Shown: positions 1-64,000 of the stretch, piece by piece | How the letters are laid out: the number at the start of each line of letters is the position of its first letter | How positions within the stretch are numbered: the stretch's first letter is position 1 | DNA from: an uncultured SAR86 cluster bacterium | Lineage (GTDB): Bacteria > Pseudomonadota > Gammaproteobacteria > Magnimaribacterales > AG-339-G14 | DNA: 64,000 nt | Direction: 5' to 3' | NCBI GenBank assembly: GCA_902635045.1 | Contig: CACPMT010000001.1 | Coordinates: 30,993 to 94,992 of the forward strand | Program-made: the position numbers and the translations under genes | Notes under the pieces: generated by a model | Seen by the model: the letters and a program-made list of their open reading frames with translations, nothing else | The model's database searches: none | What the model was told of the DNA's origin: nothing

Positions 1-873
1 AGCCGCACCTATTGTTCCAGTCCTTAAGGCAACATCAGCTTCAAGAGATGAAGCGGCTCGAACAATAAGAATTCCTAAAATTGATGAAATTAAACCAATT
101 GATGCTAGTGCTAGGGGAAGAAGCATTCTTCCAGAATCATCAAGCGTTGCAGCAATTGCTATTGAAGCAATCATAGCCCCACAGTAGGATTCAAAAATAT
201 CTGAACCCATGCCCGCGACATCGCCAACATTGTCTCCAACATTGTCAGCAATAACTCCTGGATTCCTTGGATCATCCTCTGGTATGCCTGCCTCTATTTT
301 TCCAACTAAATCTGCTCCAACGTCTGCGCTCTTAGTAAAAATTCCTCCTCCCACTCTTGAAAATAAGGCCACGCAAGATGCTCCCATTCCAAATCCTTCA
401 ATTGCTCTAGCCGTCTCAGGGTCTCCTCCAAAATAAAAATATAAGCCACCCAAACCCACTAAACCTAACGAAGCGACGCAAAGACCCATGATAGATCCTC
501 CATAAAAGGCAATAGATAAAGCTGTTTTAGCGCCTTGATTTGCTGCTGCAGTAGCTGTTCTAGAATTTGCTTTTGTTGCAGAAAACATTCCCAACCAACC
601 TGCCAGAGAAGAAGAAATTGCTCCTGCAGTAACAGCTATTGCAGTATTAAGTCCTAAGGCAAGGTAAGAAAGAATAATTAAAACCGAAACAAAAATGAAA
701 AGATAAGAATACTCTCTGCGCATGAAGACCATTGCACCAAGATGTATCTGATCAGCAATTTTCTTAACTTTATCTATTCCACCATCATATTTAAGAACTA
801 TTAAATATATAAAAAGTGCAGCCAGCAGCCCTGCCATTCCAAACAAAGGTGGAATAATTAACATTGAACCCAT
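1..873 (-). CDS. hppA: membrane-bound H+-translocating pyrophosphatase, N-terminal ~291 codons (gene runs off window start)
   Basis: Not in ORF track (no stop in window). Own minus-strand translation from ATG 873-871, with GGAGGAGA SD at 879-886, gives MGSMLIIPPLFGMAGLL... It contains GVIADNVGDNVGDVAGMGSDIFESY (H+-PPase signature) and many TM segments. Confidence 0.85.
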   Translation of the reverse strand, partial: MGSMLIIPPLFGMAGLLAALFIYLIVLKYDGGIDKVKKIADQIHLGAMVFMRREYSYLFIFVSVLIILSYLALGLNTAIAVTAGAISSSLAGWLGMFSATKANSRTATAAANQGAKTALSIAFYGGSIMGLCVASLGLVGLGGLYFYFGGDPETARAIEGFGMGASCVALFSRVGGGIFTKSADVGADLVGKIEAGIPEDDPRNPGVIADNVGDNVGDVAGMGSDIFESYCGAMIASIAIAATLDDSGRMLLPLALASIGLISSILGILIVRAASSLEADVALRTGTIGAA

Positions 874-929
874 AGTTTTCTCCTCCAGAAAAAAGTTAAT
901 TTAACAGAAAGCTGAGTCAATTTCATTGA

Positions 930-2171
930 TTAACCTGCATTAAAAATTTCTTCATCTAATTTATTTTCTGACTTGGCAACTATACAAGAAACCATAGCAT
1001 CTCCTGAGACGTTAACTGCCGTCCTAATCATATCCAATAACCTATCGACGCCAATAATTAGCGCAATGCCTTCAACTGGCAAGCCCACTTGCTGCAGTAC
1101 CATTGCTAACATGATTAACCCCACGCCCGGCACACCTGCCGTTCCGATTGAAGCCAAAGTTGCTGTTAAAACTACCATTAAATATTCTGAAAATGACAAA
1201 TCTACGGAAAATGCTTGAGCAATAAATACTGTTGCAACTCCTTGCATGATCGCTGTGCCGTCCATGTTTATGGTAGTCCCTAAAGGAACACAAAAAGAAC
1301 TTACAGACTTTCCCACACCAAGTTTTTCTTCAACTGTTTTTAAAGTGATTGGCATCGTGGCACTACTCGATGATGTGCTGAATGCAAATAACATTGCTTC
1401 TCGCATTTTTTTAAAAAAAATATAAGGATTAAGTTTTGATAGGAAGAGAATTATGCTGTAAGTGAAGGAAGCATGAAAAATTAGTATAAAGCTTAAAATT
1501 AAAAAATATTCAAACAAATCTGTAATGATTTGAAATCCTAAGGATGCAAATATATTAAAAATTAAACAAAAAACCCCAATTGGCGAAATTAAAATTACGA
1601 TATTTACAATTTGAAGAATTATTAAATAAAGGTTATCAAAAAAACTTTTTATTTTTTCTCCATTTTCACCTATTTTTAAAAGTCCATAACCAAACAATAG
1701 AGCAAATACAATAATCTGCAGCATATTTCCTTCTGACATTGCATGAACCGGATTTGTAGGAAAAATATTCACTAAAGTATCTTTGAAAGATGGAGAATCT
1801 GGAGCCGAAAAAGTATTTACAGACTCAATATTTATGCCATCACCAAAAGTAAAAAAAGAGGAAATTAGTAAAGCGCTAAAGATAGCGAAAGACGTTGTAA
1901 AGACATAGAGTAAAGCAGATTTTATACCGATCGAACCTAATTGAGTGCCAGAGGAGACCTGACTTACCCCGCATACAAGAGAAACAAAAACCAAAGGAAC
2001 AACTAGAAGTTTTAATAGACTTATGAAAATTTGTCCTAATGCATCAAATAATCCGGAAACTAAATAACTTAAGATAAGATCAACAAAAATTAAATCTTGA
2101 AGTGCATTTACCAAGCTGCCAAAAGAGATTCCTAAAAACATGGCAAGCAAGATTCTTTTGGTGAAAGACAT
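930..2171 (-). CDS. dicarboxylate/amino acid:cation symporter (DAACS, GltP/DctA/SstT family)
   Basis: 413-aa polytopic ORF. Family motifs SSSATMPITL, GVPGVGLIMLAMVL and DRLLDMIRTAVNVSGDA are present. Confidence 0.8.
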   Translation of the reverse strand: MSFTKRILLAMFLGISFGSLVNALQDLIFVDLILSYLVSGLFDALGQIFISLLKLLVVPLVFVSLVCGVSQVSSGTQLGSIGIKSALLYVFTTSFAIFSALLISSFFTFGDGINIESVNTFSAPDSPSFKDTLVNIFPTNPVHAMSEGNMLQIIVFALLFGYGLLKIGENGEKIKSFFDNLYLIILQIVNIVILISPIGVFCLIFNIFASLGFQIITDLFEYFLILSFILIFHASFTYSIILFLSKLNPYIFFKKMREAMLFAFSTSSSSATMPITLKTVEEKLGVGKSVSSFCVPLGTTINMDGTAIMQGVATVFIAQAFSVDLSFSEYLMVVLTATLASIGTAGVPGVGLIMLAMVLQQVGLPVEGIALIIGVDRLLDMIRTAVNVSGDAMVSCIVAKSENKLDEEIFNAG

Positions 2172-2173
2172 TT

Positions 2174-2365
2174 TTAGTAACTTTTTCCACCCTCTAGTGG
2201 GATCATGTCAAAATCTTCTTTACCTACTCCGCAATCAGGGCAAACCCAATCCTCAGGTACATCTTCCCATTTTGTTCCTGGTTCGATGCCTTCTTCCGGT
2301 AATCCAAGCTCTTCATCATAAATCCAGCCACAGACAATACATTCCCATTTTTTAAATTCTTCCAT
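2174..2365 (-). CDS. rubredoxin
   Basis: 63 aa with two CxxCG knuckles (CIVCGWIYDEE ... WVCPDCGVGKEDF). Confidence 0.9.
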   Translation of the reverse strand: MEEFKKWECIVCGWIYDEELGLPEEGIEPGTKWEDVPEDWVCPDCGVGKEDFDMIPLEGGKSY

Positions 2366-2409
2366 AATATAAATATTGATAAGCTATTAAAGTAAAATTA
2401 TATATCAAC

Positions 2410-3261
2410 GTGATTAATTCTATAAAAAACTATTTACTTCTAATGCGAGCTGACAGGCCAATTGGAACTTTTCTATTGTTGTGGCCCACATTGACCGCAT
2501 TAACAATTGCAGGAAGCGGAAAGATTGAAATTCATTTATTGATAATTTTTTGTATTGGAACTTTTTTGATGAGATCCGCGGGGTGTGTAATCAATGATTA
2601 TTTTGATCAAGACATAGACAAAAAAGTTTATAGAACTAATAAGAGACCTTTGGCTACAGGAAGTGTAAGTAATTTTGAAGCATTATTTCTTTTTACTTTT
2701 TTATTATCGTTATCTGCATTACTGCTTATTTTTTTGAATCTCCTTAGCTTTCTAATTGCTAGCTCATTACTAATATTAGTTATTTTTTATCCTCTCGCTA
2801 AAAGAATAATGAATGTTCCTCAAATTATTTTAGGTATTGTTTTTTCTGGAGGAATCCTTATGGCCTTCTCAGCATCTGCAAATGAACTACCTCTTATTGC
2901 CTTTGTTTTAATGTTTGCAAATTTCTGTTGGATATTTTCTTACGATACTGCATACGCAATGACTGATAGAGATGACGATAAATTTTTAAACATTGGAAAT
3001 TCTTCTAATTTTTTTAAAGGAAATGAAAAATTAGTAATTTGGCTAGGAAGTTTAATTAACTTTTTTCTAATATTCATGACGGGTTTGAATGAAAATATAA
3101 ATTCATACTTTTATATCTTTTCTTTCATAAATGGATTTTTTTTAATTTATTCTATTAGTATGATTGACAAAAATAAAACAGATACTTTTTTTAATTTTTT
3201 TAAAAAAAATAATTACATAGGTGCCTTAATTTTCATTTCTTTTTTTGCAGGTCTTAATTAA
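2410..3261 (+). CDS. ubiA: 4-hydroxybenzoate polyprenyltransferase
   Basis: 283-aa membrane ORF with GTG start. UbiA motif NDYFDQDIDKKVYRTNKRPLATG. Confidence 0.85.
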   Translation: MINSIKNYLLLMRADRPIGTFLLLWPTLTALTIAGSGKIEIHLLIIFCIGTFLMRSAGCVINDYFDQDIDKKVYRTNKRPLATGSVSNFEALFLFTFLLSLSALLLIFLNLLSFLIASSLLILVIFYPLAKRIMNVPQIILGIVFSGGILMAFSASANELPLIAFVLMFANFCWIFSYDTAYAMTDRDDDKFLNIGNSSNFFKGNEKLVIWLGSLINFFLIFMTGLNENINSYFYIFSFINGFFLIYSISMIDKNKTDTFFNFFKKNNYIGALIFISFFAGLN

Positions 3262-4407
3262 TTGAAAATAGTATTCAATAAGTCAATAAATGAAATTAAC
3301 AAAGAAGATTGGGACAGTCTTGCTCCCAAAAATGAATACCCATTTTTGAAATATGAATTTTTAAAACTTTTAGAACTTACTGGCTCCACTGGTATTTCTT
3401 CAGGATGGGTTCCAATGCATATTACTCTAGAACACGAAAATAATTTGATTGCAGCAATGCCTTTATACCTTAAGAATAATTCTCAAGGTGAATTTGTTTT
3501 TGATCATTCCTGGGCAAATGCTTTTTATCATCATGGAATTAATTATTATCCTAAACTAGTAAGTTCTATTCCTTATACACCTGCAACTGGGCCCAGGTTG
3601 ATAGTCAAAAAGACTTATAGCAAAAAAGATGTTCTTCCTATTATTTTGGAGGGCGTTAAAAGTGTTTCTGAATCGAATGAAATTTCTTCATGGCATATTT
3701 TATTTCCTGATGATGATGAAATAGAGGCTTACCAAACAAATAATTTAAGCATTAGAAAAAATGCTCAATTTGTTTGGTTCAATGATGGTTACAAAAGTTT
3801 TGAAGACTATTTAGATTCTTTTAGAGCTAGACATAGAAAAAATGTAAAAAAAGAGAGAATGAAATTATCTAGTCAAAACCTTGAAGTGCGTCACTTTACT
3901 GGAGCTGACCTTAATGATGAGTTGATGAACGATTTTTATAAATTTTATTTATCAACAAATTTAAAAAGAAGTGGTCACGAAGGTTATTTATCAAAAGAAT
4001 TTTTTTTAAATGCTCCAAAATTTATATCAGAAAATATAGTTTTAATGATGGCTAGTGAAAAATCTACAAAACATGTAGTAGGAGGATCGTTATTTTTTAA
4101 AGACAAAGAAAATTTATATGGTCGATATTGGGGTTGCAGTGAAGAGTTTGATTGCCTACATTTTGAATGTTGCTATTACCAAGGAATAGACTTTTGTATA
4201 GAAAATAATTTAAAGAGATTTGATCCAGGTGTTCAGGGAGAACATAAAATAAAAAGAGGGTTTAAACCAGTTGAAACTTTTTCTGCTCATTGGATTGCTG
4301 ACGAAAAATTCAGAACCGCAATTGAAGATTTTGTGCTTAGAGAAGAGAGTCAAATAAAAAGATATGTTAAAGAAGCAAGAAAATATCTCCCTTTCAAATC
4401 TGTTTAA
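3262..4407 (+). CDS. DUF482/COG3146-type GNAT-fold (FemAB-like) acyltransferase family protein
   Basis: 381 aa, TTG start directly after ubiA stop. Pattern PFLKYEFLKLLE...GW.P.H...PLYLKNNSQGEFVFDHSWANA...YYPKLVSSIPYTPATGPRL is typical of this family. Confidence 0.6.
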   Translation: MKIVFNKSINEINKEDWDSLAPKNEYPFLKYEFLKLLELTGSTGISSGWVPMHITLEHENNLIAAMPLYLKNNSQGEFVFDHSWANAFYHHGINYYPKLVSSIPYTPATGPRLIVKKTYSKKDVLPIILEGVKSVSESNEISSWHILFPDDDEIEAYQTNNLSIRKNAQFVWFNDGYKSFEDYLDSFRARHRKNVKKERMKLSSQNLEVRHFTGADLNDELMNDFYKFYLSTNLKRSGHEGYLSKEFFLNAPKFISENIVLMMASEKSTKHVVGGSLFFKDKENLYGRYWGCSEEFDCLHFECCYYQGIDFCIENNLKRFDPGVQGEHKIKRGFKPVETFSAHWIADEKFRTAIEDFVLREESQIKRYVKEARKYLPFKSV

Positions 4408-5002
4408 AGATCATCCAAACAAAAAAGAAATAATTTATCTTTCAAAATTAGATAAAGATCTTAAAGTATTATTTTTTAAATATCCTAAATTTAAAGCTTT
4501 CAAAAGACCGAAAGGCTTCGAAGGATTGATAAGATTGATAACAGAGCAACAACTTTCGGTTTCATCGGCTAGAGCAATATTTTTAAGAATCAAAAAACTG
4601 ATGCCAATTTTTTCCCCAGAAGAGTTTTTAAAAATTAAAAATTCTGATTTAAAAAAAACTGGCCTAAGCCGACCTAAGATTAATTATTGTAAGATTTTAG
4701 CTAAAGAAATTACTTCAAAAAAATTATCATTCAGATCCTTACATAAACTTAGTGACGATGCATTAAAACAAAGATTATGTGAAATCAAAGGTATAGGTGA
4801 ATGGACTGCAGAATGCTACATGCTTGCGTCGCTTGGCAGGAAAGATATTTGGCCTGTTAAAGATCTTGGCTTACAAGCTGCTTTAAAAGAAATTAAAAGT
4901 TTAGATGCAAGACCTAACGAAATAGAAATGTCTGAGATGGGTGCTTCTTGGAAACCTTATAGATCAATAGTAGCTAATGTGCTATGGGCATCTCACGATT
5001 GA
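4364..5002 (+). CDS. HhH-GPD superfamily DNA glycosylase (3-methyladenine glycosylase II / AlkA-like)
   Basis: Helix-hairpin-helix segment LCEIKGIGEWTAECYML followed by WPVKDLGLQ. Start uncertain (44-nt overlap with the upstream gene). Confidence 0.65.
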   Translation: MLKKQENISLSNLFKDHPNKKEIIYLSKLDKDLKVLFFKYPKFKAFKRPKGFEGLIRLITEQQLSVSSARAIFLRIKKLMPIFSPEEFLKIKNSDLKKTGLSRPKINYCKILAKEITSKKLSFRSLHKLSDDALKQRLCEIKGIGEWTAECYMLASLGRKDIWPVKDLGLQAALKEIKSLDARPNEIEMSEMGASWKPYRSIVANVLWASHD

Positions 5003-5037
5003 TTTAAAAATTAAGATTTTATAAGTAGACTACAAAT

Positions 5038-5484
5038 ATGAAAGATAAAGAAAAATATTCAAAACTTAAAAGTTTCCACTTTGTTTGTGAAAAAAATTAT
5101 CTTTTATTTTCTCAAATCTTGCCAAATTTAAATGAGGAAAAGGTTTTTTCTTTTGGGTTGCCAATAAAAAATTCAAAATTAAGTGAAGTGTCAATAAATC
5201 TAAAAAAAGTTTCAAAATTTACTTCCGAAATTAAAGTATGTTTAGCTGCAGAATTATCAAAAAAGATAGAGATTGAAGTTCGTTTATATCATGAAGCTAA
5301 AATGTGTGAAGTGATAAAGTTTCAAGGGTTTCACCAAAGTTTAATTTCAATTTTTATAGGTCAGAAAAAATTTGGGTTTACTAAAGACGAAAAATACCAA
5401 TGGAATTCTTTCTTGAATAAATTTTTAATAATTTGCAAAGAGTCTGGAAGATCACTTGAAAATTTTATACCTTCACGGGTTTAA
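5038..5484 (+). CDS. DUF1249 (YqiB-like) protein
   Basis: 148 aa lying immediately upstream of and overlapping a yqiA-like esterase, as in enterobacterial yqiB-yqiA. Assigned mainly from synteny and size. Confidence 0.45.
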   Translation: MKDKEKYSKLKSFHFVCEKNYLLFSQILPNLNEEKVFSFGLPIKNSKLSEVSINLKKVSKFTSEIKVCLAAELSKKIEIEVRLYHEAKMCEVIKFQGFHQSLISIFIGQKKFGFTKDEKYQWNSFLNKFLIICKESGRSLENFIPSRV

Positions 5485-6022
5485 TTCCTCGTCTAATTCA
5501 AATAAAGCACAAATATTCAAAAATTCTGAATTTGTAAAAGACTTAAACGTGGAAGTTATTTTTCCTGACCTTCCAATATCTCCAGAAGAAGCTGTAGAAG
5601 AAATCTCAAAAATTCTTAAGAATTGTAATTTTAATATTTCTTTAATTGGAAGTTCTTTAGGAGGTTTTTATGCTACCTACATTTCCGATATTTATAATTT
5701 AAAGTCCGTAAGTATAAATCCTGTTGTGCCGAATCATCTATCTGAGATGAAAGATCTTATTGGGAAACATCAAAATTTTCAGACTATGGAAAACTATTAT
5801 TTCACCAAAGAAATGTATAGTTTTTTAAATAAGATTAAGATTAATGAATTAAATAATCCTCTAAATCATTTATCTTTTGTACAACTACAAGATGAAGTCT
5901 TAAATCATTTAGATACAATTTCATATTATAAAAATAGTCATTTGTGTATAGAAAGTTTAGGCTCACACAAATTTAATAATTTTGAGACCAAAATACCTTA
6001 TATTTTAGATTTTCTGATCTAA
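5456..6022 (+). CDS. yqiA: YqiA-type alpha/beta esterase
   Basis: N-terminus MKILYLHGFNSS and nucleophile elbow GSSLGG. 188 aa, TTG start. Confidence 0.75.
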   Translation: MKILYLHGFNSSSNSNKAQIFKNSEFVKDLNVEVIFPDLPISPEEAVEEISKILKNCNFNISLIGSSLGGFYATYISDIYNLKSVSINPVVPNHLSEMKDLIGKHQNFQTMENYYFTKEMYSFLNKIKINELNNPLNHLSFVQLQDEVLNHLDTISYYKNSHLCIESLGSHKFNNFETKIPYILDFLI

Positions 6023-6132
6023 AATAGTGCATTTTAAGCTTTAAAATAATACAATAATTGCACTATTTAATAGCAATTTATTTGATAACATAACTTTTCG
6101 TTTAAAAAATGTAATTAAAAGGAGAAAAAATT

Positions 6133-7113
6133 ATGGCAGATTTCAAAACATACGAATACATATGGCTAGATGGTTACTCACCAGAAGCTAATATGAGAAG
6201 TAAAGTTAAAGCAACTGATGAAGATACAGCTCCTGCTTGGTCTTTCGATGGTTCATCAACCCAGCAAGCAGAAGGAGGAAGTTCAGATTGCTTACTTCTT
6301 CCAGTTCAAACTTATTCTAATCCTAATGGACATGATTTGGTTCTTACTCAAGTTCAAGCTGCAGATCATACTACTCATCCATCTAATTTTAGAGCTGCTG
6401 CCGATGAAGTGGTAACTGATGAGTGGTGGTTCGGATTTGAACAAGAATTCTTTTTCACTGATCCGAAGACTGGCGAACCCTTAGGCTGGGAAGATGGAAC
6501 CCCTAGGGAACAAGGAGAATTCTACTGCGGCGTAGGCGCAGGAAATGTCGTGGGAAGAGAAATTTCCGATGCTCATTTACAAGCTTGCCTTGATCTTGGA
6601 ATTACTTTGACTGGAACAAATGCAGAGGTTGCACTAGGACAATGGGAATATCAATGCTTTGGAAAAGGCATTAAAGCTGCAGATGACCTGTGGATTAGTA
6701 GATACCTTTTGTTCAAGATTGCAGAAGAATACGGCGTTGGTGTGAATCTTCATCCTAAACCAAAAACTGGTGATTGGAATGGTTCTGGAATGCATAGTAA
6801 TTTTTCAAATGAGGAAATGAGAACAAAAGGATCAGAGGAACTATTTTCATCAATTTGTGAAAAACTAGGCGCTGTACATGACGAAGGTATTGCATCTTAT
6901 GGTTCTGATAATGATATGCGTCTTACTGGACTACATGAAACTCAGAAAATTACAGAGTTTTCTTATGGTGTAAGTGACAGAGGAGCTAGTATTCGAATCC
7001 CAGTTTATACCGTAGAGCATGACTGGAATGGATATTTAGAAGATAGAAGACCAGCTTCTAACGCAGATCCATACAAAATACTTTCACATATTGTAGGGAC
7101 TCTGACTAAATAA
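6133..7113 (+). CDS. glnII: glutamine synthetase, type II (eukaryote-like GSII)
   Basis: 326 aa. GSII motifs FGFEQEFF, NGSGMHSNFS and EDRRPASNADPY. Strong SD AAAGGAGA upstream. Visibly higher GC than neighbours. Confidence 0.9.
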   Translation: MADFKTYEYIWLDGYSPEANMRSKVKATDEDTAPAWSFDGSSTQQAEGGSSDCLLLPVQTYSNPNGHDLVLTQVQAADHTTHPSNFRAAADEVVTDEWWFGFEQEFFFTDPKTGEPLGWEDGTPREQGEFYCGVGAGNVVGREISDAHLQACLDLGITLTGTNAEVALGQWEYQCFGKGIKAADDLWISRYLLFKIAEEYGVGVNLHPKPKTGDWNGSGMHSNFSNEEMRTKGSEELFSSICEKLGAVHDEGIASYGSDNDMRLTGLHETQKITEFSYGVSDRGASIRIPVYTVEHDWNGYLEDRRPASNADPYKILSHIVGTLTK

Positions 7114-7127
7114 AAGATAGGAGAGAG

Positions 7128-7160
7128 GTGAGATGAGTTGATCTCAGATTCACTGTTTTT
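7128..7160 (+). terminator. candidate intrinsic terminator after the GS gene
   Basis: GTGA/TCAC outer stem and TGAG/CTCA inner stem (7128-7153), followed directly by TGTTTTT (7154-7160). Confidence 0.4.
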
Positions 7161-7221
7161 AAGGGCATATTATAAATGTCTCCGAAGCAATGTCTGAGAT
7201 TTACTCAAACTTACCTAAGCA

Positions 7222-8313
7222 ATGCAAAAATCTTTAGAAAAAGCTTTACAAAAGATCTCATCAAAATTACTTATTACTGATAAAGATTTAAAAGTTTTAT
7301 TTATAAATAGTTCAGCAGAAGACTTTTTAAATACAACTTCTAAAAAATCTATAGGTAAATTAATTCACGATGTTTTTATTGAAAAACCTACTAATAATCT
7401 TGAACTTCTCGATCTGTTAGAGAAAAAAACATATCTTAAGAGACACATAACAACTCTATTTTTAGAAGGTGGTTTAAAGAAAAAATGTTCTTTTGTAGCT
7501 TATTATTTAGGAGAAGAAAGCGAATCAATAGTCTTTGAATTTTTTGATGCTGAAAAACAAATTCTAGAAAAAAAAGCTAGAAGAAAATCTACTGGAGGAG
7601 TTATAACCGCAGCCTTTTCCAAAGGACTAGCTCATGAAATTAAAAATCCTTTAAGCGGCATAAAAGGAGCAGCACAATTGCTTTCAAACAAGCTCAAAAC
7701 TAAAGAAAATCAAGAACTTTTAAATATTATTTCAAGAGAATCTGACAGAATTACAAATATTGTTAATCAGGTTTCGGAAAAACAGTTTCAACTAAGTTTG
7801 ACCAGAGAAAATATTCATGTTGTTTTAGAAAAATTACCTGACTTTATAAGCTCTTTGGATAGCAAAGACATAAAGTTTATTAGAGATTATGATCCGAGTT
7901 TGCCTCTAGTTAATATTGACTCTTCACTTATTATGCAAGTCTTTTATAACCTTACTAGAAATTCGATTGAAGCTATGATTAAAACAAAAATTGGAACGAA
8001 AATTACAGTAAGAACCAGAGTTGCGTCAGAAGTAATTATAAATGGTAGTTTTTATAAAACAGCTTGTGAAATAGATTTTATTGATAATGGGCCAGGAATA
8101 CCAGAAGAATACATAGACTCAATTTTTTTTCCTTTGGTTTCGACTAAGAAACTTTCTTCTGGGCTTGGTCTTGCAATTGCGAAAGGTATCATAAATCAAC
8201 ATCATGGCTCGATTGAATGTTCTAGTGATTCTAGTGGAACTAATTTTTCAATTTTGATCCCTTTCCCAGAAGAAAGTTTCAAAGAAGAAAATGCGGAGGT
8301 TTTAAATGTCTAA
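7222..8313 (+). CDS. ntrB: nitrogen regulation sensor histidine kinase NtrB
   Basis: H-box HEIKNPLSGIKGAAQLL, ATPase boxes DNGPGIP and GLGLAIA. Position between GS and ntrC. Confidence 0.85.
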   Translation: MQKSLEKALQKISSKLLITDKDLKVLFINSSAEDFLNTTSKKSIGKLIHDVFIEKPTNNLELLDLLEKKTYLKRHITTLFLEGGLKKKCSFVAYYLGEESESIVFEFFDAEKQILEKKARRKSTGGVITAAFSKGLAHEIKNPLSGIKGAAQLLSNKLKTKENQELLNIISRESDRITNIVNQVSEKQFQLSLTRENIHVVLEKLPDFISSLDSKDIKFIRDYDPSLPLVNIDSSLIMQVFYNLTRNSIEAMIKTKIGTKITVRTRVASEVIINGSFYKTACEIDFIDNGPGIPEEYIDSIFFPLVSTKKLSSGLGLAIAKGIINQHHGSIECSSDSSGTNFSILIPFPEESFKEENAEVLNV

Positions 8314-9703
8314 GTCAAAAAAGGTTTGGGTCGCAGATGACGATGAATCCATAAGATTTGTTCTAGAAAAAGGATTAATTGATGCAGGTTTTGAAGTATC
8401 TGTTTTTGAGGATGGAAACGAAGTTGTCAATCAACTCGATCTTGAAAAACCTAATGTTCTTCTAACAGATCTAAAAATGCCTGGAAGAGATGGTATGGAT
8501 CTCTTGGATACTTTTAAAAATGAATTTTCAAACATTCCAGTAATTATGATGACTGCTCATTCGGATTTGGATACTACAGTAGACGCTTTTGAAAACGGAG
8601 CCTGGGACTATATAGCAAAACCATTTGATTTGAATGATGCAATCTCAAAGATATCAAAAGCTCTGGATGAAAGAAAAATTAGATCGAAAAAAAGAAATAA
8701 AGAAGACGAAATTACATTAGAGAAAGGGAAAATAATTGGAAAATCTCCTGCAATGCAAGATCTGTTCAATTCTATTGGAAAATTATCTCATTCAGATTCA
8801 ACAGTATTATTGGTAGGTGAATCTGGAACTGGAAAGGAGTTGGTTGCGAGAGCTATCTATGAACACAGCGAAAGAGCAGATAAAAAACTTATTTCTCTAA
8901 ATATGGCTGATATTCCAATTGAGTTACTAGAATCTGAACTTTTTGGCTATGAAAAAGGAGCTTTCACTGGAGCAGAAAAGAAAAAAATTGGAAGATTTGA
9001 GCAAGCTCATAAAGCGACTTTGTTCCTAGATGAAATTGGAGATATGCCTTATGAAACTCAAACTAGAATTCTAAGAGTACTATCCAGTGGAGAATTTTAT
9101 AGAATTGGAGGAAGTGAGCCTATCACAGTTGATGTAAGAATTATTGCAGCAACAAACCAAAACTTGAATGAAAAAGTTAAAACTGGAGCTTTTAGAGAAG
9201 ATCTTTTTCACAGACTCAATGTAATAAGGATACCAATGCCCGCCCTGAGAGAAAGGAAAGAGGACATACCATTACTTGCTGCATATTTCTTTGATAAATT
9301 TTCCAAAGAAACTAAATCAGAAACTAAAATTTTGACCGATGAGGTTAAAGATCTTTTTGAAAATCTAATTTGGCCAGGAAACGTTTTACAGCTCCAGAAC
9401 CTCTGTCATTCTCTTACAGTTTTATCTTCAGCCCAAGAAATAACAATCAGCGACTTACCTAATGATTTATTAATTCAGAAAAAAGGACCTGAGTTAACTT
9501 GGAATGACTTACTTGAGATTTGGGCTACTGAGAGATTATCAAACGGAGATGATCATATTCTTAATTCAACCATACCTGTTTTTGAAAAAACGATGATCAA
9601 AGTCGCTATGAAAGCAACCAAAGGCAAAAAAAGTGAGGCGGCCAATCTTTTAGGCTGGGGTAGAAATACTTTGGCAAGAAAAATGAACGAATTAGATCTT
9701 TAA
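8306..9703 (+). CDS. ntrC: sigma-54-dependent response regulator NtrC
   Basis: Receiver domain (DDDESIRFVL...DLKMPGRDG), AAA+ Walker A GESGTGKE, GAFTGA motif and C-terminal HTH (AANLLGWGRNTLARKMNEL). Confidence 0.9.
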   Translation: MSKSKKVWVADDDESIRFVLEKGLIDAGFEVSVFEDGNEVVNQLDLEKPNVLLTDLKMPGRDGMDLLDTFKNEFSNIPVIMMTAHSDLDTTVDAFENGAWDYIAKPFDLNDAISKISKALDERKIRSKKRNKEDEITLEKGKIIGKSPAMQDLFNSIGKLSHSDSTVLLVGESGTGKELVARAIYEHSERADKKLISLNMADIPIELLESELFGYEKGAFTGAEKKKIGRFEQAHKATLFLDEIGDMPYETQTRILRVLSSGEFYRIGGSEPITVDVRIIAATNQNLNEKVKTGAFREDLFHRLNVIRIPMPALRERKEDIPLLAAYFFDKFSKETKSETKILTDEVKDLFENLIWPGNVLQLQNLCHSLTVLSSAQEITISDLPNDLLIQKKGPELTWNDLLEIWATERLSNGDDHILNSTIPVFEKTMIKVAMKATKGKKSEAANLLGWGRNTLARKMNELDL

Positions 9704-10107
9704 GAGATTAGAGGCAAGTTTTCATTTCGCCAGGAATTTATTCCGCCTTTCATTATAAACACTCTAATATTTTCCTTTTTTAAATCTGCAGCCATTCTTG
9801 CGGAATAATTTCCATTTTGACAAACAATTATGATGGGTTTATCTGATATTTTACTAATCTCTTTTTTACACAAATCAATATCAGGTCCTATATGTTTTGC
9901 TTGGCTAATTTTTCCTTCAGAATATTCTTTGTTGTTTCTAATATCAATTAACAGAGCATCCTTTCTGTTTAGGTACAAGATAACTTGTTGCGGGTCTAAT
10001 ATGGTGGCTTTTCGAATATTCTCAATTCTTAAAAATACCGATATAGATACAATTAAAGGTATCACTATAAACCAGTTATCTATTAAAAATTGAACAAAAT
10101 AAGGCAT
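9700..10107 (-). CDS. membrane-anchored rhodanese-domain protein
   Basis: N-terminal TM segment plus rhodanese fold with active-site loop VCQNGNYSAR. Confidence 0.7.
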   Translation of the reverse strand: MPYFVQFLIDNWFIVIPLIVSISVFLRIENIRKATILDPQQVILYLNRKDALLIDIRNNKEYSEGKISQAKHIGPDIDLCKKEISKISDKPIIIVCQNGNYSARMAADLKKENIRVFIMKGGINSWRNENLPLIS

Positions 10108-10144
10108 AGGACGGGTATCATAAACTGAAATAAAACTTATAACT

Positions 10145-10771
10145 ATGAATAAAGAAAAAAATCTTTCTTATCTTGTTTTAATAAGACATGGTCAAAGTGA
10201 ATGGAATGAAAAAAACTTATTTACCGGATGGAAAAATCCTCCATTAACAGAGAAAGGTATTAAAGAGGCAGAACTCGCTGGAGAAAAAATAAAAAATTTA
10301 AATATTGATTTCAGTCATTATTTTACATCCGCATTAGTCAGAGCACAGGAAACCGGTGAAATTATTTTAAGTAAGTTAGAAGCAGAAAATATTATAAAAA
10401 CTAAAAGTCAAAATTTGAATGAACGAGATTATGGAGATTTATCAGGGTTAGATAAAGACGAAGCCAGAAAAGAATGGGGCAAAGATCAAGTTCATATTTG
10501 GAGAAGATCATTTGATATACCTCCGCCAGGAGGAGAAAGCCTAAAGGATACAGCTGCAAGAGTTTTGCCATATTTTGAAGAAAAAATAAAACCTCTAGTG
10601 GAGCAAGGCAATAACATTTTAATTTGTGCACATGGAAATTCTCTTAGATCTCTTATCATGTCTTTAGAAGAAATATCTCCTGATGAAATAGTTAAAGTTG
10701 AAATAGGAACGGGAGAACCTATTTTGTACAGCTATTCAACTAATAGCTCATTTCAAAAGATAGATTTATAG
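10145..10771 (+). CDS. gpmA: 2,3-bisphosphoglycerate-dependent phosphoglycerate mutase (short form)
   Basis: LIRHGQSEWNEKNLFTGW and CAHGNSLRS catalytic His motifs. Confidence 0.85.
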   Translation: MNKEKNLSYLVLIRHGQSEWNEKNLFTGWKNPPLTEKGIKEAELAGEKIKNLNIDFSHYFTSALVRAQETGEIILSKLEAENIIKTKSQNLNERDYGDLSGLDKDEARKEWGKDQVHIWRRSFDIPPPGGESLKDTAARVLPYFEEKIKPLVEQGNNILICAHGNSLRSLIMSLEEISPDEIVKVEIGTGEPILYSYSTNSSFQKIDL

Positions 10772-11524
10772 TCTTACTTCCAACCCTTCTCTTTTTAAAG
10801 CTTCTTTAACTTTTCTGATTGAAATTTCTTTGTAATGAAAAATGCTGGCAGCTAAGACTGCATCTGCTTTTCCTATTTTTACCGCATCCACTAAGTGATT
10901 TAATTCTCCAGCACCTCCTGAGGCAATTAAGGGTATATTAAGTTTTTCTGCTAAAAATCCATTTAAGTTGTTGTCAAATCCTGATTTAGTTCCGTCCTTG
11001 TCCATCGATGTCATCAAAATTTCACCAGCTCCTAATTGCTCCACTTTTTTAGACCAAGATAGTGCATCCAAGTCTGTTTTATTTTTACCGCCATGAGTAT
11101 AAACACTCCAATTATTTCCGTTAAATTTTGCATCAATTGCCACAACAATACATTGTGAACCAAACTCTTTAGAGGCTTCTTCTATAAGATTGGGGTTTAA
11201 GATTGCTGAAGTATTAATAGAAACTTTATCTGCTCCGGACCTAAGTAATACTTCAACATCTTGAACAGATTTAATTCCGCCTCCAACAGTAAAAGGAATG
11301 AAAACTTGATTTGCTATTTTTTCTACAGTCTCTAATGTCGTTGATCTAGCTTCGTATGATGCATCTATATCAAGCATACAAATTTCATCTGCGCCTTCTA
11401 TGTCGTACCTTTTCGCAGCTTCCGCAGGATCTCCTGCATCAACTATATCTTCAAAATTTATTCCTTTAACTACCCTGCCGTTTCTGACATCTAAACAAGG
11501 AATTATTCTGATAGTAACGCTCAT
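10766..11524 (-). CDS. hisF: imidazole glycerol phosphate synthase, cyclase subunit
   Basis: RIIPCLDVRNGRVVKG N-terminus. Last gene of the hisBHAF order. Confidence 0.92.
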   Translation of the reverse strand: MSVTIRIIPCLDVRNGRVVKGINFEDIVDAGDPAEAAKRYDIEGADEICMLDIDASYEARSTTLETVEKIANQVFIPFTVGGGIKSVQDVEVLLRSGADKVSINTSAILNPNLIEEASKEFGSQCIVVAIDAKFNGNNWSVYTHGGKNKTDLDALSWSKKVEQLGAGEILMTSMDKDGTKSGFDNNLNGFLAEKLNIPLIASGGAGELNHLVDAVKIGKADAVLAASIFHYKEISIRKVKEALKREGLEVRL

Positions 11525-12246
11525 TTTTCCTTAAAAAAATTAATCGCCTCTCTTAGATCCAAAGTACCTTCGTATAATGCCCTTCCACAAATTGCACCAT
11601 ATATTTTTTTTGTTTCCCCAAGTTTAATTAGATCATCAAGATTCCTTACACCGCCAGAGGCAATTATTGGAATATTTGAAAAATCTGCTAATTCTTTAGT
11701 TTCTTCCAAATTTGGCCCGTTTAACATTCCATCTTTACTTATGTCTGTATAAATAATTGAGTTTATTGGCAAAGAGGAATATTCCTCTATCAAGTCTTTA
11801 GCTCTTATTTCAGAAGACTCAGTCCAAGCCTCTGTGGAAATAAAACCTTGTTTTACGTCTAAACCTAAAATAATTCGATTTGGATAACTGGCACAGGCTT
11901 CTTTAAAAAAATCTTTGTTTTTAATTGCAGCGCTTCCAAGTATAAGAAAATCAATTTTATTGTTTATATAACCTTCAATTGTTTCAAAACTTCTTATGCC
12001 ACCTCCAAGTTGTATTTCTATGTCCGGAAAAGAGTTTCTAATTTCTGAAATTACTGAAAAATTTATAGAAGAGCCTTCTAAAGCTCCGTCAAGATCAACA
12101 ATGTGTAATCTTTTTGTTCCCTTTTCTATCCAAAATTCTGCTGCTTCCAATGGATTTTCATAATAAATCTTTGCGCTATCTAAGTTGCCCATTTTTAACC
12201 TAACACATTTTCCACTTTGTATATCTATTGCAGGAATAGGTAACAT
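11521..12246 (-). CDS. hisA: ProFAR isomerase
   Basis: MLPIPAIDIQSGKCVRL N-terminus, SGGVRNLDD. Located between hisH and hisF. Confidence 0.9.
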   Translation of the reverse strand: MLPIPAIDIQSGKCVRLKMGNLDSAKIYYENPLEAAEFWIEKGTKRLHIVDLDGALEGSSINFSVISEIRNSFPDIEIQLGGGIRSFETIEGYINNKIDFLILGSAAIKNKDFFKEACASYPNRIILGLDVKQGFISTEAWTESSEIRAKDLIEEYSSLPINSIIYTDISKDGMLNGPNLEETKELADFSNIPIIASGGVRNLDDLIKLGETKKIYGAICGRALYEGTLDLREAINFFKEK

Positions 12247-12247
12247 A

Positions 12248-12865
12248 TTAAATTTTCCAATCTATAAAATTTTTTAAAATCTTTAATCCAGACTTTCCGC
12301 TTTTTTCAGGATGAAACTGCGTAGCAAAGATATTATCTTTTCCAACTGCAGAATTAAAAATTTCTCCATGAAATGTTTTCGAATAAATCACATTTTGATT
12401 AGCTTCCTTTGACGCAAAAGAGTGGACAAAATAAAAGTCTTCATTTGTTTTTATACCTTCTAGTAAAAAATGGTTTTGGCTAATTTCAACTTGATTCCAT
12501 CCCATGTGAGGTATTTTTATAGATTTATCTTCAAATTCGCTAAATTTCTTAATTTTTTCGGAAAAAATATTTAATCCTTTTTCTCCTTTGCTTTCTTCAC
12601 TTTCAGAAAATAAAATCTGTAGTCCTAAGCAAATTCCCAAAAAAGGATAGTTATTTAAGGCATCTATTAAAGAATCCTTTAAATTATTTTCTGACAATTT
12701 CTTTAAACATGCGCCCATGGAACCTTGCCCAGGAAATACTAACTTATCAGTATTTTTAAAATCTTCAGGTTTTTTTACTATTATTGTAGAAGCGCCCAGA
12801 CTATTTAATGCCCTTACAACTGAAAAGATATTGCTTGCACCATAATCAATGACGCCTAATTTCAT
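12248..12865 (-). CDS. hisH: imidazole glycerol phosphate synthase, glutaminase subunit
   Basis: Class I amidotransferase: GICLGLQ nucleophile Cys and FHPEKSG. Confidence 0.9.
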   Translation of the reverse strand: MKLGVIDYGASNIFSVVRALNSLGASTIIVKKPEDFKNTDKLVFPGQGSMGACLKKLSENNLKDSLIDALNNYPFLGICLGLQILFSESEESKGEKGLNIFSEKIKKFSEFEDKSIKIPHMGWNQVEISQNHFLLEGIKTNEDFYFVHSFASKEANQNVIYSKTFHGEIFNSAVGKDNIFATQFHPEKSGKSGLKILKNFIDWKI

Positions 12866-12877
12866 TTTTAATTCCGA

Positions 12878-13465
12878 CTATAAACTCCCCTTAGTTGAGG
12901 GAATTTGATCTAATTTTTGTTCGTCAATTGAGCAAGACTGTTTTAAGGCTAAAGCGAATGCCTTAAATATTGTTTCAGCTTGATGATGAGCATTTTCACC
13001 TTTTAAGTTATCAATATGAATTGTTGCCAAAGACTTATTGGTAAAACCTTGAAAAAATTCTCTTAACAATTGCAAATCAAAGTCATTTATCGTTTGTTTA
13101 GTAAAATTGACATCCCACAAAAGACCAGGGCGCCCTGAAAAATCTATCACCACTCTTGATAAGGCTTCATCAAGAGGTGCATATGCATGGCCATACCTGG
13201 TTATTCCTTTTTTATCGCCAAGAGCTTGATTAAAAGCCTCTCCCATAGTAATTCCTATATCCTCTACCGTATGGTGAGCATCAACTTCTAAATCGCCAGT
13301 TGCTTTTAGATCAATATCGAAACACCCATGCTTTGCAAGTTGATCTAACATGTGAGCAAAAAAAGGAAGCTCTACATCTTGAGAGCTTTTTCCTGAACCA
13401 TCTAATTCAAGACTAATACTAATTTGTGTTTCTTTGGTATTTCTTTCTATATTAGCGTTTCTCAT
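12878..13465 (-). CDS. hisB: imidazoleglycerol-phosphate dehydratase (monofunctional)
   Basis: [13 protein letters not shown] and [11 protein letters not shown] motifs. I place the start at ATG 13465 (GAGGAAAAG SD) rather than the ORF-track 13516, which would overlap mutY. Confidence 0.88.
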
Positions 13466-13508
13466 CTTTTCCTCAAAGATTCTATTATAACGGACGTAAA
13501 AGGTTAAA

Positions 13509-14531
13509 ATGCACAAGATGTCCTACTTCTCAAAAAAAATTATTTCCTGGCAAAAAATTAATGGCAGAAACAATTTGCCATGGCAAGCAAAAAGTCCATA
13601 CCACGTTTGGATTTCTGAAATTATGCTTCAACAAACTCAAGTAAAAACAGTGATTCCTTATTTTCATAAATTTATAAAATCTTTTCCTTCAATAAAATCG
13701 TTAGCAAAAAGTGATTTAGACAAAGTTTTGGCAAATTGGTCTGGTCTTGGTTACTACACTAGAGCAAAAAATATTCATCGAGCATCAAAAATTATTCATC
13801 AAAAATTTAACGGCATAATTCCAAATGATTACGAACAATTGATTGAACTTCCAGGAATTGGTGAATCAACTGCTGGAGCACTTTTAAGTCTTGCATTTGA
13901 CGAACCAGGAATAATTTTAGATGGAAATGTCAAAAGAGTCTTGCTTAGGTTTTTAGGAGATAAGTCTCCAATTAATCATTCTAGGACTCAAAAGGAACTA
14001 AAAAAGTTCGCAGAAGACTTATTACCGAAAAATAATTTTCGGACTTATTCTCAAGGAATTATGGATTTAGGTTCAATGATATGTACCCCAATTAATCCGT
14101 CGTGTGAAAATTGTCCTATTCAAAATCAATGCAGAACTTCTCAATTGAATCTGCAAAATATAATTCCTGTTAGAGTTTCAAAAAATCAGAAAAAAGAAAA
14201 AAATATAAATTGGCTCCTCATTGCTTCAAGAGATAAAGTTTTATTAAAAAGAAATGCAAAAAAAGGTATTTGGCAAAACTTATGGCTTTTTCCAGAAGCA
14301 AATAGTTTAAATTACGATAAGTTTAACTTGCTTGAAGAAAAAGGATCTCTTCCATTAATCATTCACAATTTATCTCATCGGAAACTTTCTATTTCTACAA
14401 AAAAATACTTTTTAAAAAATAAAGACAGGCTTCCAATTGATAGAAGAAGATTCGTTTGGGTAAATAAAAAGGAATCAGTTAAGATGGGAATACCTAAACC
14501 AGTGAAAACAATTTTAGAAAATCATTTATGA
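13509..14531 (+). CDS. mutY: A/G-specific adenine DNA glycosylase
   Basis: HhH ([11 protein letters not shown]) and Fe-S loop C-x6-C-x2-C-x5-C ([17 protein letters not shown]). Followed by yggX. Confidence 0.9.
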
Positions 14532-14797
14532 GTAATACGGTTTTTTGTAGAAAATTTAAAAAAGAATTACCTAAAATGGATAGGCCGCCTTACCCAGGTC
14601 CTAATGGGGAGGAAATATTCAATACTGTTTCTAAGCAAGCTTGGCAAGAATGGCTTGCACTTCAAACAATGTTAATAAACGAAAAACAGCTTAGCTTAGC
14701 TGACAGCTCATCAAGAAAATACTTAAACGAACAATTAGAAAAATTTTTATCTAATGATACGACGGATCAACCTGAAGGCTTTTCTCCTAAGATTTAA
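14528..14797 (+). CDS. yggX: Fe(2+)-trafficking / oxidative-damage protection protein YggX
   Basis: TVFCRKF...YPG...EIFNTVSKQAWQEWLALQTMLINEKQL matches the E. coli YggX pattern. mutY-yggX synteny. Confidence 0.88.
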   Translation: MSNTVFCRKFKKELPKMDRPPYPGPNGEEIFNTVSKQAWQEWLALQTMLINEKQLSLADSSSRKYLNEQLEKFLSNDTTDQPEGFSPKI

Positions 14798-14814
14798 AGT
14801 AAAGAGTTATTTAA

Positions 14815-17247
14815 ATGATTGATATAAATAAAATTGTCGATGAATTAACTTTAGAAGAAAAAATTAGTTTATTAAGTGGTTTTAACAGCTGGTACACCAA
14901 TAAAATTGAAAGATTAAATATTCCCAGCATTAAAATGTCTGACGGACCCAATGGCGTTAGAGGCGATGGTAACTCCGGGAAGTCATCGGCTTGTTTTCCT
15001 TGCCCAATTCTTATGGGCTCTACATGGAATGAAGATCTATTTTCTAAAATTGGAGAAGCTTTGGGAGACGAAGCTAAGGACAAAGACGTTGATGTTTTAC
15101 TGGGTCCAACAATTAATCTTCATAGGCACCCTCTTGGTGGAAGGCATTTCGAAAATTATTCTGAAGATCCTTTTTTAGTTGGCAAATTAGCTACAGCTTA
15201 TGTGAAAGGTGTTCAGTCTAAAAATGTTTCGGCGTGTTTAAAACACTTTATTGCCAATGATACTGAATTCGAAAGGCATACAGTAAGTTCAAATGTTGAT
15301 GAAAGAACATTAAGAGAAGTTTATTTGCTGCCTTTCGAAATGGGAGTTATAAATGGAAAATCTAAATCAGTAATGTCTGCATACAATAAGTTAAATAATA
15401 TTTATTGCAGTTCTCATAAAGAACTTTTAGTTGATATTTTAAAAAATGAATGGGGATTTGATGGATATGTAGTAAGTGATTGGGGAGCTGCATTAGAAAC
15501 TATCGAAAACGCCAACGGCGGATTAGATCTTGAGATGCCTGGACCAGGAAATACTTGGGGAGAAAAATTGTTAATCGCGATATCAGAAGGATTGGTTAAA
15601 GAAGAAATTATTAATGACAAAGTAAAAAGAATATTGAAAGTTGGAGAATTTTCAGGAAGGTTTAATTCGCCAGAAAATAAACCTGAGAAGAGCAATATAA
15701 GGCAATCTCATAATCAGCTTCTTAGAAACGTTGCTTGTGAAGGCATGGTTTTATTAAAAAATGAAAATGTTCTTCCGTTTGATGAGAATAAGATAAATAA
15801 ATTAGCAGTAATCGGTCCAAATGCAAAAAACAGTCAAATCATTGGCGGTGGAAGTGCTAGTTTAAAACCTCACTATCAAATACATCCCTACGATGCTCTT
15901 AAAGAAAGATTTTCTGATACTTTTTCTATTTCACATGCAGAAGGAGCTAAAACAAATAAATTTTTACCTAAGTTGGATGAAAAACTCTTTTTAAATTCTG
16001 AAGATGGATTTTTAGTTGAGTATTTTGATAAAGAAATTAGAGACGATAAACTAATTGATTCAGAAGTTTTAAAAGGAAACAAATTTTGGATATTTGAGGG
16101 ATTTGCAAAAGATATCATTAATAGAAATGATCGCCCCTCTGTAATCGTTAGGTTTTCTTGTAATTATTCACCTGATGTTTCTGGAAATCATGAGTTCGAA
16201 GTTTTTGGAATTGGCCTAAGTAAAATAAAAATTGATGGAAATGTCTTAATAGACAATTGGAATGAAACTTCTCCTGGAGAAGCTTTCTTTTCTTTAGCAA
16301 CTGCCACAAAGAGGAACTCAATTAATCTTGAAAAAGGGAAAAGTTATAAATTTGAAGTTGAATATTTTTTTGAAGGAAGATTTCCCGCAATCCATTTTGG
16401 TTGTATGCCTCCTGAGAAAACAAACCTTTTAAATGAAGCTGTTGAAGTTGCTAAAAATGCTGACGCTGTTATTTTAATTGTTGGCACTAATTCTGACTGG
16501 GAAACAGAAGGAAATGATAGGGCTGACCTCAGCCTCCCAGCAAATCAAAATACACTGATAGAAAGTATTTTAAAGGCAAATCAGAACACTGTTATTGTGC
16601 TGAATTCTGGCTCTCCTGTTTCAATGCCTTGGATAGATAAAAGCAGAGCCATTATACAGTCATGGTTTGGCGGTCAAGAATATGGAAACTCATTAGCTGA
16701 CATAATCTTTGGAAAAGTGAATCCGTCTGGAAAACTTCCAACAACTTTTCCCAAAAAAATTGAAGATACTCCGGCTTTTGGTTGCTATCCAGGAGAGAAC
16801 TCTCAAATGGATTATGAAGAAAAGCTTTTAGTTGGTCATAGATGGTATGAAAAGAAAAATATTAAACCCCTCTTCCCTTTTGGATTTGGATTGTCCTATA
16901 CAGATTTTTCCTTTTCAAATCTGGAGATCATTAAAAATGATAATTACAACATTGAATGTAAATTTGAAATAAAAAATGCTGGAATGATGGATGGTAGCGA
17001 AGTTGCGCAATGTTATGTTTCATTTTCTAACTTAACAAAAGATGAGCCATTAAAAACACTTCAATCATTCAAAAAAGTTTTCATAAAAAAAGGGAATACA
17101 ATGGAATTAAAGCTAGCTTTAAATAAAAGAAGCTTTTCTTATTGGGATATTCAAGAAAAAAATTGGATTGTAAGACCAGGAGCATACACCATTAGTATAG
17201 GTTCTTCTTCTGAGCAAATAAGACTAAAGAAAGATATTTTGTTATGA
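14815..17247 (+). CDS. GH3 beta-glucosidase with inserted PA14-like domain, no signal peptide
   Basis: 810 aa. GH3 motifs KHFIANDTE and VVSDWGA (nucleophile Asp). PA14-like insert around residues 420-540. Cytoplasmic-type N-terminus. Confidence 0.85.
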   Translation: MIDINKIVDELTLEEKISLLSGFNSWYTNKIERLNIPSIKMSDGPNGVRGDGNSGKSSACFPCPILMGSTWNEDLFSKIGEALGDEAKDKDVDVLLGPTINLHRHPLGGRHFENYSEDPFLVGKLATAYVKGVQSKNVSACLKHFIANDTEFERHTVSSNVDERTLREVYLLPFEMGVINGKSKSVMSAYNKLNNIYCSSHKELLVDILKNEWGFDGYVVSDWGAALETIENANGGLDLEMPGPGNTWGEKLLIAISEGLVKEEIINDKVKRILKVGEFSGRFNSPENKPEKSNIRQSHNQLLRNVACEGMVLLKNENVLPFDENKINKLAVIGPNAKNSQIIGGGSASLKPHYQIHPYDALKERFSDTFSISHAEGAKTNKFLPKLDEKLFLNSEDGFLVEYFDKEIRDDKLIDSEVLKGNKFWIFEGFAKDIINRNDRPSVIVRFSCNYSPDVSGNHEFEVFGIGLSKIKIDGNVLIDNWNETSPGEAFFSLATATKRNSINLEKGKSYKFEVEYFFEGRFPAIHFGCMPPEKTNLLNEAVEVAKNADAVILIVGTNSDWETEGNDRADLSLPANQNTLIESILKANQNTVIVLNSGSPVSMPWIDKSRAIIQSWFGGQEYGNSLADIIFGKVNPSGKLPTTFPKKIEDTPAFGCYPGENSQMDYEEKLLVGHRWYEKKNIKPLFPFGFGLSYTDFSFSNLEIIKNDNYNIECKFEIKNAGMMDGSEVAQCYVSFSNLTKDEPLKTLQSFKKVFIKKGNTMELKLALNKRSFSYWDIQEKNWIVRPGAYTISIGSSSEQIRLKKDILL

Positions 17248-19227
17248 AGTTAGCCAGTTCATTTGTTCATTATCAAGAGTGATCAAAGACGCTTTCATGC
17301 AACTTTCCGACTCATAAACAGATCTTGGCCCAACCAAAGGGAAAATATTAGGATTCTTGTTTATTACATATGCAAGCGCTAATTCTATTGGCAAGCATCC
17401 TAACTTTTCAGAAAGTTGAAAACATCTTTCCCTTCTTGAGAGATTTATTGCATCGTGCCAGACTCTTTTCTCTTCTTCATAAGATGGATTCGCAACATGC
17501 GCTGCCTTTGGATATAAATCTTTCTCTAAGAAAAAACCCCTCGCCTGACTAGACCATGGAAAGAGATATATTTCATTATCAAACAAATATTCAAGATATT
17601 GTTCATTACAATTTACACATCCTGGCCAAACTGGACTATTCATATTGGCTAAACTGAAATTATTACTTAAAACTTTGAAGCCAATTTTTTTATATTTCTT
17701 TGCATAATTGTTGGCATTATCAAATCTTTCTAAAGTCCAATTTGATGCTCCAAGAATTGATATGAGACCTGCTGAATGAATTTCATTCAATGCATCAATA
17801 AATTCCTCAACAGGTATATCTAAATTATCTCTATGCAAACAATATATGTCTAATGATTCAAGCTTCAGTCTGTCTAATGACTCTTCTAATTGTTGTTTAA
17901 TAAATTGAGGTTCGCAATGAGGTGTGTGAGCCCCCTTTCCTAATACTATTACTTCTTTTGAAAGCCCATTTGAATTGATCCACTCTCCTAAATATTTATC
18001 AGATTTGCCATCATTATAAATGTATGCAGTGTCAAAAATGTTTCCGCCATTGTTATAAAAATGATCAAACATTGTTGACGCATGTAATTGAGAAGTCTGA
18101 TTGTCACATCCAAATACTAGTCTCGAGCCTTTCTTTGGAATCTCCTCAATCTTAGATTTTTCTAATTTCACAACTGGCTTATAACGAGATGAGAATATTG
18201 GAGAATTTTCGACAATATTTTGAGGATATTTAACCCCACTTTCTAAATACCACTTTTCTAGCCAAAGCATATTTCCTAAACTATCTTTATGAGACATCAA
18301 GGAAGATTCAGAATCGCCTAGCAAAATACACTTAGACGCTTCATTAATTTCCCTTGTAAAAAGTCCTACTTCGTCTTTGTTAGAAATAATTGTTTTTTTA
18401 CCTTCGAGATTTAACTCAATTGAGTACTTGCCTTCTTGAAATTGTCCGCAGTGCCATGGTTCAAAAACTTCAATTTCTACTTTATCCGATTTGATGATTA
18501 GGTTATTTTGCAATTCTTCATTTATCGAGGTTTCGATGTAAGCTGAAATATTGTGACTAAATATCAAATTAGCGCTGGATTTATTATCTACTCCAGTTGT
18601 GTCTAAAATTCCTTTTACCTCAATACTTTTTGGATCTAAATATTTCTCATCATTAAGAGTTCCAGCTATTAGTCTAGCCATAGATAAGGGGTAACAGCCA
18701 ACATCTAGTATTGCTCCTCCAGCTAAATTAAGATTTCTTAATCTGTGACTTTTGTCTACTGGAGCATCAAAACCGAAAGAACTTAAAATTTTTACATTTG
18801 CATTCTTTAAATATTTTTTACAAAGCTCTAGGATTTCAAATGTTTGAGGATGAGTTCTATACATAAAAGCTTCCATCAAGAAAACGTCATTTTTTTTTGC
18901 TTCATTAATTAAAATCATTGCTTCTGTTGAGTTCACTGATAAAGGTTTTTCGCACAAAACATGTAACTTTCTATTAATCGCCTCCATTGAGTAATGGAAA
19001 TGAGAATCGTGTGGGGTGGCTACATAAACTGCTTCTATGCCAGAATCAAGAAATGATTCTAAATCCAAATATGGCTGACAATTATGTTTTTCAGCAAAAG
19101 AATTAACTTTTTCTTCGTTTCTACCAAGTACACAAGAAAGCATTGCATTTTCTGAATATTTAATCGAATGCGCAAAAGCATTAGCAATACTTCCTGCAGC
19201 AATTATTCCCCATTTAACTTCTTTCAT
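17242..19227 (-). CDS. fusion protein: N-terminal Gfo/Idh/MocA oxidoreductase + C-terminal aldo/keto reductase
   Basis: Residues 1-~330: WGIIAAGSIANAF Rossmann and EKPL motif. Residues ~350-661: AKR pattern FDTAYIYNDGKSDKYLG ... LDIYCLHRD ... LGASNW. Confidence 0.8.
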   Translation of the reverse strand: MKEVKWGIIAAGSIANAFAHSIKYSENAMLSCVLGRNEEKVNSFAEKHNCQPYLDLESFLDSGIEAVYVATPHDSHFHYSMEAINRKLHVLCEKPLSVNSTEAMILINEAKKNDVFLMEAFMYRTHPQTFEILELCKKYLKNANVKILSSFGFDAPVDKSHRLRNLNLAGGAILDVGCYPLSMARLIAGTLNDEKYLDPKSIEVKGILDTTGVDNKSSANLIFSHNISAYIETSINEELQNNLIIKSDKVEIEVFEPWHCGQFQEGKYSIELNLEGKKTIISNKDEVGLFTREINEASKCILLGDSESSLMSHKDSLGNMLWLEKWYLESGVKYPQNIVENSPIFSSRYKPVVKLEKSKIEEIPKKGSRLVFGCDNQTSQLHASTMFDHFYNNGGNIFDTAYIYNDGKSDKYLGEWINSNGLSKEVIVLGKGAHTPHCEPQFIKQQLEESLDRLKLESLDIYCLHRDNLDIPVEEFIDALNEIHSAGLISILGASNWTLERFDNANNYAKKYKKIGFKVLSNNFSLANMNSPVWPGCVNCNEQYLEYLFDNEIYLFPWSSQARGFFLEKDLYPKAAHVANPSYEEEKRVWHDAINLSRRERCFQLSEKLGCLPIELALAYVINKNPNIFPLVGPRSVYESESCMKASLITLDNEQMNWLTS

Positions 19228-20554
19228 TAATTTCTCTAATCAATTTTTTATGAAATTTAGAATCTATAGGATAGAAATATACCAAAATAAAACTTAAAAC
19301 TACTCCTGCCAAGGGAATAAAAGTCATTAGGCTTTTTAAACTTTCTAAAGTTTCTTCTGATTGGACCGTGTTTGGAATAAATCCTATATTCGTTAAAAGC
19401 ATCCCTAAAATAAGTGCTGAAATAGCTATTCCACCTTTTTGTGCAAAAGTCATAAAGCCATATAGAGATGACTCTGTTCTAACGCCTGTTTTCCATTCTC
19501 CGTATTCGATTGTATCGGGCAACATAGACCAAAATAATACTCCGGTAGCGCCATTGCCAATTCCTAAAGCTATCAAAACTATTAAAAGTTCTATTAAATT
19601 TTTAATTGGATATAAATAAAAAAATAAAAAACTAAATACTAAGAGACTCATTGAAATCAACCAGGAATTTCTTTTTCCTATTTTCAGTGCGAAGTAAGCC
19701 CAGATAGGTATAGCAAGAAAGGCGGAAGCACTGCTCACTCCTAAGATCAGACCTTGGAATTTATGCAAACCTAAAGCATATTTAGTGTAATAAATTAAAT
19801 TTTTATTAAACATAATTGAGGTTGTAATCAAAGTAAGCGTAGAAGCAAATACAATCAAAAAAGCATAATTATTAACTATAGACTTGCTTACCTCGGAAAA
19901 GCTGGGTAATTTTGAAAACTCTATATCAAAATTTCTTTCTTTAACTGTTTTTACTGTGATCGCTAAAATTAAAATTGCCGCAAGCCCCGAACAAATGCCT
20001 AAATAAACAAATCCTAAAGATTCTTCTCCACTTCCAAACCAATTGATAATTGGAAATCCCAGCGCAGAAATACTTAAAGTGCCAAAAGAAGCTCCTAACA
20101 TTCTGGCTGTGGTTAGTTTTGTTCTTTCTTCGCTGTCGTCAGAGATCCTTGCTGTCAAGGAACTATAAGGAACACTTACAATAGTAAAACAAGTCCTATG
20201 AAAAATATTCACTATGATGAGAAAAACAAAAAGTAGGCTTCCTTCAAAGGGAGGTACCCAAAAAAGCAAAATAAAAGATAAAGCCAAAGGGATAGATCCA
20301 AAGAATATGTATGGTCGATAACTTCCCATTTTGGTCCTAGTCCTTTCTGCAATGTAGCCCATGTATGGGTCTGTTATTGCATCCCAGCCTATTCCTAAGG
20401 CATAAATCCAACCAGCCAATAAAGGGGAAATACCTACTACATCTGTGTAAAAATATAATAAGTAAAGTCCTACGCCGCTCCAATAGAGACAAATCGCATA
20501 ATCACCTATTCCATAACCAATTCTTACCTTGTTACTTACTAAATTAGTAATAAT
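19214..20554 (-). CDS. glycoside-pentoside-hexuronide (GPH/MelB-type) cation symporter; probable ATT start
   Basis: ORF track starts at TTG 20419. The same frame stays open upstream and encodes conserved GPH TM1 (KVRIGYGIGDYAICLYWSGVGLYLLYFYTDVVGISPLLAGW). The only start candidates before TM1 are ATT 20554/20551, just downstream of a GGGGG SD-like run. Confidence 0.7.
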   Translation of the reverse strand: MITNLVSNKVRIGYGIGDYAICLYWSGVGLYLLYFYTDVVGISPLLAGWIYALGIGWDAITDPYMGYIAERTRTKMGSYRPYIFFGSIPLALSFILLFWVPPFEGSLLFVFLIIVNIFHRTCFTIVSVPYSSLTARISDDSEERTKLTTARMLGASFGTLSISALGFPIINWFGSGEESLGFVYLGICSGLAAILILAITVKTVKERNFDIEFSKLPSFSEVSKSIVNNYAFLIVFASTLTLITTSIMFNKNLIYYTKYALGLHKFQGLILGVSSASAFLAIPIWAYFALKIGKRNSWLISMSLLVFSFLFFYLYPIKNLIELLIVLIALGIGNGATGVLFWSMLPDTIEYGEWKTGVRTESSLYGFMTFAQKGGIAISALILGMLLTNIGFIPNTVQSEETLESLKSLMTFIPLAGVVLSFILVYFYPIDSKFHKKLIREINERS

Positions 20555-20579
20555 TTTCCCCCTGTTTAGAAAAGTTAAT

Positions 20580-21668
20580 TTATATCATTGAAGAAATATA
20601 TTTGCCTATTGCTAAACTGCTTGTTATTCCAGGACTCTCAATGCCTTGTAAATTTATGAAACCCTCAATTTTATGATCTTTAGGAAACTGAATAGAAAAG
20701 TCTCTCATTTTTTCTGACGGTTTTTGAATTTTTGGTCTTATTCCACAATAATCTGGATGTAACCTTTCAGGCTCCATTCCAGGCCAGTAATTATGTATTG
20801 AATGAATAAATTTTTCTTTAAGACTTTCATCGAATGCATAATCTATCTCATCAACCCAAGAAATATCAGGGCCAAATCTAAGTTGATATGACATATCAAA
20901 ACCAACATGCAAGCCTTGTGAAGATTCGCTTGGTAAAGGATAAATTAAAGCATCAAAAGGATTTACGCCAGAATATTTAAAATAATGGCCTTTGGCATAA
21001 TGAATTTTATGTGTGAACTCTTCACTCAGAGGAGAAACGCTTGAAGAAACATTTTCAGAACCCAATCCAGCTGAATTAATTAAATAAGACGATTTAATTT
21101 CGAATTCTTTTTCGTCAAAACACTTTATAGAAAAAGCTTTGCCATTTCTTTTAGCACTCAAGAAATTTGTGTTGAAAGAAACGATTCCATGATTATGCTG
21201 AATATCTCCTTCAAGCGAGGTGATGAATTCAGGAACATCTATAATTCCTGTTTCTGGAGAAAAAAGTGCTCCAGCAATATCCAATTCTGGTTCCTTTTTT
21301 TTAACTTCTTCTAAGGTGCTTTCTCTAAGATCTACTCCATTTAACTTGCCCTGCAAAAATATCTTATTTAAATTAGCCAATTCATTTTCATGAGATGCAA
21401 TAATAAATTTTCCAGTCTTTTTATGACTAATATTTTTTAATTCTGCATACTCGTACAGAAGTTTATTCCCTTCGATGCAAAATTTAGTTTTAAGTGACTC
21501 TTTTGGATAATACATTCCAGCATGAATTACGCCGGAATTTCTTGATGAAATTCCTTCCCCAGCTCTTGATTCCTGCTCTATCACGAGAACCTTTTGACCT
21601 TTTTCAGATAAATATTTTGCAATAGATAATCCTACTGCTCCCGCTCCTATAATTGCTATATCAAAAAT
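20580..21668 (-). CDS. FAD-dependent oxidoreductase (DAO / L-2-hydroxyglutarate oxidase-like); probable ATT start
   Basis: ORF track starts at GTG 21584, but the frame is open upstream and encodes the Rossmann strand and loop FDIAIIGAGAVGLSIAKYL. The only possible start after the in-frame TAA is ATT 21668, 6 nt after AGGAGG (21675-21680). Confidence 0.75.
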   Translation of the reverse strand: MFDIAIIGAGAVGLSIAKYLSEKGQKVLVIEQESRAGEGISSRNSGVIHAGMYYPKESLKTKFCIEGNKLLYEYAELKNISHKKTGKFIIASHENELANLNKIFLQGKLNGVDLRESTLEEVKKKEPELDIAGALFSPETGIIDVPEFITSLEGDIQHNHGIVSFNTNFLSAKRNGKAFSIKCFDEKEFEIKSSYLINSAGLGSENVSSSVSPLSEEFTHKIHYAKGHYFKYSGVNPFDALIYPLPSESSQGLHVGFDMSYQLRFGPDISWVDEIDYAFDESLKEKFIHSIHNYWPGMEPERLHPDYCGIRPKIQKPSEKMRDFSIQFPKDHKIEGFINLQGIESPGITSSLAIGKYISSMI

Positions 21669-21734
21669 TTTAGTCCTCCTAGAACTTTATTTTGTTTATT
21701 ATGACAAACTTATATAAAATCGTTTTCTCTTTTT

Positions 21735-21810
21735 GCCCAGATAGCTCAGTTGGTAGAGCAAAGGACTGAAAATCCTTGTGTCGGTGGTTCGATCCCACCT
21801 CTGGGCACCA
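21735..21810 (+). tRNA. tRNA-Phe (anticodon GAA), CCA encoded
   Basis: Manual cloverleaf: acceptor GCCCAGA/TCTGGGC, D stem GCTC/GAGC, anticodon stem AAGGA/TCCTT, loop CTGAAAA, T stem GGTGG/CCACC, T loop TTCGATC. Confidence 0.95.
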
Positions 21811-21838
21811 TTCTGACAGCATTCTTAAAAATAAAACT

Positions 21839-21875
21839 GGTGAACAGTTGGTGAACAGGCACTCTTCTGTTCACC
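21839..21875. repeat. GGTGAACAG motif cluster, islet 1 left end (2 direct + 1 inverted copy)
   Basis: GGTGAACAG at 21839-21847 and 21850-21858, CTGTTCACC at 21867-21875. Confidence 0.9.
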
Positions 21876-21877
21876 AA
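21848..21877 (-). terminator. 11-bp-stem hairpin immediately after the HIT stop codon (possible terminator)
   Basis: TTGGTGAACAG-gcactctt-CTGTTCACCAA. On the minus strand a T-rich run (GTTTTATTTTT) follows, but only after about 10 nt. Confidence 0.35.
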
Positions 21878-22285
21878 TTAATATGACTGTTTTTCAGGTA
21901 TTACCCCTCTTACTCCTCCTCTTGGATCATCCATATCTCCTTTTCTTCTTGGAATTAAATGAACATGACAATGCATTACAGTCTGACCCGCATCGGAACC
22001 GTCGTTAATTCCAATATTAAATCCTGTGATAAGATTGTCTTTTTCCATGAGTGCTTCTCTTTCAATTTCAAGAAGTTCAAATATTGCCTCTTTCTCATTC
22101 TTTTCTAGGTCAAAAAATGATTGAACATGTCTTTTAGGAATAAATAATGAATGCCCTTCTGTTACTGGATACAAATCCTTAAAAGAAAGAGCAAAATTAT
22201 TTTCTCTCTCTACTCTTGATTGCTCTAAATTACAAAAAATACAATCTTTCAAATTGACTCTCCAAATATCTCTGATGGTTCCCAT
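21878..22285 (-). CDS. HIT-family nucleotide hydrolase/transferase
   Basis: Histidine triad HCHVHLIPR (H105/H107/H109 in ORF-track numbering) and N-terminal CIFC. Likely true start is TTG 22252, overlapping the upstream stop as TTGA with GGAGAG 5 nt upstream (124 aa). Confidence 0.85.
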   Translation of the reverse strand: MGTIRDIWRVNLKDCIFCNLEQSRVERENNFALSFKDLYPVTEGHSLFIPKRHVQSFFDLEKNEKEAIFELLEIEREALMEKDNLITGFNIGINDGSDAGQTVMHCHVHLIPRRKGDMDDPRGGVRGVIPEKQSY

Positions 22286-23265
22286 TTTATAGGAATATGA
22301 CTTACGGAATTGTTAAACATCTTTTGTAGAAAATCTTTTCTTTCTGTATCTGTTTTGCCAGTCTGATTAATGATTGTTTCCCTTAGAGGGTGATGACTTT
22401 CTATATAAAAATTATTCCTTTTATTCAATGCTTCCAGATAGTTAATTTTAGGTATTTTTTCAAATTTTCCTCCTGATCCCCTATTACATTCACGACATGT
22501 TAAAACTAAATTCCAAATTTGATCAACCTCTGACAGTCCGTAATCTTTTAATATGTGAGGAAAGAAATGATCTACATCGCATGAATTTTCATTTCCTTGC
22601 TGAATTGAAATATGTTTGTAGCAATAAAAACATTTACTTTTTTGATAACCATTTAGAGCATCTCTTGAGGAGGTTACGTTTTGTCTTCTTTTCTTATCAT
22701 CTAATACAAAAAGACATTCATCTTCATCATCATTAATAATTTCTAATAATGATGGATTAACATTCAGTGAGATTGCTGTTTCCCAAAGATTCCATCGAGA
22801 TTCTGCCTCATTTTTTAAATTTCCATAAATGTCTTTCTCTTTTAATTTATAAAAATTGTCTGTGAGGATAATAGATTTGTTTTCTTTTCTGTTGTCTGTA
22901 AAAAATCTAGTTGTTTCTTCTCTTGCTACTATGTGAAATGCATCAATGACATTAACAAAACCCATTCTTATAGTTATTTGCTTTAATTCTTCTTCATTAA
23001 TCTCTGCATTGTTAAATCTTTTACATGCATCTAAGAACTTACTAGTTTTTGATGTAACTTGTTTTTCATTGTTTAATAAGTGATCACATATATTTTTTGC
23101 AAATGGAACTGCCAGATTTTCAATTTCTATTTCTGAACTGGAAGTATCGATCTCAAGAAGTGACTTTGCTAGAGCAAATTTATATGAGGCAACATTTCTT
23201 CCAAGCAGGATAATTGACCTCCATGAAGTATCAAGACTAGGATCTTTATCTACAAATAATTGCAT
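22249..23265 (-). CDS. HNH (beta-beta-alpha-Me, zinc-ribbon) endonuclease with unassigned ~200-aa N-terminal domain
   Basis: C212-FY-C215 ... C229-DVDH233 ... N252 ... C257-RE-C260-N261. The N-terminal region is not recognisable to me. Confidence 0.8.
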   Translation of the reverse strand: MQLFVDKDPSLDTSWRSIILLGRNVASYKFALAKSLLEIDTSSSEIEIENLAVPFAKNICDHLLNNEKQVTSKTSKFLDACKRFNNAEINEEELKQITIRMGFVNVIDAFHIVAREETTRFFTDNRKENKSIILTDNFYKLKEKDIYGNLKNEAESRWNLWETAISLNVNPSLLEIINDDEDECLFVLDDKKRRQNVTSSRDALNGYQKSKCFYCYKHISIQQGNENSCDVDHFFPHILKDYGLSEVDQIWNLVLTCRECNRGSGGKFEKIPKINYLEALNKRNNFYIESHHPLRETIINQTGKTDTERKDFLQKMFNNSVSHIPIKWEPSEIFGESI

Positions 23266-23277
23266 GTATTAAGTTTA

Positions 23278-23347
23278 TGTTCACCTAAACAAATTATAGC
23301 AACAGATTCTCAATGTTGTTGGTGAACAGGTAGGTGAACAGAAGAGT
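23278..23347. repeat. GGTGAACAG motif cluster, islet 1 right end (1 inverted + 2 direct copies)
   Basis: TGTTCACC at 23278-23285; GGTGAACAG at 23321-23329 and 23333-23341. GGTGAACAGAAGAGT (23333-23347) is the exact reverse complement of 21861-21875. Confidence 0.9.
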
Positions 23348-23390
23348 CTGTAATATGCATTCTTATGAGGTTGTTATTGTCGAGTCAAGA

Positions 23391-23436
23391 ACTGAAAATC
23401 CTTGTGTCGGTGGTTCGATTCCACCTCTGGGCACCA
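23391..23436 (+). repeat. direct repeat of tRNA-Phe 3' part (anticodon loop to CCA), att-like copy 1
   Basis: 45/46 identical to 21765-21810 (T at 23420 versus C at 21794). Confidence 0.95.
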
Positions 23437-23475
23437 ACGAGATAACATTTTTAAAACCAACTCAATAATACTAAA

Positions 23476-23492
23476 ATACCCCCAATGGGTAT
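23476..23492. promoter_or_regulatory. candidate CsoR-family operator
   Basis: ATACCC-ccaat-GGGTAT is the only GC-rich palindrome in this AT-rich leader. It overlaps ATG 23485, and a CsoR-type repressor is encoded in the same operon. Confidence 0.55.
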
Positions 23493-24084
23493 AAGAATTA
23501 TTTGTCTTTTGTCTATCATGTCGTTTGGACTTGATGCTAGACCTATATCTTACACAGGTGGTTCAACCATAATGGCGTTTTCAGATAACATAAAAAATTC
23601 TATCTACTACCATTATTCGCCATCCTATAAATACTCAATTGGGATTGAAGTTATAAGAAATAAATATTTTAAAGATAATTATTCATATGTTAGATATACA
23701 TACTTAATAAATAGAAAGAATACTGAAAACTCTCAAAGAAATTTGTATTTTCAATCTGGTGTTAGTTCAAAAGGTTTTGATGAATTTTTTTATGGTATAC
23801 ATGGAGATTGGGAAACAAGAAGATTATTTGTTGGTTTTGGAATAAAGGAAACTGAAAGAAAAATTCAAGACTATTTAGAACAATACTATCAAATAGGAGT
23901 TGCGCCCTATCTTGGTGATTATGGTGACTTGCACACATGGATAATGATTAAGGCAAAAGATAATTCTCTTGAGAATAAGTGGTCAACTTACCCTGTATTA
24001 AAATTTTTTAAAGGAAATGTTCTTATGGAATTTGGTTATAGCAAAAAAACTAAATGGGATGTTCATCTAATGTATAGATTTTGA
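23485..24084 (+). CDS. secreted small beta-barrel-like (OMP-like) protein, function unknown
   Basis: Signal-peptide-like N-terminus (MGIRIICLLSIMSFGLDA), alternating aromatic/polar strand pattern, C-terminal ...MYRF typical of OM beta-barrels. Confidence 0.4.
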   Translation: MGIRIICLLSIMSFGLDARPISYTGGSTIMAFSDNIKNSIYYHYSPSYKYSIGIEVIRNKYFKDNYSYVRYTYLINRKNTENSQRNLYFQSGVSSKGFDEFFYGIHGDWETRRLFVGFGIKETERKIQDYLEQYYQIGVAPYLGDYGDLHTWIMIKAKDNSLENKWSTYPVLKFFKGNVLMEFGYSKKTKWDVHLMYRF

Positions 24085-24494
24085 GAGGAAAAATGAAAAA
24101 TATATTATTAATTCTTATTTTTACTTCAATGGCATGGGGAGAAACCCCTCATGACAGCATGCATCATACTCATGAAGGACATGTTCATGAAGAATTTGTA
24201 GATGGTAAGAAATTAGAAGTTGATCCTGAGAGATTTGATAAATTCGTTATGGATCTTGAAGATACCCAAATTGCAATCGTGAATGTTCAAGGTATGGTGT
24301 GTGATTTTTGTGCTAGAGGTATTGAAAAAATATTTAAAAAAGACACCAATGTAAAAAAAGTAGACGTTGATCTGAGCAAAGGAAAAGTTTTAATCGCATA
24401 CAATGTTGCTCATGAAATAATCTTTGATGATATCAAGGAAAAAATTCTAATAAACGGACAAAATGCAATTGACATGAAGGTTATTAATCTTTAA
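24081..24494 (+). CDS. periplasmic heavy-metal-associated (HMA, MerP/CopZ-like) protein with His-rich N-terminus
   Basis: Signal peptide, then HDSMHHTHEGHVHEE, then HMA motif GMVCDFCARGIEK. Alternative start ATG 24093 (GAGAGG SD). Confidence 0.75.
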   Translation: MRGKMKNILLILIFTSMAWGETPHDSMHHTHEGHVHEEFVDGKKLEVDPERFDKFVMDLEDTQIAIVNVQGMVCDFCARGIEKIFKKDTNVKKVDVDLSKGKVLIAYNVAHEIIFDDIKEKILINGQNAIDMKVINL

Positions 24495-24499
24495 AAATT

Positions 24500-24865
24500 A
24501 TGCAAGATAAATCAGCAAATTTTTTATCCTTGTTTGCCTCGTCATCAACTTTAATATGTTGTGCACTTCCTTCATTATTTATTGCAGTTGGTGCAGGTGC
24601 TTCTTTTGCAAGTTTAATAACAGTCTTTCCATTTTTAATTGTCTTATCTCAATATAAATTATCTATAACAATATTTGCTTCAGTGACCATCATATTTGCT
24701 GGATATGTGAATTATAAAACTTATTATATGCCTTGCCCCACAGATCCTGAGTTAGGCAAGTTATGCATGCAAACTAGAAAACAATCAAGATATGTTTATT
24801 ACATTTCAGTTGTATTGTTTATTTTTGCTACAATATTTACTTATTTAGTTCCTAAATTCGTATGA
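24500..24865 (+). CDS. MerT-like small membrane metal transporter (CC motif in TM1)
   Basis: 121 aa, about 3-4 TM. LICCALP in TM1 and a second Cys pair PCPTDPELGKLC in a loop, the same layout as MerT. Confidence 0.5.
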   Translation: MQDKSANFLSLFASSSTLICCALPSLFIAVGAGASFASLITVFPFLIVLSQYKLSITIFASVTIIFAGYVNYKTYYMPCPTDPELGKLCMQTRKQSRYVYYISVVLFIFATIFTYLVPKFV

Positions 24866-25122
24866 AAAATCCATGCCATAAAGAAGAAATTCCTAGTCTT
24901 AACAGAATTGAGGGACAAGTTCGTGGAATTGCTAACATGATTGATGAAGAAAAGTATTGCATTGATATACTCAATCAAATCAAGGCAGTTAGAAATGCTC
25001 TTACAAGTATTGAAGGAAAAATATTAAAAAGACATATGAAAGAATGTGTTAAGGAAGCATTAAATGATCAGAAGGGTTTTGACAATAAGGTTGAGGAAAT
25101 ATTAAAAACCCTTAAAAGATAG
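24862..25122 (+). CDS. CsoR/RcnR/FrmR-family metal-sensing transcriptional repressor
   Basis: 86 aa. RIEGQVRGIANMI, and a C...H...C ligand pattern (YCIDIL ... RHMKEC). Confidence 0.8.
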   Translation: MKNPCHKEEIPSLNRIEGQVRGIANMIDEEKYCIDILNQIKAVRNALTSIEGKILKRHMKECVKEALNDQKGFDNKVEEILKTLKR

Positions 25123-25140
25123 ATTAAATTACTGGTTTCA

Positions 25141-25207
25141 TGTGTGCGCTCTTTGTATCAATGCTGTGAAGGTTTTTATCATCTTCGTGCACACAGGTGT
25201 GCACACA
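25141..25207. repeat. GTGCACACA motif cluster, islet 2 right end
   Basis: TGTGTGCGC at 25141-25149 (inverted, 8/9). GTGCACACA at 25187-25195 and 25199-25207. Confidence 0.85.
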
Positions 25208-25259
25208 AATGGTCTGAAAGGTAATACTTTAAAGGGATTATGACTTACGAACAAAGAAC

Positions 25260-25305
25260 TGAAAATCCTTGTGTCGGTGGTTCGATTCCACCTCTGGGCA
25301 CCACA
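25260..25305 (+). repeat. direct repeat of tRNA-Phe 3' part, att-like copy 2
   Basis: 46/46 identical to 23391-23436, and 45/46 to the tRNA. Confidence 0.95.
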
Positions 25306-25358
25306 AAATTTTAATCCTTTTTAAGGTACAGGCCAGAAACTTCAGATAATATATTGCA

Positions 25359-26321
25359 GTGAGATTTTTTAAAAAAGAAAGAAAACTTTATCCATCCATT
25401 GAGCCGTTTGATTCAGGCTTTATCAAAAAAGGAATTCATGAAATCTATTACGAACAGTGTGGAAATCCTAAAGGCAAGCCTGCAGTTTTTTTACATGGAG
25501 GACCAGGGGGAGGAGCTGGAAAACTTTCTAGAAGATTTTTCAATCCAAAAAAATATAGAATAATTCTGTTTGATCAAAGAGGCTGCGGTAAAAGCAAACC
25601 TCATACTTGCTTAGAAGAAAATACCACTTGGCACCTAGTAGATGATATTGAATCTATTAGAAAAAAACTACAAATAGAAAAATGGTTAGTTTTCGGAGGA
25701 TCTTGGGGAAGCACTCTTGCTCTAGCTTATGCTCAAAAACACCCTGAGCATGTTTCTGAACTTATTCTAAGAGGTATTTTTATGCTTAGAGAAAAGGAAC
25801 TCAAGTGGTTCTATCAGTATGGAGCAAGTGAAATATATCCTGAAGCTTGGCAAGGATTTATAAATGAAATTCCTGAAGAGGAAAGATTTGATCTAATTGA
25901 TGCCTATAGAAAAATTTTTAATAGCAAGGATAAAGAAAAAAAGCTGTCTGCTGCTAAGGCTTGGTCTAAGTGGGAAGCATCTGCAAGCTATATTAATCAT
26001 AACCCAAGCGCTGTAAAAGATTCTGTAAATGCAGAGTTTGCTTTGGCATTTGCGCTCATTGAAAACCACTATTTTGTAAATAAAGGTTTTTTGGATTACG
26101 AAAATCAACTTTTAGATAACATAGATCTTATCAGGCATATTCCAGCAATAATAATCCAAGGAAGATATGATGTGGTTTGTCCTTCCACCACTGCATACGA
26201 ACTTTATTCAAAATGGCCTGAAGCTGAACTTAAAATTGCACCTTTCTCTGGACACTCCGCCTTTGAAAAAGAAATTACCGATCTACTAGTCGATGCTACA
26301 GATATTTTTGGCAAGAACTAA
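25359..26321 (+). CDS. pip: prolyl aminopeptidase (proline iminopeptidase)
   Basis: HGGPGGG and GGSWGSTLAL motifs. GTG start. Confidence 0.88.
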   Translation: MRFFKKERKLYPSIEPFDSGFIKKGIHEIYYEQCGNPKGKPAVFLHGGPGGGAGKLSRRFFNPKKYRIILFDQRGCGKSKPHTCLEENTTWHLVDDIESIRKKLQIEKWLVFGGSWGSTLALAYAQKHPEHVSELILRGIFMLREKELKWFYQYGASEIYPEAWQGFINEIPEEERFDLIDAYRKIFNSKDKEKKLSAAKAWSKWEASASYINHNPSAVKDSVNAEFALAFALIENHYFVNKGFLDYENQLLDNIDLIRHIPAIIIQGRYDVVCPSTTAYELYSKWPEAELKIAPFSGHSAFEKEITDLLVDATDIFGKN

Positions 26322-27151
26322 TCCTTAGAACCTCTTACTTTATAAATAGATAAAAGATTAATATTCATTACACAAGATTCGTCTTCCTTTTTGAAAAGAT
26401 TAACTTCAACATCTACAAATTCATGACCTTTTTTTTCAAATACTTCATTTATTTGAATTTCTGCAATAACAGATGAATCATAAGGAAGAGCTTGATAATT
26501 TTGAGAAGTAGTTTGTAAATGGATCCAAGGATTCATATAGGCATTACTTGCTAAAATCCAATTAGAACAACCCAAAAGAAAGCTCAAATTCGAAAAGCCT
26601 TTTTTAGAAGGATTCAATAAATCAGGAAGAGCATCTTGATCTTGTAAATAAATTAAAGGATCTTTTCCTCCCCAAAAATATTCAAAAGCCATACAGCCAT
26701 CTTTTTTTAATTTCATCCAAATATTTTTTGATGCTTTAGGGCCTTGGAAATTCTGAGCAGCAATTTTATCACCCCTGATCTTTGGAGTTTTTGGAATTAT
26801 TTTTAACAAGCGAGCTTCAGCATCAGCAGTAATGCTTTGTTTGCTATTTTTTAAAATGGATATGATTTCATTTTGTGAGATTTCATCTAAAAAAATGGAA
26901 AAATATTCCTTATCATATAAAGGTGAAGTAATTTTACATTTTGCCCAGCCTTTTTCTAACCAATCAATTCCCCATTTTTCAATGATTGGATGCAACAGAT
27001 AAGCAGAAACTGTTACTCCAGGGACTAATCCTCCCCTAAAACCAAATTCTCTTGCCATATCGTCTCCGTGGATTTGATTTTCTGAGTCAGGAGCAGTATT
27101 GAGAGCTCTTGCCGACCAAACCTCTTGGTTAAGATTTATTCTTTTATCCAT
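26318..27151 (-). CDS. MaoC-like hot-dog fold protein
   Basis: NQIHGDDMAREFGFRGGLVPG pattern. Start placed at ATG 27151 (MDKRINL), which overlaps the upstream small-ORF stop. Confidence 0.45.
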   Translation of the reverse strand: MDKRINLNQEVWSARALNTAPDSENQIHGDDMAREFGFRGGLVPGVTVSAYLLHPIIEKWGIDWLEKGWAKCKITSPLYDKEYFSIFLDEISQNEIISILKNSKQSITADAEARLLKIIPKTPKIRGDKIAAQNFQGPKASKNIWMKLKKDGCMAFEYFWGGKDPLIYLQDQDALPDLLNPSKKGFSNLSFLLGCSNWILASNAYMNPWIHLQTTSQNYQALPYDSSVIAEIQINEVFEKKGHEFVDVEVNLFKKEDESCVMNINLLSIYKVRGSKD

Positions 27152-27353
27152 GTGCAAAGTTAAAAATAGAGACAAATACAATACCGCTTATCAAAACTCC
27201 CGTTGCCAAAACAAGGTAATCTGCAAAAAATACTGCTACTAATTTTAACCAAGATGGTTCTGCATTTTTAGTTTTTTTAAAGGCAGATACCTTAAAGAAA
27301 GAGAATGCTATAAAAAATGTTATTGCTCCGATAATAAAAATTCCTAGATTCAT
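27144..27353 (-). CDS. small two-TM membrane protein
   Basis: 69 aa with two hydrophobic spans. Its stop overlaps the downstream start (ATGGATAA), suggesting coupling. Confidence 0.4.
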   Translation of the reverse strand: MNLGIFIIGAITFFIAFSFFKVSAFKKTKNAEPSWLKLVAVFFADYLVLATGVLISGIVFVSIFNFAHG

Positions 27354-27362
27354 ACTATAAAT

Positions 27363-27743
27363 TTAATCTTTTTCTTCATCCATTTCTTGCCAGACTTCTG
27401 CCAAAACGTTGCTAGAAGATACAGCATTTGGCCATCCAGCATAATGGGCTAAATGAAAAATAATTTCTTCTAATTTTTCTTTAGTGAAACCCAAATTTCT
27501 AGCTCCTCTAAAATGAAGTTTTAGTTCGTTTTCTCTATTCAAAGCTATCAAACTGGCCAGGGTAATCATGCTTCTTTCCTCTATTTCTAATCCTGGTCTT
27601 GTCCAAACTGTACCAAATAAATTTTCAATTGTATGAGCTCTAAAATCATCCGATATAGCTGAACCGGCTTTAGATAAAAAATTTAACTTTTCAACAACTT
27701 CCATTCCTTTTTTTAATTTTTTTTCATCGCTTTCGAAAGACAT
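27363..27743 (-). CDS. carboxymuconolactone decarboxylase (AhpD-like) family protein
   Basis: HLAHYAGWPNA motif, 126 aa. Confidence 0.7.
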   Translation of the reverse strand: MSFESDEKKLKKGMEVVEKLNFLSKAGSAISDDFRAHTIENLFGTVWTRPGLEIEERSMITLASLIALNRENELKLHFRGARNLGFTKEKLEEIIFHLAHYAGWPNAVSSSNVLAEVWQEMDEEKD

Positions 27744-27793
27744 TTTTTCTCCTAATTTATTAAAAGGAAGTTTAAAACAAAATAAGAAAGTAT

Positions 27794-28717
27794 TTAAACG
27801 TGATTAAAAAAATAATTTTTGTGAATATTTTCATCTAATAGATGAATTCGTCTCTGCAAATAATCTAAAAAATTATGAAGTTGAATATCATCGTAACTTT
27901 CCACCTTTGCTGAAAATACTCGAACATTTAATTTATTAACTGCATCAAGAACATTAGTATTATTCGGAAGAGAGGTAAGACTTTTTTCTGTAATAGTTAA
28001 GCACCTATATATCGAACGAGGAAAATTCTCATTTTTAAGGAGAAAATTTATCACGTCTCCCCTTTCTATTTCTCCCCGTACTTCCTTTCTAAAAGACTCA
28101 TGAGCAGATAAAGTTCTGAGCATGCTAACCCACTCTAAAGTTGGAAAGTCATGAGTTTGTTCTTTTGATTGCATAATACAAAGACTATCTATAATTCTAG
28201 AAATCATATCTATTCTTTCTATGAATCTTCCTAATCTCATGAATTCAAAAGCATATCCTCTTGAAAAGTTATCAGAAATAATTCCGAAGAATCTTTGTGA
28301 GCCCGAAATTACATTATAAATATATGAAGCTCTTTTCCTTCTATTGGATGAAGAAGCCATACCAGTTTTAAATTCATTAAATAAATTATTTAGTTGCTCA
28401 GTTGCTGACCTTGGCAAATCATCTTTGATAGCTCTAGCGTTATAGCGAGCCATATCTAAAGAAGAAATTATAGAATTTACATTTTCTTTATCATCACCTA
28501 AAAACCTAACAGCGCTGATTTCGCTATATTCTGAATATCTTTTTTTAAAGAATTTTTTTGAATCCATAGTCTCAATTATTGGTTTCCAACCTAAAGATTG
28601 ATCTCCAGGGAAATCCAACATTAACTCAGAGTGAACATTGATCATTCTTGCCGTATTTTCTATTCTCTCAACATATCTTGTGAGCCAATATAGATGCTCT
28701 GCGTCTCTACTTAACAT
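27794..28717 (-). CDS. alpha-E domain protein (COG2307/DUF403)
   Basis: MLSRDAEHLYWLTRYVERIENTARM N-terminus. Immediately follows the circularly permuted ATP-grasp gene. Confidence 0.8.
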   Translation of the reverse strand: MLSRDAEHLYWLTRYVERIENTARMINVHSELMLDFPGDQSLGWKPIIETMDSKKFFKKRYSEYSEISAVRFLGDDKENVNSIISSLDMARYNARAIKDDLPRSATEQLNNLFNEFKTGMASSSNRRKRASYIYNVISGSQRFFGIISDNFSRGYAFEFMRLGRFIERIDMISRIIDSLCIMQSKEQTHDFPTLEWVSMLRTLSAHESFRKEVRGEIERGDVINFLLKNENFPRSIYRCLTITEKSLTSLPNNTNVLDAVNKLNVRVFSAKVESYDDIQLHNFLDYLQRRIHLLDENIHKNYFFNHV

Positions 28718-30160
28718 TTAAACTATCCATGTGTCTTTGCTTCCTCCGCCTTGGGAAGAATTTACTACTGTTGAGCCCTTTTTAAGTGCGACTCTTGTCA
28801 ATCCGCCTACAGTTACGTATTGTTTTTCTCCTGATAAAATGAAAGGTCTCAAATCAAGATGTCTGGGCTCAAGGTTGTCTCCAGAATATGTAGGTGTGGT
28901 TGATAAAGATATTAATGGCTGGGCAACGAAATTTCTTGGGTTATTCATTATTTTTCTAATAGTCGACTCTTTTTCTGATCTTGAGCAATTTTTGCCTATT
29001 ACAATTCCATAACCGCCAGATTCAGCAACGGGTTTAATTACCATATCTTTAAAATTATTAAAAACATGATCTCTATGTTCTTTATTAGTTAGGAGAAAAG
29101 TTTTTATATTTCTAATGATTGGCTCTTCATTTAAAAAATATTTAATCATTTTCGGGACAAACGCATAAACTGCTTTATCGTCTGCAATTCCACAACCTGG
29201 AGAATTTACAATCGCAACTTTCTTTTGTTGCCAAGCCTTTATCAATCCTTTGACCCCTATGGCTGAATTGGGATTTCCTTGATCAGGATCAAGGTAGTCA
29301 TCGTCGATTCTTCTATAGATAACATCAACCTTAACTAAACCTTCTATTGTCTTCTTATAGACATAACCTTCTTTACCAATTATCAAATCCCTACCTTCAA
29401 CTAAGTCAATCCCCATTTGTTGAGCTAAGAAGGAATGTTCATAATATGCGGAATTGAATATTCCTGGAGTAAGCAAAACTATTTCAGGATGCCTGGACCT
29501 AGAGTAACTAACTGAAGCCAAAGTTTCATAGAGCTTAGTCGGATAAGCATCTATGGGAGTGACGCCGTATTGGTAAAATAATTCAGGGAAAACTCTTTTC
29601 ATAATCATTCTATTTTCCAACATGTAACTCACACCCGACGGAACTCTTAAATTATCTTCAAGAACATAAAACTTTCCATCTTGGGCTTTGATCAAATCTG
29701 ATCCACAAATATGCGACCATGTATTATGTTTTAGCTTCCTATCAACGCAATACTGTTTATAGGCGGGAGAATCCAATACCAGATTTTTGTCCATATCGCT
29801 TTCATTTAAAAAGTTTTGTTTGTTGTAACAATCTTCAATGAACATATTTAGAGCTTTTACTCTTTGTTTCAATCCTTTTTCAACCTGTTGCCATTCAGTT
29901 TGTCGAATTAACCTTGGAATAAAATCTAATGGCCACATTCTATCTTGTCCATCGTCGGCCTCATCGGAATAAACTCTAAATGATATTCCCATAGACTTTA
30001 TAGCCGTCTCAGTTGCTAGATTTATTTCCTTTAAATCTTCTATTGATAAAGACTCCAAAAAAGTTCCAATTTTTTTTGAATGTCCCCTTAGAGTGTTTTG
30101 TGGTGTAACATATTCATCGTAAAAAGAAGAACTAGGATATTTTTTCCAAGAAATTTTCAT
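28718..30160 (-). CDS. circularly permuted ATP-grasp type 2 protein (COG2308)
   Basis: 480 aa with family-typical blocks (LRVPSGVSYMLENR, KPV.ESGGYG). Abuts the alpha-E gene with no gap. Confidence 0.8.
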   Translation of the reverse strand: MKISWKKYPSSSFYDEYVTPQNTLRGHSKKIGTFLESLSIEDLKEINLATETAIKSMGISFRVYSDEADDGQDRMWPLDFIPRLIRQTEWQQVEKGLKQRVKALNMFIEDCYNKQNFLNESDMDKNLVLDSPAYKQYCVDRKLKHNTWSHICGSDLIKAQDGKFYVLEDNLRVPSGVSYMLENRMIMKRVFPELFYQYGVTPIDAYPTKLYETLASVSYSRSRHPEIVLLTPGIFNSAYYEHSFLAQQMGIDLVEGRDLIIGKEGYVYKKTIEGLVKVDVIYRRIDDDYLDPDQGNPNSAIGVKGLIKAWQQKKVAIVNSPGCGIADDKAVYAFVPKMIKYFLNEEPIIRNIKTFLLTNKEHRDHVFNNFKDMVIKPVAESGGYGIVIGKNCSRSEKESTIRKIMNNPRNFVAQPLISLSTTPTYSGDNLEPRHLDLRPFILSGEKQYVTVGGLTRVALKKGSTVVNSSQGGGSKDTWIV

Positions 30161-30253
30161 TTAAATTTATAATTATTTACTTATTAAATATAACAGCTAA
30201 TTGATTGTTTTTTTGTTCCAAAACAAGGCGTCAATTGCTCAAAAAAATAACAT

Positions 30254-30994
30254 ATGACTTATTGTCTTGCTATAAAAGTTGAAGAAGGTTTAGTTTTTGC
30301 CTCAGACTCCCGAACCAATGCAGGTTTAGATAATATTGGATCCTATACAAAAATGTTTACCTACAATATCGGTGACAGAGCTTTCGTAATTTTAACTGCT
30401 GGCAATTTAGCCACCTCGCAGGCCGTCTATCATCAAATAGAAAAAGACCTCGAGAATAATACAACCGAGATTAACTTAAACCTTTGCGAGGACATTGAGG
30501 CCGTAGCCGATTATGTTGGGAAAATAAGCATTGAACAACAATCAAAAAATCATGATCCCACCGAACAGATCGATCAAAGTACTGCCCTTTTGGGGTCTCA
30601 TTTTATTGTAGGAGGACAAATTAGAGGTCAAGAACCTAACTTGGTTTTGGTATATCCAGAGGGAAATTTTATATATGTAGCTGATGAAACCCCTTTTATA
30701 CAAATAGGCGAAACAAAATATGGAAAACCGATTTTAGATAGAATGATAGTACCCAATACTCCACTTGGAGATTCCGCTAGAGCAGCATTGTTGTCTTTTG
30801 ATTCGACAATGAAAAGTGACTTGACCGTTGGCCCACCTATTGATTTTGTTGTTTTTAAAAGAGATCAAATTAATTTGAATTTTCAAGATCAACTAAAGTT
30901 GGACTCCCCTTTCTTTAAAGAACTTTCTTCTATTTGGGCGGAGCAGCTAGATAACGCAATCCACGCTTTACCAAAATTTAATTGGGAAGAATAA
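30254..30994 (+). CDS. Anbu-type proteasome beta-subunit homologue (COG3484)
   Basis: N-terminus MTYCLAIKVEEGLVFASDSRTNAG, with Thr directly after Met (Ntn hydrolase). Divergent from the ATP-grasp/alpha-E pair. Confidence 0.8.
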   Translation: MTYCLAIKVEEGLVFASDSRTNAGLDNIGSYTKMFTYNIGDRAFVILTAGNLATSQAVYHQIEKDLENNTTEINLNLCEDIEAVADYVGKISIEQQSKNHDPTEQIDQSTALLGSHFIVGGQIRGQEPNLVLVYPEGNFIYVADETPFIQIGETKYGKPILDRMIVPNTPLGDSARAALLSFDSTMKSDLTVGPPIDFVVFKRDQINLNFQDQLKLDSPFFKELSSIWAEQLDNAIHALPKFNWEE

Positions 30995-31077
30995 AACAAC
31001 TTATTGGTTATCAAATGTCATTTTAGTTTAAAGAAATTTGTACGATAGGTTCGTAAAAGTTAAGCTATGAAAAGATT

Positions 31078-31566
31078 ATGGAAATTTTTAATAATCCTGA
31101 AAATTTAAAAAAACTTAAAGGTTTTTCAGACCTCATATTGGAATTTAATCTTGAAAAATATAACCTTTTCAAAGAAATATCTAAAAAATATGGCTGGGAC
31201 AATGTTTATACTCAAGACGTTAGATATGATCTTCTAAGAATGGTCATTATGGACTGTCATATAGAAAAAGGCTTTTTTACAATGAATGATTTAATAAACA
31301 TTACTGACCTCAATATTCGAAGTATAGAGCGTTTTTTAAGTAAATCCGTTCAAGTAGGTTATTTTGAAAAGAAACCAGGAAAAGACAAAAGAGTTGTTGA
31401 ATATCATGCTACTGAAAAAAGTGCTCACCTACTTAAGGCATATTTGAAATTAACAAAAAAAGGTGCAGAGCTGTTTAATTTAGATTCTGAAGATACTGCT
31501 GAACTTTCAAATTTATCTTCTAGTGAGCTAAAGAATTTTTTAGATTGGTCTGAAGGAAAAATTTAA
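31078..31566 (+). CDS. hypothetical protein with probable winged-helix DNA-binding region
   Basis: 162 aa. LINITDLNIRSIERFLSKSVQVGYFEKK resembles a MarR-like wHTH. Weak assignment. Confidence 0.35.
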   Translation: MEIFNNPENLKKLKGFSDLILEFNLEKYNLFKEISKKYGWDNVYTQDVRYDLLRMVIMDCHIEKGFFTMNDLINITDLNIRSIERFLSKSVQVGYFEKKPGKDKRVVEYHATEKSAHLLKAYLKLTKKGAELFNLDSEDTAELSNLSSSELKNFLDWSEGKI

Positions 31567-31631
31567 CTCCTTAATTTCATAACTTTTAATACATTTTTTG
31601 TTTATACTCTTAAATAATAAATGGAGTAGAA

Positions 31632-31946
31632 ATGTCTCAAACAAGGGTTTATTGCATCGCAAATCTTGAAATAGAAGATGCTGAGTTATTCAGAAATTAT
31701 GAAAAAGGTTTCTTTGGTACTCTCAAGGAGCATAATGGTGAATTCATTACAATGGATGATAAATCTATCCATTTGGAGGGAACTTCCCCAATTGAAGGTC
31801 GTGTCATTATGTGGACTTTTCCTTCAGAAGAAGAGATGAATAATTGGTTTTCATCAAAAAACTATCAAGAATTAGCAGAAAATTATAGGAGACCGGCAAC
31901 GGAGTTAAAAAATTTAACTGTCATAAAAGCAATGCCACCAAGATAA
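31632..31946 (+). CDS. DUF1330-like protein
   Basis: 104 aa, GGAG SD. Size and pattern recall the DUF1330 dimeric alpha-beta barrel family. Confidence 0.45.
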   Translation: MSQTRVYCIANLEIEDAELFRNYEKGFFGTLKEHNGEFITMDDKSIHLEGTSPIEGRVIMWTFPSEEEMNNWFSSKNYQELAENYRRPATELKNLTVIKAMPPR

Positions 31947-31969
31947 AATATTTTAAATTTAGGAGAATC

Positions 31970-33100
31970 ATGCAACTTAATTACATTAACAAGCCTCATT
32001 TTGATAATGGTGCAATAGAAAAAATATCAGAAGTTTTAAAAGCCCACGGCATAAAAAATCCTCTAATTTGCACTGATCCTGGACTATCTTCAATTGGCAT
32101 GACCGATAAGCTTAGAAGTCTTTTGACAAACGAAGTTTCTCCAACTTTCTATGAGGAAACGCCCGCAAATCCAACAGAGAAAGCAGTTAACGATGCTCTA
32201 GAGTTATATAGGTCAAATAATTGTGATGGCGTTGTTGGGTTTGGTGGAGGATCTAGCATGGATCTTGGAAAAGCAGTTGCTTTGATGGCAAATCATGAAG
32301 GAAGCGTCGTAGATTATTCAATTAACGAAGGAGGTTTAGGGAAAATATCTAAAACTATGCCCATGATAGCAATCCCGACAACATCAGGAACAGGAAGTGA
32401 AGTGTCTGTAGGATCAGTTATTATCATGGATGATGGAAGAAAGCTTATTTTAGCAAGTGAACATTTGATCCCAGATGCAGCAATTTGTGATCCAGAACTT
32501 ACATTAGGTTTGCCTCCAACTCTTACCGCAGGAGCTGGAATGGATGCTTTAACGCATTGCATTGAAGCAATACTTTCGCCCGTAAATGATCCGCCAGCTG
32601 AAGCAGTTGGGTTAGATGGTGTTGAAAAAATTATTAGAAATGAAAGCCTTATTAGAGCTTGTGAAAATGGCGAGGATAAAGAAGCTAGGTGGAATATGAT
32701 GATGGCTTCAACAGAAGGAGCAATGGCTTTTGCAAAAGGTCTTGGCGCAGTCCATTCCATGAGTCACGCTGCAGGCGCAAATCAGGATTTAAGATTGCAT
32801 CATGGAACTTTAAATGGAGTAATCTTGCCTACAATACTAAGATTTAATGCGGGCCATGTCGGTGATAAATATTCTAGGATTTCTAGAGCAATGGGTAAAG
32901 ATGAATCAACAGACCTTGCAGAAGAAATAGAAAAGTTGAATGAAAGAATCGGTTTGCCTAGTGGACTTGCGGAAATGGGTATAACAGAAAATATGATTCC
33001 AGGTCTCGTCGCACATTCAATGACAGATCCAAGTAATATGACTACTCCTAGACTGCCTTCTCAAGAAGAATGGGAAAAATTATTTTTGGAAGCAATGTAG
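31970..33100 (+). CDS. iron-containing (group III) alcohol dehydrogenase
   Basis: GFGGGSSMDLGKAVA, and His cluster HSMSHAAG...HHG. Confidence 0.85.
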   Translation: MQLNYINKPHFDNGAIEKISEVLKAHGIKNPLICTDPGLSSIGMTDKLRSLLTNEVSPTFYEETPANPTEKAVNDALELYRSNNCDGVVGFGGGSSMDLGKAVALMANHEGSVVDYSINEGGLGKISKTMPMIAIPTTSGTGSEVSVGSVIIMDDGRKLILASEHLIPDAAICDPELTLGLPPTLTAGAGMDALTHCIEAILSPVNDPPAEAVGLDGVEKIIRNESLIRACENGEDKEARWNMMMASTEGAMAFAKGLGAVHSMSHAAGANQDLRLHHGTLNGVILPTILRFNAGHVGDKYSRISRAMGKDESTDLAEEIEKLNERIGLPSGLAEMGITENMIPGLVAHSMTDPSNMTTPRLPSQEEWEKLFLEAM

Positions 33101-33115
33101 ATTGAATTAATAAAA

Positions 33116-33874
33116 ATGAAGAAAGTTTGTTTAGTTGTAGGAGCTGGTGCGGGAATTGGAGGAACGGTTGCAAAGAAATTTGCTTCAGAAGGTTATTATG
33201 CCTATCTCGCAAGAAGAACTGACGAAAAAGGATTGAATAAGTTAATCAAAGAGATAAAAGATGGTGGTGGCGAAGCGTCTGGTTCTTTATTGAATGTTGT
33301 TGATGAAAACTCCATTGAAGATTTAGTGAATTTTGTTGAATCAGAGATTGGTCCAATTGATACTGTGATTTACAACATAGGAGCTCAAATTGGAGATCGG
33401 GCCTTAGCAGAAACTAGCTATAAAGCCTTTGAAATGGGTTGGCGAATGGCTACTTTTGGATTATTTAGACTCGCTCAAGCAGTGACGCCGAAAATGAAAG
33501 AAAGACAAGCGGGCAATATTATTGTCACATCTGCAACTTCAGCCGTTAGAGGAAATAAAGGTCAACATTCTCATGCTGCTGCCATGGGAGGCAGAAGAAT
33601 GCTTTGTCAGTCATTGAATGCTGAGTTCTCGAAAGATGGCATTCATGTTGCTCACGTAATCATTGATGGAGCGGTAGATGCACCGGACACATTAGGTAAA
33701 ATGTTGGGCCCTGAACTTTTTGAAAAATTTAAAGAACAAAAGGGTCAAAATGGGATGATCCTACCTGAAGAAGTTGCCGAAACTTACTTATTTGTAGCTA
33801 AGCAAAAAAAATCCACTTGGACTCACGAAATTGATATAAGAGCTTTTTCTGATCAAGCATGGTGGAATCATTAA
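33116..33874 (+). CDS. short-chain dehydrogenase/reductase (SDR)
   Basis: VVGAGAGIGGTVA cofactor motif, 252 aa. Confidence 0.8.
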   Translation: MKKVCLVVGAGAGIGGTVAKKFASEGYYAYLARRTDEKGLNKLIKEIKDGGGEASGSLLNVVDENSIEDLVNFVESEIGPIDTVIYNIGAQIGDRALAETSYKAFEMGWRMATFGLFRLAQAVTPKMKERQAGNIIVTSATSAVRGNKGQHSHAAAMGGRRMLCQSLNAEFSKDGIHVAHVIIDGAVDAPDTLGKMLGPELFEKFKEQKGQNGMILPEEVAETYLFVAKQKKSTWTHEIDIRAFSDQAWWNH

Positions 33875-33911
33875 TATTGACTGAAGCTTAAGAATTTATT
33901 ACCTTGTCAAA

Positions 33912-34433
33912 ATGTTAATTTATCAAAAACAAGAATGTGAACTTACCTTAAGAGAAGGTATTAAAGTTTACGTAGATTATTTAATAGAAAATGGTAAAAC
34001 TCCTTTGATTGATGCGAATGCAGAATCTACTTTAATTAGAGATCATGATGCTTCGCATGTTATTTTTGGTCTAGATACTTCCCTTGAAGAAGAATCATTA
34101 TTAGATACATGGTTTGCTTGTGGATGTAGTTACAAATTTAGTTATTTGGCATCCTATGCAAAACTTCCAGAAATAAAAGAATTAACAAAAAAACTATTTA
34201 AAGAAGTTGGTGTAGTTGGATTTTTTAAACTATATAAAAATGTTATTCCGATAAAGTTAAAAATTGCGTTTAAAAATTCAAGAAAAATGAAAAAAAGGTG
34301 GCCATTTAAACACCCAGAAGAATTTCTAGATAGAAAAATTTGTGACTTAAGAGAAGAATTTGGAATTCAAATTCTAACTCCCGAAGAAAGAGAACTTAAA
34401 AAAATAATCTGGTCAGGATCTCACTCGACTTAA
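33912..34433 (+). CDS. hypothetical protein with Coq4-like HDxxH-x11-E motif
   Basis: HDASHVIFGLDTSLEEE at residues ~45-61, otherwise unassigned. Confidence 0.35.
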   Translation: MLIYQKQECELTLREGIKVYVDYLIENGKTPLIDANAESTLIRDHDASHVIFGLDTSLEEESLLDTWFACGCSYKFSYLASYAKLPEIKELTKKLFKEVGVVGFFKLYKNVIPIKLKIAFKNSRKMKKRWPFKHPEEFLDRKICDLREEFGIQILTPEERELKKIIWSGSHST

Positions 34434-35575
34434 TCTTGTAAAAAGCCCTCAAATCTTTCATAAGCGTTAATGAAATCTTGCTTGAACTCTTGGACAACTG
34501 CACCTGCTGATAAACTCTCTGTCATTAAACCTACTCCTTGACCAACCCAATAAGTAGCTAAATTGACCGCGCCATCGTGTCCACCTTCTGCTAATTTATT
34601 GACCTTTGCAAGAGCTGGCTCGGCAACCATTGGTTGAAGAGGCATAGGTAAAGGTTCTGGTGCACTCTCAGCTTCCCAAGCATCTGTCCACGAAGATTTT
34701 AGTTGTCGAGAATGTTTTCCTGTTCGGCTTCTAGATCTGACAGTATCGCTTGAACTAGCCTGCAACATTTTTTCTTTTACGATCGGATGGGTTTCAGCTT
34801 CAGCAGTTGTGAGCCAAACTGAAGCAGTCCAAACTCCTGAAGCTCCCATTACCATAGAAGCCGCCATTTGTTCGCCAGTAACAATACCGCCAGCAGCTAA
34901 AATAGGTACATCGCCATAAGGTTGGATGGCTCTGTGAACCTCTGGAACCAAGACCATAGTTGAAACGCTTCCACAGTGTCCGCCAGCTTCTGTTCCGGAA
35001 ACAACTAAAATATCAACACCGGCTTTAACTTGAGCAATTGCGTGTTCTTTAGTTCCTAAAAGAGCAGCAACTTTCACATCATTATCCTTACCCATTTTAA
35101 CCATCCATTCTGGTGGAACTCCGAGAGCATTAGCAATTAGTTTTATTGGATGAGAAAAAGCCACATCTAACAACGCTTTCGCGCCTTCATCAGCTGTATT
35201 TTGTGCAAATCCTGATGCAGCCATGTCCCCTTCACTTTCTCTTAATTCTGGAGCATCAATATCATGATTTTTTAATACATCTGTTCTGAAATCTCTATAT
35301 TCTTGAGGAATCATGTCAGCTAATTTCTGAGCGTTAAATTCTTCCCCTTTGCCTAGCATTTTATTTGGAATTAGAACATCAACTCCGTAAGGCTTGCCGT
35401 CAATTCTTTCATCAATCCAATTTAATTCCTGTTCTAGCACCTCAGGAGACATACCTACTGCTCCTAGAACACCAACGCCACCAGCCTTTGAAACTGCAAC
35501 GACAACATCTTTACAATGACTAAAAGCAACCAAAGGAAACTCAGCTCCTAGCATTTCACATATTGGTGATTTCAT
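34430..35575 (-). CDS. nitronate monooxygenase (NMO / 2-nitropropane dioxygenase-like)
   Basis: FMN TIM-barrel pattern: PLVAFSHC, SGTEAGGHCG, AAGGI. Confidence 0.8.
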   Translation of the reverse strand: MKSPICEMLGAEFPLVAFSHCKDVVVAVSKAGGVGVLGAVGMSPEVLEQELNWIDERIDGKPYGVDVLIPNKMLGKGEEFNAQKLADMIPQEYRDFRTDVLKNHDIDAPELRESEGDMAASGFAQNTADEGAKALLDVAFSHPIKLIANALGVPPEWMVKMGKDNDVKVAALLGTKEHAIAQVKAGVDILVVSGTEAGGHCGSVSTMVLVPEVHRAIQPYGDVPILAAGGIVTGEQMAASMVMGASGVWTASVWLTTAEAETHPIVKEKMLQASSSDTVRSRSRTGKHSRQLKSSWTDAWEAESAPEPLPMPLQPMVAEPALAKVNKLAEGGHDGAVNLATYWVGQGVGLMTESLSAGAVVQEFKQDFINAYERFEGFLQD

Positions 35576-35652
35576 ATTTTACTCCCTCAATTTAAAATAT
35601 TAGGTTAATATCTTTCGAAAGAAAATTCTATATCAAATTAGAAAAATTTAAT

Positions 35653-36522
35653 ATGTCGAAAAAAATTACTATTCCATCAATCTTGTTATCTATATTAATG
35701 GCTAGTTTAGTTGCTATAGGCATCAATCAAGGGAGTGTAAGTATTTCTGGAATTTCCTTAATTTATTTTTGTTGTGCGTTTATATTTTTAGCGCAATGGT
35801 TAATATTTATTCCTTCATATATTTTTGAAACCGAGCATTATTTTGATCTTACAGGTTCATTAACTTATGTTTCTGTTATGCTTTTAGCCGTTCTTTTTAC
35901 TGTGGATATTTCTTTAAGGGATGTCTTATTAGCTTTATTTGTCTGGATTTGGGCTTTTCGTCTTGGGTCTTTTCTATTTATTAGAGTGAAAAAAGCAGGC
36001 AGTGATGGAAGATTCGATCTTATGAAAAAAGACTTTTGGTGGTTTTTAATGACTTGGACAATCCAGGGATTATGGGTATTTCTTACCTTGGCTATGGCTT
36101 TGGCAGCTATTACTTCTGAATCGAAAATGGCTATAGACATTTTTGCAATTGTTGGAACTTTAATATGGATATTTGGTTTCTCCATAGAGGTTATTGCTGA
36201 CCAACAAAAAACAAACTTTAAGGACGATCCAGCCAATAAAGATAAATTTATTACTGTAGGCCTTTGGAGCTGGTCACGCCACCCTAACTATTTTGGGGAA
36301 ATGGTCTTATGGATTGGAATAGCTTTAATAGCTTTTCCCGTTTTAATTGGATGGCAATTGATAGCTCTAATATCTCCTATTTTTGTAATCTTTCTTCTTA
36401 CTAGAATCAGCGGAGTAACAATGCTGGAGTCTAGAGGATATAAAAAATGGGGAGATGACGAAGAATACAAAAACTACATAAAAAATACTTCGGTTTTAAT
36501 TCCTTTGCCGCCTAAAAATTAA
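35653..36522 (+). CDS. DUF1295 / steroid 5-alpha-reductase-like membrane protein
   Basis: Polytopic, with WSWSRHPNYFGEM motif. Confidence 0.7.
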   Translation: MSKKITIPSILLSILMASLVAIGINQGSVSISGISLIYFCCAFIFLAQWLIFIPSYIFETEHYFDLTGSLTYVSVMLLAVLFTVDISLRDVLLALFVWIWAFRLGSFLFIRVKKAGSDGRFDLMKKDFWWFLMTWTIQGLWVFLTLAMALAAITSESKMAIDIFAIVGTLIWIFGFSIEVIADQQKTNFKDDPANKDKFITVGLWSWSRHPNYFGEMVLWIGIALIAFPVLIGWQLIALISPIFVIFLLTRISGVTMLESRGYKKWGDDEEYKNYIKNTSVLIPLPPKN

Positions 36523-36534
36523 AAATTAATTTTA

Positions 36535-37164
36535 TTATTTTTCTTCAAACTTATAAGACTTAGATTTTTTAAAGGCTTCTCTTTCAAAGAGCATCTCAGT
36601 ATATCTTTTTATATTTGGTTTGAATGCTTGATGTATGCCTAACGATTCTGCAACAACAAAGGCATAACTTACGCAAATATCTGCAATCGTAAATCGTTTT
36701 GAGCAAAGGTATTCTTTATCTTCCAAAGCTGTTTCAAGTAATTTACATCTTGAAACAAACCATCTGCTGTAACCTTCTACGGCTGCATCAGCGACTCCTG
36801 GCTCTTGAAGCTTATATCTAAGGACCACTGTTTGAGGAAAAGTTAATGTTGCATCAGAATGATAAAGCCAATTTAAATATGCAGGATAATCGGCTTCATC
36901 TGGCATTACTCTAAGATCCGTAGGACCGTATTTTTCTACCAAATACTGGGACATTGCTACCGATTCGGTCATCTTTACGTCGCCATCAATTAAATAAGGA
37001 ATAGTCCCTAACATATTTACATCCAAATATTCTTTCATAAAGACTCTCGGAGGAAATGGCATCATTGTTAATTCATAATCTAAGCCCATTTCTTCTGCTG
37101 TCCAAATAGGCCTTAATGCTCTTGATGCCTCAGTTCCCCAAATTTTAATCATTGTTTTCTCCAA
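36535..37164 (-). CDS. glutathione S-transferase
   Basis: 209 aa. N-terminal thioredoxin-like part with TIPYL.DGD..MTES motif. Confidence 0.75.
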   Translation of the reverse strand: MEKTMIKIWGTEASRALRPIWTAEEMGLDYELTMMPFPPRVFMKEYLDVNMLGTIPYLIDGDVKMTESVAMSQYLVEKYGPTDLRVMPDEADYPAYLNWLYHSDATLTFPQTVVLRYKLQEPGVADAAVEGYSRWFVSRCKLLETALEDKEYLCSKRFTIADICVSYAFVVAESLGIHQAFKPNIKRYTEMLFEREAFKKSKSYKFEEK

Positions 37165-37226
37165 CTCTAATTAATGTTTATACTTAAAAGGTTTAAAAAA
37201 TTAATAATAACAAAAAGAGGAAAAAA

Positions 37227-37514
37227 ATGATTGGAGCAATAGCAAAATTAAAAATTAAAGACGGAGAAAGAGATAATTTTATTGAGGCAATGGGGAATCT
37301 TGTTAAAGCAGTAGCTGAAAATGAACCAGATTGTTTTTATTACGAAATGCATGAAACGGATGACCCTTTAACAATAATGATGATTGAACTTTATCAAACC
37401 GAAGAAGCTCACGCTAACCATACTCAAACAGAGCATTTTGCAACTTTAGGTATGGCTTTAGCTCCCTTTCTAGATGGCGCACCAGAGATAACTGTTCATA
37501 AAAGCGTAAACTGA
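37227..37514 (+). CDS. antibiotic-biosynthesis-monooxygenase (ABM) domain protein
   Basis: 95-aa ferredoxin-like fold pattern (ELYQTEEAHANHTQTEHF). Confidence 0.65.
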   Translation: MIGAIAKLKIKDGERDNFIEAMGNLVKAVAENEPDCFYYEMHETDDPLTIMMIELYQTEEAHANHTQTEHFATLGMALAPFLDGAPEITVHKSVN

Positions 37515-38563
37515 AAAAATCTTATATACAGTCTGTTGAAGAGGGAAAGATAGAGCTGGACGACATCCAGCTCGCTTTGATAGAAAAATTAGAAAGACGC
37601 CTTGAAGAGTTAAATAAGTCAGATCCCTTCTTTAATTTTAAAAAGAAAAAAAATTCTAAAAGCCTTTATATTTTCGGGGAGGTAGGTAGAGGTAAAACTT
37701 TCATAATGGATCTTTTCTACGATAGTTTAAAAACGAAGAAAAAAATAAGATTACATTTTCATAGATTCATGAATTATCTCCATAATGAACTTCATATATT
37801 GGTTGGTCACAAGGACCCCATTAAAAAAGTTGTTAAGCAACTTGCACGAAAATATAAAGTATTGTGTTTTGACGAGTTTTTTGTTGAAGACATAGGAGAT
37901 GCAATGCTTTTGGGGAAATTCATGACTGAACTTTTTTCCTCAGGTGTTTGTTTAGTAACTACTTCTAATATAGAACCAAAAAATTTATATGCAAATGGTC
38001 TGCAACGGAAATTATTCATTCCTGCAATAGAATCGATAGAAAAAAATTGTGAAATCTACTTTCTTGACTCTAAAAACGATTATCGTTTGAGAACCTTGGA
38101 GCAGACTAAACTCCTTTTTATGCCGCTCGGAAAAGAATCGGAAGAGAATATGCAAAATGCTTTCAATTCTCTTTCCAAGTCTAAAGATGCTAAAAGCGGT
38201 TCAATTAAAATTTTAGAAAGAAAAGTAAATATAATTAAAAGTTCAGAAGGAACAATATGGTTTGACTTTAATGATATATGTTCATCACCTAGAAGTTCAG
38301 CAGATTTTATTGAAATTGCCAAGGAATTCCATAATATCTTGATTTCTAATATCCCCATTATTACTTCTGATGATCAGGCAAGGAGATTCATCAGTTTAAT
38401 TGACGAATGTTACGACAGGAAAGTGAAAATAATTATTTCAGCAGAAACAGACATCTCAAAAATTTATACAGGAAATAAACTAATAGAAAAATATAAAAGA
38501 ACTGAGAGTAGGCTAATAGAAATGCAATCAAAAGAATATTTAAAAGAGCCTCATAAGCCTTGA
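37511..38563 (+). CDS. zapE: cell division ATPase ZapE (AFG1 family); probable CTG start
   Basis: Walker A GEVGRGKTFIMD. The frame is open from 37502 and encodes SYIQSVEEGKIELDDIQLALIEKL, which aligns to the E. coli ZapE N-terminus (YLKALNEGSHQPDDVQ). The only start-like codon is CTG 37511, overlapping the ABM stop as CTGA. ORF track starts at TTG 37577. Confidence 0.7.
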   Translation: MKKSYIQSVEEGKIELDDIQLALIEKLERRLEELNKSDPFFNFKKKKNSKSLYIFGEVGRGKTFIMDLFYDSLKTKKKIRLHFHRFMNYLHNELHILVGHKDPIKKVVKQLARKYKVLCFDEFFVEDIGDAMLLGKFMTELFSSGVCLVTTSNIEPKNLYANGLQRKLFIPAIESIEKNCEIYFLDSKNDYRLRTLEQTKLLFMPLGKESEENMQNAFNSLSKSKDAKSGSIKILERKVNIIKSSEGTIWFDFNDICSSPRSSADFIEIAKEFHNILISNIPIITSDDQARRFISLIDECYDRKVKIIISAETDISKIYTGNKLIEKYKRTESRLIEMQSKEYLKEPHKP

Positions 38564-38601
38564 ATTTTTTTTAAATGGCACTAAATAAAATAGTGTAAGA
38601 T

Positions 38602-38946
38602 ATGAATATAAAAATGAAAGAAATAATTGAGACCAACTTTGCTATAGGCCAAGTAGTCAGACATAAATTCTTAGATTTCCGAGGAGTAATTTTCGATGTT
38701 GATCCAGAATTTAACAACACTGAGGAATGGTATCAAAGCATTCCAGCTCAAATCAGACCTAAAAAAGATCAGCCTTTTTATCATGTATTTGCCGAGAATG
38801 ACGAAGTCTTCTATACAGCTTACGTTTCTCAACAAAATTTATTAGCAGATATATCAAATGAGCCTGTCTCTCACCCAGATGTTTCAAGTAACTTTGGGCC
38901 TTTCAAAGATAATTCTTATGAAATTCTTCAGGGTGTCAGAAATTAA
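38602..38946 (+). CDS. hspQ: heat shock protein HspQ (YccV / hemimethylated-DNA-binding family)
   Basis: FAIGQVVRHKFLDFRGVIFDVDPEF...PFYHV pattern. Confidence 0.8.
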   Translation: MNIKMKEIIETNFAIGQVVRHKFLDFRGVIFDVDPEFNNTEEWYQSIPAQIRPKKDQPFYHVFAENDEVFYTAYVSQQNLLADISNEPVSHPDVSSNFGPFKDNSYEILQGVRN

Positions 38947-40160
38947 CCAGCTAAACAAACTGCTGTAACAAATAAATCCATAGCTTTTTTTAAATCAGAG
39001 TTTTTCACTTGTGTTGGCGCAAGTCTTATATTTTGATTTGCTGGATCTTTTTTATATGGAAATGTAGAGCCAACTGGCGTAAGTTTTAATCCAGCATCCA
39101 AACAAAGCTGATATATTTTTTTTGCTTTTCCTGGCTTTGAATTAAAAGAAACAAAGTAGCCGCCAGTTGGAGTGCTCCAAGTTGCATATCCATCAGGTAT
39201 TTTAGATAAGTAATTTTCAACAATTTCGAACTTTGGCTTTATCACGGTAGCTAGATTATCCATGTGATTGGCCAATGATTTAGAATCTTTCAAAAACTTT
39301 ACATGTCTTGCTTGATTTATTTTATCTGCGCCAACAATTATTTTTCCTAAATAAGATAGAAAATTACTCAGTGTTTTTTCAGATCCCCCAATAAAAGCAA
39401 CGCCCGAGCCCGCAAATGTTATTTTGCTTGTACTTGCAAACAAAGATATGTTGTTTTCGGTTTTAAACTTTTCACATTGTTTGAAAATATTTAAGAGTTT
39501 AGGCGATTTATTGAAGTCATGAACTGAATAGGCATTGTCATAAAAAATCATAAAATCCTTATTCCCCATCTTAGGCAATTTAGCTAATCTAATAACTGTT
39601 TCTTTAGAATATGTTTCGCCAGTTGGATTTGAGTGCTTAGGAACACAGATAATTCCCCTAACACTTTTATCTTTTGCAACTATTTCTTCGACTTTATCCA
39701 TGTTTGGTCCCTTTCCAGTTAAAGGTACCGAAATCATATTTATTCCCATTTCTTCAAACAAGGCAAAATGTCTATCGTATCCTGGCACTGGACAAATTAC
39801 AGAAATCTTTTTTTTATTTTTCCAAGGCCCATCTCCATTGCCTTTAAAAAAAAGTGTTTGAAGCATAAATGCGGTAAGACTCAGACTACTAGTTCCATTA
39901 GCGATTATATTTTTTGGCTTCATATCCAGCAAAAAAGATCCAATTTTTTTTGCCGATAGTAGTCCATCTATTTCTCCATAATTTCTTATGTCTGTACCAT
40001 CAAGTTTAAAATCTTTTTTGTTTTTTAAATTACCCATGAGAAGATTCGAAAAATCTAGTTGTTCCGCAGAAGGTTTTCCTCTTGTTAGATCAAGACTTAG
40101 TTTAAGTTTTTTAATTCTGTTGTACTTTTTTTCGAGAGCTATTCTTTCTGCTTTTTTCAT
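38943..40160 (-). CDS. PLP-dependent aminotransferase (class I/II fold)
   Basis: 405 aa. LDLTRGKPSAEQLDFS N-terminal block and STSKITFAGSG (PLP lysine). Confidence 0.7.
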   Translation of the reverse strand: MKKAERIALEKKYNRIKKLKLSLDLTRGKPSAEQLDFSNLLMGNLKNKKDFKLDGTDIRNYGEIDGLLSAKKIGSFLLDMKPKNIIANGTSSLSLTAFMLQTLFFKGNGDGPWKNKKKISVICPVPGYDRHFALFEEMGINMISVPLTGKGPNMDKVEEIVAKDKSVRGIICVPKHSNPTGETYSKETVIRLAKLPKMGNKDFMIFYDNAYSVHDFNKSPKLLNIFKQCEKFKTENNISLFASTSKITFAGSGVAFIGGSEKTLSNFLSYLGKIIVGADKINQARHVKFLKDSKSLANHMDNLATVIKPKFEIVENYLSKIPDGYATWSTPTGGYFVSFNSKPGKAKKIYQLCLDAGLKLTPVGSTFPYKKDPANQNIRLAPTQVKNSDLKKAMDLFVTAVCLAG

Positions 40161-40167
40161 TTAATCT

Positions 40168-40812
40168 TTATCTATAAATTATTTCAAGAGAATTTTCTTT
40201 CGCATATTTTTCTAGTTCAGCATCTGGAGAAATAATAATACTATTTTTACAAGCTTTTACGAGAGGGAGATCATTTATTGAATCTGTGTAAAAAGTGGCC
40301 TCTTCCAATAGGAAATTGTTTTTTTCGCTCCATTTTTGCATAGTGCTTAATTTACCTTCAGCAAAAGTGGGAATATCAGCTAAATTGCCTGTTACTTTGT
40401 TATCAACTATTTCTAAGGGCGTTCCAAAAAAAGTGTCTATAGAAAAAAAATCAGAGAACCCCTCAACGATAAAATTTAAAGATCCTGAAGCAATAATTTT
40501 TTGATCATTTTCGTGTTTTTTTAAAAGTTCGTAAGTCAGCGAATCAACTAATATGTTTTTATATTGATTTATAAAATCATTTACTAAAGATTTTATTTCT
40601 TGGATTGATTTACCAATCAAAGGGTTAAGCAAAAATTTACAATAGGCTTCAAAATCCATATTTCCTGCCCTGTAGTCAATTTCAAATTCAGTTATCTTTT
40701 TTATATAAAGTTCTTTATCTATAAACCTTTTTTCCACTGTGAATTCTGCCCATTTAAATTCACTATCTCCACATAAGAGAGTATCGTCTAAATCAAAAAT
40801 TACTGTCTTCAC
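40168..40812 (-). CDS. HAD-IB family hydrolase
   Basis: VIFDLDDTLL motif I and FYTDSINDLP motif IV. Confidence 0.7.
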   Translation of the reverse strand: MKTVIFDLDDTLLCGDSEFKWAEFTVEKRFIDKELYIKKITEFEIDYRAGNMDFEAYCKFLLNPLIGKSIQEIKSLVNDFINQYKNILVDSLTYELLKKHENDQKIIASGSLNFIVEGFSDFFSIDTFFGTPLEIVDNKVTGNLADIPTFAEGKLSTMQKWSEKNNFLLEEATFYTDSINDLPLVKACKNSIIISPDAELEKYAKENSLEIIYR

Positions 40813-41279
40813 ACTAAAAACCTTAGTTCGCTCAAAGCTTTTCGATAAGCTTCTCTTTTAAAATCGACTATTCTATTAATTGGTTGCCAATAAGAAACCC
40901 ATTCATATCGATCAAATTCTGGAAATTCCTCATTATCTAATTTTATTTTTTGGTCATCTTTTTTTAGTCTAAGTAAAAACCATTTTTGTTCTTGTCCTTT
41001 AAATTTTCCGCCCAAAACTTTTGATCTTATAGTTTTTGGAATTTCATAAAATATGGTTTCAGCAGATTCGCCAATATACTCTACTTCTTCTTTTTTAAGA
41101 CCTACTTCTTCGAGTAGCTCTCTGTACATCGCATTTTTAATATCTTCACCCTTATCTATACCCCCTTGAGGAAATTGCCATGTTTTTGTATTCCTTCTTC
41201 GACAAATCAATACCTTTTTTTCGCTATTTATAACTACCATAGCAACGTTAGGCCTATAACCATCTTTATTTTCTTGCAT
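40809..41279 (-). CDS. rppH: RNA pyrophosphohydrolase
   Basis: Nudix box GGIDKGEDIKNAMYRELLEEVGL. Start set at ATG 41279 (MQENKDGYRPNV, matching the E. coli MIDDDGYRPNV). ORF-track start is 41330. Confidence 0.85.
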   Translation of the reverse strand: MQENKDGYRPNVAMVVINSEKKVLICRRRNTKTWQFPQGGIDKGEDIKNAMYRELLEEVGLKKEEVEYIGESAETIFYEIPKTIRSKVLGGKFKGQEQKWFLLRLKKDDQKIKLDNEEFPEFDRYEWVSYWQPINRIVDFKREAYRKALSELRFLV

Positions 41280-42036
41280 TAGAGATCTTAAATTCAAATT
41301 TTTTGATTTTTCCTTTTTCTCCTCTTGCATTATACAACTGCTCCTTAATTACTAGATGGTCATTGTTATCTAGAGTCATAACGGTTGTTGATCTAGTTCC
41401 ATATATTAAAGACTTTATAAATCTAGCGGAGAATTCTGAGCCATGATTCTTATTTAATATTTTTTGATCAAAATCATAAAACTCTTCTGGGAATTGCATT
41501 AGTTTTAACAAATCTTCACTTGTAAATTCTGAATCCAAAACCTCTTCAAAATCTTTTTTTGCTGTATTCAATTTATCTGAACTTGATTGAAAAGATTTAT
41601 TACCTATAACAATTATTTTTTCTTCTTTTCTTAAATTTTCTTTCCCTCGAGAAGAGCAAATATTTATTTTTTTAAAGTCAGACAAAACTAGATTAAACCC
41701 TAAATAGTTTTTGTAATTTATGGAGTTCTGATAATCGTCAATATTTATATTAGACATAAAAAAGTTTTTGACTAAATCTCCTCTAGATAAAAACTTTTTT
41801 TCTAAATAATCTTTTTCATAAAATTCTCTTACATTTGTAACGGCAGCAAATTTTCCTTCTTTTGAAACCCCCATCCATGTTCCGCCTTGCTCTAGATCTT
41901 TTCCTGCTAGAAAGCCCTGCGGTTCTTCCCACCAATGAGCTGACTCAGTAGGACGAGAATAAAATTCGTCTCTATTGGATGCCATCACAAACTTATATTT
42001 TTTAGAAGGCTCTTTTGCAAGCAAAATCAAACACAT
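41266..42036 (-). CDS. NRDE family (TANGO2-like) protein
   Basis: Starts MC... and contains a literal NRDEFYSRP motif. Confidence 0.75.
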   Translation of the reverse strand: MCLILLAKEPSKKYKFVMASNRDEFYSRPTESAHWWEEPQGFLAGKDLEQGGTWMGVSKEGKFAAVTNVREFYEKDYLEKKFLSRGDLVKNFFMSNINIDDYQNSINYKNYLGFNLVLSDFKKINICSSRGKENLRKEEKIIVIGNKSFQSSSDKLNTAKKDFEEVLDSEFTSEDLLKLMQFPEEFYDFDQKILNKNHGSEFSARFIKSLIYGTRSTTVMTLDNNDHLVIKEQLYNARGEKGKIKKFEFKISNARK

Positions 42037-42090
42037 ATACGGAAAAACTTAAGTTTATCAGAGGTCTGAGATAAGGGATAATGACCATCC

Positions 42091-42891
42091 ATGATTGAAA
42101 TCTTATTCCCTCTGATATTACTAGGTATATTTGCTGGCCTATTATCTGGTTTCTTTGGGATAGGAAGCGGAATAATATTAGTACCGGCATACATTTTTCT
42201 TTTTAATTATTTAAATTTTCCACCAGAGTATATTCCTCTGCTCGCAACTGGCTCCTCAATGGGAACTATGGCGATCACGATTCCTATGGCTGCTTACACT
42301 CATTATCAAAATAAAAATATAAATTTAGAAATAGTGAAATATATGTTTCTGGCTGCATTTTTTTCAACCATCTTTGGAAGATACATAGCTGCAAATATAG
42401 CTAGTGAAAGTTTGCAAATTATAATTGCTATTTCATTGTTATTAGCTGCAATCCAGCTTATTTTTAATTTTTCTCCAAAAAATATAGATACATCTATCAA
42501 TAAAATTGAATTATTTCTTGTCGGTGGATTTATTGCATTGATAACCTCTTTCGTCGGAATTGGAGGAGGAATTTTGATGGTTCCGTATTTTCAATTTAGA
42601 GGTTTAAGAATTCACGAGGCAATTGGCACTTCATCTTTGATGGGTTTCTTTTTTGCCATTTCTGGTTTAATTGGAGCTATTTTGTTTGCGCCCGAAAAAC
42701 TTAAACAAATAAACTATGTTTTAGGTTCTGTATTCATTCCAGCAATGATAGTAGCCGGGCTTTCAAGTATTTACTTTGCTAAATTAGGTGCAAACATTTC
42801 AAACAAAATCGAAGGAAATTCTTTAAAAATTGCTTTCTCTGTTTTAGTAATTTTAGTAGCTTTGAGAATTATATATATTACTTTTCAATGA
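42091..42891 (+). CDS. TauE/SafE family anion exporter (DUF81)
   Basis: 266-aa polytopic protein with duplicated GIGSG/GIGGG helices. Confidence 0.7.
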   Translation: MIEILFPLILLGIFAGLLSGFFGIGSGIILVPAYIFLFNYLNFPPEYIPLLATGSSMGTMAITIPMAAYTHYQNKNINLEIVKYMFLAAFFSTIFGRYIAANIASESLQIIIAISLLLAAIQLIFNFSPKNIDTSINKIELFLVGGFIALITSFVGIGGGILMVPYFQFRGLRIHEAIGTSSLMGFFFAISGLIGAILFAPEKLKQINYVLGSVFIPAMIVAGLSSIYFAKLGANISNKIEGNSLKIAFSVLVILVALRIIYITFQ

Positions 42892-43691
42892 CGATAAATA
42901 TAGATCCTGTTGCCTTTTCTATTCCTCTGCCTTTCATTGGTTGGTGGCCAATACATTGGTATGGCATTAGTTGGCTTCTGGCAATATTTAGTATTCTTTG
43001 GTACGCAAAAAGAATTGTTTCAAAAAAAACTCCATTTAATGAAAACGATATAGATGATTTTTTATTTTACGGAGTTCTTGGAGCAATTATTGGGGGCAGA
43101 CTAGGATACATGTTTTTTTATGGAACTGACCAAATCTTCAACGATCCAATTTCTATTTTTAGAGTCTGGGAAGGTGGTCTTTCATTTCATGGAGGATTTA
43201 TAGGAGTTCTCGTTTCTTTCTTTATTTTTTCAAAAAAACTTAATATTGATTTTTTTGATCTAGCTGATCATATTGCACTGGCTTTTCCCATTGGTCTAGG
43301 GATGGTAAGAATTGGTAATTTCTTGGGCGGGGAACTGCTCGGCAGACCAACAGATTTACCATGGGGCATAATTTTTTGGAGTGATCCTCTTCAAATTAGC
43401 AGGCACCCCTCACAACTTTATCAAGCATTTTTTGAAGGACTAGTACTTTTTGTAATTCTTAATTTTCTTGCAACAAAACCTAAACCAAAAATCTTTATTT
43501 CTGGAATGTTTCTAACCCTTTATGGTTCATTTAGAATTTTTACCGAAACTTTTAGAATGCCAGATTCACATATAGGTTTTGATTTTTTCGATATAATTAC
43601 AAGAGGTCAATTACTTTCCACTCCGATGGTTATAATTGGTTTAATATTAATCTTCCTAAGTTATAGAAATAAGAATGAAACAATATCTTAA
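42888..43691 (+). CDS. lgt: prolipoprotein diacylglyceryl transferase
   Basis: IHWYG, GGRLGY and GGLSFHGG motifs. lgt-thyA synteny. Confidence 0.9.
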
Positions 43692-44469
43692 TTTGATGCA
43701 AAAAGTATTAGATGAAGGTCAGAAAAAATCTGATAGAACAGGAACAGGAACTTTAAGTATTTTTGGTCATCAAATGGAATTTGATCTTTCTGAAGGGTTT
43801 CCTCTGGTTACCACTAAAAAGGTTCACTTAAAATCAATTGTTCATGAATTAATATGGTTTCTTCAAGGCTCAACTAATATTTCTTACTTAAAAGAAAATG
43901 GAGTTTCTATCTGGGATGAATGGGCAGATGAAAATGGAGATTTAGGGCCTGTCTATGGTGCTCAATGGCGTTCTTGGCCAGATGGAAATAACGGTACTAT
44001 CGATCAAATTCAAAATTTGATCCAAGGAATTAAGACCAATCCAGATTCTAGGAGACATATAGTCAGTGCCTGGAACCCCGCTTTAGTAGATGAAATGGCT
44101 TTGCCTCCATGTCATTCTCTTTTTCAGTTCTATGTCGCTGATGGTGAGCTTTCATGTCAGTTATACCAGAGGAGTGCAGACATTTTTCTAGGAGTTCCTT
44201 TTAATATAGCTTCTTACGCTCTCTTAACTCATATGGTTGCTCATGTGTGTAATTTAAAAGCTAAAAAATTTGTTCATACCTTTGGAGACGCTCATCTTTA
44301 TTTAAACCACCTTGAACAGGCTAAGCTTCAACTATCAAGAGATACAAAATTATTACCACAATTGAAACTAAATTCTGATGTGAAAAATATATTTGATTTC
44401 AAGTTTGAAGACATCGAAATTACAAATTATGAAAGCCACCCTTCAATCTCCGCGCCCATTGCAGTTTAA
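43675..44469 (+). CDS. thyA: thymidylate synthase
   Basis: MKQYL...[19 protein letters not shown] (catalytic Cys). Confidence 0.95.
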
Positions 44470-44957
44470 TGAAAATTACAATCGTTGCTGCTATTGCATC
44501 TAATAACGTTATTGGCCAGAAAAATTCATTACCTTGGGATATTCCCGAGGACTTAAGAAGATTTAAACAACTAACCTCTGGACATACAATTTTGATGGGA
44601 AGAAAAACTTTTGATTCGATCGGCAGGCCCTTACCTAATAGAACAAACATAGTAATGACAAAAGATACTAATTATCAAAAAGAAGGAATAGAAATAGTTT
44701 TTGACGAAAATGAGGCTTTGGATTTAATAAAAAATTTAAATGAGAAAGTTTTTATAATTGGTGGTTCTAAAATTTATAAATTATTTGAACCATTGGCATC
44801 TTCTTTAGTGATCACTCGTGTATTGAAAGATTTTGAAGGAGATGCATTTTTTCCTGATATAGATTGGAATAATTGGCAAATTGAAAATAAAGAAGAATTT
44901 CTAGATGAGAAAAGCGGTATCTCTTGCAGATTAGAGGAGTATTTAAGAAAAAGCTAG
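44469..44957 (+). CDS. folA: dihydrofolate reductase
   Basis: IVAAIASNNVIGQKNSLPW and MGRKTFDSIG. Confidence 0.92.
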   Translation: MKITIVAAIASNNVIGQKNSLPWDIPEDLRRFKQLTSGHTILMGRKTFDSIGRPLPNRTNIVMTKDTNYQKEGIEIVFDENEALDLIKNLNEKVFIIGGSKIYKLFEPLASSLVITRVLKDFEGDAFFPDIDWNNWQIENKEEFLDEKSGISCRLEEYLRKS

Positions 44958-46345
44958 CTTTCTTCTAAGTCTTTTCTTCTAAGCTCTAAAGTCTTAACTC
45001 TTCTTGCTTCTTTTTCAGTATAAGTTAACCAAGTAAGTGCTTGAGCCCTTAACTTATCTTGTCTTTTTTCTAGCAATTTCTTATCTTTGATTTTTAAATC
45101 CGTCAAACGATCTAAAGCTGTACGAAAGAATTTTGTTGCATCTTCAAAATTTTGTTGTTCGTAAGATACTTGACCCAATAAAATATTAACTGTAACTGGA
45201 TCCTTTAACTTTCCTTTTTTCAAACCCTCTTTTAAGGTTTTTTTTGCTAAGTCGTATCTGTCCGTTGCAAGATAAATTTGACCAAGAAAAACATAAAGTT
45301 CACCTTCTTCAGATTTTTTAGCTGCCTGTTCATATATCGGTTCTGCAATTTCTAATTCTTGAGCCATATGCCATCCTTGAGCAAGCATTTTTAGATGTTT
45401 TTCATCATCTTTTACAAAACCATTCTTGATACCATAATCCATAACTTTTGCAGCTTTAAAAGGAGCCTCCGCTCTCATTAATAACTGATAAAGAGCTGTG
45501 TATTCATTTTTTTTATCTAATAGTTTTTGGTCAAACGCCGCTTCTAATGCAGTTAATTGATTGCTTTCCTGTTTAAGTTCTCCATAAATTCCAGATAACT
45601 GAGTCCAATACTTTTTCTTTGGATGAAATATTACTAATTCTTCATAAAGCTCCAACATTTTTTTCATTTCACCATCTTCATTGTACAAGGCTAACAAAAG
45701 ATTATATGTTGACTCTCTTGGTTTTGATTTATTTGCCTTTGCAACGCACAAGCCTGCTTCTGCATTTTTAAGGGCTAGTTTTTTATTTTTCAATTGCCAG
45801 TAAGAAGCAGCAATAATGTCAAAACCAGTGGAACTTGGGTTTGCTTCATTAGAAAGCCACTCTTTTAACAGTTTAATTGCTTCTTTGTAATTTTCTTCTG
45901 TGTAAGCTATTTGAGCCAAGCTAAAAATAACATTTGATTTTAATCTAGGGTCTGCACCTTCAATATTAAGAAAAGATTTGTAAGATTGTTTAGCTTTTCT
46001 TAAATTATCTTCACTAAAGTAAACATAAGCATAGTAATAATACATCTGTGCTTTATCTGTTTCGGAGATATCTTTATCCAAATTCATTTTATCCAAAGTG
46101 GCTTTGGCAACAACTAAGTCATCTGCCTCTAAAGCTGGATATAGTAATTTCAAATATTTCTGAGCAGCTCTACTGGGAAGTTTAGCTACTCTTCTTACAT
46201 TTGATCTCTGAATTTCATAATCTGCTAAACATTTTTTTAAAGTAAATCCTGGGAAATTATATTCTTCCTTTTTCTCCTGAGCTGAAACGTTTAAAGACAA
46301 AAAAGATAAGACAATTAAGGTTGAAAAGATTCTTAATATTTTCAT
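44954..46345 (-). CDS. TPR-repeat protein of TonB2-type cluster (TtpD-like)
   Basis: Signal peptide plus multiple TPR-like repeats. Last gene of the cluster. Confidence 0.65.
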   Translation of the reverse strand: MKILRIFSTLIVLSFLSLNVSAQEKKEEYNFPGFTLKKCLADYEIQRSNVRRVAKLPSRAAQKYLKLLYPALEADDLVVAKATLDKMNLDKDISETDKAQMYYYYAYVYFSEDNLRKAKQSYKSFLNIEGADPRLKSNVIFSLAQIAYTEENYKEAIKLLKEWLSNEANPSSTGFDIIAASYWQLKNKKLALKNAEAGLCVAKANKSKPRESTYNLLLALYNEDGEMKKMLELYEELVIFHPKKKYWTQLSGIYGELKQESNQLTALEAAFDQKLLDKKNEYTALYQLLMRAEAPFKAAKVMDYGIKNGFVKDDEKHLKMLAQGWHMAQELEIAEPIYEQAAKKSEEGELYVFLGQIYLATDRYDLAKKTLKEGLKKGKLKDPVTVNILLGQVSYEQQNFEDATKFFRTALDRLTDLKIKDKKLLEKRQDKLRAQALTWLTYTEKEARRVKTLELRRKDLEES

Positions 46346-47067
46346 TACATTTGACCCCTACAATTTTCCGGAATGTATCCTGGACCTTTCTCAACAGACT
46401 CTAAAACAAAAGTAATTCTTTGTCTAACGCCTTCTACAGGAACGGCAACCCCATCTCTTATTAAAGGTTTATATTTGTATCTTAACGCCGCTCTCGTTGC
46501 TGCTCTGTCAAAAATATTTGGTGGAATAGCTTTAATGACCTTTGGATCTGAGACCGCGCCAGCTATTGTTACTGTATATTCTAAAAGAACACAGCCTTCA
46601 ATGCCTCTTTCCATTGCCCTTCTTGGATATTGAGGAGGCACCTGGAAAATTGGCACATACGAACCGTCAGCAAATACTCCTTGTCTTTTTGCTTTAAATT
46701 TAAAATTCAAATTCAAGGCATCATCCAAGACGTCATCGATATTTTCTATATCAACGTCTGGAGGAGTTTGCTCGGGCTCGGGCTCAGCTTCTTCTGGCCT
46801 TTCAACAGTATCCAACAACTCTGGATCTCTTTGCGGCATCACAATATCAACAATTTTTCTCGTTTTAATTTCATCTAATTGAACTTCTCCAGTTGCAATT
46901 AAAAAAGCCATTAAAAATAAAGAAAATAAGGCAACCGCTGTACCAGCTGCTGCTGCCACTCCGTATTTTTGATAAACATTTGATTCATTTTCAGAAGATT
47001 CTAATACCATAGAATCTAAATCAATGGGAATGAGTTTTTTTAAAAAATTTAAAATATTTTGAATCAT
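46345..47067 (-). CDS. tonB: energy transducer TonB
   Basis: N-terminal anchor, Pro/Glu-rich spacer (PEEAEPEPEQTPP), C-terminal YPRRAMERGIEG domain. Confidence 0.85.
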   Translation of the reverse strand: MIQNILNFLKKLIPIDLDSMVLESSENESNVYQKYGVAAAAGTAVALFSLFLMAFLIATGEVQLDEIKTRKIVDIVMPQRDPELLDTVERPEEAEPEPEQTPPDVDIENIDDVLDDALNLNFKFKAKRQGVFADGSYVPIFQVPPQYPRRAMERGIEGCVLLEYTVTIAGAVSDPKVIKAIPPNIFDRAATRAALRYKYKPLIRDGVAVPVEGVRQRITFVLESVEKGPGYIPENCRGQM

Positions 47068-47477
47068 TAAAAATTAGGTTCTGATGCGATTGAAATATCA
47101 ATAACGCCAGCTTCTCTAACTTCATCCATTACAGCAATTATTTTTTCAGCTGTAGCTTTCTCATCAGCTTGCATTACAACTGCTCCTTGAGGATTCTCAG
47201 CCATTAATCTAATGACATTTGCTTTGACCTGACGGACATCAATTCTTCTTCCATCCATATAAATTTCACCAGCTGGTCCAATGGCTATTAGAATAGCCGC
47301 ATTTTCTGTAATCTCGGCTGTTTCTGAATCAGGTCTATTAATTTCAAGACCCGGATCTTTTATAAAGTTTGCGGTAACAATAAAAAAAATAAGAAGAATA
47401 AATACCACATCCAACATTGGAGTAATGTTCGGTTCTTCTGCTTCTTCCACTGCTTGACTAATTAACGATCTTCTCAT
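47067..47477 (-). CDS. exbD: biopolymer transport protein ExbD/TolR
   Basis: 136 aa. NITPMLDVVFILLIFF TM segment and periplasmic domain. Confidence 0.88.
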   Translation of the reverse strand: MRRSLISQAVEEAEEPNITPMLDVVFILLIFFIVTANFIKDPGLEINRPDSETAEITENAAILIAIGPAGEIYMDGRRIDVRQVKANVIRLMAENPQGAVVMQADEKATAEKIIAVMDEVREAGVIDISIASEPNF

Positions 47478-47483
47478 TTGATA

Positions 47484-48008
47484 TTATTCGTAAGTTAAAT
47501 GTTCTGATACTAAATCTGATTTTTTCTTAGCATTTTGCTCTAACCATCTAGCCGCAATACTTGCAGGAATAGCTGCCATTAGTCCTGCCATTGCTGGAAT
47601 AGTTGACCTTGCCACACCTCCAGCCATAGCTTTAGCATCTCCGCCTCCTGTAACAGCGAGGATATGAAACACCTCAATCATTCCAACAATGGTTCCAAAA
47701 AGTCCTAACAAAGGAGCAATTGCTATGCTTACTCTTATTAATTCTAAATTACTTTTAATTTTAAGATTAGCCTTAGAAATCAACATTGCCCTAACCATAT
47801 GTCCTTTCCAAGATTTGTGTTCTGATACTTTAGACCATTCTTCGATGGTTTCTTTTTCTACAGCAGGATGAACGAATCTAAAGTACCAAATCCTTTCAAA
47901 AATAAAGAACCACATCAAAACGACAAGGAAGCTTATAATCAATACAACTCCTCCGCCTTTTTCTAAAAAAGAGAAAAGAGTATCTTGAAGGTTAAAAAAC
48001 CAAGACAT
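47484..48008 (-). CDS. exbB: MotA/TolQ/ExbB proton channel protein
   Basis: 174 aa. LGLFGTIVGMI and conserved C-terminal TM pair. Confidence 0.85.
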   Translation of the reverse strand: MSWFFNLQDTLFSFLEKGGGVVLIISFLVVLMWFFIFERIWYFRFVHPAVEKETIEEWSKVSEHKSWKGHMVRAMLISKANLKIKSNLELIRVSIAIAPLLGLFGTIVGMIEVFHILAVTGGGDAKAMAGGVARSTIPAMAGLMAAIPASIAARWLEQNAKKKSDLVSEHLTYE

Positions 48009-48016
48009 AATTAAAC

Positions 48017-49414
48017 CTACAACGACCCACTGGTATTTGTTTCTTCGGCTCTTACTGCAACCATACCTGTACTTTGCTCCTCCAAAATAGCGAGTATTCC
48101 TTTAGAATAATTTGATAATGCTGCGGCCATAAATGTTGCTGGAATTGCACACATCAGTCCCAACATAGTTGTGACCAATGCTTCAGAAATACCACCAGCC
48201 ATAGTTTTAGGATCACCGGTGCCGAATAAAGTTATCGCTTGGAAAGTATTTATCATTCCAATAATTGTTCCAAATAAACCTAAAAGAGGAGAAATAACTG
48301 CAATCAATCTAACAACCCATATGTACTGATCTATTTCTGCTCGCTCAATTAGAATCTGTTCAGCAAGTTTCAGCTCTAATGTCTCTGTATCAGTTTTATT
48401 TTGATCTGCTACAGCAAAAATTCTTGATAGCGGATTTTCTGCTGCACTTTCGCCCGCAGCTTGTTTTTTAACTGCGCCGTTAATTGTAAATAAAGCATAA
48501 AAACGCCAGGCAAAAACACCTATTGCAATTAAAAATAGTAAAATAATTGTATAACCAGTAATCCTTCCATACTGAATTTGTTCAAAAAATGAAGGCAAAG
48601 AAATTAAATTTACTAACAATGCTCCTCCCTGAGGACCAGTAGGATCAACAGCAAATTGCACAAAACCAGAATCTTCATCGAAGATATCATATGTACCATC
48701 TAAATATCGTCCGGGCTGTCTTGGTAAAGTTTCATAGGCCCCTCTTTTAGATAAATATGTTAAATATTTACCTTCTGCGACTGCATTAAAGTTCCCTATT
48801 CTTACAACATCTTCAACAGAAGACTCTCCGTCATTATCAATCACAGTAGCTTTAAATTTTTCTACAGTACCTGAAGCTACTAGTTCTCTAGATAATTCAT
48901 ACCAAAGCTGTTCTATTTCTTCAATTGTTGCTACGCTAACTCCTTCTCCCATCTTTTTAGCAAGTTCGCCTAAAAAGATTTCTCTATCTTTTCCAAACTG
49001 ACCAGAGGTAATAGCCGTTTTAAAATAATCTTCGGTATCAGATGCGACTCCTTGTAAATGACCAAATGTTTCATATAAAGAACCCAATCTCGTTTTTAAC
49101 TGATCTTCCAAGAGATTTAATTTCGCCTCATTGGCCTCAAAAGTTGCTTCTAATGACGTTGCAATTGCCTCAAGTTTTGCTCTTTCCGCTTTAGCATTTG
49201 CTAATAATGTTTGTTGTCTATTTTTTTCTCTATTAAATCTATTTTCTCTTTTAGTAGCTTCTTCACTTTCTGCAAATTTTCCAGCTTTCACAAGCTCTAG
49301 AAGCTCGTCCAAGCTTAAGGCTTGAGATTGTGGCTTATCTTCTTGTGCAATTAAACCAAAAGGAGATAGTGATAAAAATCCAAAAAGGAGTGCTTTTAAA
49401 ACAAAATTTTTCAT
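48017..49414 (-). CDS. large MotA/TolQ/ExbB-family protein with long periplasmic coiled-coil N-domain (TtpC-like)
   Basis: 465 aa, signal peptide, C-terminal LGLFGTIIGMI channel module. Confidence 0.8.
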   Translation of the reverse strand: MKNFVLKALLFGFLSLSPFGLIAQEDKPQSQALSLDELLELVKAGKFAESEEATKRENRFNREKNRQQTLLANAKAERAKLEAIATSLEATFEANEAKLNLLEDQLKTRLGSLYETFGHLQGVASDTEDYFKTAITSGQFGKDREIFLGELAKKMGEGVSVATIEEIEQLWYELSRELVASGTVEKFKATVIDNDGESSVEDVVRIGNFNAVAEGKYLTYLSKRGAYETLPRQPGRYLDGTYDIFDEDSGFVQFAVDPTGPQGGALLVNLISLPSFFEQIQYGRITGYTIILLFLIAIGVFAWRFYALFTINGAVKKQAAGESAAENPLSRIFAVADQNKTDTETLELKLAEQILIERAEIDQYIWVVRLIAVISPLLGLFGTIIGMINTFQAITLFGTGDPKTMAGGISEALVTTMLGLMCAIPATFMAAALSNYSKGILAILEEQSTGMVAVRAEETNTSGSL

Positions 49415-50172
49415 TGAACCACCTCCGCTGCAGGCACAGGAAGTTCAAGCATATCAACAGTTTTTAATTTTTTAGCCATGCTGATACCATCTCTAACGAC
49501 GCCTCTATATCGTCCAGGAAGACTCTCCCAAGAATTAGTTTCTTTATTCCAAATACCGGTTTCGTCTAAATCTGAAGTTTGATAAGCCAAAACTAATCTG
49601 CCGATTCTAAGAATATTTACGTCCCTCTCCTGATCATCTATCAGGACAGTATCTTTATAAGTATCTATTTTTCTGCCGTACTCGGCTTCAATATTAAAAC
49701 CTTCCAAAACTTGTCTTAGTTTTTCAGCAGGTGAAACTGTAGGGTTGTCTAATGCATCTTGAATAAATTTAAGTCTTTCAGTTCTTTCTCCCGTGTTAAA
49801 AGGTAAGTCCAATTTAACAAATTGATCTAGGCCCGAATGCATTCTTCTTGCTAATGGCGGTATTTGTCTTTGTAAAACAGATGCATATTTCATTGTCTTT
49901 TCAATTTCCTTCATACGCTCTTTTTGTCTTTTAATCTGCTTTCTTTTTTGAGCGTTGTAAACTTTTAGGCCTTCTATTTGTTTGCTGACACTCTTATATT
50001 CAGTTGCTGCTTTATCAGTCTTAATTTGAGTTGAATCAATCTTTGCCTGAGAAGCAGTAGCAGCAGTAGTTCTATCTTTATTAACTTCAAGAACAGAATC
50101 TAGTTGAGAAGCGACAGTTAAAGAAAAAATCAAAGCTAAAAGCAAGAAAAATTTAAATAAATGGTTGATCAT
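49411..50172 (-). CDS. DUF3450 protein (TtpB-like), first gene of the TonB2-type cluster
   Basis: Signal peptide plus coiled coil. Position and size as in the Vibrio TonB2 operon. Confidence 0.65.
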   Translation of the reverse strand: MINHLFKFFLLLALIFSLTVASQLDSVLEVNKDRTTAATASQAKIDSTQIKTDKAATEYKSVSKQIEGLKVYNAQKRKQIKRQKERMKEIEKTMKYASVLQRQIPPLARRMHSGLDQFVKLDLPFNTGERTERLKFIQDALDNPTVSPAEKLRQVLEGFNIEAEYGRKIDTYKDTVLIDDQERDVNILRIGRLVLAYQTSDLDETGIWNKETNSWESLPGRYRGVVRDGISMAKKLKTVDMLELPVPAAEVVQ

Positions 50173-50350
50173 AATATCCCCTAAATTTTTAAGTTTTTTT
50201 TTAAAAGTAAAACAACAAAAACTTATTTATCCTTATGTAAAGTACAATTGTAGGCCAGTACTTTAAGTTTTAAAAACGTTATTTGCAACTTATAGTAACA
50301 ATTTTTAAAACATAAAATTAAATTTATAGCAAAAGAATATTGAAATTAAA

Positions 50351-50920
50351 ATGACTGAAGTTAGTACCAATGAATTTAGACCAGGTTTAAAAATAATTAT
50401 TGATAAAGAATTGTGTGAAATTATTGAAAATGATTTTCATAAACCAGGAAAAGGGCAAGCTGTGATGAGAGTTAAATATAAGTGTTTGTTAAATGGGCGT
50501 GTGCTCGATAAAACTTTTAAAACTGGAGAATCTGTTGAAAAAGCTGATATATCTTCAATTGAAATGCAATATCTCTTCAAAGAGGGAAATAATGCTATTT
50601 TTATGAATTTAACTAATTATGAGCAAACTGGTTTTGATTTAGCATTACTTGGCCCTAAAAGTTTGTGGATCAAAGAAGGTGAAAAATACGAAATAGCGAT
50701 GTGGGAAAATACTTTGGTCTCAGTTGAAATTGAAACTTTTGCAGAAATAGCTGTTTTAGAAACTGAGCCAGGATTTAAGGGAGATACCTCTACAAATACT
50801 CTTAAATCTGCAAAATTATCTAACGGCCTTGAAGTAAAAGTTCCACTTTTTATCGAAGAAGGAGATTTTATCAAAGTAGATACAAGAACTAATGAGTACC
50901 AAAGTAGAGTAAACAAATGA
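50351..50920 (+). CDS. efp: elongation factor P
   Basis: KPGKGQAVMRVK loop, 189 aa. Confidence 0.92.
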   Translation: MTEVSTNEFRPGLKIIIDKELCEIIENDFHKPGKGQAVMRVKYKCLLNGRVLDKTFKTGESVEKADISSIEMQYLFKEGNNAIFMNLTNYEQTGFDLALLGPKSLWIKEGEKYEIAMWENTLVSVEIETFAEIAVLETEPGFKGDTSTNTLKSAKLSNGLEVKVPLFIEEGDFIKVDTRTNEYQSRVNK

Positions 50921-52563
50921 AAGATAAAATTCATGAGTTGCTTGCATCTGCCATCAACGACCTTTATTCAAGTAAAGATTTGTCCATTGAAATAGTCAAA
51001 ACAAAATCTGAGGAACACGGAGACTGGAGTTCAAATGTTGCGATGATTGAAGCCAAAAAAAAAGGAGAGAACCCAAAAGAATTAGCAAAAAAAATAATTG
51101 ACTCAATCACTAAAGAAGATTGGATAGAAAAAATAGAACTTGCAGGACCTGGTTTTATAAATTTCTTTTTAAGCAAAAAGGCGAATTTAAGATATTTGAA
51201 AGAAATCTTAGACAATAAAGAATCTTTTTTTCCTTATAAAGAAAAAAATAAAAAAAATATTTTAATTGAGTATGTTTCATCAAACCCAACAGGGCCATTA
51301 CACGTAGGACATGGAAGAGGAGCTGCTTTTGGTTCAGCACTAAGTAATTTGCTAAAGAAATCTGGCAATGAGGTTACGGAAGAGTATTACGTGAATGATC
51401 AGGGCTTACAGACAAAAATTCTAGCAGAAAGTGTTCATATGAAATATTTAGAAAAATTTAATATAGACACATCAAAAATAGATGATACAAATTTTTACAA
51501 AGGCTCATATATAGACGAATTAGCATCGAAAATTAAAAAAAATAAAAAAGATGAATTTTTAAAAATAAAAAATGAAAAGGAATTTGTTAATTTAATTATT
51601 AATGAAATGATGCTTGGTATAAAAGAAACTTTGAATAATTTTAAAGTAAATTTTAATTCTTTTTTTTCAGAAAGCTACTTATACGATAAAAAAGCAAATA
51701 AAGTACAAGATGTCTTAGAAGTCTTAAAAAGTGACCATTGTTTTGAAAAAGATGGTGCACTTTGGTTCAAATCAACGAAATTTGGAGATGACAAAGATAG
51801 GGTTTTAATTAGATCTGATAATCAAGAAACTTATTTTTTATCTGATATTGCCTATCATAAAGATAAATTTAAAAGAAATTACGACGAACTGATTAATATT
51901 TGGGGGTCAGATCATCACGGCTACCTGCCCAGAGTAAAAGCGGCAATTGAGGCGTTAAAACTTAACTCTGAAAATTTAAAGACAATATTCATTCAATTTG
52001 TTTCTTTAATTAAAAAAGGCAAGAAAATATCCATGTCAACAAGATCAGCGAATTTTGTAACTTTAAATCAACTTCTAGATGAAGTTGGAGTAGATGCAGC
52101 TAGATTTTTTTATTTAACTAAAAAAAGTGATCAAGCATTAGAATTTGATATAGACCTTGCAATAACTCAGGACAAAAATAATCCTGTCTATTACATTCAA
52201 TATGCCTATGCAAGAATTTGTAGTTTAGAAAAAGAGTTAAAAAATAGAGGAATGAAATTTGATCTTAAAGAAGGTATCGACAACTTAGACCTTTTAGTGA
52301 ACAAGTCAGAATTAGAAATTGTCTCTTCTTTAGAAGATTATAAAATTATCATTGAACAATGCTGTAAAAATTACGAAGTACATCCTGTATGTTTTTATCT
52401 GAGAGATTTGGCCTCAAAATTTCATTCTTACTATAATTCTGAAACTATTATTGATGAGGATCAAAAATTAAGAAATGCAAAATTTACCTTGCTACTAGCT
52501 ATTAAAAAGACCATCAAAAGTGGTATGGACGTATTGGTAATAGAAACTCCAGAGAAAATGTAG
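50917..52563 (+). CDS. argS: arginine--tRNA ligase
   Basis: SSNPTGPLHVGHGR (HIGH) and ISMSTRS (KMSK variant). Confidence 0.92.
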   Translation: MKDKIHELLASAINDLYSSKDLSIEIVKTKSEEHGDWSSNVAMIEAKKKGENPKELAKKIIDSITKEDWIEKIELAGPGFINFFLSKKANLRYLKEILDNKESFFPYKEKNKKNILIEYVSSNPTGPLHVGHGRGAAFGSALSNLLKKSGNEVTEEYYVNDQGLQTKILAESVHMKYLEKFNIDTSKIDDTNFYKGSYIDELASKIKKNKKDEFLKIKNEKEFVNLIINEMMLGIKETLNNFKVNFNSFFSESYLYDKKANKVQDVLEVLKSDHCFEKDGALWFKSTKFGDDKDRVLIRSDNQETYFLSDIAYHKDKFKRNYDELINIWGSDHHGYLPRVKAAIEALKLNSENLKTIFIQFVSLIKKGKKISMSTRSANFVTLNQLLDEVGVDAARFFYLTKKSDQALEFDIDLAITQDKNNPVYYIQYAYARICSLEKELKNRGMKFDLKEGIDNLDLLVNKSELEIVSSLEDYKIIIEQCCKNYEVHPVCFYLRDLASKFHSYYNSETIIDEDQKLRNAKFTLLLAIKKTIKSGMDVLVIETPEKM

Positions 52564-53213
52564 TGATTGATATCGAGAAAAACATTTCTAACATAAAAAA
52601 AATTGTAAAAAGTGATACGACCATTATTGCTGTTAGTAAAAAAAAGCCTGCTGACTTGATAGAAAAAGCTTATAAAAATGGGATATTAGATTTTGGAGAA
52701 AACTACTTACAAGAAGCCTTAGCGAAGGTTTCTATTCTTAAACATTTAAATATAAGTTGGCACTTTATTGGAAAAATACAGTCTAATAAATGTAAAGAAA
52801 TTGCAAAAAATTTTAACTGGGTTCATACAGTTGATAGATATAAGATTGCAAAGCTTTTGAGTGAAAATTGCCCTCTTAACAAATCAATAAATGTCCTCAT
52901 TCAAGTTAATATTGATGATGAAAAAAGTAAAAACGGCATCAACGAAAGTGAGATTTATAGTTTAGCTAAAAAAATTATTTCTCTGCCTAACTTAAATTTA
53001 AAAGGAATTATGGTGATACCAAAAAATACGAAAGACTTAAAATTAACTGAAATTTCATTTGCAAAAACAAAGCAAATAGCAGTTGAATTAAATAAAAGTT
53101 TCAAAGGTGTCAGTGAAATTTCAATGGGAATGAGTAATGACTTTGAGTTAGCGATTAAAAATGGCTCAACAATGATTAGAATAGGAACGGGAATATTTGG
53201 TGAAAGAAATTAA
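52563..53213 (+). CDS. yggS: YggS-family PLP homeostasis protein
   Basis: IIAVSKKKP (PLP Lys) and GMSNDFELAI. GTG start overlaps the argS stop. Confidence 0.85.
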   Translation: MIDIEKNISNIKKIVKSDTTIIAVSKKKPADLIEKAYKNGILDFGENYLQEALAKVSILKHLNISWHFIGKIQSNKCKEIAKNFNWVHTVDRYKIAKLLSENCPLNKSINVLIQVNIDDEKSKNGINESEIYSLAKKIISLPNLNLKGIMVIPKNTKDLKLTEISFAKTKQIAVELNKSFKGVSEISMGMSNDFELAIKNGSTMIRIGTGIFGERN

Positions 53214-53979
53214 TAGAAATAAGACAATAGGTTTTATCGGAGCAGGAAATTTAGGAAGACATGCTATTGAAAAATTAGCTGATGAGTTTCCTTTGCTTGT
53301 AAATGATCCTTTTGAAGATCAAAGAGTAATAGATTTAGGTGCTAAATATACTGAAATAGATGATTTAGTGGATAGGTCAGAAATAATTTTTTTAACGATC
53401 AAGCCTAATAAAATTGAAGAAATTTCGAATCAACTTAAAAATCTTTTATCCAATCAATTGATAATTTCTTTTATTGCCGGACTTAAGTTTAATAAGCTGA
53501 AAACTTTGTTGGAAGGTCATGAAAATATTATTAGAGCAATGCCTACTCTTGGAATTAGTAGCGGCTCAAGTCCAATTGCCATCTATACTGATCTGAATAT
53601 AGATAAAAACCATGCCTTAGATGTTTTAAATATCTTAGGAAGGTGCTTAAAAATAGAAGAAGAACAATTTGATGCATTTACATCAATATTCGGAGCTGGG
53701 CCTGCGTTTATAAGCCATCTATCTAATATTTTGTCTAAAATTGCAAAAGAACATGGTTTTATTGACCCTGAACCTTGGATAAGAGATATATTGGAAGGTA
53801 CTTCTTATATACATAAATCCATCGAAAGTAATAAATTTGAGGACATCATGGAAATGGTTGCTTCAAAAGGAGGTGTTACTGAAGCAGCTCTTAATAAGAT
53901 AAATACAGAGGGAATAGAAAAAATATGGGAAGAGGCTATAAATGACGCAATTCTTAAATCTAAGGCTTTAGGAGATTAA
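53197..53979 (+). CDS. proC: pyrroline-5-carboxylate reductase
   Basis: GFIGAGNLG Rossmann motif and C-terminal SKGGVTEAAL. Confidence 0.85.
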   Translation: MVKEINRNKTIGFIGAGNLGRHAIEKLADEFPLLVNDPFEDQRVIDLGAKYTEIDDLVDRSEIIFLTIKPNKIEEISNQLKNLLSNQLIISFIAGLKFNKLKTLLEGHENIIRAMPTLGISSGSSPIAIYTDLNIDKNHALDVLNILGRCLKIEEEQFDAFTSIFGAGPAFISHLSNILSKIAKEHGFIDPEPWIRDILEGTSYIHKSIESNKFEDIMEMVASKGGVTEAALNKINTEGIEKIWEEAINDAILKSKALGD

Positions 53980-53981
53980 TA

Positions 53982-54536
53982 ATGGATCCGCTTTATGCTT
54001 CTTCAGTATTGACAAATTTATTAGCAATTGTTTTTTCTTTTTATCTGTTATTTAGATTTTTTGAGATTAGTTTTCTCAATCCAATCGTAAAAATATCTTT
54101 TTCTACTTTAGACCCCTTCTGTAGACCATTTAGGATATTTTTACCTATCATGTTTGGAATAGACTTAGCCTGTATCTTTTGGATTATTGATCTCAAATTT
54201 ATTTCCTTTTATTTATTCAGTTCCAGTAAAGAAATGGATTTTGATTTGGTTAACGCTATCTCTTGGTCTATCCTGAGTTTATTTTTTTTAATTTCACAAA
54301 TTTTAAGATTTTCACTTTTTATTTCAATTATAGGAAGTTGGGTAGCGCCGACCTCCAACAATCCTTTTCTTAGTATTTGTCATAATATTACTCAACCTCT
54401 TTTAAAGCCTTTTCAGAGACTAACTAGCTTTGGAGGAATAGATTTTTCTCCAATTATTGTTTTCTTTTTATTAATTCAAATTGATAGAATTTTAGATAAT
54501 CTAAGATTCAGCATGAACTTACCAATATTATTTTAA
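53982..54536 (+). CDS. yggT: YggT family membrane protein
   Basis: 184-aa polytopic ORF in yggS-proC-yggT synteny. Confidence 0.7.
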   Translation: MDPLYASSVLTNLLAIVFSFYLLFRFFEISFLNPIVKISFSTLDPFCRPFRIFLPIMFGIDLACIFWIIDLKFISFYLFSSSKEMDFDLVNAISWSILSLFFLISQILRFSLFISIIGSWVAPTSNNPFLSICHNITQPLLKPFQRLTSFGGIDFSPIIVFFLLIQIDRILDNLRFSMNLPILF

Positions 54537-55637
54537 ATGAATGAATTAGGAATAATTGAACCTGAAATTTTTTCATTTAATGAAACTTTTCCCCTCGAAT
54601 CTGGCAAAAGTCTAGATGGCTTTGAACTTATATATGAAACTTATGGAAAACTTTCTGATAAAAAAGACAATGCCGTTCTTATTTGTCATGCTTTAAGTGG
54701 AAATCATCATGCCGCTGGTTTAAGTAACGAAAATGACAAACGTCCTGGATGGTGGAATGAATTGATTGGACCTGGGAAGGCATTTGATACTGAAAAATAT
54801 TTTATGGTATCTCTCAATAACTTAGGCGGTTGTCATGGATCAACCGGACCGTCAAGCATTAACCCTTCAACAAATGAAAAGTTTGGAAAAGAATTTCCAT
54901 TAGTAACTGTTAAAGATTGGGTCAACAGCCAAAATTTATTAAGATCTTATTTAGGAATTGATCGCTGGCTTGCTGTCGCTGGAGGAAGTTTAGGAGGCAT
55001 GCAAGCTCTTCAGTGGGCTATTGACTATCCTGATTTAGTTGAAAAATCAATTGTTATCGCTGCTGCTCCAAAATTAAGTGCTCAAAATATAGCTTTTAAT
55101 GAAGTTGCAAGACAAGCAATTGTAAATGATCCAGATTTTGAAAAAGGCACTCACCATCCGAAAAGGGGTCTAGGTTTGGCTAGAATGTTAGGTCACATTA
55201 CATACCTATCAGAAGAAGTGATGAAGGAAAAGTTTGATAGAGATTTAAAAAAAGAAAAAATTGAATACGGCTATGATGTTGAGTTTGAAGTAGAGAGCTA
55301 TTTAAGATATCAAGCTGACAATTTTTCAGATAAGTTTGATGCTCATACTTATCTATTAATGACAAAAGCATTAGATTACTTTGATCCTGCTAAGTATTTT
55401 GGTGGAAACTTAATTTCAAGTCTTGAGCAAACGAAGTCGAATTTTCTTATAGTTTCTTTTTCTTCAGATTGGAGATTTTCACCTAAAAGATCTAAAGAAA
55501 TAGTAAATTCTTTAGTGGCAGCAAAAAAGCCTGTTAGTTATGTAAATATTGAATCTTTTCAGGGGCACGATGGATTTTTGTTTCCTGATAGTAGATACGT
55601 AAATACTATTAAAACTTTTTTGAATTCGGATGTATAA
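54537..55637 (+). CDS. metX: homoserine O-acyltransferase
   Basis: [12 protein letters not shown] nucleophile elbow and C-terminal GHDGFL. Confidence 0.9.
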
Positions 55638-56217
55638 AATAGTTAAAAAATGGATTCCTAAAAATTCTCATATTCTTGATCTAGGCTGTGGTGATGGGTC
55701 AATGCTTCTGGAACTAAAGAAAGAATTGAATATTAACGGACTTGGAGTTGATATTTCTGAAAAAAATATTCAACTAAGCTTATCAAAGGGATTAAATGTT
55801 ATCGAACAAGATATTGATCAAGGTTTAAGCAACTTTGGAGATCAATCTTTTGATTTAGTGTTGATGAGTCAATCTATTCAAGCATTAAAAAGGCCAGATT
55901 TAGCTTTGTCTGAAATTATTAGAATAGGTAAAGAGTGTATTGTAAGTATTCCTAATTTTGCTAACTTTAAATGTAGATTGCAGCTTTTTTTAACTGGGAA
56001 AATGCCAGTTTCTTCAGCTTTACCGCATTCATGGTATTCAACACCCAATCTGCATTTATGCTCTTTAAAGGATTTTGAATCTTTATGTGAAGGCTCGAAC
56101 ATAAAAATCTCAGAAAAAAAATTAATAAAAGCATCTGGAGAAAATACTTTTTTATCAAATTTTTTTCCGAACTTATTTGCTGAGATTGCAATTTATAAAT
56201 TAGAAAAAAAATCTTGA
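55630..56217 (+). CDS. metW: methionine biosynthesis protein MetW
   Basis: [12 protein letters not shown]-fold motif, directly after metX. Confidence 0.88.
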
Positions 56218-56804
56218 AAATAGTTCTGGCCTCTAGAAATTCCGGAAAGTTAAAGGAATTTAACTATCTTTTTAAAAAGACTAATATCGAACTCATACCT
56301 ATTTCTGAATTTAGTAATGAAGATATTGCTGAAACTGGAAACAGCTATGAGGAAAACGCTTTCATAAAGGCAAAGTTTGCTACTGAAATAACAGGGCTAC
56401 CCTCTCTTGGAGATGACTCTGGATTGGAAGTAGAAGCTCTAGACGGTGCTCCGGGAATTTTTTCAGCTAGATATGCTGGTGAAAAAGGTAACGATTTATT
56501 GAATAACGAAAAATTATTAAAAAAAATAAGTTTAAAACAAAATAAATCCGCCAAATTTGTTTCTATCTTGTCTTTTTTAGATCCTGAGTTAAAAAATCCT
56601 CTTTTTTCCTACGGAGAATTATTTGGAAAGATAATAGATTCTCCGAAAGGCAAAGGTGGCTTCGGTTACGATCCAATATTTCAAGTAAAAAACTCAAGTT
56701 TAACTTTGGCGGAAGTATCTAGATCTGAGAGAATGAGAATAAGTCATAGAACAATGTCTACTTTGAAGATGATTGCCCTATTGAAGGAATCAAAAATTTA
56801 TTAA
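56214..56804 (+). CDS. rdgB: dITP/XTP pyrophosphatase (non-canonical purine NTPase)
   Basis: IVLASRNSGKLKEF and GGFGYDPIF. TTG start overlaps the metW stop as TTGA. Confidence 0.88.
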   Translation: MKIVLASRNSGKLKEFNYLFKKTNIELIPISEFSNEDIAETGNSYEENAFIKAKFATEITGLPSLGDDSGLEVEALDGAPGIFSARYAGEKGNDLLNNEKLLKKISLKQNKSAKFVSILSFLDPELKNPLFSYGELFGKIIDSPKGKGGFGYDPIFQVKNSSLTLAEVSRSERMRISHRTMSTLKMIALLKESKIY

Positions 56805-57432
56805 TTAACCTATTTTCTTTCAAGGCAATTTTTTCATATTTAGTTTTAAACTCTTTTAAATCGTTTGATTCACAAATATGATCGTATTTGTGCTCTAGTT
56901 TATTTAGTGTTTCTATAATTTCCTCAGCATAGTCCTGCCAATCAGTTTTTATGATGATCTTCCCGTCTTTTTTAAGTAGAGATTGTAAATCTATAAAGAA
57001 ATCACTTTTAAGCAATCTTCTTTTTTTATGTTTCGATTTTGGCCAAGGGTCTGGAAAAAGAATTATTATCAAATCAAATATTTTTTTACTTTTATTTTTA
57101 GATAAAATTTGAGCTACGTCTCCTTGGATAAGTTTTAAATTTTTTAAATTTGACTTAATTATTTTGCTATATGTATTTGCTATTCCTGTTTCAAATACTT
57201 CAATACCAATAAAAGATTCATCTGGATTATTTGAAGATTGATCAAATAGCAAAATTCCATCGCCAAACCCGATTTCTAAATTTAATTTAGAAGAATCACT
57301 AAATAAAAATTTAAAGTCTTTAAAATTTTCTTCAGACCAAATGATTGTTTTGTCTGCTATTGAAAGAATTTTTTTATTTTTCTTTGAAGACCTTGACCTA
57401 GCTTTAGAAAAACTTTTAATAGAATTTTTCAA
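56758..57432 (-). CDS. trmB: tRNA (guanine46-N7)-methyltransferase
   Basis: LEIGFGDG and FPDPWPKSKHKKRR motifs. Confidence 0.88.
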   Translation of the reverse strand: MKNSIKSFSKARSRSSKKNKKILSIADKTIIWSEENFKDFKFLFSDSSKLNLEIGFGDGILLFDQSSNNPDESFIGIEVFETGIANTYSKIIKSNLKNLKLIQGDVAQILSKNKSKKIFDLIIILFPDPWPKSKHKKRRLLKSDFFIDLQSLLKKDGKIIIKTDWQDYAEEIIETLNKLEHKYDHICESNDLKEFKTKYEKIALKENRLINKFLIPSIGQSSSK

Positions 57433-58214
57433 GAATCAATTATCCCTTTGGTTGGAGAACTTGGATCAGCTGTTTTTTTTACAGGTATTCTGCCAGCTAA
57501 AAAACATTTTCTCCCACTTATCGCTGCGTCTCTCATTGCTTCAGCCATTAGCACAGGATTGTTTGACTTTGCTATCGCAGTATTTAACAAAACTCCGTCA
57601 CAACCCATTTCCATAGCAACTGAAACTTCTGATGCAGCTCCAATCCCAGCATCGATAATTACTGGACATGAAATTTTTTTAATTATTTTTTTTATTGAAT
57701 TGGGGTTTATGATTCCCTGTCCAGAACCAATTGGAGACGCTAATGGCATAATTGCGACACAACCTATGTCTTCTAAGCGAGTGGCATAGTCAATTTCATC
57801 TGTGCAATACACCATAACTTCAAAATCAAGTGAAACTAGCTCTTTTGCTGCAACAATAGTTTCTTTCATCAAAGGCATAAGAGTCTCTTTGTCTTTTAAA
57901 ACTTCTAGTTTAACTAAATTTTCTCCATTCAATAATTCTCTTCCTAAACAAGCTATTCGAATTGCCTCTTTGGCACTAAAACATCCTGCAGTATTCGGTA
58001 AAATCTTATATTTTTCTGGAGTTATATAATTTAGGATTGAGTCTGATCTGCTTTCAGAATCTATCTCAACTCTTCTAATAGCAACCGTAACTATTTCACT
58101 TTTTGAAGCTTTTATAGCTTCTAAGGCTTGCTTCTCGCTTGAATATTTTCCTGTACCAACAAGTAAACGAGAATTATATGCTTTCCCTGCAATAATTAAG
58201 GGATCTTTTTCCAA
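57429..58214 (-). CDS. thiG: thiazole synthase
   Basis: 261 aa. ILPNTAGC, and the DAGIG...A pattern. Confidence 0.92.
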   Translation of the reverse strand: MEKDPLIIAGKAYNSRLLVGTGKYSSEKQALEAIKASKSEIVTVAIRRVEIDSESRSDSILNYITPEKYKILPNTAGCFSAKEAIRIACLGRELLNGENLVKLEVLKDKETLMPLMKETIVAAKELVSLDFEVMVYCTDEIDYATRLEDIGCVAIMPLASPIGSGQGIINPNSIKKIIKKISCPVIIDAGIGAASEVSVAMEMGCDGVLLNTAIAKSNNPVLMAEAMRDAAISGRKCFLAGRIPVKKTADPSSPTKGIIDS

Positions 58215-58216
58215 AA

Positions 58217-58426
58217 TTAACCGCCTCCTATGGCTCTTACTATTTCTACTTTATCTTCTTTGACAAGCAACCTTTTATCCCAATTAGTTTTAAAAATTAT
58301 TTCTTTATTAATTTCCACTGCACAATGTTTTTCAGATAAATCCAAAAATATAAAAAGCTCTTTAATTGATAAATTTTCAGGGACCTCACGAGATTCGCCA
58401 TTAAGAAGTATCTTAATTTTAGTCAT
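58217..58426 (-). CDS. thiS: sulfur carrier protein ThiS
   Basis: 69 aa ending in ...RAIGGG (C-terminal GG). Confidence 0.85.
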   Translation of the reverse strand: MTKIKILLNGESREVPENLSIKELFIFLDLSEKHCAVEINKEIIFKTNWDKRLLVKEDKVEIVRAIGGG

Positions 58427-58439
58427 TTGTTATCAAATT

Positions 58440-59291
58440 TTAGGAAATAAAGCTTCTAACTTTTTCCATTGCGGCTTTTTCTATTTGCCTTATTCTTTCG
58501 GCGCTAACACCGTACTTATCTGCCAATTCGTGAAGTGTAAGCTTTTGTTCTTCTAGCCATCTATCAATTAATATTTCTTTGCTTCTGGGATCAAGTTCTT
58601 CCATTGCTTTGTGGAGAGCTTCATAACTATAGTCGTCGGAATCCTCTTTTTCCACAATATCCGCAGGGTCACATGTATCGTCTGTCAAAAAACCTGACGG
58701 ACTAAATGAAGCTTGTTCATCACTTGCTTCAGATGGAGGATCGAATGACATGTCAGATGAAGAAAGCCTTGATTCCATTTCTTTGACAGATTTTTCATCA
58801 ACTCCAAGTTCTTCAGATATAACTTTGATCTCATCAGGATTTAACCAATTTAATTCTTTCTTTTGGCTCCTGAGATTGAAAAACAGCTTTCTTTGAGCTT
58901 TTGTTGTAGCAACTTTAACTATTTTCCAGTTTTTAATAATGTATTCGTGCATTTCAGATTTAATCCAGTGAACAGCAAAAGATATAAGCCTAACTCCTAC
59001 CTCAGGATTAAATTTTCTAACAGCTTTCATGAGACCTACGTTCCCTTCTTGAATTAAATCTGCTTGCGGTAATCCATAACCAGCGTAACCTCTAGCAATG
59101 TGGACTACAAATCTAAGATGAGCCATAACCAATTGACGAGCTGCTTCAAGATCATCTTTATAATAAAGGTCTTCAGCTAATTTTTTTTCCTGTTCTGGAG
59201 TTAAAATAGCTATGTTTTGAATAGACGAAAGATATGACTCCAGATTTTGACCTGGAGCTGAAATGTCCATTGGTTGCAGTTCTCTACCCAT
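58440..59291 (-). CDS. rpoH: RNA polymerase sigma-32 (heat shock)
   Basis: Region 2 QEGNVGLMKAVRKFNPE and RpoH box TKAQRKLFFNLR. Confidence 0.93.
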   Translation of the reverse strand: MGRELQPMDISAPGQNLESYLSSIQNIAILTPEQEKKLAEDLYYKDDLEAARQLVMAHLRFVVHIARGYAGYGLPQADLIQEGNVGLMKAVRKFNPEVGVRLISFAVHWIKSEMHEYIIKNWKIVKVATTKAQRKLFFNLRSQKKELNWLNPDEIKVISEELGVDEKSVKEMESRLSSSDMSFDPPSEASDEQASFSPSGFLTDDTCDPADIVEKEDSDDYSYEALHKAMEELDPRSKEILIDRWLEEQKLTLHELADKYGVSAERIRQIEKAAMEKVRSFIS

Positions 59292-59364
59292 ATAAAGCGA
59301 ATTTTATACCTAAAAATGTGTTATTTGCATATAAAAAGATATTATTTTACTTAACTTATTGATT

Positions 59365-60162
59365 TTATTGAATAATATGACTAAAAAATGCTTGATTTGA
59401 TATGGCATAAAATCCATTTATTTTAAAAGTTTTATCAGAATTGTATTCAATTTCATTCATGTCCAAATCGACAATATTTCCTCCAGAAGCCTTTAAAATA
59501 GCGTGTCCAGCTGCAATATCCCACTGGCCGACATCGCCAAAACGCGGGTATATATGACAATCGCCACTTGCTACTAAACATATTTTTAGAGAGCTTCCTG
59601 CAGGAAAAAGTTCTATTTTTTTGAACTTCTTTTTAAGATATCGAGTAAATCTTTGTTCTTTAGCAGTTTGATGCTTCTTACTAATTGTAATTCGACAATT
59701 TTCTTTTGAAAAACATGTTTGCAAGTTTCTTTTATTGCCATTTTCTTCACTAAAAGCTTGGAAATCTTTACCTCCAGCAATAAAGGTTTTCCTAATAGGA
59801 ATATATATTGCCCCAAATAAAGGTTTTCCATTTTTTATTAAAGCTATGTTAATTGTAAATTCTTCACTTTTATCAATAAACTCTTTAGTTCCATCTAGAG
59901 GGTCTATAAGCCAAAAAGTTTCTTTCTTTTTTGCTTCCTCCACTCCTTCTTCAGAAATAATTGGAATATCAGGAAATAACTTTTTTAAATTAGTAGAAAT
60001 GAATTCGTTCGATCTTAAATCTGCGATAGTCAGAGGAGAATCATCATATTTCTTTTGAAAGTCTATATTTTTCTGACTTTCATAAATTTCAATAATTAAT
60101 TTAGAAGCTCCTTCCATAATTAACTTTACTGGTTGAACAATCTCTCTAGTCTTCATTTTCAA
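59365..60162 (-). CDS. cysQ: 3'(2'),5'-bisphosphate nucleotidase
   Basis: Inositol monophosphatase-family motifs WLIDPLDGTKEF and WDIAAGHAIL. Confidence 0.85.
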   Translation of the reverse strand: MKMKTREIVQPVKLIMEGASKLIIEIYESQKNIDFQKKYDDSPLTIADLRSNEFISTNLKKLFPDIPIISEEGVEEAKKKETFWLIDPLDGTKEFIDKSEEFTINIALIKNGKPLFGAIYIPIRKTFIAGGKDFQAFSEENGNKRNLQTCFSKENCRITISKKHQTAKEQRFTRYLKKKFKKIELFPAGSSLKICLVASGDCHIYPRFGDVGQWDIAAGHAILKASGGNIVDLDMNEIEYNSDKTFKINGFYAISNQAFFSHIIQ

Positions 60163-60218
60163 TGAAATCTTTTAAATTTTAAGTTTTGATTTACAATGTA
60201 ACTCTTTGAATTTTAATT

Positions 60219-60389
60219 ATGAGCGAAAATAAGAAAGAATTGTTAGATAAAGCAGAAGAAATATCTAATGGCTTGAAAAGATTAAGCAAGAAAAGTCGAA
60301 AGGTCGTTATGCCCTATCATAGTTCGTATGACTTAATTGAAGAACTTGAAGAAGTAGCAGACAGTTTAGTTCAAGATTTAAAAGAGTAG
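60219..60389 (+). CDS. possible small hypothetical protein (56 aa), not in ORF track
   Basis: Own translation gives MSENKKELLDKAEEISNGLKRLSKKSRKVVMPYHSSYDLIEELEEVADSLVQDLKE. It fills an otherwise empty 250-nt gap. No SD seen. Confidence 0.3.
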   Translation: MSENKKELLDKAEEISNGLKRLSKKSRKVVMPYHSSYDLIEELEEVADSLVQDLKE

Positions 60390-60413
60390 AAACAAAGAAT
60401 CAGGAGAGAAATT

Positions 60414-61277
60414 ATGAATTACGAAAGTTTTAAATATTCATCGGAAGAAGGTATTGGACATCTCGTTTTAAATAAAGGAGAAGATTTAAATAAAATGACA
60501 ATGAATTTTTGGTATGAGCTACCAAAAATTTTAGATGAAATAGATAGAGATGCTTCTCTGAGAGTTTTGATATTGTCCTCAACTGGTAAACATTTTTGTG
60601 CTGGGATGGATCTCAAAAATTTTGGCACTCTTGGTAACGATTCGGAAAAGAAAACGAATGTTCCAGATAAAGCAAGGATTGGAGAAAATCTATATAGAGT
60701 AGCTAAAGAGCTGCAAGATATGCTTTCCAAATTAGAGAAATTGAGAATACCAGTTCTAGCCGGTATTCAAGGGGGGTGTATTGGTGGTGGACTAGATTTA
60801 GTTACAGCTGCAGATATGAGGTTCGCTAGCAAAGATGCTTTTTTTTGTATCCAAGAGATAAATATTGGCATGGCTGCAGATATCGGAACTCTTCAAAGGC
60901 TACCTCGTGTTATTCCAGAAGGGAAAGTAAGAGAGCTTGCTTACACAGGAAGAAGAATGCCTGCTGAAGAAGCTTTAGAAACTGGTTTAGTCAACAAGGT
61001 CTATGAAAGTCATGAAGAGATGGTAGCTGGCTTAAAAGAAATGGCAACTGTAATAGCTTCTAAAAGTCCTTTAGCTGTTTACGGCACAAAAGCGATTCTT
61101 AATTTTTCTAGGGATCACACCATAGCCGAAGGTTTGGAATATAACGCCCTTTGGAGTGGAGCTATGTTGCCGCAGGAAGATATGGCAGAAGCAATGATGT
61201 CAAATATGGAAAAAAGAGATCCTGAGTTTAAAGACATGCAAGAGATCAGAGACTACGGTAAGTCTTCTGCAAAATAA
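60414..61277 (+). CDS. enoyl-CoA hydratase/isomerase (crotonase) family protein
   Basis: KHFCAGMDL oxyanion-hole block and GGCIGGGLDL. AGGAGAG SD. Confidence 0.85.
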   Translation: MNYESFKYSSEEGIGHLVLNKGEDLNKMTMNFWYELPKILDEIDRDASLRVLILSSTGKHFCAGMDLKNFGTLGNDSEKKTNVPDKARIGENLYRVAKELQDMLSKLEKLRIPVLAGIQGGCIGGGLDLVTAADMRFASKDAFFCIQEINIGMAADIGTLQRLPRVIPEGKVRELAYTGRRMPAEEALETGLVNKVYESHEEMVAGLKEMATVIASKSPLAVYGTKAILNFSRDHTIAEGLEYNALWSGAMLPQEDMAEAMMSNMEKRDPEFKDMQEIRDYGKSSAK

Positions 61278-61278
61278 C

Positions 61279-62055
61279 TTAAGATTCTTTTCTTAAAAAG
61301 GTCGGATTTTTTTCAGAGGATTCTTCCTTGCTAAATTCGTATCCATCCAAATTGAAGTTTTTTAGCTCTCTTGAATTTTCTATTTTATTTTCCAAAATAA
61401 ACTTAGCCATTAATCCTCTCGCTTTTTTTGCGTAAAAACTAATTATCTTATATTTTCCGTTTTTATAATCTTTAAAAACTGGAGAAATAACTTTTCCATT
61501 TATCATTGTTTGATCCAAAGCTGAAAAATACTCATTAGAAGCTAAATTAACCAAAGTATTTTCTTTTTGAGACGCCAAATCAGAATTTATAGCTTTTGTT
61601 AATTCAGGTTTCCAAAAATTATATAAACCATCTACCTCACCAGACTTCAACTTAGTGCCCATTTCTAATCTATAAGGCGAAATTAAATCCAATGGCTTAA
61701 GAAGTCCGTATAAACCAGAAAGTATTCTTAAGCGATTTTGAGAATAGTTGATAGTTGACTTAGATAAATTACTTGCATCCAAGCCTTGATAGACATCTCC
61801 TTTAAAAGCAAATATCGCTTGTCTTGAATCTTTAGAGGGTTTGCTTTGTTTTTTCCAGGTTTGATATCTTTCAAAATTTAAGAAAGCAAGATTATCGCTT
61901 AAGCCCATTAAATCAGAAATATACTCAGGTTCATAAGATCTCATTATTTTAATCAACGACTCTGACTTACCTAAGAAGTCAGGAGTTGTATAATCAAACC
62001 CATTTAGGGGAGATTCGTAATCTAAGGTTTTAGCAGGTGATAAAACAATAATCAT
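61279..62055 (-). CDS. yaaA: peroxide stress protein YaaA (DUF328)
   Basis: MIIVLSPAKTLD N-terminus and YAKKARG. Confidence 0.88.
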   Translation of the reverse strand: MIIVLSPAKTLDYESPLNGFDYTTPDFLGKSESLIKIMRSYEPEYISDLMGLSDNLAFLNFERYQTWKKQSKPSKDSRQAIFAFKGDVYQGLDASNLSKSTINYSQNRLRILSGLYGLLKPLDLISPYRLEMGTKLKSGEVDGLYNFWKPELTKAINSDLASQKENTLVNLASNEYFSALDQTMINGKVISPVFKDYKNGKYKIISFYAKKARGLMAKFILENKIENSRELKNFNLDGYEFSKEESSEKNPTFLRKES

Positions 62056-62081
62056 AGATATTATTAAATCATAAAATCGAA

Positions 62082-62582
62082 ATGAAAAATATTAATCAAA
62101 CATTTCAATATTTACTTACAATTTTTCCATATTCTCTAGGAATTATAAGCTCGTGGGCCATTTTCTTAATGATTGTCCTAACAACATTAGTAGTTTTTCT
62201 GAGGTACTTTTTAGGCATTGGAGTTGTAGGTCTTCAAGAAATGGTAATTTATCTTCATGGTATAGCTTTTTTATTTTGTTCTGCATATGCCTATGAAAAC
62301 GATGAACACGTAAGAGTAGATATTTTTTATCGACGTGCGAGTGAAAAAAATAAAAAAATAATTAATTTAATCGGTAATTTAATTTTCCTTCAGCCAATGG
62401 CATGGACAATATTTATTTTGTCCATTAATTATGTTTTATTTTCATGGTCCACTTATGAAGTTTCTCCTGAACCAGGAGGACTTCCATTCGTTTACTTATA
62501 CAAAAGTTGTATTTTGATTTTTTCTGTGATTCTGATCCTTCAAAGCCTAGCTTCTATTTTGGCTTATTTTAATGATGATTGA
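62082..62582 (+). CDS. dctQ: TRAP transporter small permease
   Basis: 166 aa, 4 TM. Overlaps and precedes the large permease. Confidence 0.8.
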   Translation: MKNINQTFQYLLTIFPYSLGIISSWAIFLMIVLTTLVVFLRYFLGIGVVGLQEMVIYLHGIAFLFCSAYAYENDEHVRVDIFYRRASEKNKKIINLIGNLIFLQPMAWTIFILSINYVLFSWSTYEVSPEPGGLPFVYLYKSCILIFSVILILQSLASILAYFNDD

Positions 62583-63933
62583 GTTTATTCCACTAATTTT
62601 ATTTGTTGTTATTTGTGCCAGCCTGCTTCTTGGATTTCCAGTTGCTTTCACTTTAGGTGGTGTTTCATTAATTTTTGCAGGTATAGGAACAATATTTGGA
62701 GTATTCGATCTTTACTTGTTAGAGACAATTCCAAATAGATTATTTGGAATCATGACTAATACGACTTTGGTAGCTGTCCCTCTCTTTGTCTTCATGGGAG
62801 TTATTTTAGAAAAATCAAAAATTGCAGAAAAACTACTTGAGTCAATGTCGGAAATTTTCGGAAGATTAAAAAGTGGCTTAGGTATTTCAGTGATCATTGT
62901 TGGTACCTTATTAGCAGCGAGTACTGGAATAGTAGGAGCAACCGTAATAGCTATGGGCTTAATCTCTTTACCTGCCATGTTAAAAAAAGACTATTCAGAA
63001 GAGGTTTCAACTGGTTTGATTGCTGCCACCGGTACACTCGGGCAAATTATTCCGCCTTCTATAGCTTTAGTCATATTAGGTGATGTTTTAGCAACAGCTT
63101 ATCAACAAGCTCAATTGAGTATGGGTAATTTCTCTGCCAAATCTGTATCTGTTGGCGATTTGTTTGTTGCTGCAATTATTCCAGGTTTGCTTTTGGTAAC
63201 AGCATATTCTTTTTATTTTATTTTGAATATTTCAAATAAAAATATTAATTTTAATGAAACCAATGCCTCTATTTCTTTAAAGCATATATTGAAGATCTTA
63301 ATTCCGCCCTTCTTACTGATTTTTTCTGTCTTGGGATCGATTATTTTAGGAGTAGCTTCGCCAACTGAAGCTGCAGGAATTGGAGCAATGGGGTCTATTT
63401 TAATTGCCGGACTAAACAAAAAATTATCTTTATTAGTTTTGTCGGATGCAGTAAAACAAACCGCCTTCATTAGTAGTATGGTTTTTATGATTTTAATCGG
63501 TGCTTCAATATTTTCCTTAGTGTTTAGAGGTTATGGAGGGGAAGAACTTATTTCAAACTTATTTAATGCAATACCTGGAGGACTTTTTGGCTCTATGTTA
63601 ATAGTAATGATCTTAGTTTTTTTATTAGGTTTTATTTTAGATTTCATTGAAATAAGCTTTGTTGTGGTTCCAATTGTTGGGCCTATTCTTATTGCAATGG
63701 GAGCTGATCCATTGTGGTTAGGAATTATGCTGGCTATAAATTTGCAAACGTCTTTTTTAACTCCACCTTTCGGATTTGCTTTGTTTTATTTAAGAGGTGT
63801 AACACCAGAAAGAATAAAAACAGAAACAATTTACAAAGGGGTTTTTCCCTTTATTTTGATTCAACTTTTGATTCTTTGTTTAGTTGCATATTTTCCTTTT
63901 ATCGCAACTTATCTTCCTTCATTGATTTACTAA
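62572..63933 (+). CDS. dctM: TRAP transporter large permease
   Basis: 453-aa polytopic ORF with a typical DctM pattern (SGIVGATVIAMG, PPFGFALFYL). Confidence 0.88.
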   Translation: MMIEFIPLILFVVICASLLLGFPVAFTLGGVSLIFAGIGTIFGVFDLYLLETIPNRLFGIMTNTTLVAVPLFVFMGVILEKSKIAEKLLESMSEIFGRLKSGLGISVIIVGTLLAASTGIVGATVIAMGLISLPAMLKKDYSEEVSTGLIAATGTLGQIIPPSIALVILGDVLATAYQQAQLSMGNFSAKSVSVGDLFVAAIIPGLLLVTAYSFYFILNISNKNINFNETNASISLKHILKILIPPFLLIFSVLGSIILGVASPTEAAGIGAMGSILIAGLNKKLSLLVLSDAVKQTAFISSMVFMILIGASIFSLVFRGYGGEELISNLFNAIPGGLFGSMLIVMILVFLLGFILDFIEISFVVVPIVGPILIAMGADPLWLGIMLAINLQTSFLTPPFGFALFYLRGVTPERIKTETIYKGVFPFILIQLLILCLVAYFPFIATYLPSLIY

Positions 63934-63967
63934 TTAAAAAAAATTTTAAATTTGTTATATTTATAAA

Positions 63968-64000
63968 ATGAAATTCATAAAATTCTTATTGTTTCTAATC
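63968..64000 (+). CDS. start of a further ORF (11 codons, signal-peptide-like MKFIKFLLFLI), truncated by window end
   Basis: ATG 63968 followed by a hydrophobic run. Too short to call a product. Confidence 0.25.
   Translation, partial: MKFIKFLLFLI

Follow-up and report, generated by a model that had tools for sequence, protein, structure and literature searches.

Two integrase-less islets in tandem at a SAR86 tRNA-Phe gene: a probable additive island served by an integrase in trans

In the additive flexible islands of Alteromonas and 'Ca. Methylopumilus' (PMC4119200, PMC3698932, PMC10872708), a conserved tRNA is the target, strains differ by the gain or loss of cassettes, which are separated by repeats of the tRNA 3' end, the cargo includes metal-resistance and defence genes, and the position is conserved across species. 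The CIMEs of Streptococcus ICEs (PMC5704250; ICEberg 2.0, PMC6323972) are att-flanked, lack a recombination module and stand in tandem (accretion) with related elements on the same att, and it has been proposed that an autonomous relative's integrase mobilises them; CIMEs are tied to conjugative elements, accretion being followed by conjugative transfer. The tycheposons of Prochlorococcus, a streamlined marine host, are tRNA-targeted tyrosine-recombinase elements with niche or defence cargo, found in tandem with partial tRNAs between them and with remnants scattered through islands; by definition they carry an integrase, usually together with a replication module, and related elements have been reported in Gammaproteobacteria (bioRxiv 10.1101/2020.12.28.424599). 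Integron cassettes offer an analogy in function only, as small promoter-poor cargo units, each with its own recombination site, held in arrays at one site while the integrase is encoded elsewhere.

We analysed a 64-kb stretch of DNA (the window) from a SAR86 gammaproteobacterium, in which the single tRNA found by ARAGORN, tRNA-Phe(GAA), is followed by two small islets (Table 1). All the features listed above for additive flexible islands are found here: a tRNA as border target, 3'-end repeats, strain-variable cassettes, metal-resistance and defence cargo, and conserved position. The differences are the SAR86 host, the tRNA-Phe target and the very small size of the cassettes (0.6-6 kb), together with a split attP bearing arm repeats, which is not described in the three papers cited. 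As in CIMEs, both islets are att-flanked (islet 2 with a right arm only), have no recombination module of their own and lie in tandem, whereas neither the two islets nor the visible parts of SAR86 relatives yielded conjugation genes. The streamlined marine host, the partial tRNA repeats and the scattered remnants recall tycheposons; however, the window islets carry neither integrase nor replication module, and SAR86 integrases have a P4-type arm-binding domain. Assignment to integron cassettes was rejected: attC hairpins and IntI are both absent, the recombination site is a double-stranded attP that combines arm sites with a tRNA core, and a related integrase scored 17 bits against a cutoff of 265 on the integron-integrase model. 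The islets belong to known kinds, namely additive tRNA islands and CIME-like or tycheposon-like elements, and the locus refines rather than overturns a general phenomenon already known from Alteromonas, Methylopumilus and Prochlorococcus.

Table 1. Features of the tRNA-Phe locus (window coordinates).
Feature	Position	Strand	Evidence and remarks
Functional tRNA-Phe(GAA)	21735-21810	+	ARAGORN; Rfam RF00005, 72.9 bits; repeat family D1
att copy 1, attL core, 3' 46 nt of tRNA-Phe	21765-21810	+	C at T-loop position 21794
Islet 1 left (P') module, starting TTCTGACAGCATTCTT...	21811-21876	+	Kept in 6 other islets with different cargo
HIT-family hydrolase, 135 aa	21878-22285	-	Pfam PF01230, E 1.6e-16
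HNH endonuclease-domain protein, 338 aa	22249-23265	-	Pfam HNH_4, E 7.6e-7
Islet 1 right (P) module	23279-23390	+	Kept in 13 further islets whose cargo is unrelated
att copy 2, partial tRNA-Phe 3' segment	23391-23436	+	Repeat family; T variant; homology to L003 resumes here
Palindrome ATACCCCCAATGGGTAT	23476-23492	.	Overlaps predicted ATG (23485) of first metal-operon gene
Islet 2 cargo operon, four genes	23485-25122	+	Pfam; NCBIfam
199-aa protein, possibly secreted	23485-24084	+	No Pfam family; hydrophobic N-terminus
HMA/CopZ-like protein	24081-24494	+	Pfam HMA
MerT-like membrane protein	24500-24865	+	Pfam MerT-like
CsoR/RicR-family metal-sensing repressor	24862-25122	+	Pfam Trns_repr_metal
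Islet 2 right (P) module	25141-25257	+	Recurs in complete GTGCACA-class islets of L243, L244, L246
att copy 3	25258-25303	+	Repeat family; T variant; 55 nt upstream of pip
pip-like alpha/beta hydrolase	25359-26321	+	Pfam; conserved downstream core neighbour, defines empty site

A repeat finder returned a family of three copies of a 46-nt block running ACTGAAAATCC...GGGCACCA; no fourth copy was detected in the 64-kb window with up to 8 mismatches allowed. Such a block cannot occur three times by chance. The earlier note, made from the sequence alone, had listed all three copies, and each is present, although its interval for the third (25260-25305) was shifted by 2 nt relative to the actual 25258-25303. 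Its single T-loop difference between the functional tRNA and the other copies also stands (C at 21794, T at 23420), with the third-copy base at 25287 and not 25289. Copies 2 and 3, described there as identical over about 50 nt, agree over 50 nt (AAGA plus the 46 nt), and the degenerate similarity reported 5' of the copies was seen upstream of ACTG (GAGCAAAGG / GAGTCAAGA / GAACAAAGA). Copy 2 plays a double role, serving islet 1 as attR core and islet 2 as attL core. Copy 3 is the original 3' end of the host tRNA, displaced by the insertions.

The occupancy of the site was followed in relatives recruited by pip (590 relatives, 80 loci fetched). The same tRNA-Phe borders variable DNA in dozens of SAR86 genomes, and its occupancy varies across 50 SAR86 loci. 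Empty sites, with tRNA-Phe about 55 nt from pip, were found in five genomes (L033, L029, L030, L013 and L046); this spacing matches that between copy 3 and pip in the window, where the flank of copy 3 has a layout identical to that of the L033 empty site. L017 carries the metal islet only, L003 and L005 carry it together with a different tRNA-proximal islet, and L004 has a type II restriction-modification islet at tRNA-Phe. Two or three att copies were present in L003, L004, L005, L017, L018, L050, L051, L058, L070, L224 and L225. Within one species (L241-L248 and L005; flank identity 94.6-100%), whose pip is about 77% identical to that of the window, the tRNA-proximal slot is either empty or filled by four different islets. 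The earlier note had looked to empty and single-islet alleles for a check of its reading, and both exist; a fixed arrangement in all relatives, which it had set against that reading, is contradicted by the empty, single and alternative alleles. Breakpoints of homology and of gene content coincide with the att copies to the base, so that the repeats do mark the boundaries of gene content. It is therefore extremely improbable that the extra tRNA 3' segments have nothing to do with horizontal transfer and arose as duplicated tRNA pseudogenes or through faulty assembly. Only the fact that the repeats exist speaks for that explanation, whereas the architecture recurs in many independently assembled single-cell genomes and metagenomes and integrase genes lie beside the same partial copy in relatives; empty sites, exact breakpoints and within-species polymorphism refute it.

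The order of arrival proposed earlier, islet 2 first and islet 1 later with the C variant, fits three facts, from which we infer it: variation is in the tRNA-proximal slot, the tRNA has T in L003 and L033, which are close relatives, and islets of the GGTGAACAG class are mostly found in C-type att contexts.

The two genes of islet 1 overlap by 37 nt. The HIT hydrolase gave a ThsC-like HIT match in PADLOC (E 1.7e-9), and the HNH protein gave weak PtuB-like matches; the HNH gene has the place and orientation that the integrase gene has in the autonomous relatives compared (L010 and L213). In the left module, direct arm repeats with GTGAAC cores (21840-21845 and 21851-21856) are followed by one inverted repeat, GTTCAC (21869-21874). 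The right module begins with an inverted GTTCAC (23279-23284) and continues with GGTGAACAG twice in direct orientation (GTGAAC cores 23322-23327, 23334-23339); its conserved spacer of about 50 nt ends ...TCGAGTCAAGA. The GTGAAC layout is symmetric (inverted, direct, direct, CORE, direct, direct, inverted) and corresponds to an attP of the P4/lambda type, with a tRNA-identical core and arm-type repeats on both sides. Judged by its sequence, the split attP of islet 1 is still complete, each end having kept its arm repeats.

In 12 metagenome contigs these end modules, of about 70-125 nt, enclose unrelated cargo, and their homology has sharp edges. Of 25 islets, 12 had left and right arms that matched each other; permuted pairings gave 4.25 on average, and none of 5000 permutations reached 12. 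Islet 1 itself was found again in independent metagenomes at 94-99.6% identity, with differing neighbours. The position of the short arm repeats, their end-to-end matching and the domain content of related integrases suggest that they bind integrase.

As the earlier note had stated, no integrase or transposase gene could be detected in the islets. Pfam assigned the six ORFs of 21811-25257 to HIT, HNH_4, no family, HMA, MerT-like and Trns_repr_metal, none of these being an integrase or transposase family. An integrase HMM based on 80 sequences gave no match in the six-frame translation of the 64-kb window (best E 0.36), nor did tblastn of the L010 integrase against it. Integrases do occur at the same tRNA-Phe att, in the same layout, in L010, L213, L226-233, L237, L239 and L240, and each of these relatives has its own arm unit. 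The L010 enzyme matches PF00589 (E 6e-19), L213 contains a complete integrase-bearing element of 5.6 kb, and the related SAR86 integrase family combines PF13356 (Arm-DNA-bind_3) with PF00589 and is P4-like. The arms accompanying the L010 and L240 integrases are GTGAACC and GTGAACA, respectively, the latter sharing its core with the arms of islet 1. No integrase with exactly GGTGAACAG or GTGCACACA arms was found, and none was present in the 12 contigs carrying arms of the islet 1 type. The att 42-mer was absent from viral contigs, and neither excised circles nor attP junctions were seen.

The palindrome at the start of the islet 2 operon is kept in the metal-islet copies of L003, L005, L017 and L241-249 and is a putative operator for the CsoR/RicR-type repressor. 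In the right module, TGTGTGCGC (25141-25149) is inverted, GTGCACACA stands twice in direct orientation (25187-25195, 25199-25207), and a spacer runs to ...CGAACAAAGA; no left arm matching this right arm was found at islet 2. With arm repeats at its right end only, islet 2 is a less certain candidate than islet 1 for mobilisation by the canonical pathway. Islet 2 is 99.6% identical over 1821 nt to the copy in L241, a member of the L005 species whose pip, as given above, is far more distant, which argues that it moved recently as a unit; other copies are 96.5-98% identical, whereas pip is 77-89% identical. The strongest evidence of recent transfer thus comes from islet 2 despite its absent left arm, and the canonical arm-dependent pathway may not be what moved it.

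This spread between species without a left arm is also the first point in favour of another explanation, in which the islets are decayed, immobile remnants whose integrases were lost. Their gain, loss and exchange would then proceed by homologous recombination only, through RecA-mediated Campbell-type or double-crossover events that use either the 46-50-nt att repeats or the core flanks, the DNA entering by vesicles, transduction or similar. Decay does occur, since several islets in other genomes have no arm repeats at all (L003a, L058b and L070); in addition an islet in L220 has hybrid arms, L241 has a 133-nt unit without cargo and L005 a deletion of 55 nt, both resembling products of repeat-repeat recombination, and integrases are rare at the site (1 of about 17 right ends in SAR86 genomes). 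However, complete, symmetric and matching arm sets persist in many integrase-less islets around unrelated cargo, and homology stops sharply at the module edges, a pattern unexpected under neutral decay. Moreover, neither the window nor the 12 related contigs contain pseudogene fragments of an integrase, and breakpoints always lie at att copies. We regard the remnant explanation as unlikely.

We consider it probable that the locus is an additive genomic island in which site-specific integration took place twice in succession, each time into the 3' stretch of tRNA-Phe that reaches from anticodon loop to CCA, with an integrase acting in trans. Each incoming element would be a circle made of cargo and an attP, in which the 46-nt tRNA-identical core would lie between arm-type repeats for a P4-like tyrosine integrase with an arm-binding and a catalytic domain. 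Integration would rebuild the tRNA from the element's copy of the core and push the previous 3' end downstream. As neither islet encodes an integrase, a helper would be supplied by an autonomous relative; both the crossover position and the mobilisation in trans we infer from the sequences compared. Islet 1 should be excisable and re-integrable by a cognate integrase in trans, because its split attP is complete, and the L010/L240 integrases would be the candidate helper class. Islet 2, with its right arm alone, has nevertheless spread very recently between SAR86 species.

A wider reading, which we put forward tentatively, is that SAR86 might possess a somewhat integron-like cassette system at tRNA-Phe and, served by the same integrase family, at a tRNA-Met-like site. 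It would consist mostly of tiny cargo-only units in arrays, each with a complete attP of about 240 bp, falling into arm-specificity classes (GTGAAC, TGAACAC, TTAACAC, GTGCACA, GTCATCA and others), and rare autonomous elements with specificity-matched P4-like integrases would shuffle these units within and between species. The arm-repeat classes and the integrase family provide substrates for biochemical tests of trans-mobilisation, and the classes can serve as sequence tags for tracking cassettes in metagenomes. SAR86 is among the most abundant uncultured groups of the surface ocean, with a streamlined genome and few obvious routes of gene exchange. The locus gives a testable picture of how it swaps defence genes (HNH/HIT here, restriction-modification elsewhere) and metal-handling genes, as discrete units bounded by the 3' end of tRNA-Phe. 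If the cassette reading is true, trans-mobilised cassettes, more than self-sufficient elements, would be the main currency of gene flow in SAR86.

The tRNA-Phe(GAA) gene is the sole tRNA found by ARAGORN in the 64-kb window. Rfam concurs, and at a relaxed threshold it returned nothing beyond this tRNA, its two sub-threshold matches being noise. A repeat finder run on the window recovered a direct-repeat family of three copies. These are the three att copies reported in the earlier note, whose interval for the third was off by 2 nt (25258-25303 is correct). No fourth copy was detected across the 64 kb when up to 8 mismatches were allowed. Copies 2 and 3 agree at every position over 50 nt and, as had been reported, sequence comparison sets the functional tRNA apart from both by a single T-loop base, C at 21794. 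The copies delimit islet 1, the tRNA-proximal HIT+HNH package, and islet 2, a metal islet lying on the side of pip, the conserved downstream alpha/beta hydrolase gene.

Features of the tRNA-Phe locus and related integrase-bearing loci (window coordinates)
Feature	Position	Strand	Details
tRNA-Phe(GAA)	21735-21810		ARAGORN, Rfam
att copy 1	21765-21810		ACTGAAAATCC...GGGCACCA, anticodon loop to CCA, 46 nt
att copy 2	23391-23436		46-nt block ACTGAAAATCC...GGGCACCA
att copy 3	25258-25303		46-nt block ACTGAAAATCC...GGGCACCA
Islet 1, left end	21840, 21851; 21869		GTGAAC direct; GTTCAC inverted
Islet 1, HIT hydrolase	21878-22285	minus	Pfam/NCBIfam
Islet 1, HNH-domain protein	22249-23265	minus	Pfam/NCBIfam
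Islet 1, right end	23279; 23322, 23334		GTTCAC inverted; GGTGAACAG twice (GTGAAC cores)
Palindrome ATACCCCCAATGGGTAT	23476-23492		perfect arms; overlaps predicted ATG (23485) of the metal operon's first gene
Islet 2, 199-aa protein			no family match (Pfam/NCBIfam)
Islet 2, HMA/CopZ-like protein			Pfam/NCBIfam
Islet 2, MerT-like membrane protein			Pfam/NCBIfam
Islet 2, CsoR/RicR-type repressor			Pfam/NCBIfam
Islet 2, right end	25141; 25187, 25199		TGTGTGCGC inverted; GTGCACACA; layout of islet 1 with another unit
L213, integrase P0006			arms GTAATCA at both ends; complete 5.6-kb element (tRNA-Phe, cargo, integrase, partial att)
L226-233, integrase P0009			arms AAGTCATCA; in L229/L230 another same-arm unit comes next
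L237, integrase P0003			arms ACGAACCT
L239, integrase P0004			arms CGTAAGCATA
L240, integrase P0002			arms GTGAACA/GTGAACC; 72% identical to the L010 integrase

The six ORFs between the att copies were screened with Pfam and NCBIfam, and no recombinase was found among them. Against the six-frame translation of the window, an HMM built from 80 integrases gave a best E of 0.36, indicating no integrase, and tblastn with the integrase of L010, a related locus, retrieved nothing. ORF scans, HMM and tblastn thus bear out the absence of an integrase or transposase ORF between the copies. The HIT and HNH genes overlap by 37 nt and travel as a pair. PADLOC gave weak, domain-level matches only (HIT, ThsC-like; HNH, PtuB-like) and assigned the pair to no known defence system. 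Since restriction-modification (R-M) systems are cargo of other islets at the tRNA-Phe site, HIT+HNH may serve as a defence or toxin pair of an uncharacterised kind. Exact-protein look-ups returned no record for pip or HIT, and two 1.4-kb Logan contigs only for HNH. A promoter and terminator scan of the islets gave 20 matches against 19.1 expected from shuffled sequence, and no promoter is therefore claimed. At 23266-23320, where the arm repeats give way to the HNH start codon, the minus strand carries TGCTATAAT, an extended -10 motif without statistical support in the consensus scan. It is followed closely downstream by the inverted arm repeat, and several islets of this class retain ATTATA at the same place. 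The palindrome ATACCCCCAATGGGTAT is kept in every copy of the metal islet in other genomes and resembles an operator, putatively bound by the CsoR/RicR-type repressor that the operon's last gene encodes. Upstream of the tRNA, the ORF of a minus-strand FAD-dependent oxidoreductase (DAO family) starts at 21584 by the ATG/GTG/TTG rule. Its IAIIGAGAVG dinucleotide-binding motif is encoded upstream of this point (21585-21680), after GGAGG; an in-frame canonical start codon is lacking, and the gene probably uses a non-canonical start, e.g. ATT.

Related loci were collected by a search with the downstream pip-like hydrolase, 80 being fetched out of 590. SAR86 genomes, from single cells or assembled from metagenomes, were the closest relatives, their pip proteins being 82-94% identical. 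L033, L029, L030, L013 and L046 have about 55 nt between a full tRNA-Phe and pip, the same spacing as between att copy 3 and pip in the window. An empty site at the window's own locus would join the full tRNA-Phe to CAAAATTTTAATCC.... L017 carries the metal islet without a second islet, while L003 and L005 carry it beside pip with another tRNA-proximal islet. The site is occupied by a type II R-M islet in L004, by a type III R-M islet in L051, and by other cargo in L018, L050, L058 and L070, the att copies forming two- or three-copy arrays in these loci as well as in L003, L005 and L017. Mapping of the tRNA and att copies in SAR86 loci thus revealed both the empty and the single-islet states anticipated in the earlier note. 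In blastn alignments of the window with L033, homology stops at 21810 and restarts within att copy 3; with L003 it restarts at att copy 2.

An exact-protein look-up of the CsoR/RicR-type repressor led to eight SAR86 genomes of one species, that of L005, with flanks 94.6-100% identical. All eight, and L005, retain the metal islet. L241, L245, L247 and L248 have nothing in the tRNA-proximal slot, which holds three different R-M or other islets in L242, in L243/L244 and in L246, and a fourth in L005. This slot is a presence/absence polymorphism within the species, at the position that the tandem-accretion model predicts as newest. The att copies might have been tRNA pseudogenes, but the empty sites, the breakpoints at att copies and the differing slot contents rule this out; an assembly artefact is likewise ruled out by the empty sites, the same breakpoints and the variety of islets across genomes. 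R-M systems are also cargo in L004, L036, L051 and L242-L244, and these att sites seem enriched in defence genes. In L016 (1-1694; 1.7 kb visible), the DNA upstream of a partial att copy has small ORFs: one weakly resembles a replication-associated protein (REP_ORF2-G2P, E 0.007), another is an MvaI/BcnI restriction enzyme fragment. A larger element, or one of another type, may end here, at the same site.

Inspection of the sequence around every att copy revealed short repeats just inside the islet ends, the unit varying by islet. At the right end of islet 1, a conserved spacer of about 50 nt separates the repeats from the core, i.e. the 46-nt tRNA segment. If circularised, islet 1 would carry a symmetric attP of about 240 bp, in the order inverted, direct, direct, core, direct, direct, inverted. 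The junction would read ...TCGAGTCAAGA + core + TTCTGACAGCATTC... and lie between HNH and HIT. No arm repeat was found at the left end of islet 2, where the 48 nt between att copy 2 and the first gene hold the palindrome. L243, L244 and L246 carry complete GTGCACA-class islets with arms at both ends. Among 25 non-identical islets with both ends visible, the repeated 7-mer of the right end recurs at the islet's own left end in 12, against a permuted mean of 4.25, and none of 5000 permutations reached 12. The match was seen in at least five independent repeat classes.

A single metagenome scan with the right-arm signature of islet 1 returned 12 contigs. The right module and att are the same in all of them, as is the left module wherever the left end is visible. 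The cargo is HIT+HNH in two, that of L005 in one and unrelated ORFs in the rest, and in alignments homology breaks off sharply at the module edges. Tandem arrays are common, and none of the 12 encodes an integrase of the L010 family. The cargo gene beside the right module reads leftward in 11 of the 12, as does the integrase in autonomous elements. One islet, L220 (200-1592), is a hybrid, with TTTGAACAC-type arms in its left module and GGTGAACAG-type arms in its right, which suggests recombination between islets of different classes. In viral contigs the att 42-mer had no match. The arm pair GGTGAACAG(N2-3)GGTGAACAG had more than 120, judged unrelated because of their GC content of about 50% and the lack of an att core nearby.

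Other elements at this site do encode an integrase. L010 specifies a 461-aa tyrosine recombinase (PF00589, E 6e-19) that adjoins a partial att copy and is transcribed away from it, with GTGTGAACC repeats between gene and att. Its family combines Arm-DNA-bind_3 (PF13356) with PF00589, indicating that it is P4-like. The arms of L240, which encodes a related integrase, have a core in common with the islet 1 repeats, and the HNH gene of islet 1 occupies the place and orientation of the integrase in autonomous elements. An integrase is present at about 1 in 17 of the right ends visible in SAR86 genome loci. The L010 query gave a single weak, uninformative match in viral contigs (L083, 30% identity). 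P0017, P0037 (L204-L212) and P0033 (L234-L236) were rejected as tRNA-Phe integrases, as they adjoin a tRNA-Met-like 3' segment. The integrases of L204/205, L210/211 and L234-236 show the same layout beside this tRNA-Met(CAT)-like segment, GGACTCATAATCC...CCCACCA (L204 9778-10000; L210 1-131; L234 5860-6120). These tRNA-Met-type integrases are 43-46% identical to that of L010, with arm repeats GGTCATCA, AGTCACCA and AGTTATCA, so that at least two tRNA-type cores are targeted by the family in SAR86-like DNA. The integrase-bearing element of L210 (1515-8408) and L211 contains C5 DNA methylase, DUF4420, Z1 and HATPase_c_3 genes, a defence-island-like cargo.

Identities between loci point to recent movement. 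Islet 2 is 96.5% identical between the window and L003 and 97.6% between the window and L005, against 89.2% and 76.7% for pip. With L241, of the same species as L005, it is 99.6% identical over 1821 nt, the flanks having no megablast match. Islet identity above flank identity indicates that the metal islet crossed species boundaries very recently as an att-bounded unit. Islet 1 was recovered from independent metagenomes at 99.6% (L001, L002), 98.3% (L223) and 94.3% (L219) identity. L001 and L002 derive from the sequencing runs DRR337517 and DRR337519. In L223 its downstream neighbour is different, and in L219 (235-3822) three extra genes join HIT+HNH within the same end modules.

The best-supported explanation is site-specific integration into the 3' part of tRNA-Phe by arm-binding tyrosine integrases. 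An incoming element would insert beside the tRNA and provide a new tRNA 3' end, which explains the exact boundaries, the variable tRNA-proximal slot and the presence of C in the functional tRNA of the window. The T-loop base is T in the relatives L003 and L033, and most GGTGAACAG-class islets lie in C-type att contexts. These results support the proposal of the earlier note that integrase-less islets accreted in tandem, and we infer that they move by an integrase acting in trans. Islet 1 has everything needed in cis and nothing in trans, so that it is CIME-like and its movement would need a helper, for which an integrase of the L240/L010 class is a candidate. Islet 2 is harder to account for: with half an attP, it nevertheless bears the clearest mark of recent transfer. 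Its excision may have used the right arm only, or it may have left together with a GTGCACA-class islet beside it; a third possible route is recombination by RecA at the 46-50-nt repeats. Signs of repeat-mediated deletion were found in a cargo-less 133-nt unit (L241), a 55-nt deletion (L005) and arm-less islets. In L241 the unit measures about 133 nt and lies behind the metal islet at 8443-8575; it also occurs in L243, L245 and L248. It combines a left-module start and one or two ATGAACAC arm repeats with a right-module spacer and an att copy that is truncated. Its structure resembles what either a deletion between the arm repeats of the two ends or the integration of a bare attP would leave.

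Alteromonas (PMC4119200) and Methylopumilus (PMC10872708) are known to have additive flexible genomic islands at tRNAs, in which tRNA 3' repeats recur and metal or defence cassettes are carried. The tRNA-Phe feature agrees with these islands in every respect tested. It also shows most characters of CIMEs, the recombinase-less, att-flanked relatives of ICEs (PMC5704250, PMC6323972). The tycheposons of Prochlorococcus carry integrases and are inserted at tRNAs, where tandem elements are divided by partial tRNAs and degenerate remnants persist; relatives have been reported from Gammaproteobacteria, and neither arm sites nor cassettes mobilised in trans are discussed in that text (bioRxiv 10.1101/2020.12.28.424599). 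The window's islets differ from tycheposons in lacking an integrase of their own. An integron was rejected, a related integrase scoring 17 bits against a cutoff of 265 with the integron-integrase model. Our literature search found no paper on this locus or on these elements in SAR86. The islets observed here are real, and the general kind of element is already known. What the present analysis adds is the resolved attP architecture, the arm-specificity classes common to cargo-only islets and a P4-like integrase family, and the near-identity of the metal islet across species.

Follow-up and report, generated by a model that had tools for sequence, protein, structure and literature searches.

In a SAR86 gammaproteobacterium, two small islets stand in tandem at the tRNA-Phe gene, and short phased repeats, different in sequence between the two, are found at their ends. 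The locus raises the question of what these repeats are for. We consider it likely that the islets are integrase-less members of a tRNA-Phe element family, and that the repeats are the arm-type sites of tyrosine integrases encoded by autonomous relatives.

Insertion of the islets at tRNA-Phe

The features of the locus in the window, which is the whole 64-kb stretch of DNA analyzed, are listed in Table 1. Both islets (21811–23390 and 23437–25257) are precise att-bounded insertions, judged against the empty site of the close relative L154, in which tRNA-Phe is directly joined to the pip flank (89% nucleotide identity in the flanks). The T-loop base at 21794 is C in the intact tRNA-Phe, whereas it is T in both partial copies and in the intact tRNA of L124. 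Neither Pfam nor phmmer with the integrase P0001 as a query detected a recombinase in either islet or in the 64-kb window. In PADLOC, the cargo of islet 1 gave weak PtuB-like HNH and ThsC-like HIT matches.

Table 1 Features of the tandem islets and their flanks
Feature	Position	Strand	Basis or description
Intact tRNA-Phe(GAA)	21735–21810	+	ARAGORN; Rfam tRNA, 72.9 bits
att copy 1, attL core of islet 1	21765–21810	+	3' 46 nt of tRNA-Phe; repeat family D1
Islet 1 left arm (P'-like)	21811–21875	+	TTCTGACAGCATTCTTAAAA, GGTGAACAG pair, 9-nt spacer, inverted CTGTTCACC
Direct GGTGAACAG copies, left arm	21839 and 21850		11-bp phase
Inverted CTGTTCACC, left arm	21867–21875		9 nt past the direct pair
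Islet 1 cargo	21878–23265	−	Pfam
HIT-domain protein	21878–22285	−	
HNH_4 nuclease	22249–23265	−	338 aa
Islet 1 right arm (P-like)	23277–23390	+	Sequence; alignment of 56 unique right arms
Inverted TGTTCACC, right arm	23278–23285		Followed by 35 nt before the pair
−10-like TGcTATAAT	23293–23301	−	In the 35-nt spacer, directed into the cargo; inferred from sequence
GGTGAACAG gta GGTGAACAG, right arm	23321–23341		12-bp phase
Conserved block, right arm	23342–23380		
Element-specific junction CGAGTCAAGA	23381–23390		
att copy 2, attR of islet 1 and attL of islet 2	23391–23436	+	Partial tRNA-Phe 3' half; D1
Islet 2 left end (without repeats) and cargo	23437–25140	+	Pfam, ORFs all +; 199-aa unknown protein, HMA metal-binding protein, MerT-like membrane protein, CsoR-type metal-sensing repressor
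Islet 2 right arm	25141–25257	+	Inverted copy, 37 nt, pair, diverged conserved block
Inverted TGTGTGCGC	25141–25149		8/9 match
GTGCACACA ggt GTGCACACA	25187–25207		12-bp phase; part of a palindrome
att copy 3, attR of islet 2	25258–25303	+	Partial tRNA-Phe 3' half; D1
pip gene	25359–26321		Preceded by native flank after att copy 3

Repeats at the islet ends

An earlier note on this DNA expected the repeat 9-mers to be nearly absent elsewhere in the genome. In the 64-kb window, exact copies are confined to the islet ends: GGTGAACAG occurs five times, all at the ends of islet 1 (21839+, 21850+, 21867−, 23321+, and 23333+), with an inverted copy containing one mismatch at 23277–23285, and GTGCACACA occurs twice, at 25187 and 25199. 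The GTGCACACA count was reached by none of 100 shuffles. If one mismatch is allowed, nine GGTGAACAG sites are found in the whole window versus 6.1 expected, which is unexceptional; the clustering of the exact copies at the ends is exceptional.

Most of the geometry given in that note was reproduced from the sequence, including the spacings of 35 and 49 nt at the right end of islet 1 (the latter from the pair to the tRNA identity, ACTGAAAAT at 23391), the two direct and one inverted extra copies at its left end, and CATT[C/T]TTAAAA 10 nt past the CCA at the left ends of both islets. At the right end of islet 2, the 37-nt spacing is correct, but the distance from the pair to ACTGAAAAT at 25258 is 50 nt; the reported 52 nt was counted 2 nt further in. 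Similarly, the 12-bp phasing applies to both right-end pairs but not to the left-end pair of islet 1 (11 bp). The orientation of the pairs should be noted. The 15-nt exact inverted match between 21861–21875 and 23333–23347 (I19) was confirmed, but its description as terminal-inverted-repeat-like ends is misleading, since the pairs are co-oriented in both arms, as in attP and not as in transposon ends.

Conserved arms in the islet family

The right arms that we aligned, 56 unique sequences from marine metagenomes, were retrieved by the att junction alone, without use of the repeats. They share an inverted TGTTCA, approximately 37 nt, a pair of xxTGAACA[G/C] copies with a 12-bp phase, a conserved block of approximately 45 nt, and the tRNA-Phe 3' half. 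All detected right-arm pairs have the 12-bp phase without exception, and left-arm pairs have a 10–11-bp phase with single 12-bp cases in L171 and L210. Over 60 islets have this conserved architecture, and the left-arm layout of islet 1 is found in eight other GGTGAACAG-type islets. The motif itself differs from islet to islet, with at least seven variants in the family, TTTGAACAG being the commonest. Within an islet, the two arms match each other: the 7-mer is common to both in all 14 islets with pairs on each arm, and by inspection the flanking bases also agree except in L232 (GGTGAACAG on the left, TTTGAACAG on the right). The cargo consists mostly of restriction-modification systems. None of the family islets carries a recombinase, and L216, a cargo-less element of 108 nt, still has the sites. 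Circular junctions of integrase-less islets were not seen; contigs with att at both ends are ambiguous.

Islet 2, which is also found in L124, L126, and L138, deviates from this pattern. Its left end has no repeat copies, a point absent from the earlier note, and no integrase type cognate to its GTGCACACA motif was found among the elements. It is therefore the architecture by itself that argues for arm sites there. The right arm is intact in L124, reduced to one copy in L126, and deleted in L138; islet 2 is probably a fixed, decaying relic that keeps the right arm only. The same two absences favor a different reading of this islet, in which GTGCACAC-AG-GTGTGCAC, a perfect palindrome with 8-bp arms approximately 65 nt past the stop codon of CsoR, is a terminator or stabilizer hairpin at the end of the metal-resistance operon and resembles islet 1 by chance. 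We regard this reading as highly improbable. The hairpin is not followed by a T-run and was not reported by a terminator scan. The family geometry is reproduced almost to the base, in the inverted copy, the spacer of 37 nt, the 12-bp phase of the pair, and the 50 nt that separate it from the core. In addition, CTGAAAGGTAATACTTTAAAGGGATTATGACTTACGAACAAAGA, located between pair and core, is a diverged counterpart of the conserved block, and GTGCACA-type pairs are also present in the left arms of L191 and L249.

Autonomous elements with the same arms

Autonomous relatives of approximately 8.3 kb have islet-type arms and encode a tyrosine integrase, a resolvase, and a rolling-circle Rep of the HUH type; no conjugation genes were detected in the 8.3-kb element. 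The integrase is the only protein that all elements share; p215 and the resolvase are absent from several. L240/L361, L362, and L365 each contain one attP with both arms and have overlapping contig ends (a 141-nt exact terminal overlap giving an 8309-bp unit in L362), and are thus circular or tandem. An end overlap was looked for in the single-attP contigs L354 and L376, and none was found. In L353, L358, L360, and L373, from SAR86 single-cell genomes and metagenomic contigs, the element is integrated at tRNA-Phe.

The integrase gene adjoins the left arm, where the pair, spacer, and inverted copy lie 3–17 nt upstream of its start codon and overlap a promoter-like TTGAAC-N16-TATACT, as judged by eye. 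The left-arm layout of islet 1 recurs beside the int start codon of L227 as GGTGAACAGTTGGTGAACAG-8-CTGTTCAC, ending 5 nt before it. At the other end, the inverted copy of the right arm overlaps the ATG of the resolvase gene. Given this location at gene starts, the sites might just as well be operators of a regulator or act only in autoregulation, controlling the int promoter in the left arm and the resolvase or cargo promoter in the right arm, with no role in synapsis. The imperfect palindrome around TTGATATA, formed by the second direct and the inverted left-arm copies, and the TGcTATAAT that precedes the HNH gene of islet 1, within the spacer separating the inverted copy from the pair, are also in line with such operators. 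However, no regulator gene occurs in every element, p215 and the resolvase being missing from several, and the left-arm spacer of islet 1 has no TATA element although the sites are present. Furthermore, the distance of the sites from the core is fixed in islets with unrelated cargo and even in the 108-nt L216. A purely regulatory role is unlikely on these grounds and, as described below, the motif follows the N-terminal domain of the integrase; regulation is then most simply a second job of the integrase rather than a rival to arm binding. A secondary role of the arm sites in promoter control is plausible.

In L240, L353, L373, L227, and L376, the resolvase gene lies immediately next to the right arm, and the overlap at its start codon would also suit res-like sites of this serine resolvase. 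Such sites are extremely improbable, however, given that the HTH region of the resolvase, NNVPIKRIAKDLQIGVGTVYK, is identical across elements with four different motifs, and that L366 and L368, with no resolvase homologue within the approximately 10 kb examined, are integrated elements that still have the arms.

Arm motifs covary with the N-terminal domain of the integrase

The AF2 model of the integrase (pLDDT 82) has four N-terminal strands followed by a helix, and its predicted fold is that of a tyrosine recombinase. Foldseek matched the model best to full-length lambda Int (1z1g, E 2e-6) and gave a weak match (probability 0.84, E 0.86) to 3rmp, the arm-binding domain from a P4-like integrase. 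PF00589 is detected in some homologues, and the family profile gave no matches to PDB sequences.

The integrases P0001 (at tRNA-Phe) and P0103 (at tRNA-Ile), both with TTTGAACAG arms, share 79% identity in the N-terminal domain and 52% in the rest. Contrarily, P0001 and P0005, whose motifs differ, are 84% identical in the rest and 50% in the N-terminal domain. Motif similarity correlates with the N-terminal domain (Mantel rho 0.50, p 0.002) but not with the rest of the protein (rho 0.05, p 0.39) over 10 integrase/motif pairs, which are not phylogenetically independent. As far as sequence comparison goes, the arm motif covaries with the N-terminal domain and not with the remainder of the integrase. 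The central proposal of the earlier note, arm-type sites of one element family with a common geometry and differing specificities, is supported by the precise insertions, the conserved arms, the autonomous elements, and this covariation. The L227-type integrase, of a distinct N-terminal type that adjoins GGTGAACAG arms, appears to fit islet 1, whose site set is, by its sequence, complete.

A further role of the repeats, as replication-origin iterons of the P4 type at which a helper primase-helicase or Rep would replicate excised islets, should also be considered. In P4, the reverse complement of GGTGAACAG is annotated as the "ori type 1 repeat" (X51522), and the arrangement TGTTCACC-35 nt-GGTGAACAGaGGTGAACAG in P4 ori has the same spacing as 23278–23341 of the window. 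The phased pair is also found in more than 120 P4-like viral contigs; L038, encoding a P4-alpha homologue, has mixed TGTTCA and TGTGCA repeats, and in a family of marine phages, a similar block and TGTGCAG repeats are found approximately 3 kb downstream of the primase-helicase gene. We nevertheless judge this role very unlikely. No alpha-type primase-helicase is encoded in any SAR86 islet or autonomous element, the Rep being of the HUH type, and the motif copies in the autonomous elements concentrate at the attP arms, away from rep. The commonest motif, TTTGAACAG, matches the P4 repeat at only six of eight positions; GGTGAACAG is one of at least seven variants, so that a match to a known 8-mer is unsurprising. 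That the motif covaries with the N-terminal domain of the integrase also argues against iterons.

Proposed mechanism

Under the arm-site explanation, the islets would be non-autonomous integrative elements targeting the 3' half of SAR86 tRNA-Phe. The attP halves of the family islets would be a right arm of approximately 115 nt and a left arm of approximately 65 nt, of which islet 2 keeps the former only. The phased direct pair and the inverted copy are putative arm-type sites for the N-terminal β-sheet/helix domain of a heterobivalent integrase, whose C-terminal domains would act on the tRNA-derived core. This integrase would be supplied in trans by the approximately 8.3-kb autonomous relatives and, by binding to the arm sites, may mobilize the islets as cargo-only passengers. 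Element lineages would have differing N-terminal domains, each with matching arm motifs, which would explain why the geometry is constant and the repeat sequence variable.

Comparison with known systems

The SAR86 repeats resemble the P4 ori/crr type 1 repeats in the identical 8-mer TGTTCACC, the phased direct and inverted copies, and the 35-nt spacing. However, the P4 repeats lie in a replication origin, annotated as ori, and not in an attP arm; the SAR86 elements lack an alpha-type protein, and in most members the motif is a different variant.

Additive flexible genomic islands and tycheposons are tRNA-adjacent arrays of variable cassettes in streamlined marine genomes, in which repeats of the tRNA 3' end separate cassettes with defense and resistance cargo (PMC10872708; bioRxiv 10.1101/2020.12.28.424599). 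The SAR86 arrays likewise stand beside a tRNA gene with repeats of its 3' end, and they too have defense and resistance genes as cargo. In those studies, however, integrase-carrying elements or repeats only are reported, with no account of conserved phased-site arms or of a match between sites and an integrase domain.

CIMEs have no integration genes, retain attL and attR, and form tandem arrays with related elements at the 3' ends of tRNA genes (PMC5704250), all of which applies to the SAR86 islets. CIMEs are described as decayed Firmicutes ICEs or IMEs that move by conjugation (PMC5704250), whereas the SAR86 islets are 0.1–6 kb in size and very numerous, share an arm "chassis" of approximately 180 bp with very varied cargo, and have an 8.3-kb rolling-circle element as the autonomous partner.

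A parallel in architecture is seen with lambda Int and P4-like integrases (3rmp), which use short sites outside the core on both arms, arranged as adjacent phased pairs together with a single inverted copy; in P4 attP, the core is flanked on either side by adjacent pairs with a 12-bp phase, and there is one inverted copy. There, the sites are read by a separate N-terminal domain, which is predicted here from the sequences and the model. The SAR86 integrase is very distant in sequence, without a PDB sequence match, and a phmmer search with P4 Int gave no matches. Unlike in lambda and P4, the identity segment is the entire 46-nt tRNA 3' half, and at least seven arm specificities occur in one SAR86 family, with the N-terminal domain decoupled from the core-recognizing part.

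Insertion site and cargo of the islets

The two islets stand in a row behind the tRNA-Phe gene of the window (G+C content, 32.7%). Each is flanked by attL and attR, and the Pfam matches of the cargo include no integrase or transfer genes. Neither the islets nor the remainder of the 64-kb window contains a recombinase or a homologue of the family integrase described below. Rfam gave the tRNA as its sole match, and a promoter and terminator scan of the region gave nothing above the shuffled expectation. Exact-protein look-ups with the window proteins matched just two short contigs; the host was assigned to the SAR86 cluster from relatives of the flanking pip gene. In the related locus L154, whose flanks match at 89% nucleotide identity, tRNA-Phe is fused straight to the pip flank, indicating that the 3.45 kb between them in the window are precise insertions. 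An integron was rejected: near tRNA-Phe, neither the window nor the SAR86 loci that are empty or hold islets only have an integrase, and the islets are bounded by 46-nt tRNA repeats with arms of the double-stranded type instead of attC.

A copy of islet 1 with 98% identity stands beside a different right neighbour in another locus (L250), and the neighbours of a 935-nt islet differ between L236 and L248. These changes of neighbour are indirect signs that islets may have been moved. Islet 2 is also present in L124, L126, and L138, over which its right-arm repeats decay from intact to one copy to deleted. The search for circular junctions gave no unambiguous case for any mini-islet.

Several details of the cargo and of the tRNA should be noted. 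In L231, the arms and the HNH-HIT module of islet 1 are accompanied by 2.3 kb of additional genes, the junction falling exactly at the inverted copy of the left arm, which suggests cargo exchange within a constant arm chassis. The HNH nuclease of islet 1 gives weak PtuB-like hits and the HIT protein a ThsC-like hit; the two may form an uncharacterized two-gene defense system, fitting the restriction-modification cargo of sister islets. The metal cassette of islet 2 (CsoR, MerT-like, and HMA) was also seen in a second genome (L366), where it is oppositely oriented and adjoins an att copy whose arm motif differs (ACGCACA/TACGCACAC). One T-loop position is C in the intact window tRNA (GATCCCACC) and T in both partial copies; the intact tRNA of the relative L124 has T, and several attP cores, e.g., that of L240, have C. 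The C in the intact tRNA is as expected if an incoming islet 1 element replaced the 3' part of the gene.

Coordinates of the features in the window and in related sequences
Feature	Sequence	Coordinates	Remarks
tRNA-Phe(GAA)	Window	21735-21810	Single tRNA gene of the window
Extra copies of the last 46 nt of tRNA-Phe	Window	23391-23436; 25258-25303	Bound the two islets
T-loop position, intact tRNA	Window	21794	C
T-loop position, partial copies	Window	23420; 25287	T
Islet 1	Window	21811-23390	HIT protein and 338-aa HNH nuclease, minus strand (Pfam)
Islet 1 cargo	Window	21878-23265	
Islet 2	Window	23437-25257	Unknown protein, HMA protein, MerT-like protein, CsoR-type repressor, plus strand (Pfam)
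GGTGAACAG, exact copies	Window	21839 (+); 21850 (+); 21867 (-); 23321 (+); 23333 (+)	Pattern count
GGTGAACAG, inverted copy	Window	23277-23285	One mismatch
Islet 1 right arm	Window	23278-23341	Compared with P4 ori
Islet 1 left-arm copies	Window	21839-21875	
GTGCACACA, exact copies	Window	25187; 25199	
GTGCACACA, inverted copy	Window	25141	8/9 match
Islet 1 arms and module with extra genes	L231	114-2424	Compared with window 21868-21878
Islet with disagreeing arms	L232	99-6137	6 kb
Cargo-free element	L216	2719-2826	108 nt
Metal cassette of islet 2	L366	10666-11485	
Resolvase beside right arm	L240	4186-4803	Small serine resolvase
Resolvase beside right arm	L353	17667-18263	Small serine resolvase
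Resolvase beside right arm	L373	8382-8984	Small serine resolvase
Resolvase beside right arm	L227	904-1494	Small serine resolvase
Intragenic TTGAACAG copies	L361	5429 (-); 5453 (+)	About 380-400 nt into the integrase gene
P4 regions compared with the islet 1 arms	L123 (phage P4)	9310-9413; also 4291-4590	
Repeated block	L265/L273	About 1200-1470	Marine phage family, also L274-L352

Phased repeats at the islet ends

The earlier note described the islet ends as sharing one architecture of phased repeats that differ in sequence. Its assignment of the repeats to the ends was borne out: all five exact copies of GGTGAACAG in the 64 kb lie at the ends of islet 1, and both exact copies of GTGCACACA, with their inverted partner, lie where it had placed them in islet 2. 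The proposed common geometry stands for the right ends, which are near-identical and have a pair phase of 12 bp, but does not extend to the left end of islet 1, where the pair is phased by 11 bp. At the right end of islet 1, the inverted copy is followed by 35 nt, the 12-bp-phased pair, and 49 nt to ACTGAAAAT; in islet 2, 37 nt separate the inverted copy from the pair, and 50 nt separate the pair from the core. No repeat copies were found at the left end of islet 2. A reading of the GTGCACACA pair as a plain hairpin is contradicted by the base-level agreement of this geometry and by the diverged conserved block retained in islet 2.

Arm layout in marine loci

A metagenome scan with the element-specific att junction CGAGTCAWGRACTGAAAATCCTTGTG alone as the query gave 59 marine loci. 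The 56 unique right arms align to a single layout: an inverted TGTTCA, about 37 nt, the pair xxTGAACA[G/C]-nnn-xxTGAACA[G/C], a conserved block (CTCTGAAACATGCATTCTTATAGGGTTTTTATTCT), and the core. In the window, 49-50 nt separate the right-arm pairs from the core, and the pairs of the 56 unique arms align at this same position; the left-arm pair lies 28-63 nt from the CCA. The sites are thus located outside the crossover core at conserved distances in both attP arms, and single-attP contigs have both arms around one core. The phase is 12 bp in every right-arm pair detected and 10-11 bp in left-arm pairs, apart from one pair each in L171 and L210, where it is 12 bp.

The motif itself varies. 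Besides TTTGAACAG, the commonest, its variants include GGTGAACAG, ATGAACAC, TTTGAACAC, TTTGAATAC, and ATGCACAG; further islet motifs are TTAACACAC, GTGCACA, TTGTACACAG, and CGCACAC. The two arms of one islet agree, having a 7-mer in common in 14/14 islets; when flanking bases are also counted, L232 is the sole islet with disagreeing arms. Its left arm is of the GGTGAACAG type and its right arm of the TTTGAACAG type, and it may have arisen when two islets fused after the internal att copy was lost.

The cargo consists chiefly of type I, II, and III restriction-modification genes, and no recombinase is found in the 25 commonest Pfam families of the 134 metagenomic cargo and flanking ORF clusters. 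An "empty" element in L216 consists of arm sequence only: between two att copies stands a single TTGTACACAG pair, and cargo is absent.

Autonomous elements with an integrase

The integrase of the family was recognized through a contig, L240, whose gene order wraps around. It had been missed by phmmer with P4 Int and by a box-II regular expression, as it has YSLRHS in place of HxLRH. L240 has a single attP, made up of the right arm, the tRNA-Phe half, and a left arm with TTTGAACAGtTTTGAACAG-8-CTGTTCAAA; 17 nt further on begins a 388-aa protein that has the motifs of a tyrosine recombinase. Homologues of this protein are plentiful in marine data, and PF00589 is assigned to some of them. L240 also encodes a resolvase (PF00239) adjoining the right arm and a Rep of the HUH type (PF23343).

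Elements of about 8.3 kb are integrated at tRNA-Phe in L353, L358 (SAR86 single-cell genomes), L360, and L373, and appear as single-attP contigs with overlapping ends in L240/L361, L362, and L365. The overlap (in L362, 141 nt exact, giving an 8309-bp unit) indicates that the latter are circular or tandem; in L354 and L376, which have one attP each, end overlap was looked for but not found. Relatives are located at tRNA-Ile in L368, L370, and L375. Autonomous elements thus share the att site and the arms with the islets, L227 for GGTGAACAG and L240, L358, and L373 for other motifs. Helper searches in viral contigs gave phage tRNA genes only with the tRNA core and chance hits with the TTTGAACAG pair, and the match of a synthetic attP to a phage collection was limited to the tRNA part.

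The small serine resolvase is highly conserved and present in most autonomous elements, and its start codon (ATGAACAG, Met-Asn-Arg) coincides with the right-arm inverted copy. The repeats were also considered as res sites. This was rejected, because the resolvase HTH is identical over four motif types, so that its DNA-binding region is invariant with motif. The resolvase was rejected as site reader also because none was found within the ~10 kb examined of L366 and L368.

Two further sequence features were observed. In L361, a TTTGAACAG-type element, two more copies of TTGAACAG lie within the integrase coding region. A large family of marine phages carries two copies of a block similar to the conserved arm block of the islets (CTCTGAAAggTGCATTCnTAnnGnTTT), and behind each copy come three repeats of the TGTGCAG type. 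This region is flanked by a primase-helicase/methyltransferase module on one side and by terS on the other, and there is no integrase within 10 kb.

Covariation of the motif with the integrase N-terminal domain

In the AF2 model of the integrase (pLDDT 82), a four-stranded sheet (strands within 9-40) and a helix (46-62) precede the core-binding and catalytic domains. In Foldseek the model matches full-length lambda Int best (1z1g, E 2e-6), with further matches to XerA, IntI, and XerH. The match of the N-terminal domain alone is weak: the P4-like arm-binding domain 3rmp was matched at a probability of 0.84 but an E value of 0.86.

We assembled 10 integrase/motif pairs.

Integrase N-terminal types and the repeat motifs of the same elements
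N-terminal type	Motif	Integrase or element
TK[NY]WWGRLWINGKHY	GGTGAACAG	L227
SRFYWGYL[TS]INK[KR]VF	TTTGAACAG	P0001 (tRNA-Phe), P0103 (tRNA-Ile)
TPYYWGCLRIDKKYY	TATGAACAG	P0015
SPYYWGYLNVGGVIKK	TTTGAACAC	P0005
SDFFWGYLNVSGVVKK	TTTGAATAC	P0098
SPRYYGCLRIDGKY[FY]	TATACACAG / TATGCACAG	P0069, P0038
..FYGCLRINNQY	TATACACAC	P0110, P0113

P0001 and P0103, which share a motif, have an identity of 79% over the N-terminal domain and 52% over the rest of the protein. P0001 and P0005, which have different motifs, are 50% identical in the N-terminal domain and 84% in the rest. Over the 10 pairs, the more alike the motifs, the higher the identity of the N-terminal domains (Mantel rho 0.50, p 0.002); for the rest of the integrase there is no correlation (rho 0.05, p 0.39). 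The suggestion that site specificity differs within one element family is thereby supported, as the motif follows the N-terminal domain, not the rest of the protein. A cognate integrase for GTGCACACA was not found among the 10 contexts examined.

The integrase is the only protein common to all elements compared. A role of the repeats as pure operators is less likely; it is left without a regulator gene universal to the elements.

A resemblance to phage P4 should be weighed here, since the "ori type 1 repeat" of P4, TGTTCACC, gives GGTGAACAG when reverse-complemented. Moreover, the P4 ori reads TGTTCACC-35 nt-GGTGAACAGaGGTGAACAG, with the same 35-nt spacing as the right arm of islet 1, and a viral-contig scan found the phased pair in more than 120 P4-like contigs. 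The repeats could accordingly be replication iterons of the ori/crr type. However, no homologue of an alpha-type primase-helicase turned up in the SAR86 loci and autonomous elements examined, and the Rep of the autonomous elements is of the HUH type. TGTTCACC occurs in phased arrays in islet 1 only, most family members using TTTGAACAG or other variants, and the motif copies of autonomous elements cluster at attP, not near rep. We consider iterons unlikely and reject this reading because of the missing alpha-type protein, the position of the motif, and its covariation with the integrase N-terminal domain. The P4 match to GGTGAACAG, striking in both sequence and spacing, is judged to be probably convergent or coincidental.

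Discussion

On sequence grounds, the repeats are best taken as classical arm-type sites in function, which the N-terminal domain of a tyrosine integrase from the 8.3-kb elements would read. This domain would bind the phased arm sites, while the C-terminal domains would bind the tRNA-derived core, and binding at both would assemble an intasome on attP or on an attL/attR pair. Islet 1 retains all six sites of the GGTGAACAG class and should be excisable by an L227-type integrase acting in trans. Islet 2 retains one arm only and is probably immobile. In autonomous elements the left-arm sites lie immediately upstream of the int start codon and the right-arm inverted copy is the start codon of the resolvase, and binding of the integrase probably also feeds back on expression.

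A wider and still doubtful picture is that the SAR86 tRNA-Phe locus (tRNA-Ile in relatives) works much like an integron, as a platform for cassettes, but has no integrase of its own. In it, transient rolling-circle helpers of 8.3 kb, possibly ssDNA-phage-like, would shuttle in trans a two-arm chassis of ~180 bp with interchangeable defense and resistance cargo. The integrases of these helpers would swap arm-binding domains, giving several mutually exclusive mobilization "channels" per population. If true, it would provide a concrete mechanism for "additive flexible genomic islands" in streamlined marine bacteria.

In SAR86 and other streamlined ocean bacteria, much strain-level variation is found in small cassette arrays beside tRNA genes, and the question addressed here is how cassettes lacking an integrase reach such arrays. 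What is new is that the cassettes retain a complete, conserved set of predicted integrase docking sites and that the matching integrases sit on separate, widespread 8-kb elements. Docking specificity appears to have diversified through changes in one small protein domain and its DNA sites. This natural series of matched domain/site pairs could be used to study or engineer the arm specificity of tyrosine integrases, and the arrangement offers a testable route for the ocean spread of restriction-modification and metal-resistance genes. No account of this SAR86 element family, its compact chassis of arms, or the series of domain/site specificities turned up in the literature that we searched.

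Among known systems, attP of P4 has 12-bp adjacent pairs on both arms. The islets correspond to CIME-like non-autonomous elements, and their tRNA-Phe locus is an "additive" island as reported in other marine bacteria. With tycheposons they have in common a tRNA target, partial-tRNA repeats, and cargo.

What the first reader, a model, noticed from the sequence alone, without database searches (positions are those of the whole stretch)
23437..25259. Mer-like transport cassette without a reductase or efflux pump, under a CsoR-type repressor
Seen in the sequence: a tightly coupled 4-gene operon with 4-nt overlaps or a 5-nt gap.
- A secreted OMP-like 199-aa protein ending in YRF.
- A periplasmic protein with an HDSMHHTHEGHVHEE stretch plus an HMA domain (GMVCDFC).
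- A 121-aa membrane protein with CC in TM1 and a second Cys pair in a loop, the MerT layout.
- An 86-aa CsoR/RcnR-family repressor with a C/H/C ligand set.
- No MerA, MerR, P-type ATPase or multicopper oxidase is present.

Established knowledge: MerP and MerT deliver metal inward, and CsoR-type repressors derepress on Cu(I) or other metal binding.

Inference: this would be a mobile outer-membrane-to-cytoplasm thiophilic-metal uptake or hand-off route induced by the metal itself. That is an unusual logic for an importer, and this combination is not one I recognise.
Basis: partly seen in the sequence, partly recalled or inferred. Interest (0 to 1): 0.6.

Follow-up and report, generated by a model that had tools for sequence, protein, structure and literature searches.

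The report
Copper-sensing mobile metal-relay cassette in SAR86
A 1.9-kb self-regulating four-gene unit, inserted next to a tRNA gene in an abundant ocean bacterium, encodes an outer-membrane pore, a periplasmic metal carrier and a mercury-transporter-like membrane protein under a copper-type sensor; it has no pump or detoxifying enzyme and appears never to have been studied.

Summary
Four co-oriented genes (23485-25122) encode four products:
- a 12-stranded outer-membrane barrel with no Pfam or NCBIfam family;
- a secreted His-rich HMA protein (GMVCDFC);
- a 121-aa MerT-superfamily protein with invariant CC and C-x9-C pairs;
- a CsoR-type repressor with the C33/H58/C62 ligand set.

New findings:
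- The unit lies between 50-nt direct repeats of the tRNA-Phe 3' end, so it is an integrase-less islet in a SAR86 genome.
- A canonical CsoR operator (ATACCCCCAATGGGTAT, TAC-N9-GTA) overlaps the first ATG. It is conserved in about 80 related loci whose upstream DNA has otherwise diverged.
- Conserved -35 and -10 positions put the ATG 7 nt after the -10, which implies a leaderless mRNA.
- The four genes keep the same order in 84 of 87 loci. Hosts are mostly SAR86, with low-GC copies in Porticoccaceae and Parvibaculaceae.
- No P-type ATPase, MerA or multicopper oxidase motif occurs in the window or in 1.25 Mb of those loci.
- A barrel-HMA-MerT-like trio without CsoR is widespread in other Proteobacteria.

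Best reading: a Cu(I)-derepressed, energy-independent thiol and histidine relay across the envelope, probably moving metal inward as in mer. Direction and metal are inferred, not shown. It is a new variant of known kinds.

The parts
21735..21810 (+). Intact tRNA-Phe (GAA), the integration target
   Evidence: ARAGORN. Its 3' 43 nt recur twice downstream, against 0 expected by chance.
21811..23386 (-). Islet 1, a separate cargo: HIT-family gene (21878-22285) and HNH-nuclease gene (22249-23265)
   Evidence: Pfam HIT 1.6e-16 and HNH_4 7.6e-7. PADLOC gives weak ThsC-like HIT and PtuB-like HNH matches. The related locus L009 has the same flanks but different content here.
23387..23436 (+). Left direct repeat: copy of the tRNA-Phe 3' end (att-type repeat)
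   Evidence: Identical to the right repeat over 50 nt. Two differences from the intact tRNA.
23450..23477 (+). Putative sigma-70 promoter: -35 TTTAAA (23450-23455), 16-nt spacer, -10 TAAAAT (23472-23477)
   Evidence: Consensus scan, not significant on its own. Across 72 distinct homologous promoters, T at -13 is 96% conserved, A at -12 is 94% and T at -35 is 78%. Clear TTGACA-17-TATAnn versions occur in L065, L072, L073 and L042.
23476..23492 (+). CsoR-type operator ATACCCCCAATGGGTAT (TAC-N9-GTA), overlapping the -10 element and the start codon
   Evidence: One match in the window against 0.02 expected. Positions -9 to +8 are about 100% conserved while DNA further upstream diverges. It matches the S. 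lividans csoR operator ATACCCCTGGTGGGTAT and the TAC-X9-GTA rule (PMC3902906).
23485..24084 (+). Outer-membrane 12-stranded beta-barrel, 199 aa, signal peptide, C-terminal YRF; unnamed family
   Evidence: Polar residues R77, N79, Q84, N86, Y88, D108, E110, R112 and E182 are conserved family-wide.
24093..24494 (+). Periplasmic metallochaperone, 133 aa: signal peptide, His-rich HxxMHHxHEGHxH segment, CopZ-like HMA domain with GMVCDFCA
24500..24865 (+). MerT-superfamily inner-membrane protein, 121 aa, three helices; CC (20-21) in helix 1, and C79/C89 in the basic loop between helices 2 and 3
24862..25122 (+). CsoR-family repressor, 86 aa; ligand set C33/H58/C62, Y32 and E78, and an N-terminal HPCH-type tail
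25254..25303 (+). Right direct repeat: copy of the tRNA-Phe 3' end; end of the islet
   Evidence: The conserved chromosomal flank (alpha/beta hydrolase gene, 25359-26321) follows, as in L008-L010 and L022.

Best explanation
The stretch 23437-25303 is an integrase-less cargo islet left by site-specific integration at the 3' end of tRNA-Phe in a SAR86 gammaproteobacterium. It is one self-contained operon.

Regulation. A sigma-70-type promoter is packed into the 47 nt after the left repeat. Its -10 element overlaps the left arm of a canonical CsoR operator. The ATG of the first gene lies inside the operator, 7 nt after the -10, so the mRNA is probably leaderless. The last gene encodes the CsoR-type repressor. 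Apo-CsoR should occupy the operator and block initiation, then leave when it binds its metal, most likely Cu(I). The unit would therefore be autoregulated and metal-induced.

Structural genes. They place one protein in each envelope layer: a 12-stranded outer-membrane channel, a soluble periplasmic carrier with a His-rich site and a CxxC site, and a three-helix MerT-type inner-membrane protein with two Cys pairs.

Transport. No ATPase, RND, CDF or redox enzyme belongs to the unit, so metal can only move by ligand exchange down an affinity gradient. By analogy with MerP to MerT, the likeliest direction is periplasm to cytoplasm. That would clear thiophilic metal from the periplasm and hand it to cytoplasmic thiols, to CsoR itself, or to host systems.

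Shown: gene content, conserved residues, the operator and promoter conservation, absence of pump or reductase nearby, the repeats, and spread between lineages. Inferred: operator binding, the identity of the metal, the leaderless start and the direction of transport.
For: Unit conservation: the same four genes in the same order occur in 84 of 87 loci.

Operator:
- It occurs once in the window against 0.02 expected.
- It is at the promoter in about 80 loci, with only 9 one-mismatch chance sites elsewhere in 1.25 Mb.
- Conservation is near 100% from -9 to +8. T-13, A-12 and T-35 are also conserved, while the rest of the upstream DNA is not.
- It is identical in form to the experimentally defined Streptomyces CsoR operators and the TAC-X9-GTA rule.

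Repressor:
- PF02583 E 5.8e-28.
- The best solved relatives are the Cu(I) sensors of S. lividans and Geobacillus, with Cys/His/Cys aligned.
- C33, H58, C62, Y32 and E78 are invariant.

MerT link:
- 25 of 25 homologues hit PF02411 over its full length.
- Both Cys pairs are invariant.

Other components:
- The HMA protein has a signal peptide and invariant GMVCDFCA and HEGHxH.
- The barrel is supported.

No energy-coupling or detoxifying partner:
- No DKTGT, MerA or multicopper-oxidase motif in the window or in the 87 loci.
- No such gene among the Pfam-annotated gene calls of the five distant loci.

Copper or heavy-metal association of distant trios: heavy-metal MerR-type sensors read through into the barrel ORF, and weakly CopL-like Cys/His proteins lie upstream.

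Hint of an inward, reductive route: a 225-aa PepSY_TM-like membrane protein abuts csoR in 31 of 87 loci.

Mobility.
Against: - Nothing here shows direction. An inducible importer of a toxic metal with no sink gives positive feedback, and an induced outer-membrane pore would admit more metal.
- The window's 121-aa protein is below MerT's curated threshold (21.6 vs 32.9 bits). No solved MerT exists for a fold comparison, and its model is only moderate (pLDDT 68.5).
- Only one of five barrel models was confident.
- The CsoR has an invariant extra His6, usually with Cys5 and often His3, in its N-terminal tail. The carrier is His-rich and has Asp inside its CxxC. Both features would also suit Ni, Co, Zn, Cd or Hg.
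- Whether the host genome carries copA, cueO or cus elsewhere could not be checked.
- The promoter hexamers in this AT-rich DNA are not significant on their own (13 found against 11.1 expected).
Confidence: 0.5

Rival explanations
1. Periplasmic buffering and outward release. The His-rich HMA protein acts as a periplasmic copper sponge, like CusF, PcoE or CopK. The barrel is an exit pore, as proposed for Caulobacter PcoB. The MerT-like protein only anchors or loads the carrier. The net effect would be protection without import.
For: CsoR regulons normally encode protective functions, not uptake. A copper-resistance outer-membrane barrel with a His/Met-rich disordered region is reported to act in efflux (PMC12509749). 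The His-rich segment and the conserved acidic and basic lumen residues fit a cation path.
Against: No energy source for export across the inner membrane is present. The MerT-like protein and both its Cys pairs are invariant, which argues for a transport role through the membrane. The barrel has no sequence match to the CopB/PcoB family, and PcoB was not among the top 50 fold matches.
Confidence: 0.2
2. The architecture is as described, but the physiological metal is not copper. It could be Hg(II), Ag(I), Cd(II)/Zn(II) or Ni(II)/Co(II).
For: The only characterised relatives of the 121-aa protein carry Hg(II). The CsoR has an invariant N-terminal His, usually with a Cys beside it, and InrS-type nickel sensors are among its solved relatives (5fmn, E 1.3e-10). 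In the read-through barrel ORFs, the MerR-type sensors score equally as ZntR, CueR, MerR or CadR. The carrier has HEGHxH and Asp within its CxxC.
Against: The operator is the copper-CsoR type. The closest solved and curated relatives are copper sensors: 4adz, 4m1p and RicR at 1.4e-21. The HMA domain is closest to CopZ. From general knowledge, open-ocean Hg, Ag and Cd concentrations are far below copper.
Confidence: 0.2
3. Sensing relay. The pore, carrier and MerT-like protein bring a trickle of external metal directly to the cytoplasmic CsoR. The cell then senses periplasmic or external copper early, with positive feedback and other regulon members elsewhere.
For: csoR overlaps the MerT-like gene by 4 nt (ATGA). 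A cytoplasmic Cys pair has no other obvious acceptor in the unit. The regulatory design is positive feedback.
Against: No second operator was found in the 64-kb window. In 1.25 Mb of related loci only one-mismatch chance sites occur away from the promoter. The distant trios lack CsoR altogether, so the trio has a function of its own.
Confidence: 0.1
4. Nutritional copper acquisition for cuproenzymes.
For: It would be an energy-independent route from the outside to the cytoplasm. The PepSY_TM-like fifth gene could be a Cu(II) reductase, which is speculative.
Against: From established knowledge of the family, CsoR-type repressors release DNA when metal is bound. Expression would therefore rise with excess copper, not scarcity.
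Confidence: 0.07
5. Decayed remnant of a larger mer or cop operon, with no function of its own.
For: It sits in a variable island with no integrase, among other fragments.
Against: The four intact genes, the operator and the catalytic-type residues are conserved across 66-99% identical copies in 84 of 87 loci and in hundreds of metagenomic clusters.
Confidence: 0.02

Closest known systems
MerP-MerT mercury uptake module of mer operons (Tn21/Tn501)
   Same: A periplasmic HMA protein with a CxxC motif is paired with a roughly 116-121-aa three-helix inner-membrane protein. That protein carries a vicinal CC in helix 1 and a Cys pair in the cytoplasmic loop. There is full-length homology to PF02411. 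Both systems are metal-induced.
   Different: No MerA or MerR. Gene order is HMA then MerT-like; in mer operons merT precedes merP (my knowledge). The loop is C-x9-C. The score is below MerT's curated cut-off. The HMA domain is nearer to CopZ than to MerP and has a His-rich extension. An outer-membrane barrel is added. The regulator is CsoR, not MerR.
CsoR-CopZ-CopA copper efflux operons (B. subtilis, S. lividans, M. tuberculosis cso/RicR)
   Same: A CsoR with the Cys/His/Cys ligand set, a TAC-N9-GTA G/C-tract operator at the promoter, autoregulation, and an HMA chaperone in the operon.
   Different: No P-type ATPase. The HMA protein is secreted rather than cytoplasmic. The host is a Gram-negative gammaproteobacterium. 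The operator overlaps the start codon of a probably leaderless mRNA. csoR is the last gene.
CopC-CopD and PbrT: metal-induced inward transporters inside resistance operons (my knowledge, not tested here)
   Same: A periplasmic carrier plus a small inner-membrane protein is thought to bring the toxic metal inward as part of a resistance response.
   Different: The protein families are unrelated. Those systems sit beside an oxidase or a pump, which this unit lacks.
PcoB/CopB copper outer-membrane barrels
   Same: A small outer-membrane beta-barrel in a copper-responsive operon, with an acidic constriction and His-rich disordered sequence in the system (PMC9210255, PMC12509749).
   Different: No sequence match to the CopB family, and not among the top fold hits. 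Here the His-rich segment is on the periplasmic carrier, not on the barrel.
KdgM/NanC-type 12-stranded specific porins
   Same: The best solved fold match (TM-score 0.55-0.61, 12 strands, similar size).
   Different: 14% identity, no family match, and different conserved lumen residues.
tRNA-targeted cargo elements of marine bacteria (tycheposon-type islands)
   Same: Tandem islets next to a tRNA gene, each bounded by partial tRNA repeats, carrying small adaptive cargo. The source describes successive integrations at one site (bioRxiv 10.1101/2020.12.28.424599).
   Different: No integrase or replication module lies in or beside the islet. The host is SAR86, not Prochlorococcus. Relatedness to tycheposons was not tested.

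Membership tests
MerT (PF02411 / NF010314) | Sequence score above the curated family cut-off | tested here: not met
   Window protein scores 21.6 bits against a cut-off of 32.9, and 21.8 against 150 for the NCBIfam equivalog. However, 25 of 25 homologues hit PF02411 at E<=0.01, best 2.8e-8, over the full length.
MerT (PF02411 / NF010314) | About 116 aa with three transmembrane helices | tested here: met
   121 aa. The AlphaFold2 model has helices at 2-36, 44-75 and 83-120, pLDDT 68.5.
MerT (PF02411 / NF010314) | Vicinal Cys pair in helix 1 and a second Cys pair in the loop between helices 2 and 3 | tested here: met
   C20, C21, C79 and C89 are invariant in 25 sequences down to 69% identity, and also in distant trios.
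MerT (PF02411 / NF010314) | Encoded with merR and merA | tested here: not met
   No MerA motif in the window or in the 87 loci. No MerA or MerR gene among the Pfam-annotated gene calls of the distant loci.
MerT (PF02411 / NF010314) | Transports Hg(II) inward | not testable with these tools
   Needs uptake assays.
HMA metallochaperone (PF00403; CopZ/MerP) | HMA domain above cut-off with a GMxCxxC motif | tested here: met
   34.6 bits against a cut-off of 24.8. GMVCDFCA is invariant.
HMA metallochaperone (PF00403; CopZ/MerP) | Equivalog-level identity to CopZ or MerP | tested here: not met
   CopZ 41.3 bits against 91; MerP 18.7 against 92.55. The protein also has a signal peptide and a His-rich extension that CopZ lacks.
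CsoR, Cu(I)-sensing branch of PF02583 | Family match and Cys/His/Cys ligand positions | tested here: met
   97.6 bits against 22.8. C33, H58 and C62 are invariant and align with the ligands of S. lividans and Geobacillus CsoR.
CsoR, Cu(I)-sensing branch of PF02583 | Second-shell Tyr and Glu (Y35/E81 of M. tuberculosis CsoR; numbering from my knowledge) | tested here: met
   Y32 and E78 are invariant at the corresponding offset of 3.
CsoR, Cu(I)-sensing branch of PF02583 | G/C-tract pseudopalindromic operator TAC-N9-GTA at its own promoter | tested here: met
CsoR, Cu(I)-sensing branch of PF02583 | Controls a copper efflux ATPase | tested here: not met
   No P-type ATPase motif in the window or in the related loci.
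CsoR, Cu(I)-sensing branch of PF02583 | Cu(I) releases it from DNA | not testable with these tools
   Needs EMSA or ITC. The extra N-terminal His/Cys leaves the selectivity open.
Outer-membrane beta-barrel (12-stranded) | Signal peptide, even number of antiparallel strands, C-terminal aromatic residue | tested here: met
   Only one of five models was confident.
CopB/PcoB or KdgM sequence families | Profile match | tested here: not met
   No Pfam or NCBIfam hit at E<=1.
tRNA-integrating mobile element | Flanking direct repeats of the tRNA 3' end | tested here: met
tRNA-integrating mobile element | Own integrase | tested here: not met
   The islet's four ORFs have no recombinase domain, and neither do the 12 other window ORFs scanned between 13.5 and 31 kb. 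ORFs elsewhere in the window were not scanned.

The most novel reading that the evidence does not exclude
The barrel, His-rich HMA carrier and MerT-like protein form a previously unrecognised, energy-independent, envelope-spanning route. It would carry copper from sea water into the cytoplasm by ligand exchange, and in SAR86 it has been captured as a plug-in cassette with its own CsoR switch. In effect this would be a 'mer logic' for copper, with an unknown cytoplasmic sink or with the sensor itself as acceptor. [quoted passage not shown]
Probability: 0.3. Interest if true: 0.75.

Novelty: new variant of a known kind. Interest (0 to 1): 0.6.

Why it matters
- SAR86 is among the most abundant heterotrophs of the surface ocean, where copper speciation limits or poisons plankton.
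- The cassette occurs in hundreds of species-level genomes. The exact 121-aa product is found on 236 public contigs. Every component except the regulator and the HMA domain is annotated 'hypothetical'.
- It pairs a mercury-type thiol relay with a copper-type sensor and a new outer-membrane barrel family, with no pump. Either copper handling in streamlined marine bacteria follows a logic not seen in model organisms, or MerT-like proteins have a wider metal range than assumed.
- The packed promoter, operator and start codon is a neat example of a minimal, portable regulatory unit.
- A cultured SAR86 strain (HIMB1674, locus L020) carries the cassette, so the questions are directly testable.

Tried and rejected
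- Fold and sequence searches for the MerT-like protein against the PDB gave nothing, because no MerT is solved.
- tblastn of the barrels against plasmids and phages found no match, and a scan of viral contigs for the MerT-like protein found no relative. The unit is therefore not a known plasmid or phage cargo.
- Literature searches found nothing on this cassette. I searched MerT-like plus copper, SAR86 plus MerT/CsoR, and MerT/MerP/CopZ plus uptake. Apparent hits were author names. The two SAR86 genome papers do not mention copper or mercury genes.
- The 3' untranslated stretch 25118-25262 has no significant fold or terminator (z -0.03).
- 'Remnant of a larger operon' was rejected on conservation grounds.
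- 'CsoR as a formaldehyde or persulfide sensor' was considered because public names say FrmR family. It is judged unlikely given the Cys/His/Cys set with Tyr/Glu and the copper-type operator.
Full report
**What is there.**

- Barrel. The first ORF (23485-24084, 199 aa) has a signal peptide and ends in YRF. With an alignment of 22 homologues, AlphaFold2 gives an N-terminal helix followed by 12 beta-strands. The best model has pLDDT 82.6 and pTM 0.75, but the other four models were poor, so the fold rests on one model. Foldseek against the PDB returns only outer-membrane barrels, led by the 12-stranded KdgM, FapF and intimin/invasin domains (TM-score 0.5-0.6). The protein matches no Pfam or NCBIfam model.
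- Carrier. The second ORF starts at ATG 24093, after a GAGG Shine-Dalgarno sequence, not at the TTG of 24081. All homologues begin MK-, and the 133-aa product is an exact public gene call. It has a signal peptide, a His-rich stretch whose core HEGHxH is invariant, and an HMA domain (E 2.5e-8) with invariant GMVCDFCA. It scores nearer to CopZ (1.3e-10) than to MerP (1.9e-3), and below both curated cut-offs.
- MerT-like protein. The third ORF (121 aa) aligns over its full length to MerT, but below the curated threshold (21.6 vs 32.9 bits). All 25 aligned homologues hit PF02411, the best at 2.8e-8, and no other family recurs. C20-C21 in helix 1 and the PCP...C pair (C79, C89) in the basic loop before helix 3 are invariant.
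- Repressor. The fourth ORF (86 aa) overlaps the third by ATGA and is a clear CsoR-family protein (E 5.8e-28). Its closest solved relatives are the Cu(I) sensors of Streptomyces lividans and Geobacillus, and Cys33/His58/Cys62 align with their ligands. These three residues, plus Tyr32 and Glu78, are invariant in 71 homologues. An extra His6 in the N-terminal tail is also invariant, usually preceded by Cys5.

**Origin and boundaries.** The nearest genome is a SAR86 single-cell assembly whose four cassette proteins are 95-99% identical to the window's (L008), and GC content is about 32%. A tRNA-Phe gene lies at 21735-21810. Its 3' end recurs at 23387-23436 and 25254-25303, against 0 matches expected by chance. 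The locus is therefore two tandem islets:

- a HIT plus HNH pair, then
- the metal cassette,

followed by a conserved hydrolase gene. Related SAR86 genomes keep the same flanks but differ in islet 1, or have the cassette directly after the tRNA (L009, L010, L022). Other lineages carry it inverted next to tRNA-Phe, or near tRNA-Ile, -Val, -Arg or -Ser. No recombinase is present in the islet or among the 12 other window ORFs scanned between 13.5 and 31 kb. Tandem integration at one tRNA site, leaving partial tRNAs, is the pattern described for cargo elements of marine Prochlorococcus. I did not test relatedness to those elements.

**Regulation.** This is the strongest new result. The sequence ATACCCCCAATGGGTAT (23476-23492) overlaps the first ATG.

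- It occurs once in the window, against 0.02 expected.
- In 87 related loci the motif TACCC-N5-GGGTA sits at the same place in about 80. The remainder lack upstream DNA or have a 1-nt spacer variant.
- Only nine one-mismatch sites occur elsewhere in 1.25 Mb.
- A column-by-column profile of 72 distinct promoters shows near-100% conservation from -9 to +8, 96% and 94% at -13 and -12, and 78% T at -35. There is essentially none in between.
- The motif has the form of experimentally defined copper-CsoR operators: the S. lividans csoR site ATACCCCTGGTGGGTAT, the consensus ATATACCCCTNAGGGGTATAT, and the general rule TAC-X9-GTA (PMC3902906).
- Several loci show textbook TTGACA-17-TATAnn hexamers, with the -10 overlapping the left operator arm and the ATG 6-7 nt downstream. 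In the window the hexamers are TTTAAA-16-TAAAAT.

Sigma-70 promoters usually start transcription about 7 nt after the -10 (established knowledge). The mRNA is therefore probably leaderless, and the invariant N-terminal Met-Gly of the barrel is dictated by the operator. The whole control region fits in the 47 nt after the left repeat. This is inference from conservation, not a mapped transcript.

**Is a pump or reductase merely outside the islet?** No.

- No ORF with a DKTGT, MerA active-site or multicopper-oxidase motif exists in the 64-kb window.
- None exists within 8-10 kb of the cassette in the 87 loci.
- The Pfam-annotated gene calls around five more distant homologues (6-7 kb of flank each) show none either.
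- The four genes are complete and in the same order in 84 of 87 loci, and the other three are cut by contig ends.

**Wider family.**

- A profile search of 1.84 billion representatives finds 616 barrel relatives. A second search finds at least 1,800 clusters, all unnamed.
- In alpha- and gammaproteobacterial chromosomes the barrel is followed by a short HMA protein with the same VCDFCA motif, and by a MerT-like protein with the same LCCALP and PCP...C motifs. These loci have ordinary Shine-Dalgarno leaders and no CsoR.
- Upstream there is often a small Cys/His-rich protein that resembles CopL weakly, below threshold.
- In two lineages a heavy-metal MerR-type sensor reads through into the barrel ORF.
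- The barrel-carrier-MerT-like trio is thus the ancient unit. SAR86 added CsoR and a leaderless promoter.
- In 31 of 87 loci a 225-aa PepSY_TM-like membrane protein follows csoR directly. The window lacks it.
- In Porticoccaceae and Parvibaculaceae hosts the cassette is 8-13 GC points below its flanks, which indicates recent transfer. In a sponge symbiont it matches the host GC.
- It was not found on plasmids, phages or viral contigs.

**How it most likely works.** The shown facts are:

- one protein per envelope layer;
- soft (Cys) and borderline (His) ligands in series;
- no energy-coupling protein;
- a copper-type repressor on its own promoter.

I infer a metal-induced, autoregulated ligand-exchange relay. 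By homology with MerP and MerT, and because the membrane potential favours inward cation movement, I favour periplasm-to-cytoplasm transfer of Cu(I). This would clear the periplasm or hand metal to cytoplasmic thiols, to CsoR or to host systems (confidence about 0.5 for the whole statement; lower for direction alone). Rivals are periplasmic buffering with outward release through the barrel, a different metal, a sensing relay feeding CsoR, and nutritional uptake. The published disagreement over whether PcoB imports or exports copper shows that direction cannot be read from such barrels.

**Novelty.** Public records call the barrel and the MerT-like protein hypothetical, the carrier CopZ, and the regulator FrmR-family. 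I found no paper on the unit. Each part belongs to a known superfamily or fold. The combination, the missing sink, the new barrel family and the regulatory packing make it a new variant of known kinds rather than something categorically new.

Noticed in passing
window 21811-23386: A separate islet lies between tRNA-Phe and the first repeat. It holds a HIT-family gene (weak match to the PADLOC ThsC HIT-family model, E 1.7e-9) overlapping a 338-aa HNH-nuclease gene (weak PtuB-like matches). It may be a small anti-phage defence cargo. L003 has a HIT plus DUF3427/NOV_C pair in its island.
   Followed up: partly
P0342 and P0353 (representative-library proteins; P0342 on a 2.9-kb JGI contig): Two distantly related 360-aa ORFs join a heavy-metal MerR-type regulator (CPGD...CP motif) in frame to the barrel, with no stop codon between. 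They are either true fusions, which would be topologically odd, or regulator genes that run into an internally initiated barrel gene. A 92-aa gene follows P0342.
   Followed up: partly
L040 8626-9303 and 30 other loci, directly after csoR: A fifth operon gene is present in about a third of the cassettes. It is a 225-aa protein with two transmembrane helices and a periplasmic PepSY-like domain, with conserved His9 and His179. PepSY_TM is just below its Pfam cut-off (27.6 vs 28.8 bits). It could be a reductase or an accessory factor. The window lacks it.
   Followed up: partly
L088 6512-6943; L090 6561-6959; L093 5607-5957: In alphaproteobacterial trios a small secreted or anchored protein precedes the barrel gene. 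It is rich in Cys, His and Met (for example MPCHE...GHCEGMCFCL) and ends in RPPK. The L088 and L090 proteins have weak sub-threshold matches to the CopL family (E 2e-4 and 5e-4). The 116-aa L093 protein was not scanned.
   Followed up: partly
window 24862-24882 (CsoR residues 1-7) and homologues: The N-terminal tail motif is (H)-P-C-H. His6 is invariant and Cys5 is present in most copies, in addition to the Cys/His/Cys site. This is unusual for copper CsoRs and could alter metal selectivity.
   Followed up: partly
L013, L053, L054, L056, L058 (= L007): Cassette GC is 32-36% inside flanks of 44-48% in Porticoccaceae, Parvibaculaceae and other non-SAR86 assemblies. This indicates recent transfer from low-GC donors. 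Some of these are MAG contigs and could be mis-binned, but OZ251536 is a complete chromosome.
   Followed up: partly
L014, L016, L018, L019, L024, L026, L041, L045, L061, L062, L071, L081: In these SAR86 lineages the cassette lies next to tRNA-Phe in the opposite orientation to the window, again with partial tRNA repeats. This implies independent insertions or an inversion within the island.
   Followed up: partly
window 25123-25253: No terminator-like structure follows csoR (fold z-score -0.03). How the operon transcript ends is unclear.
   Followed up: yes
window 27794-30994: A neighbouring cluster holds an Alpha-E domain protein, a circularly permuted ATP-grasp protein and a proteasome-type subunit gene. 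It is unrelated to the finding.
   Followed up: no
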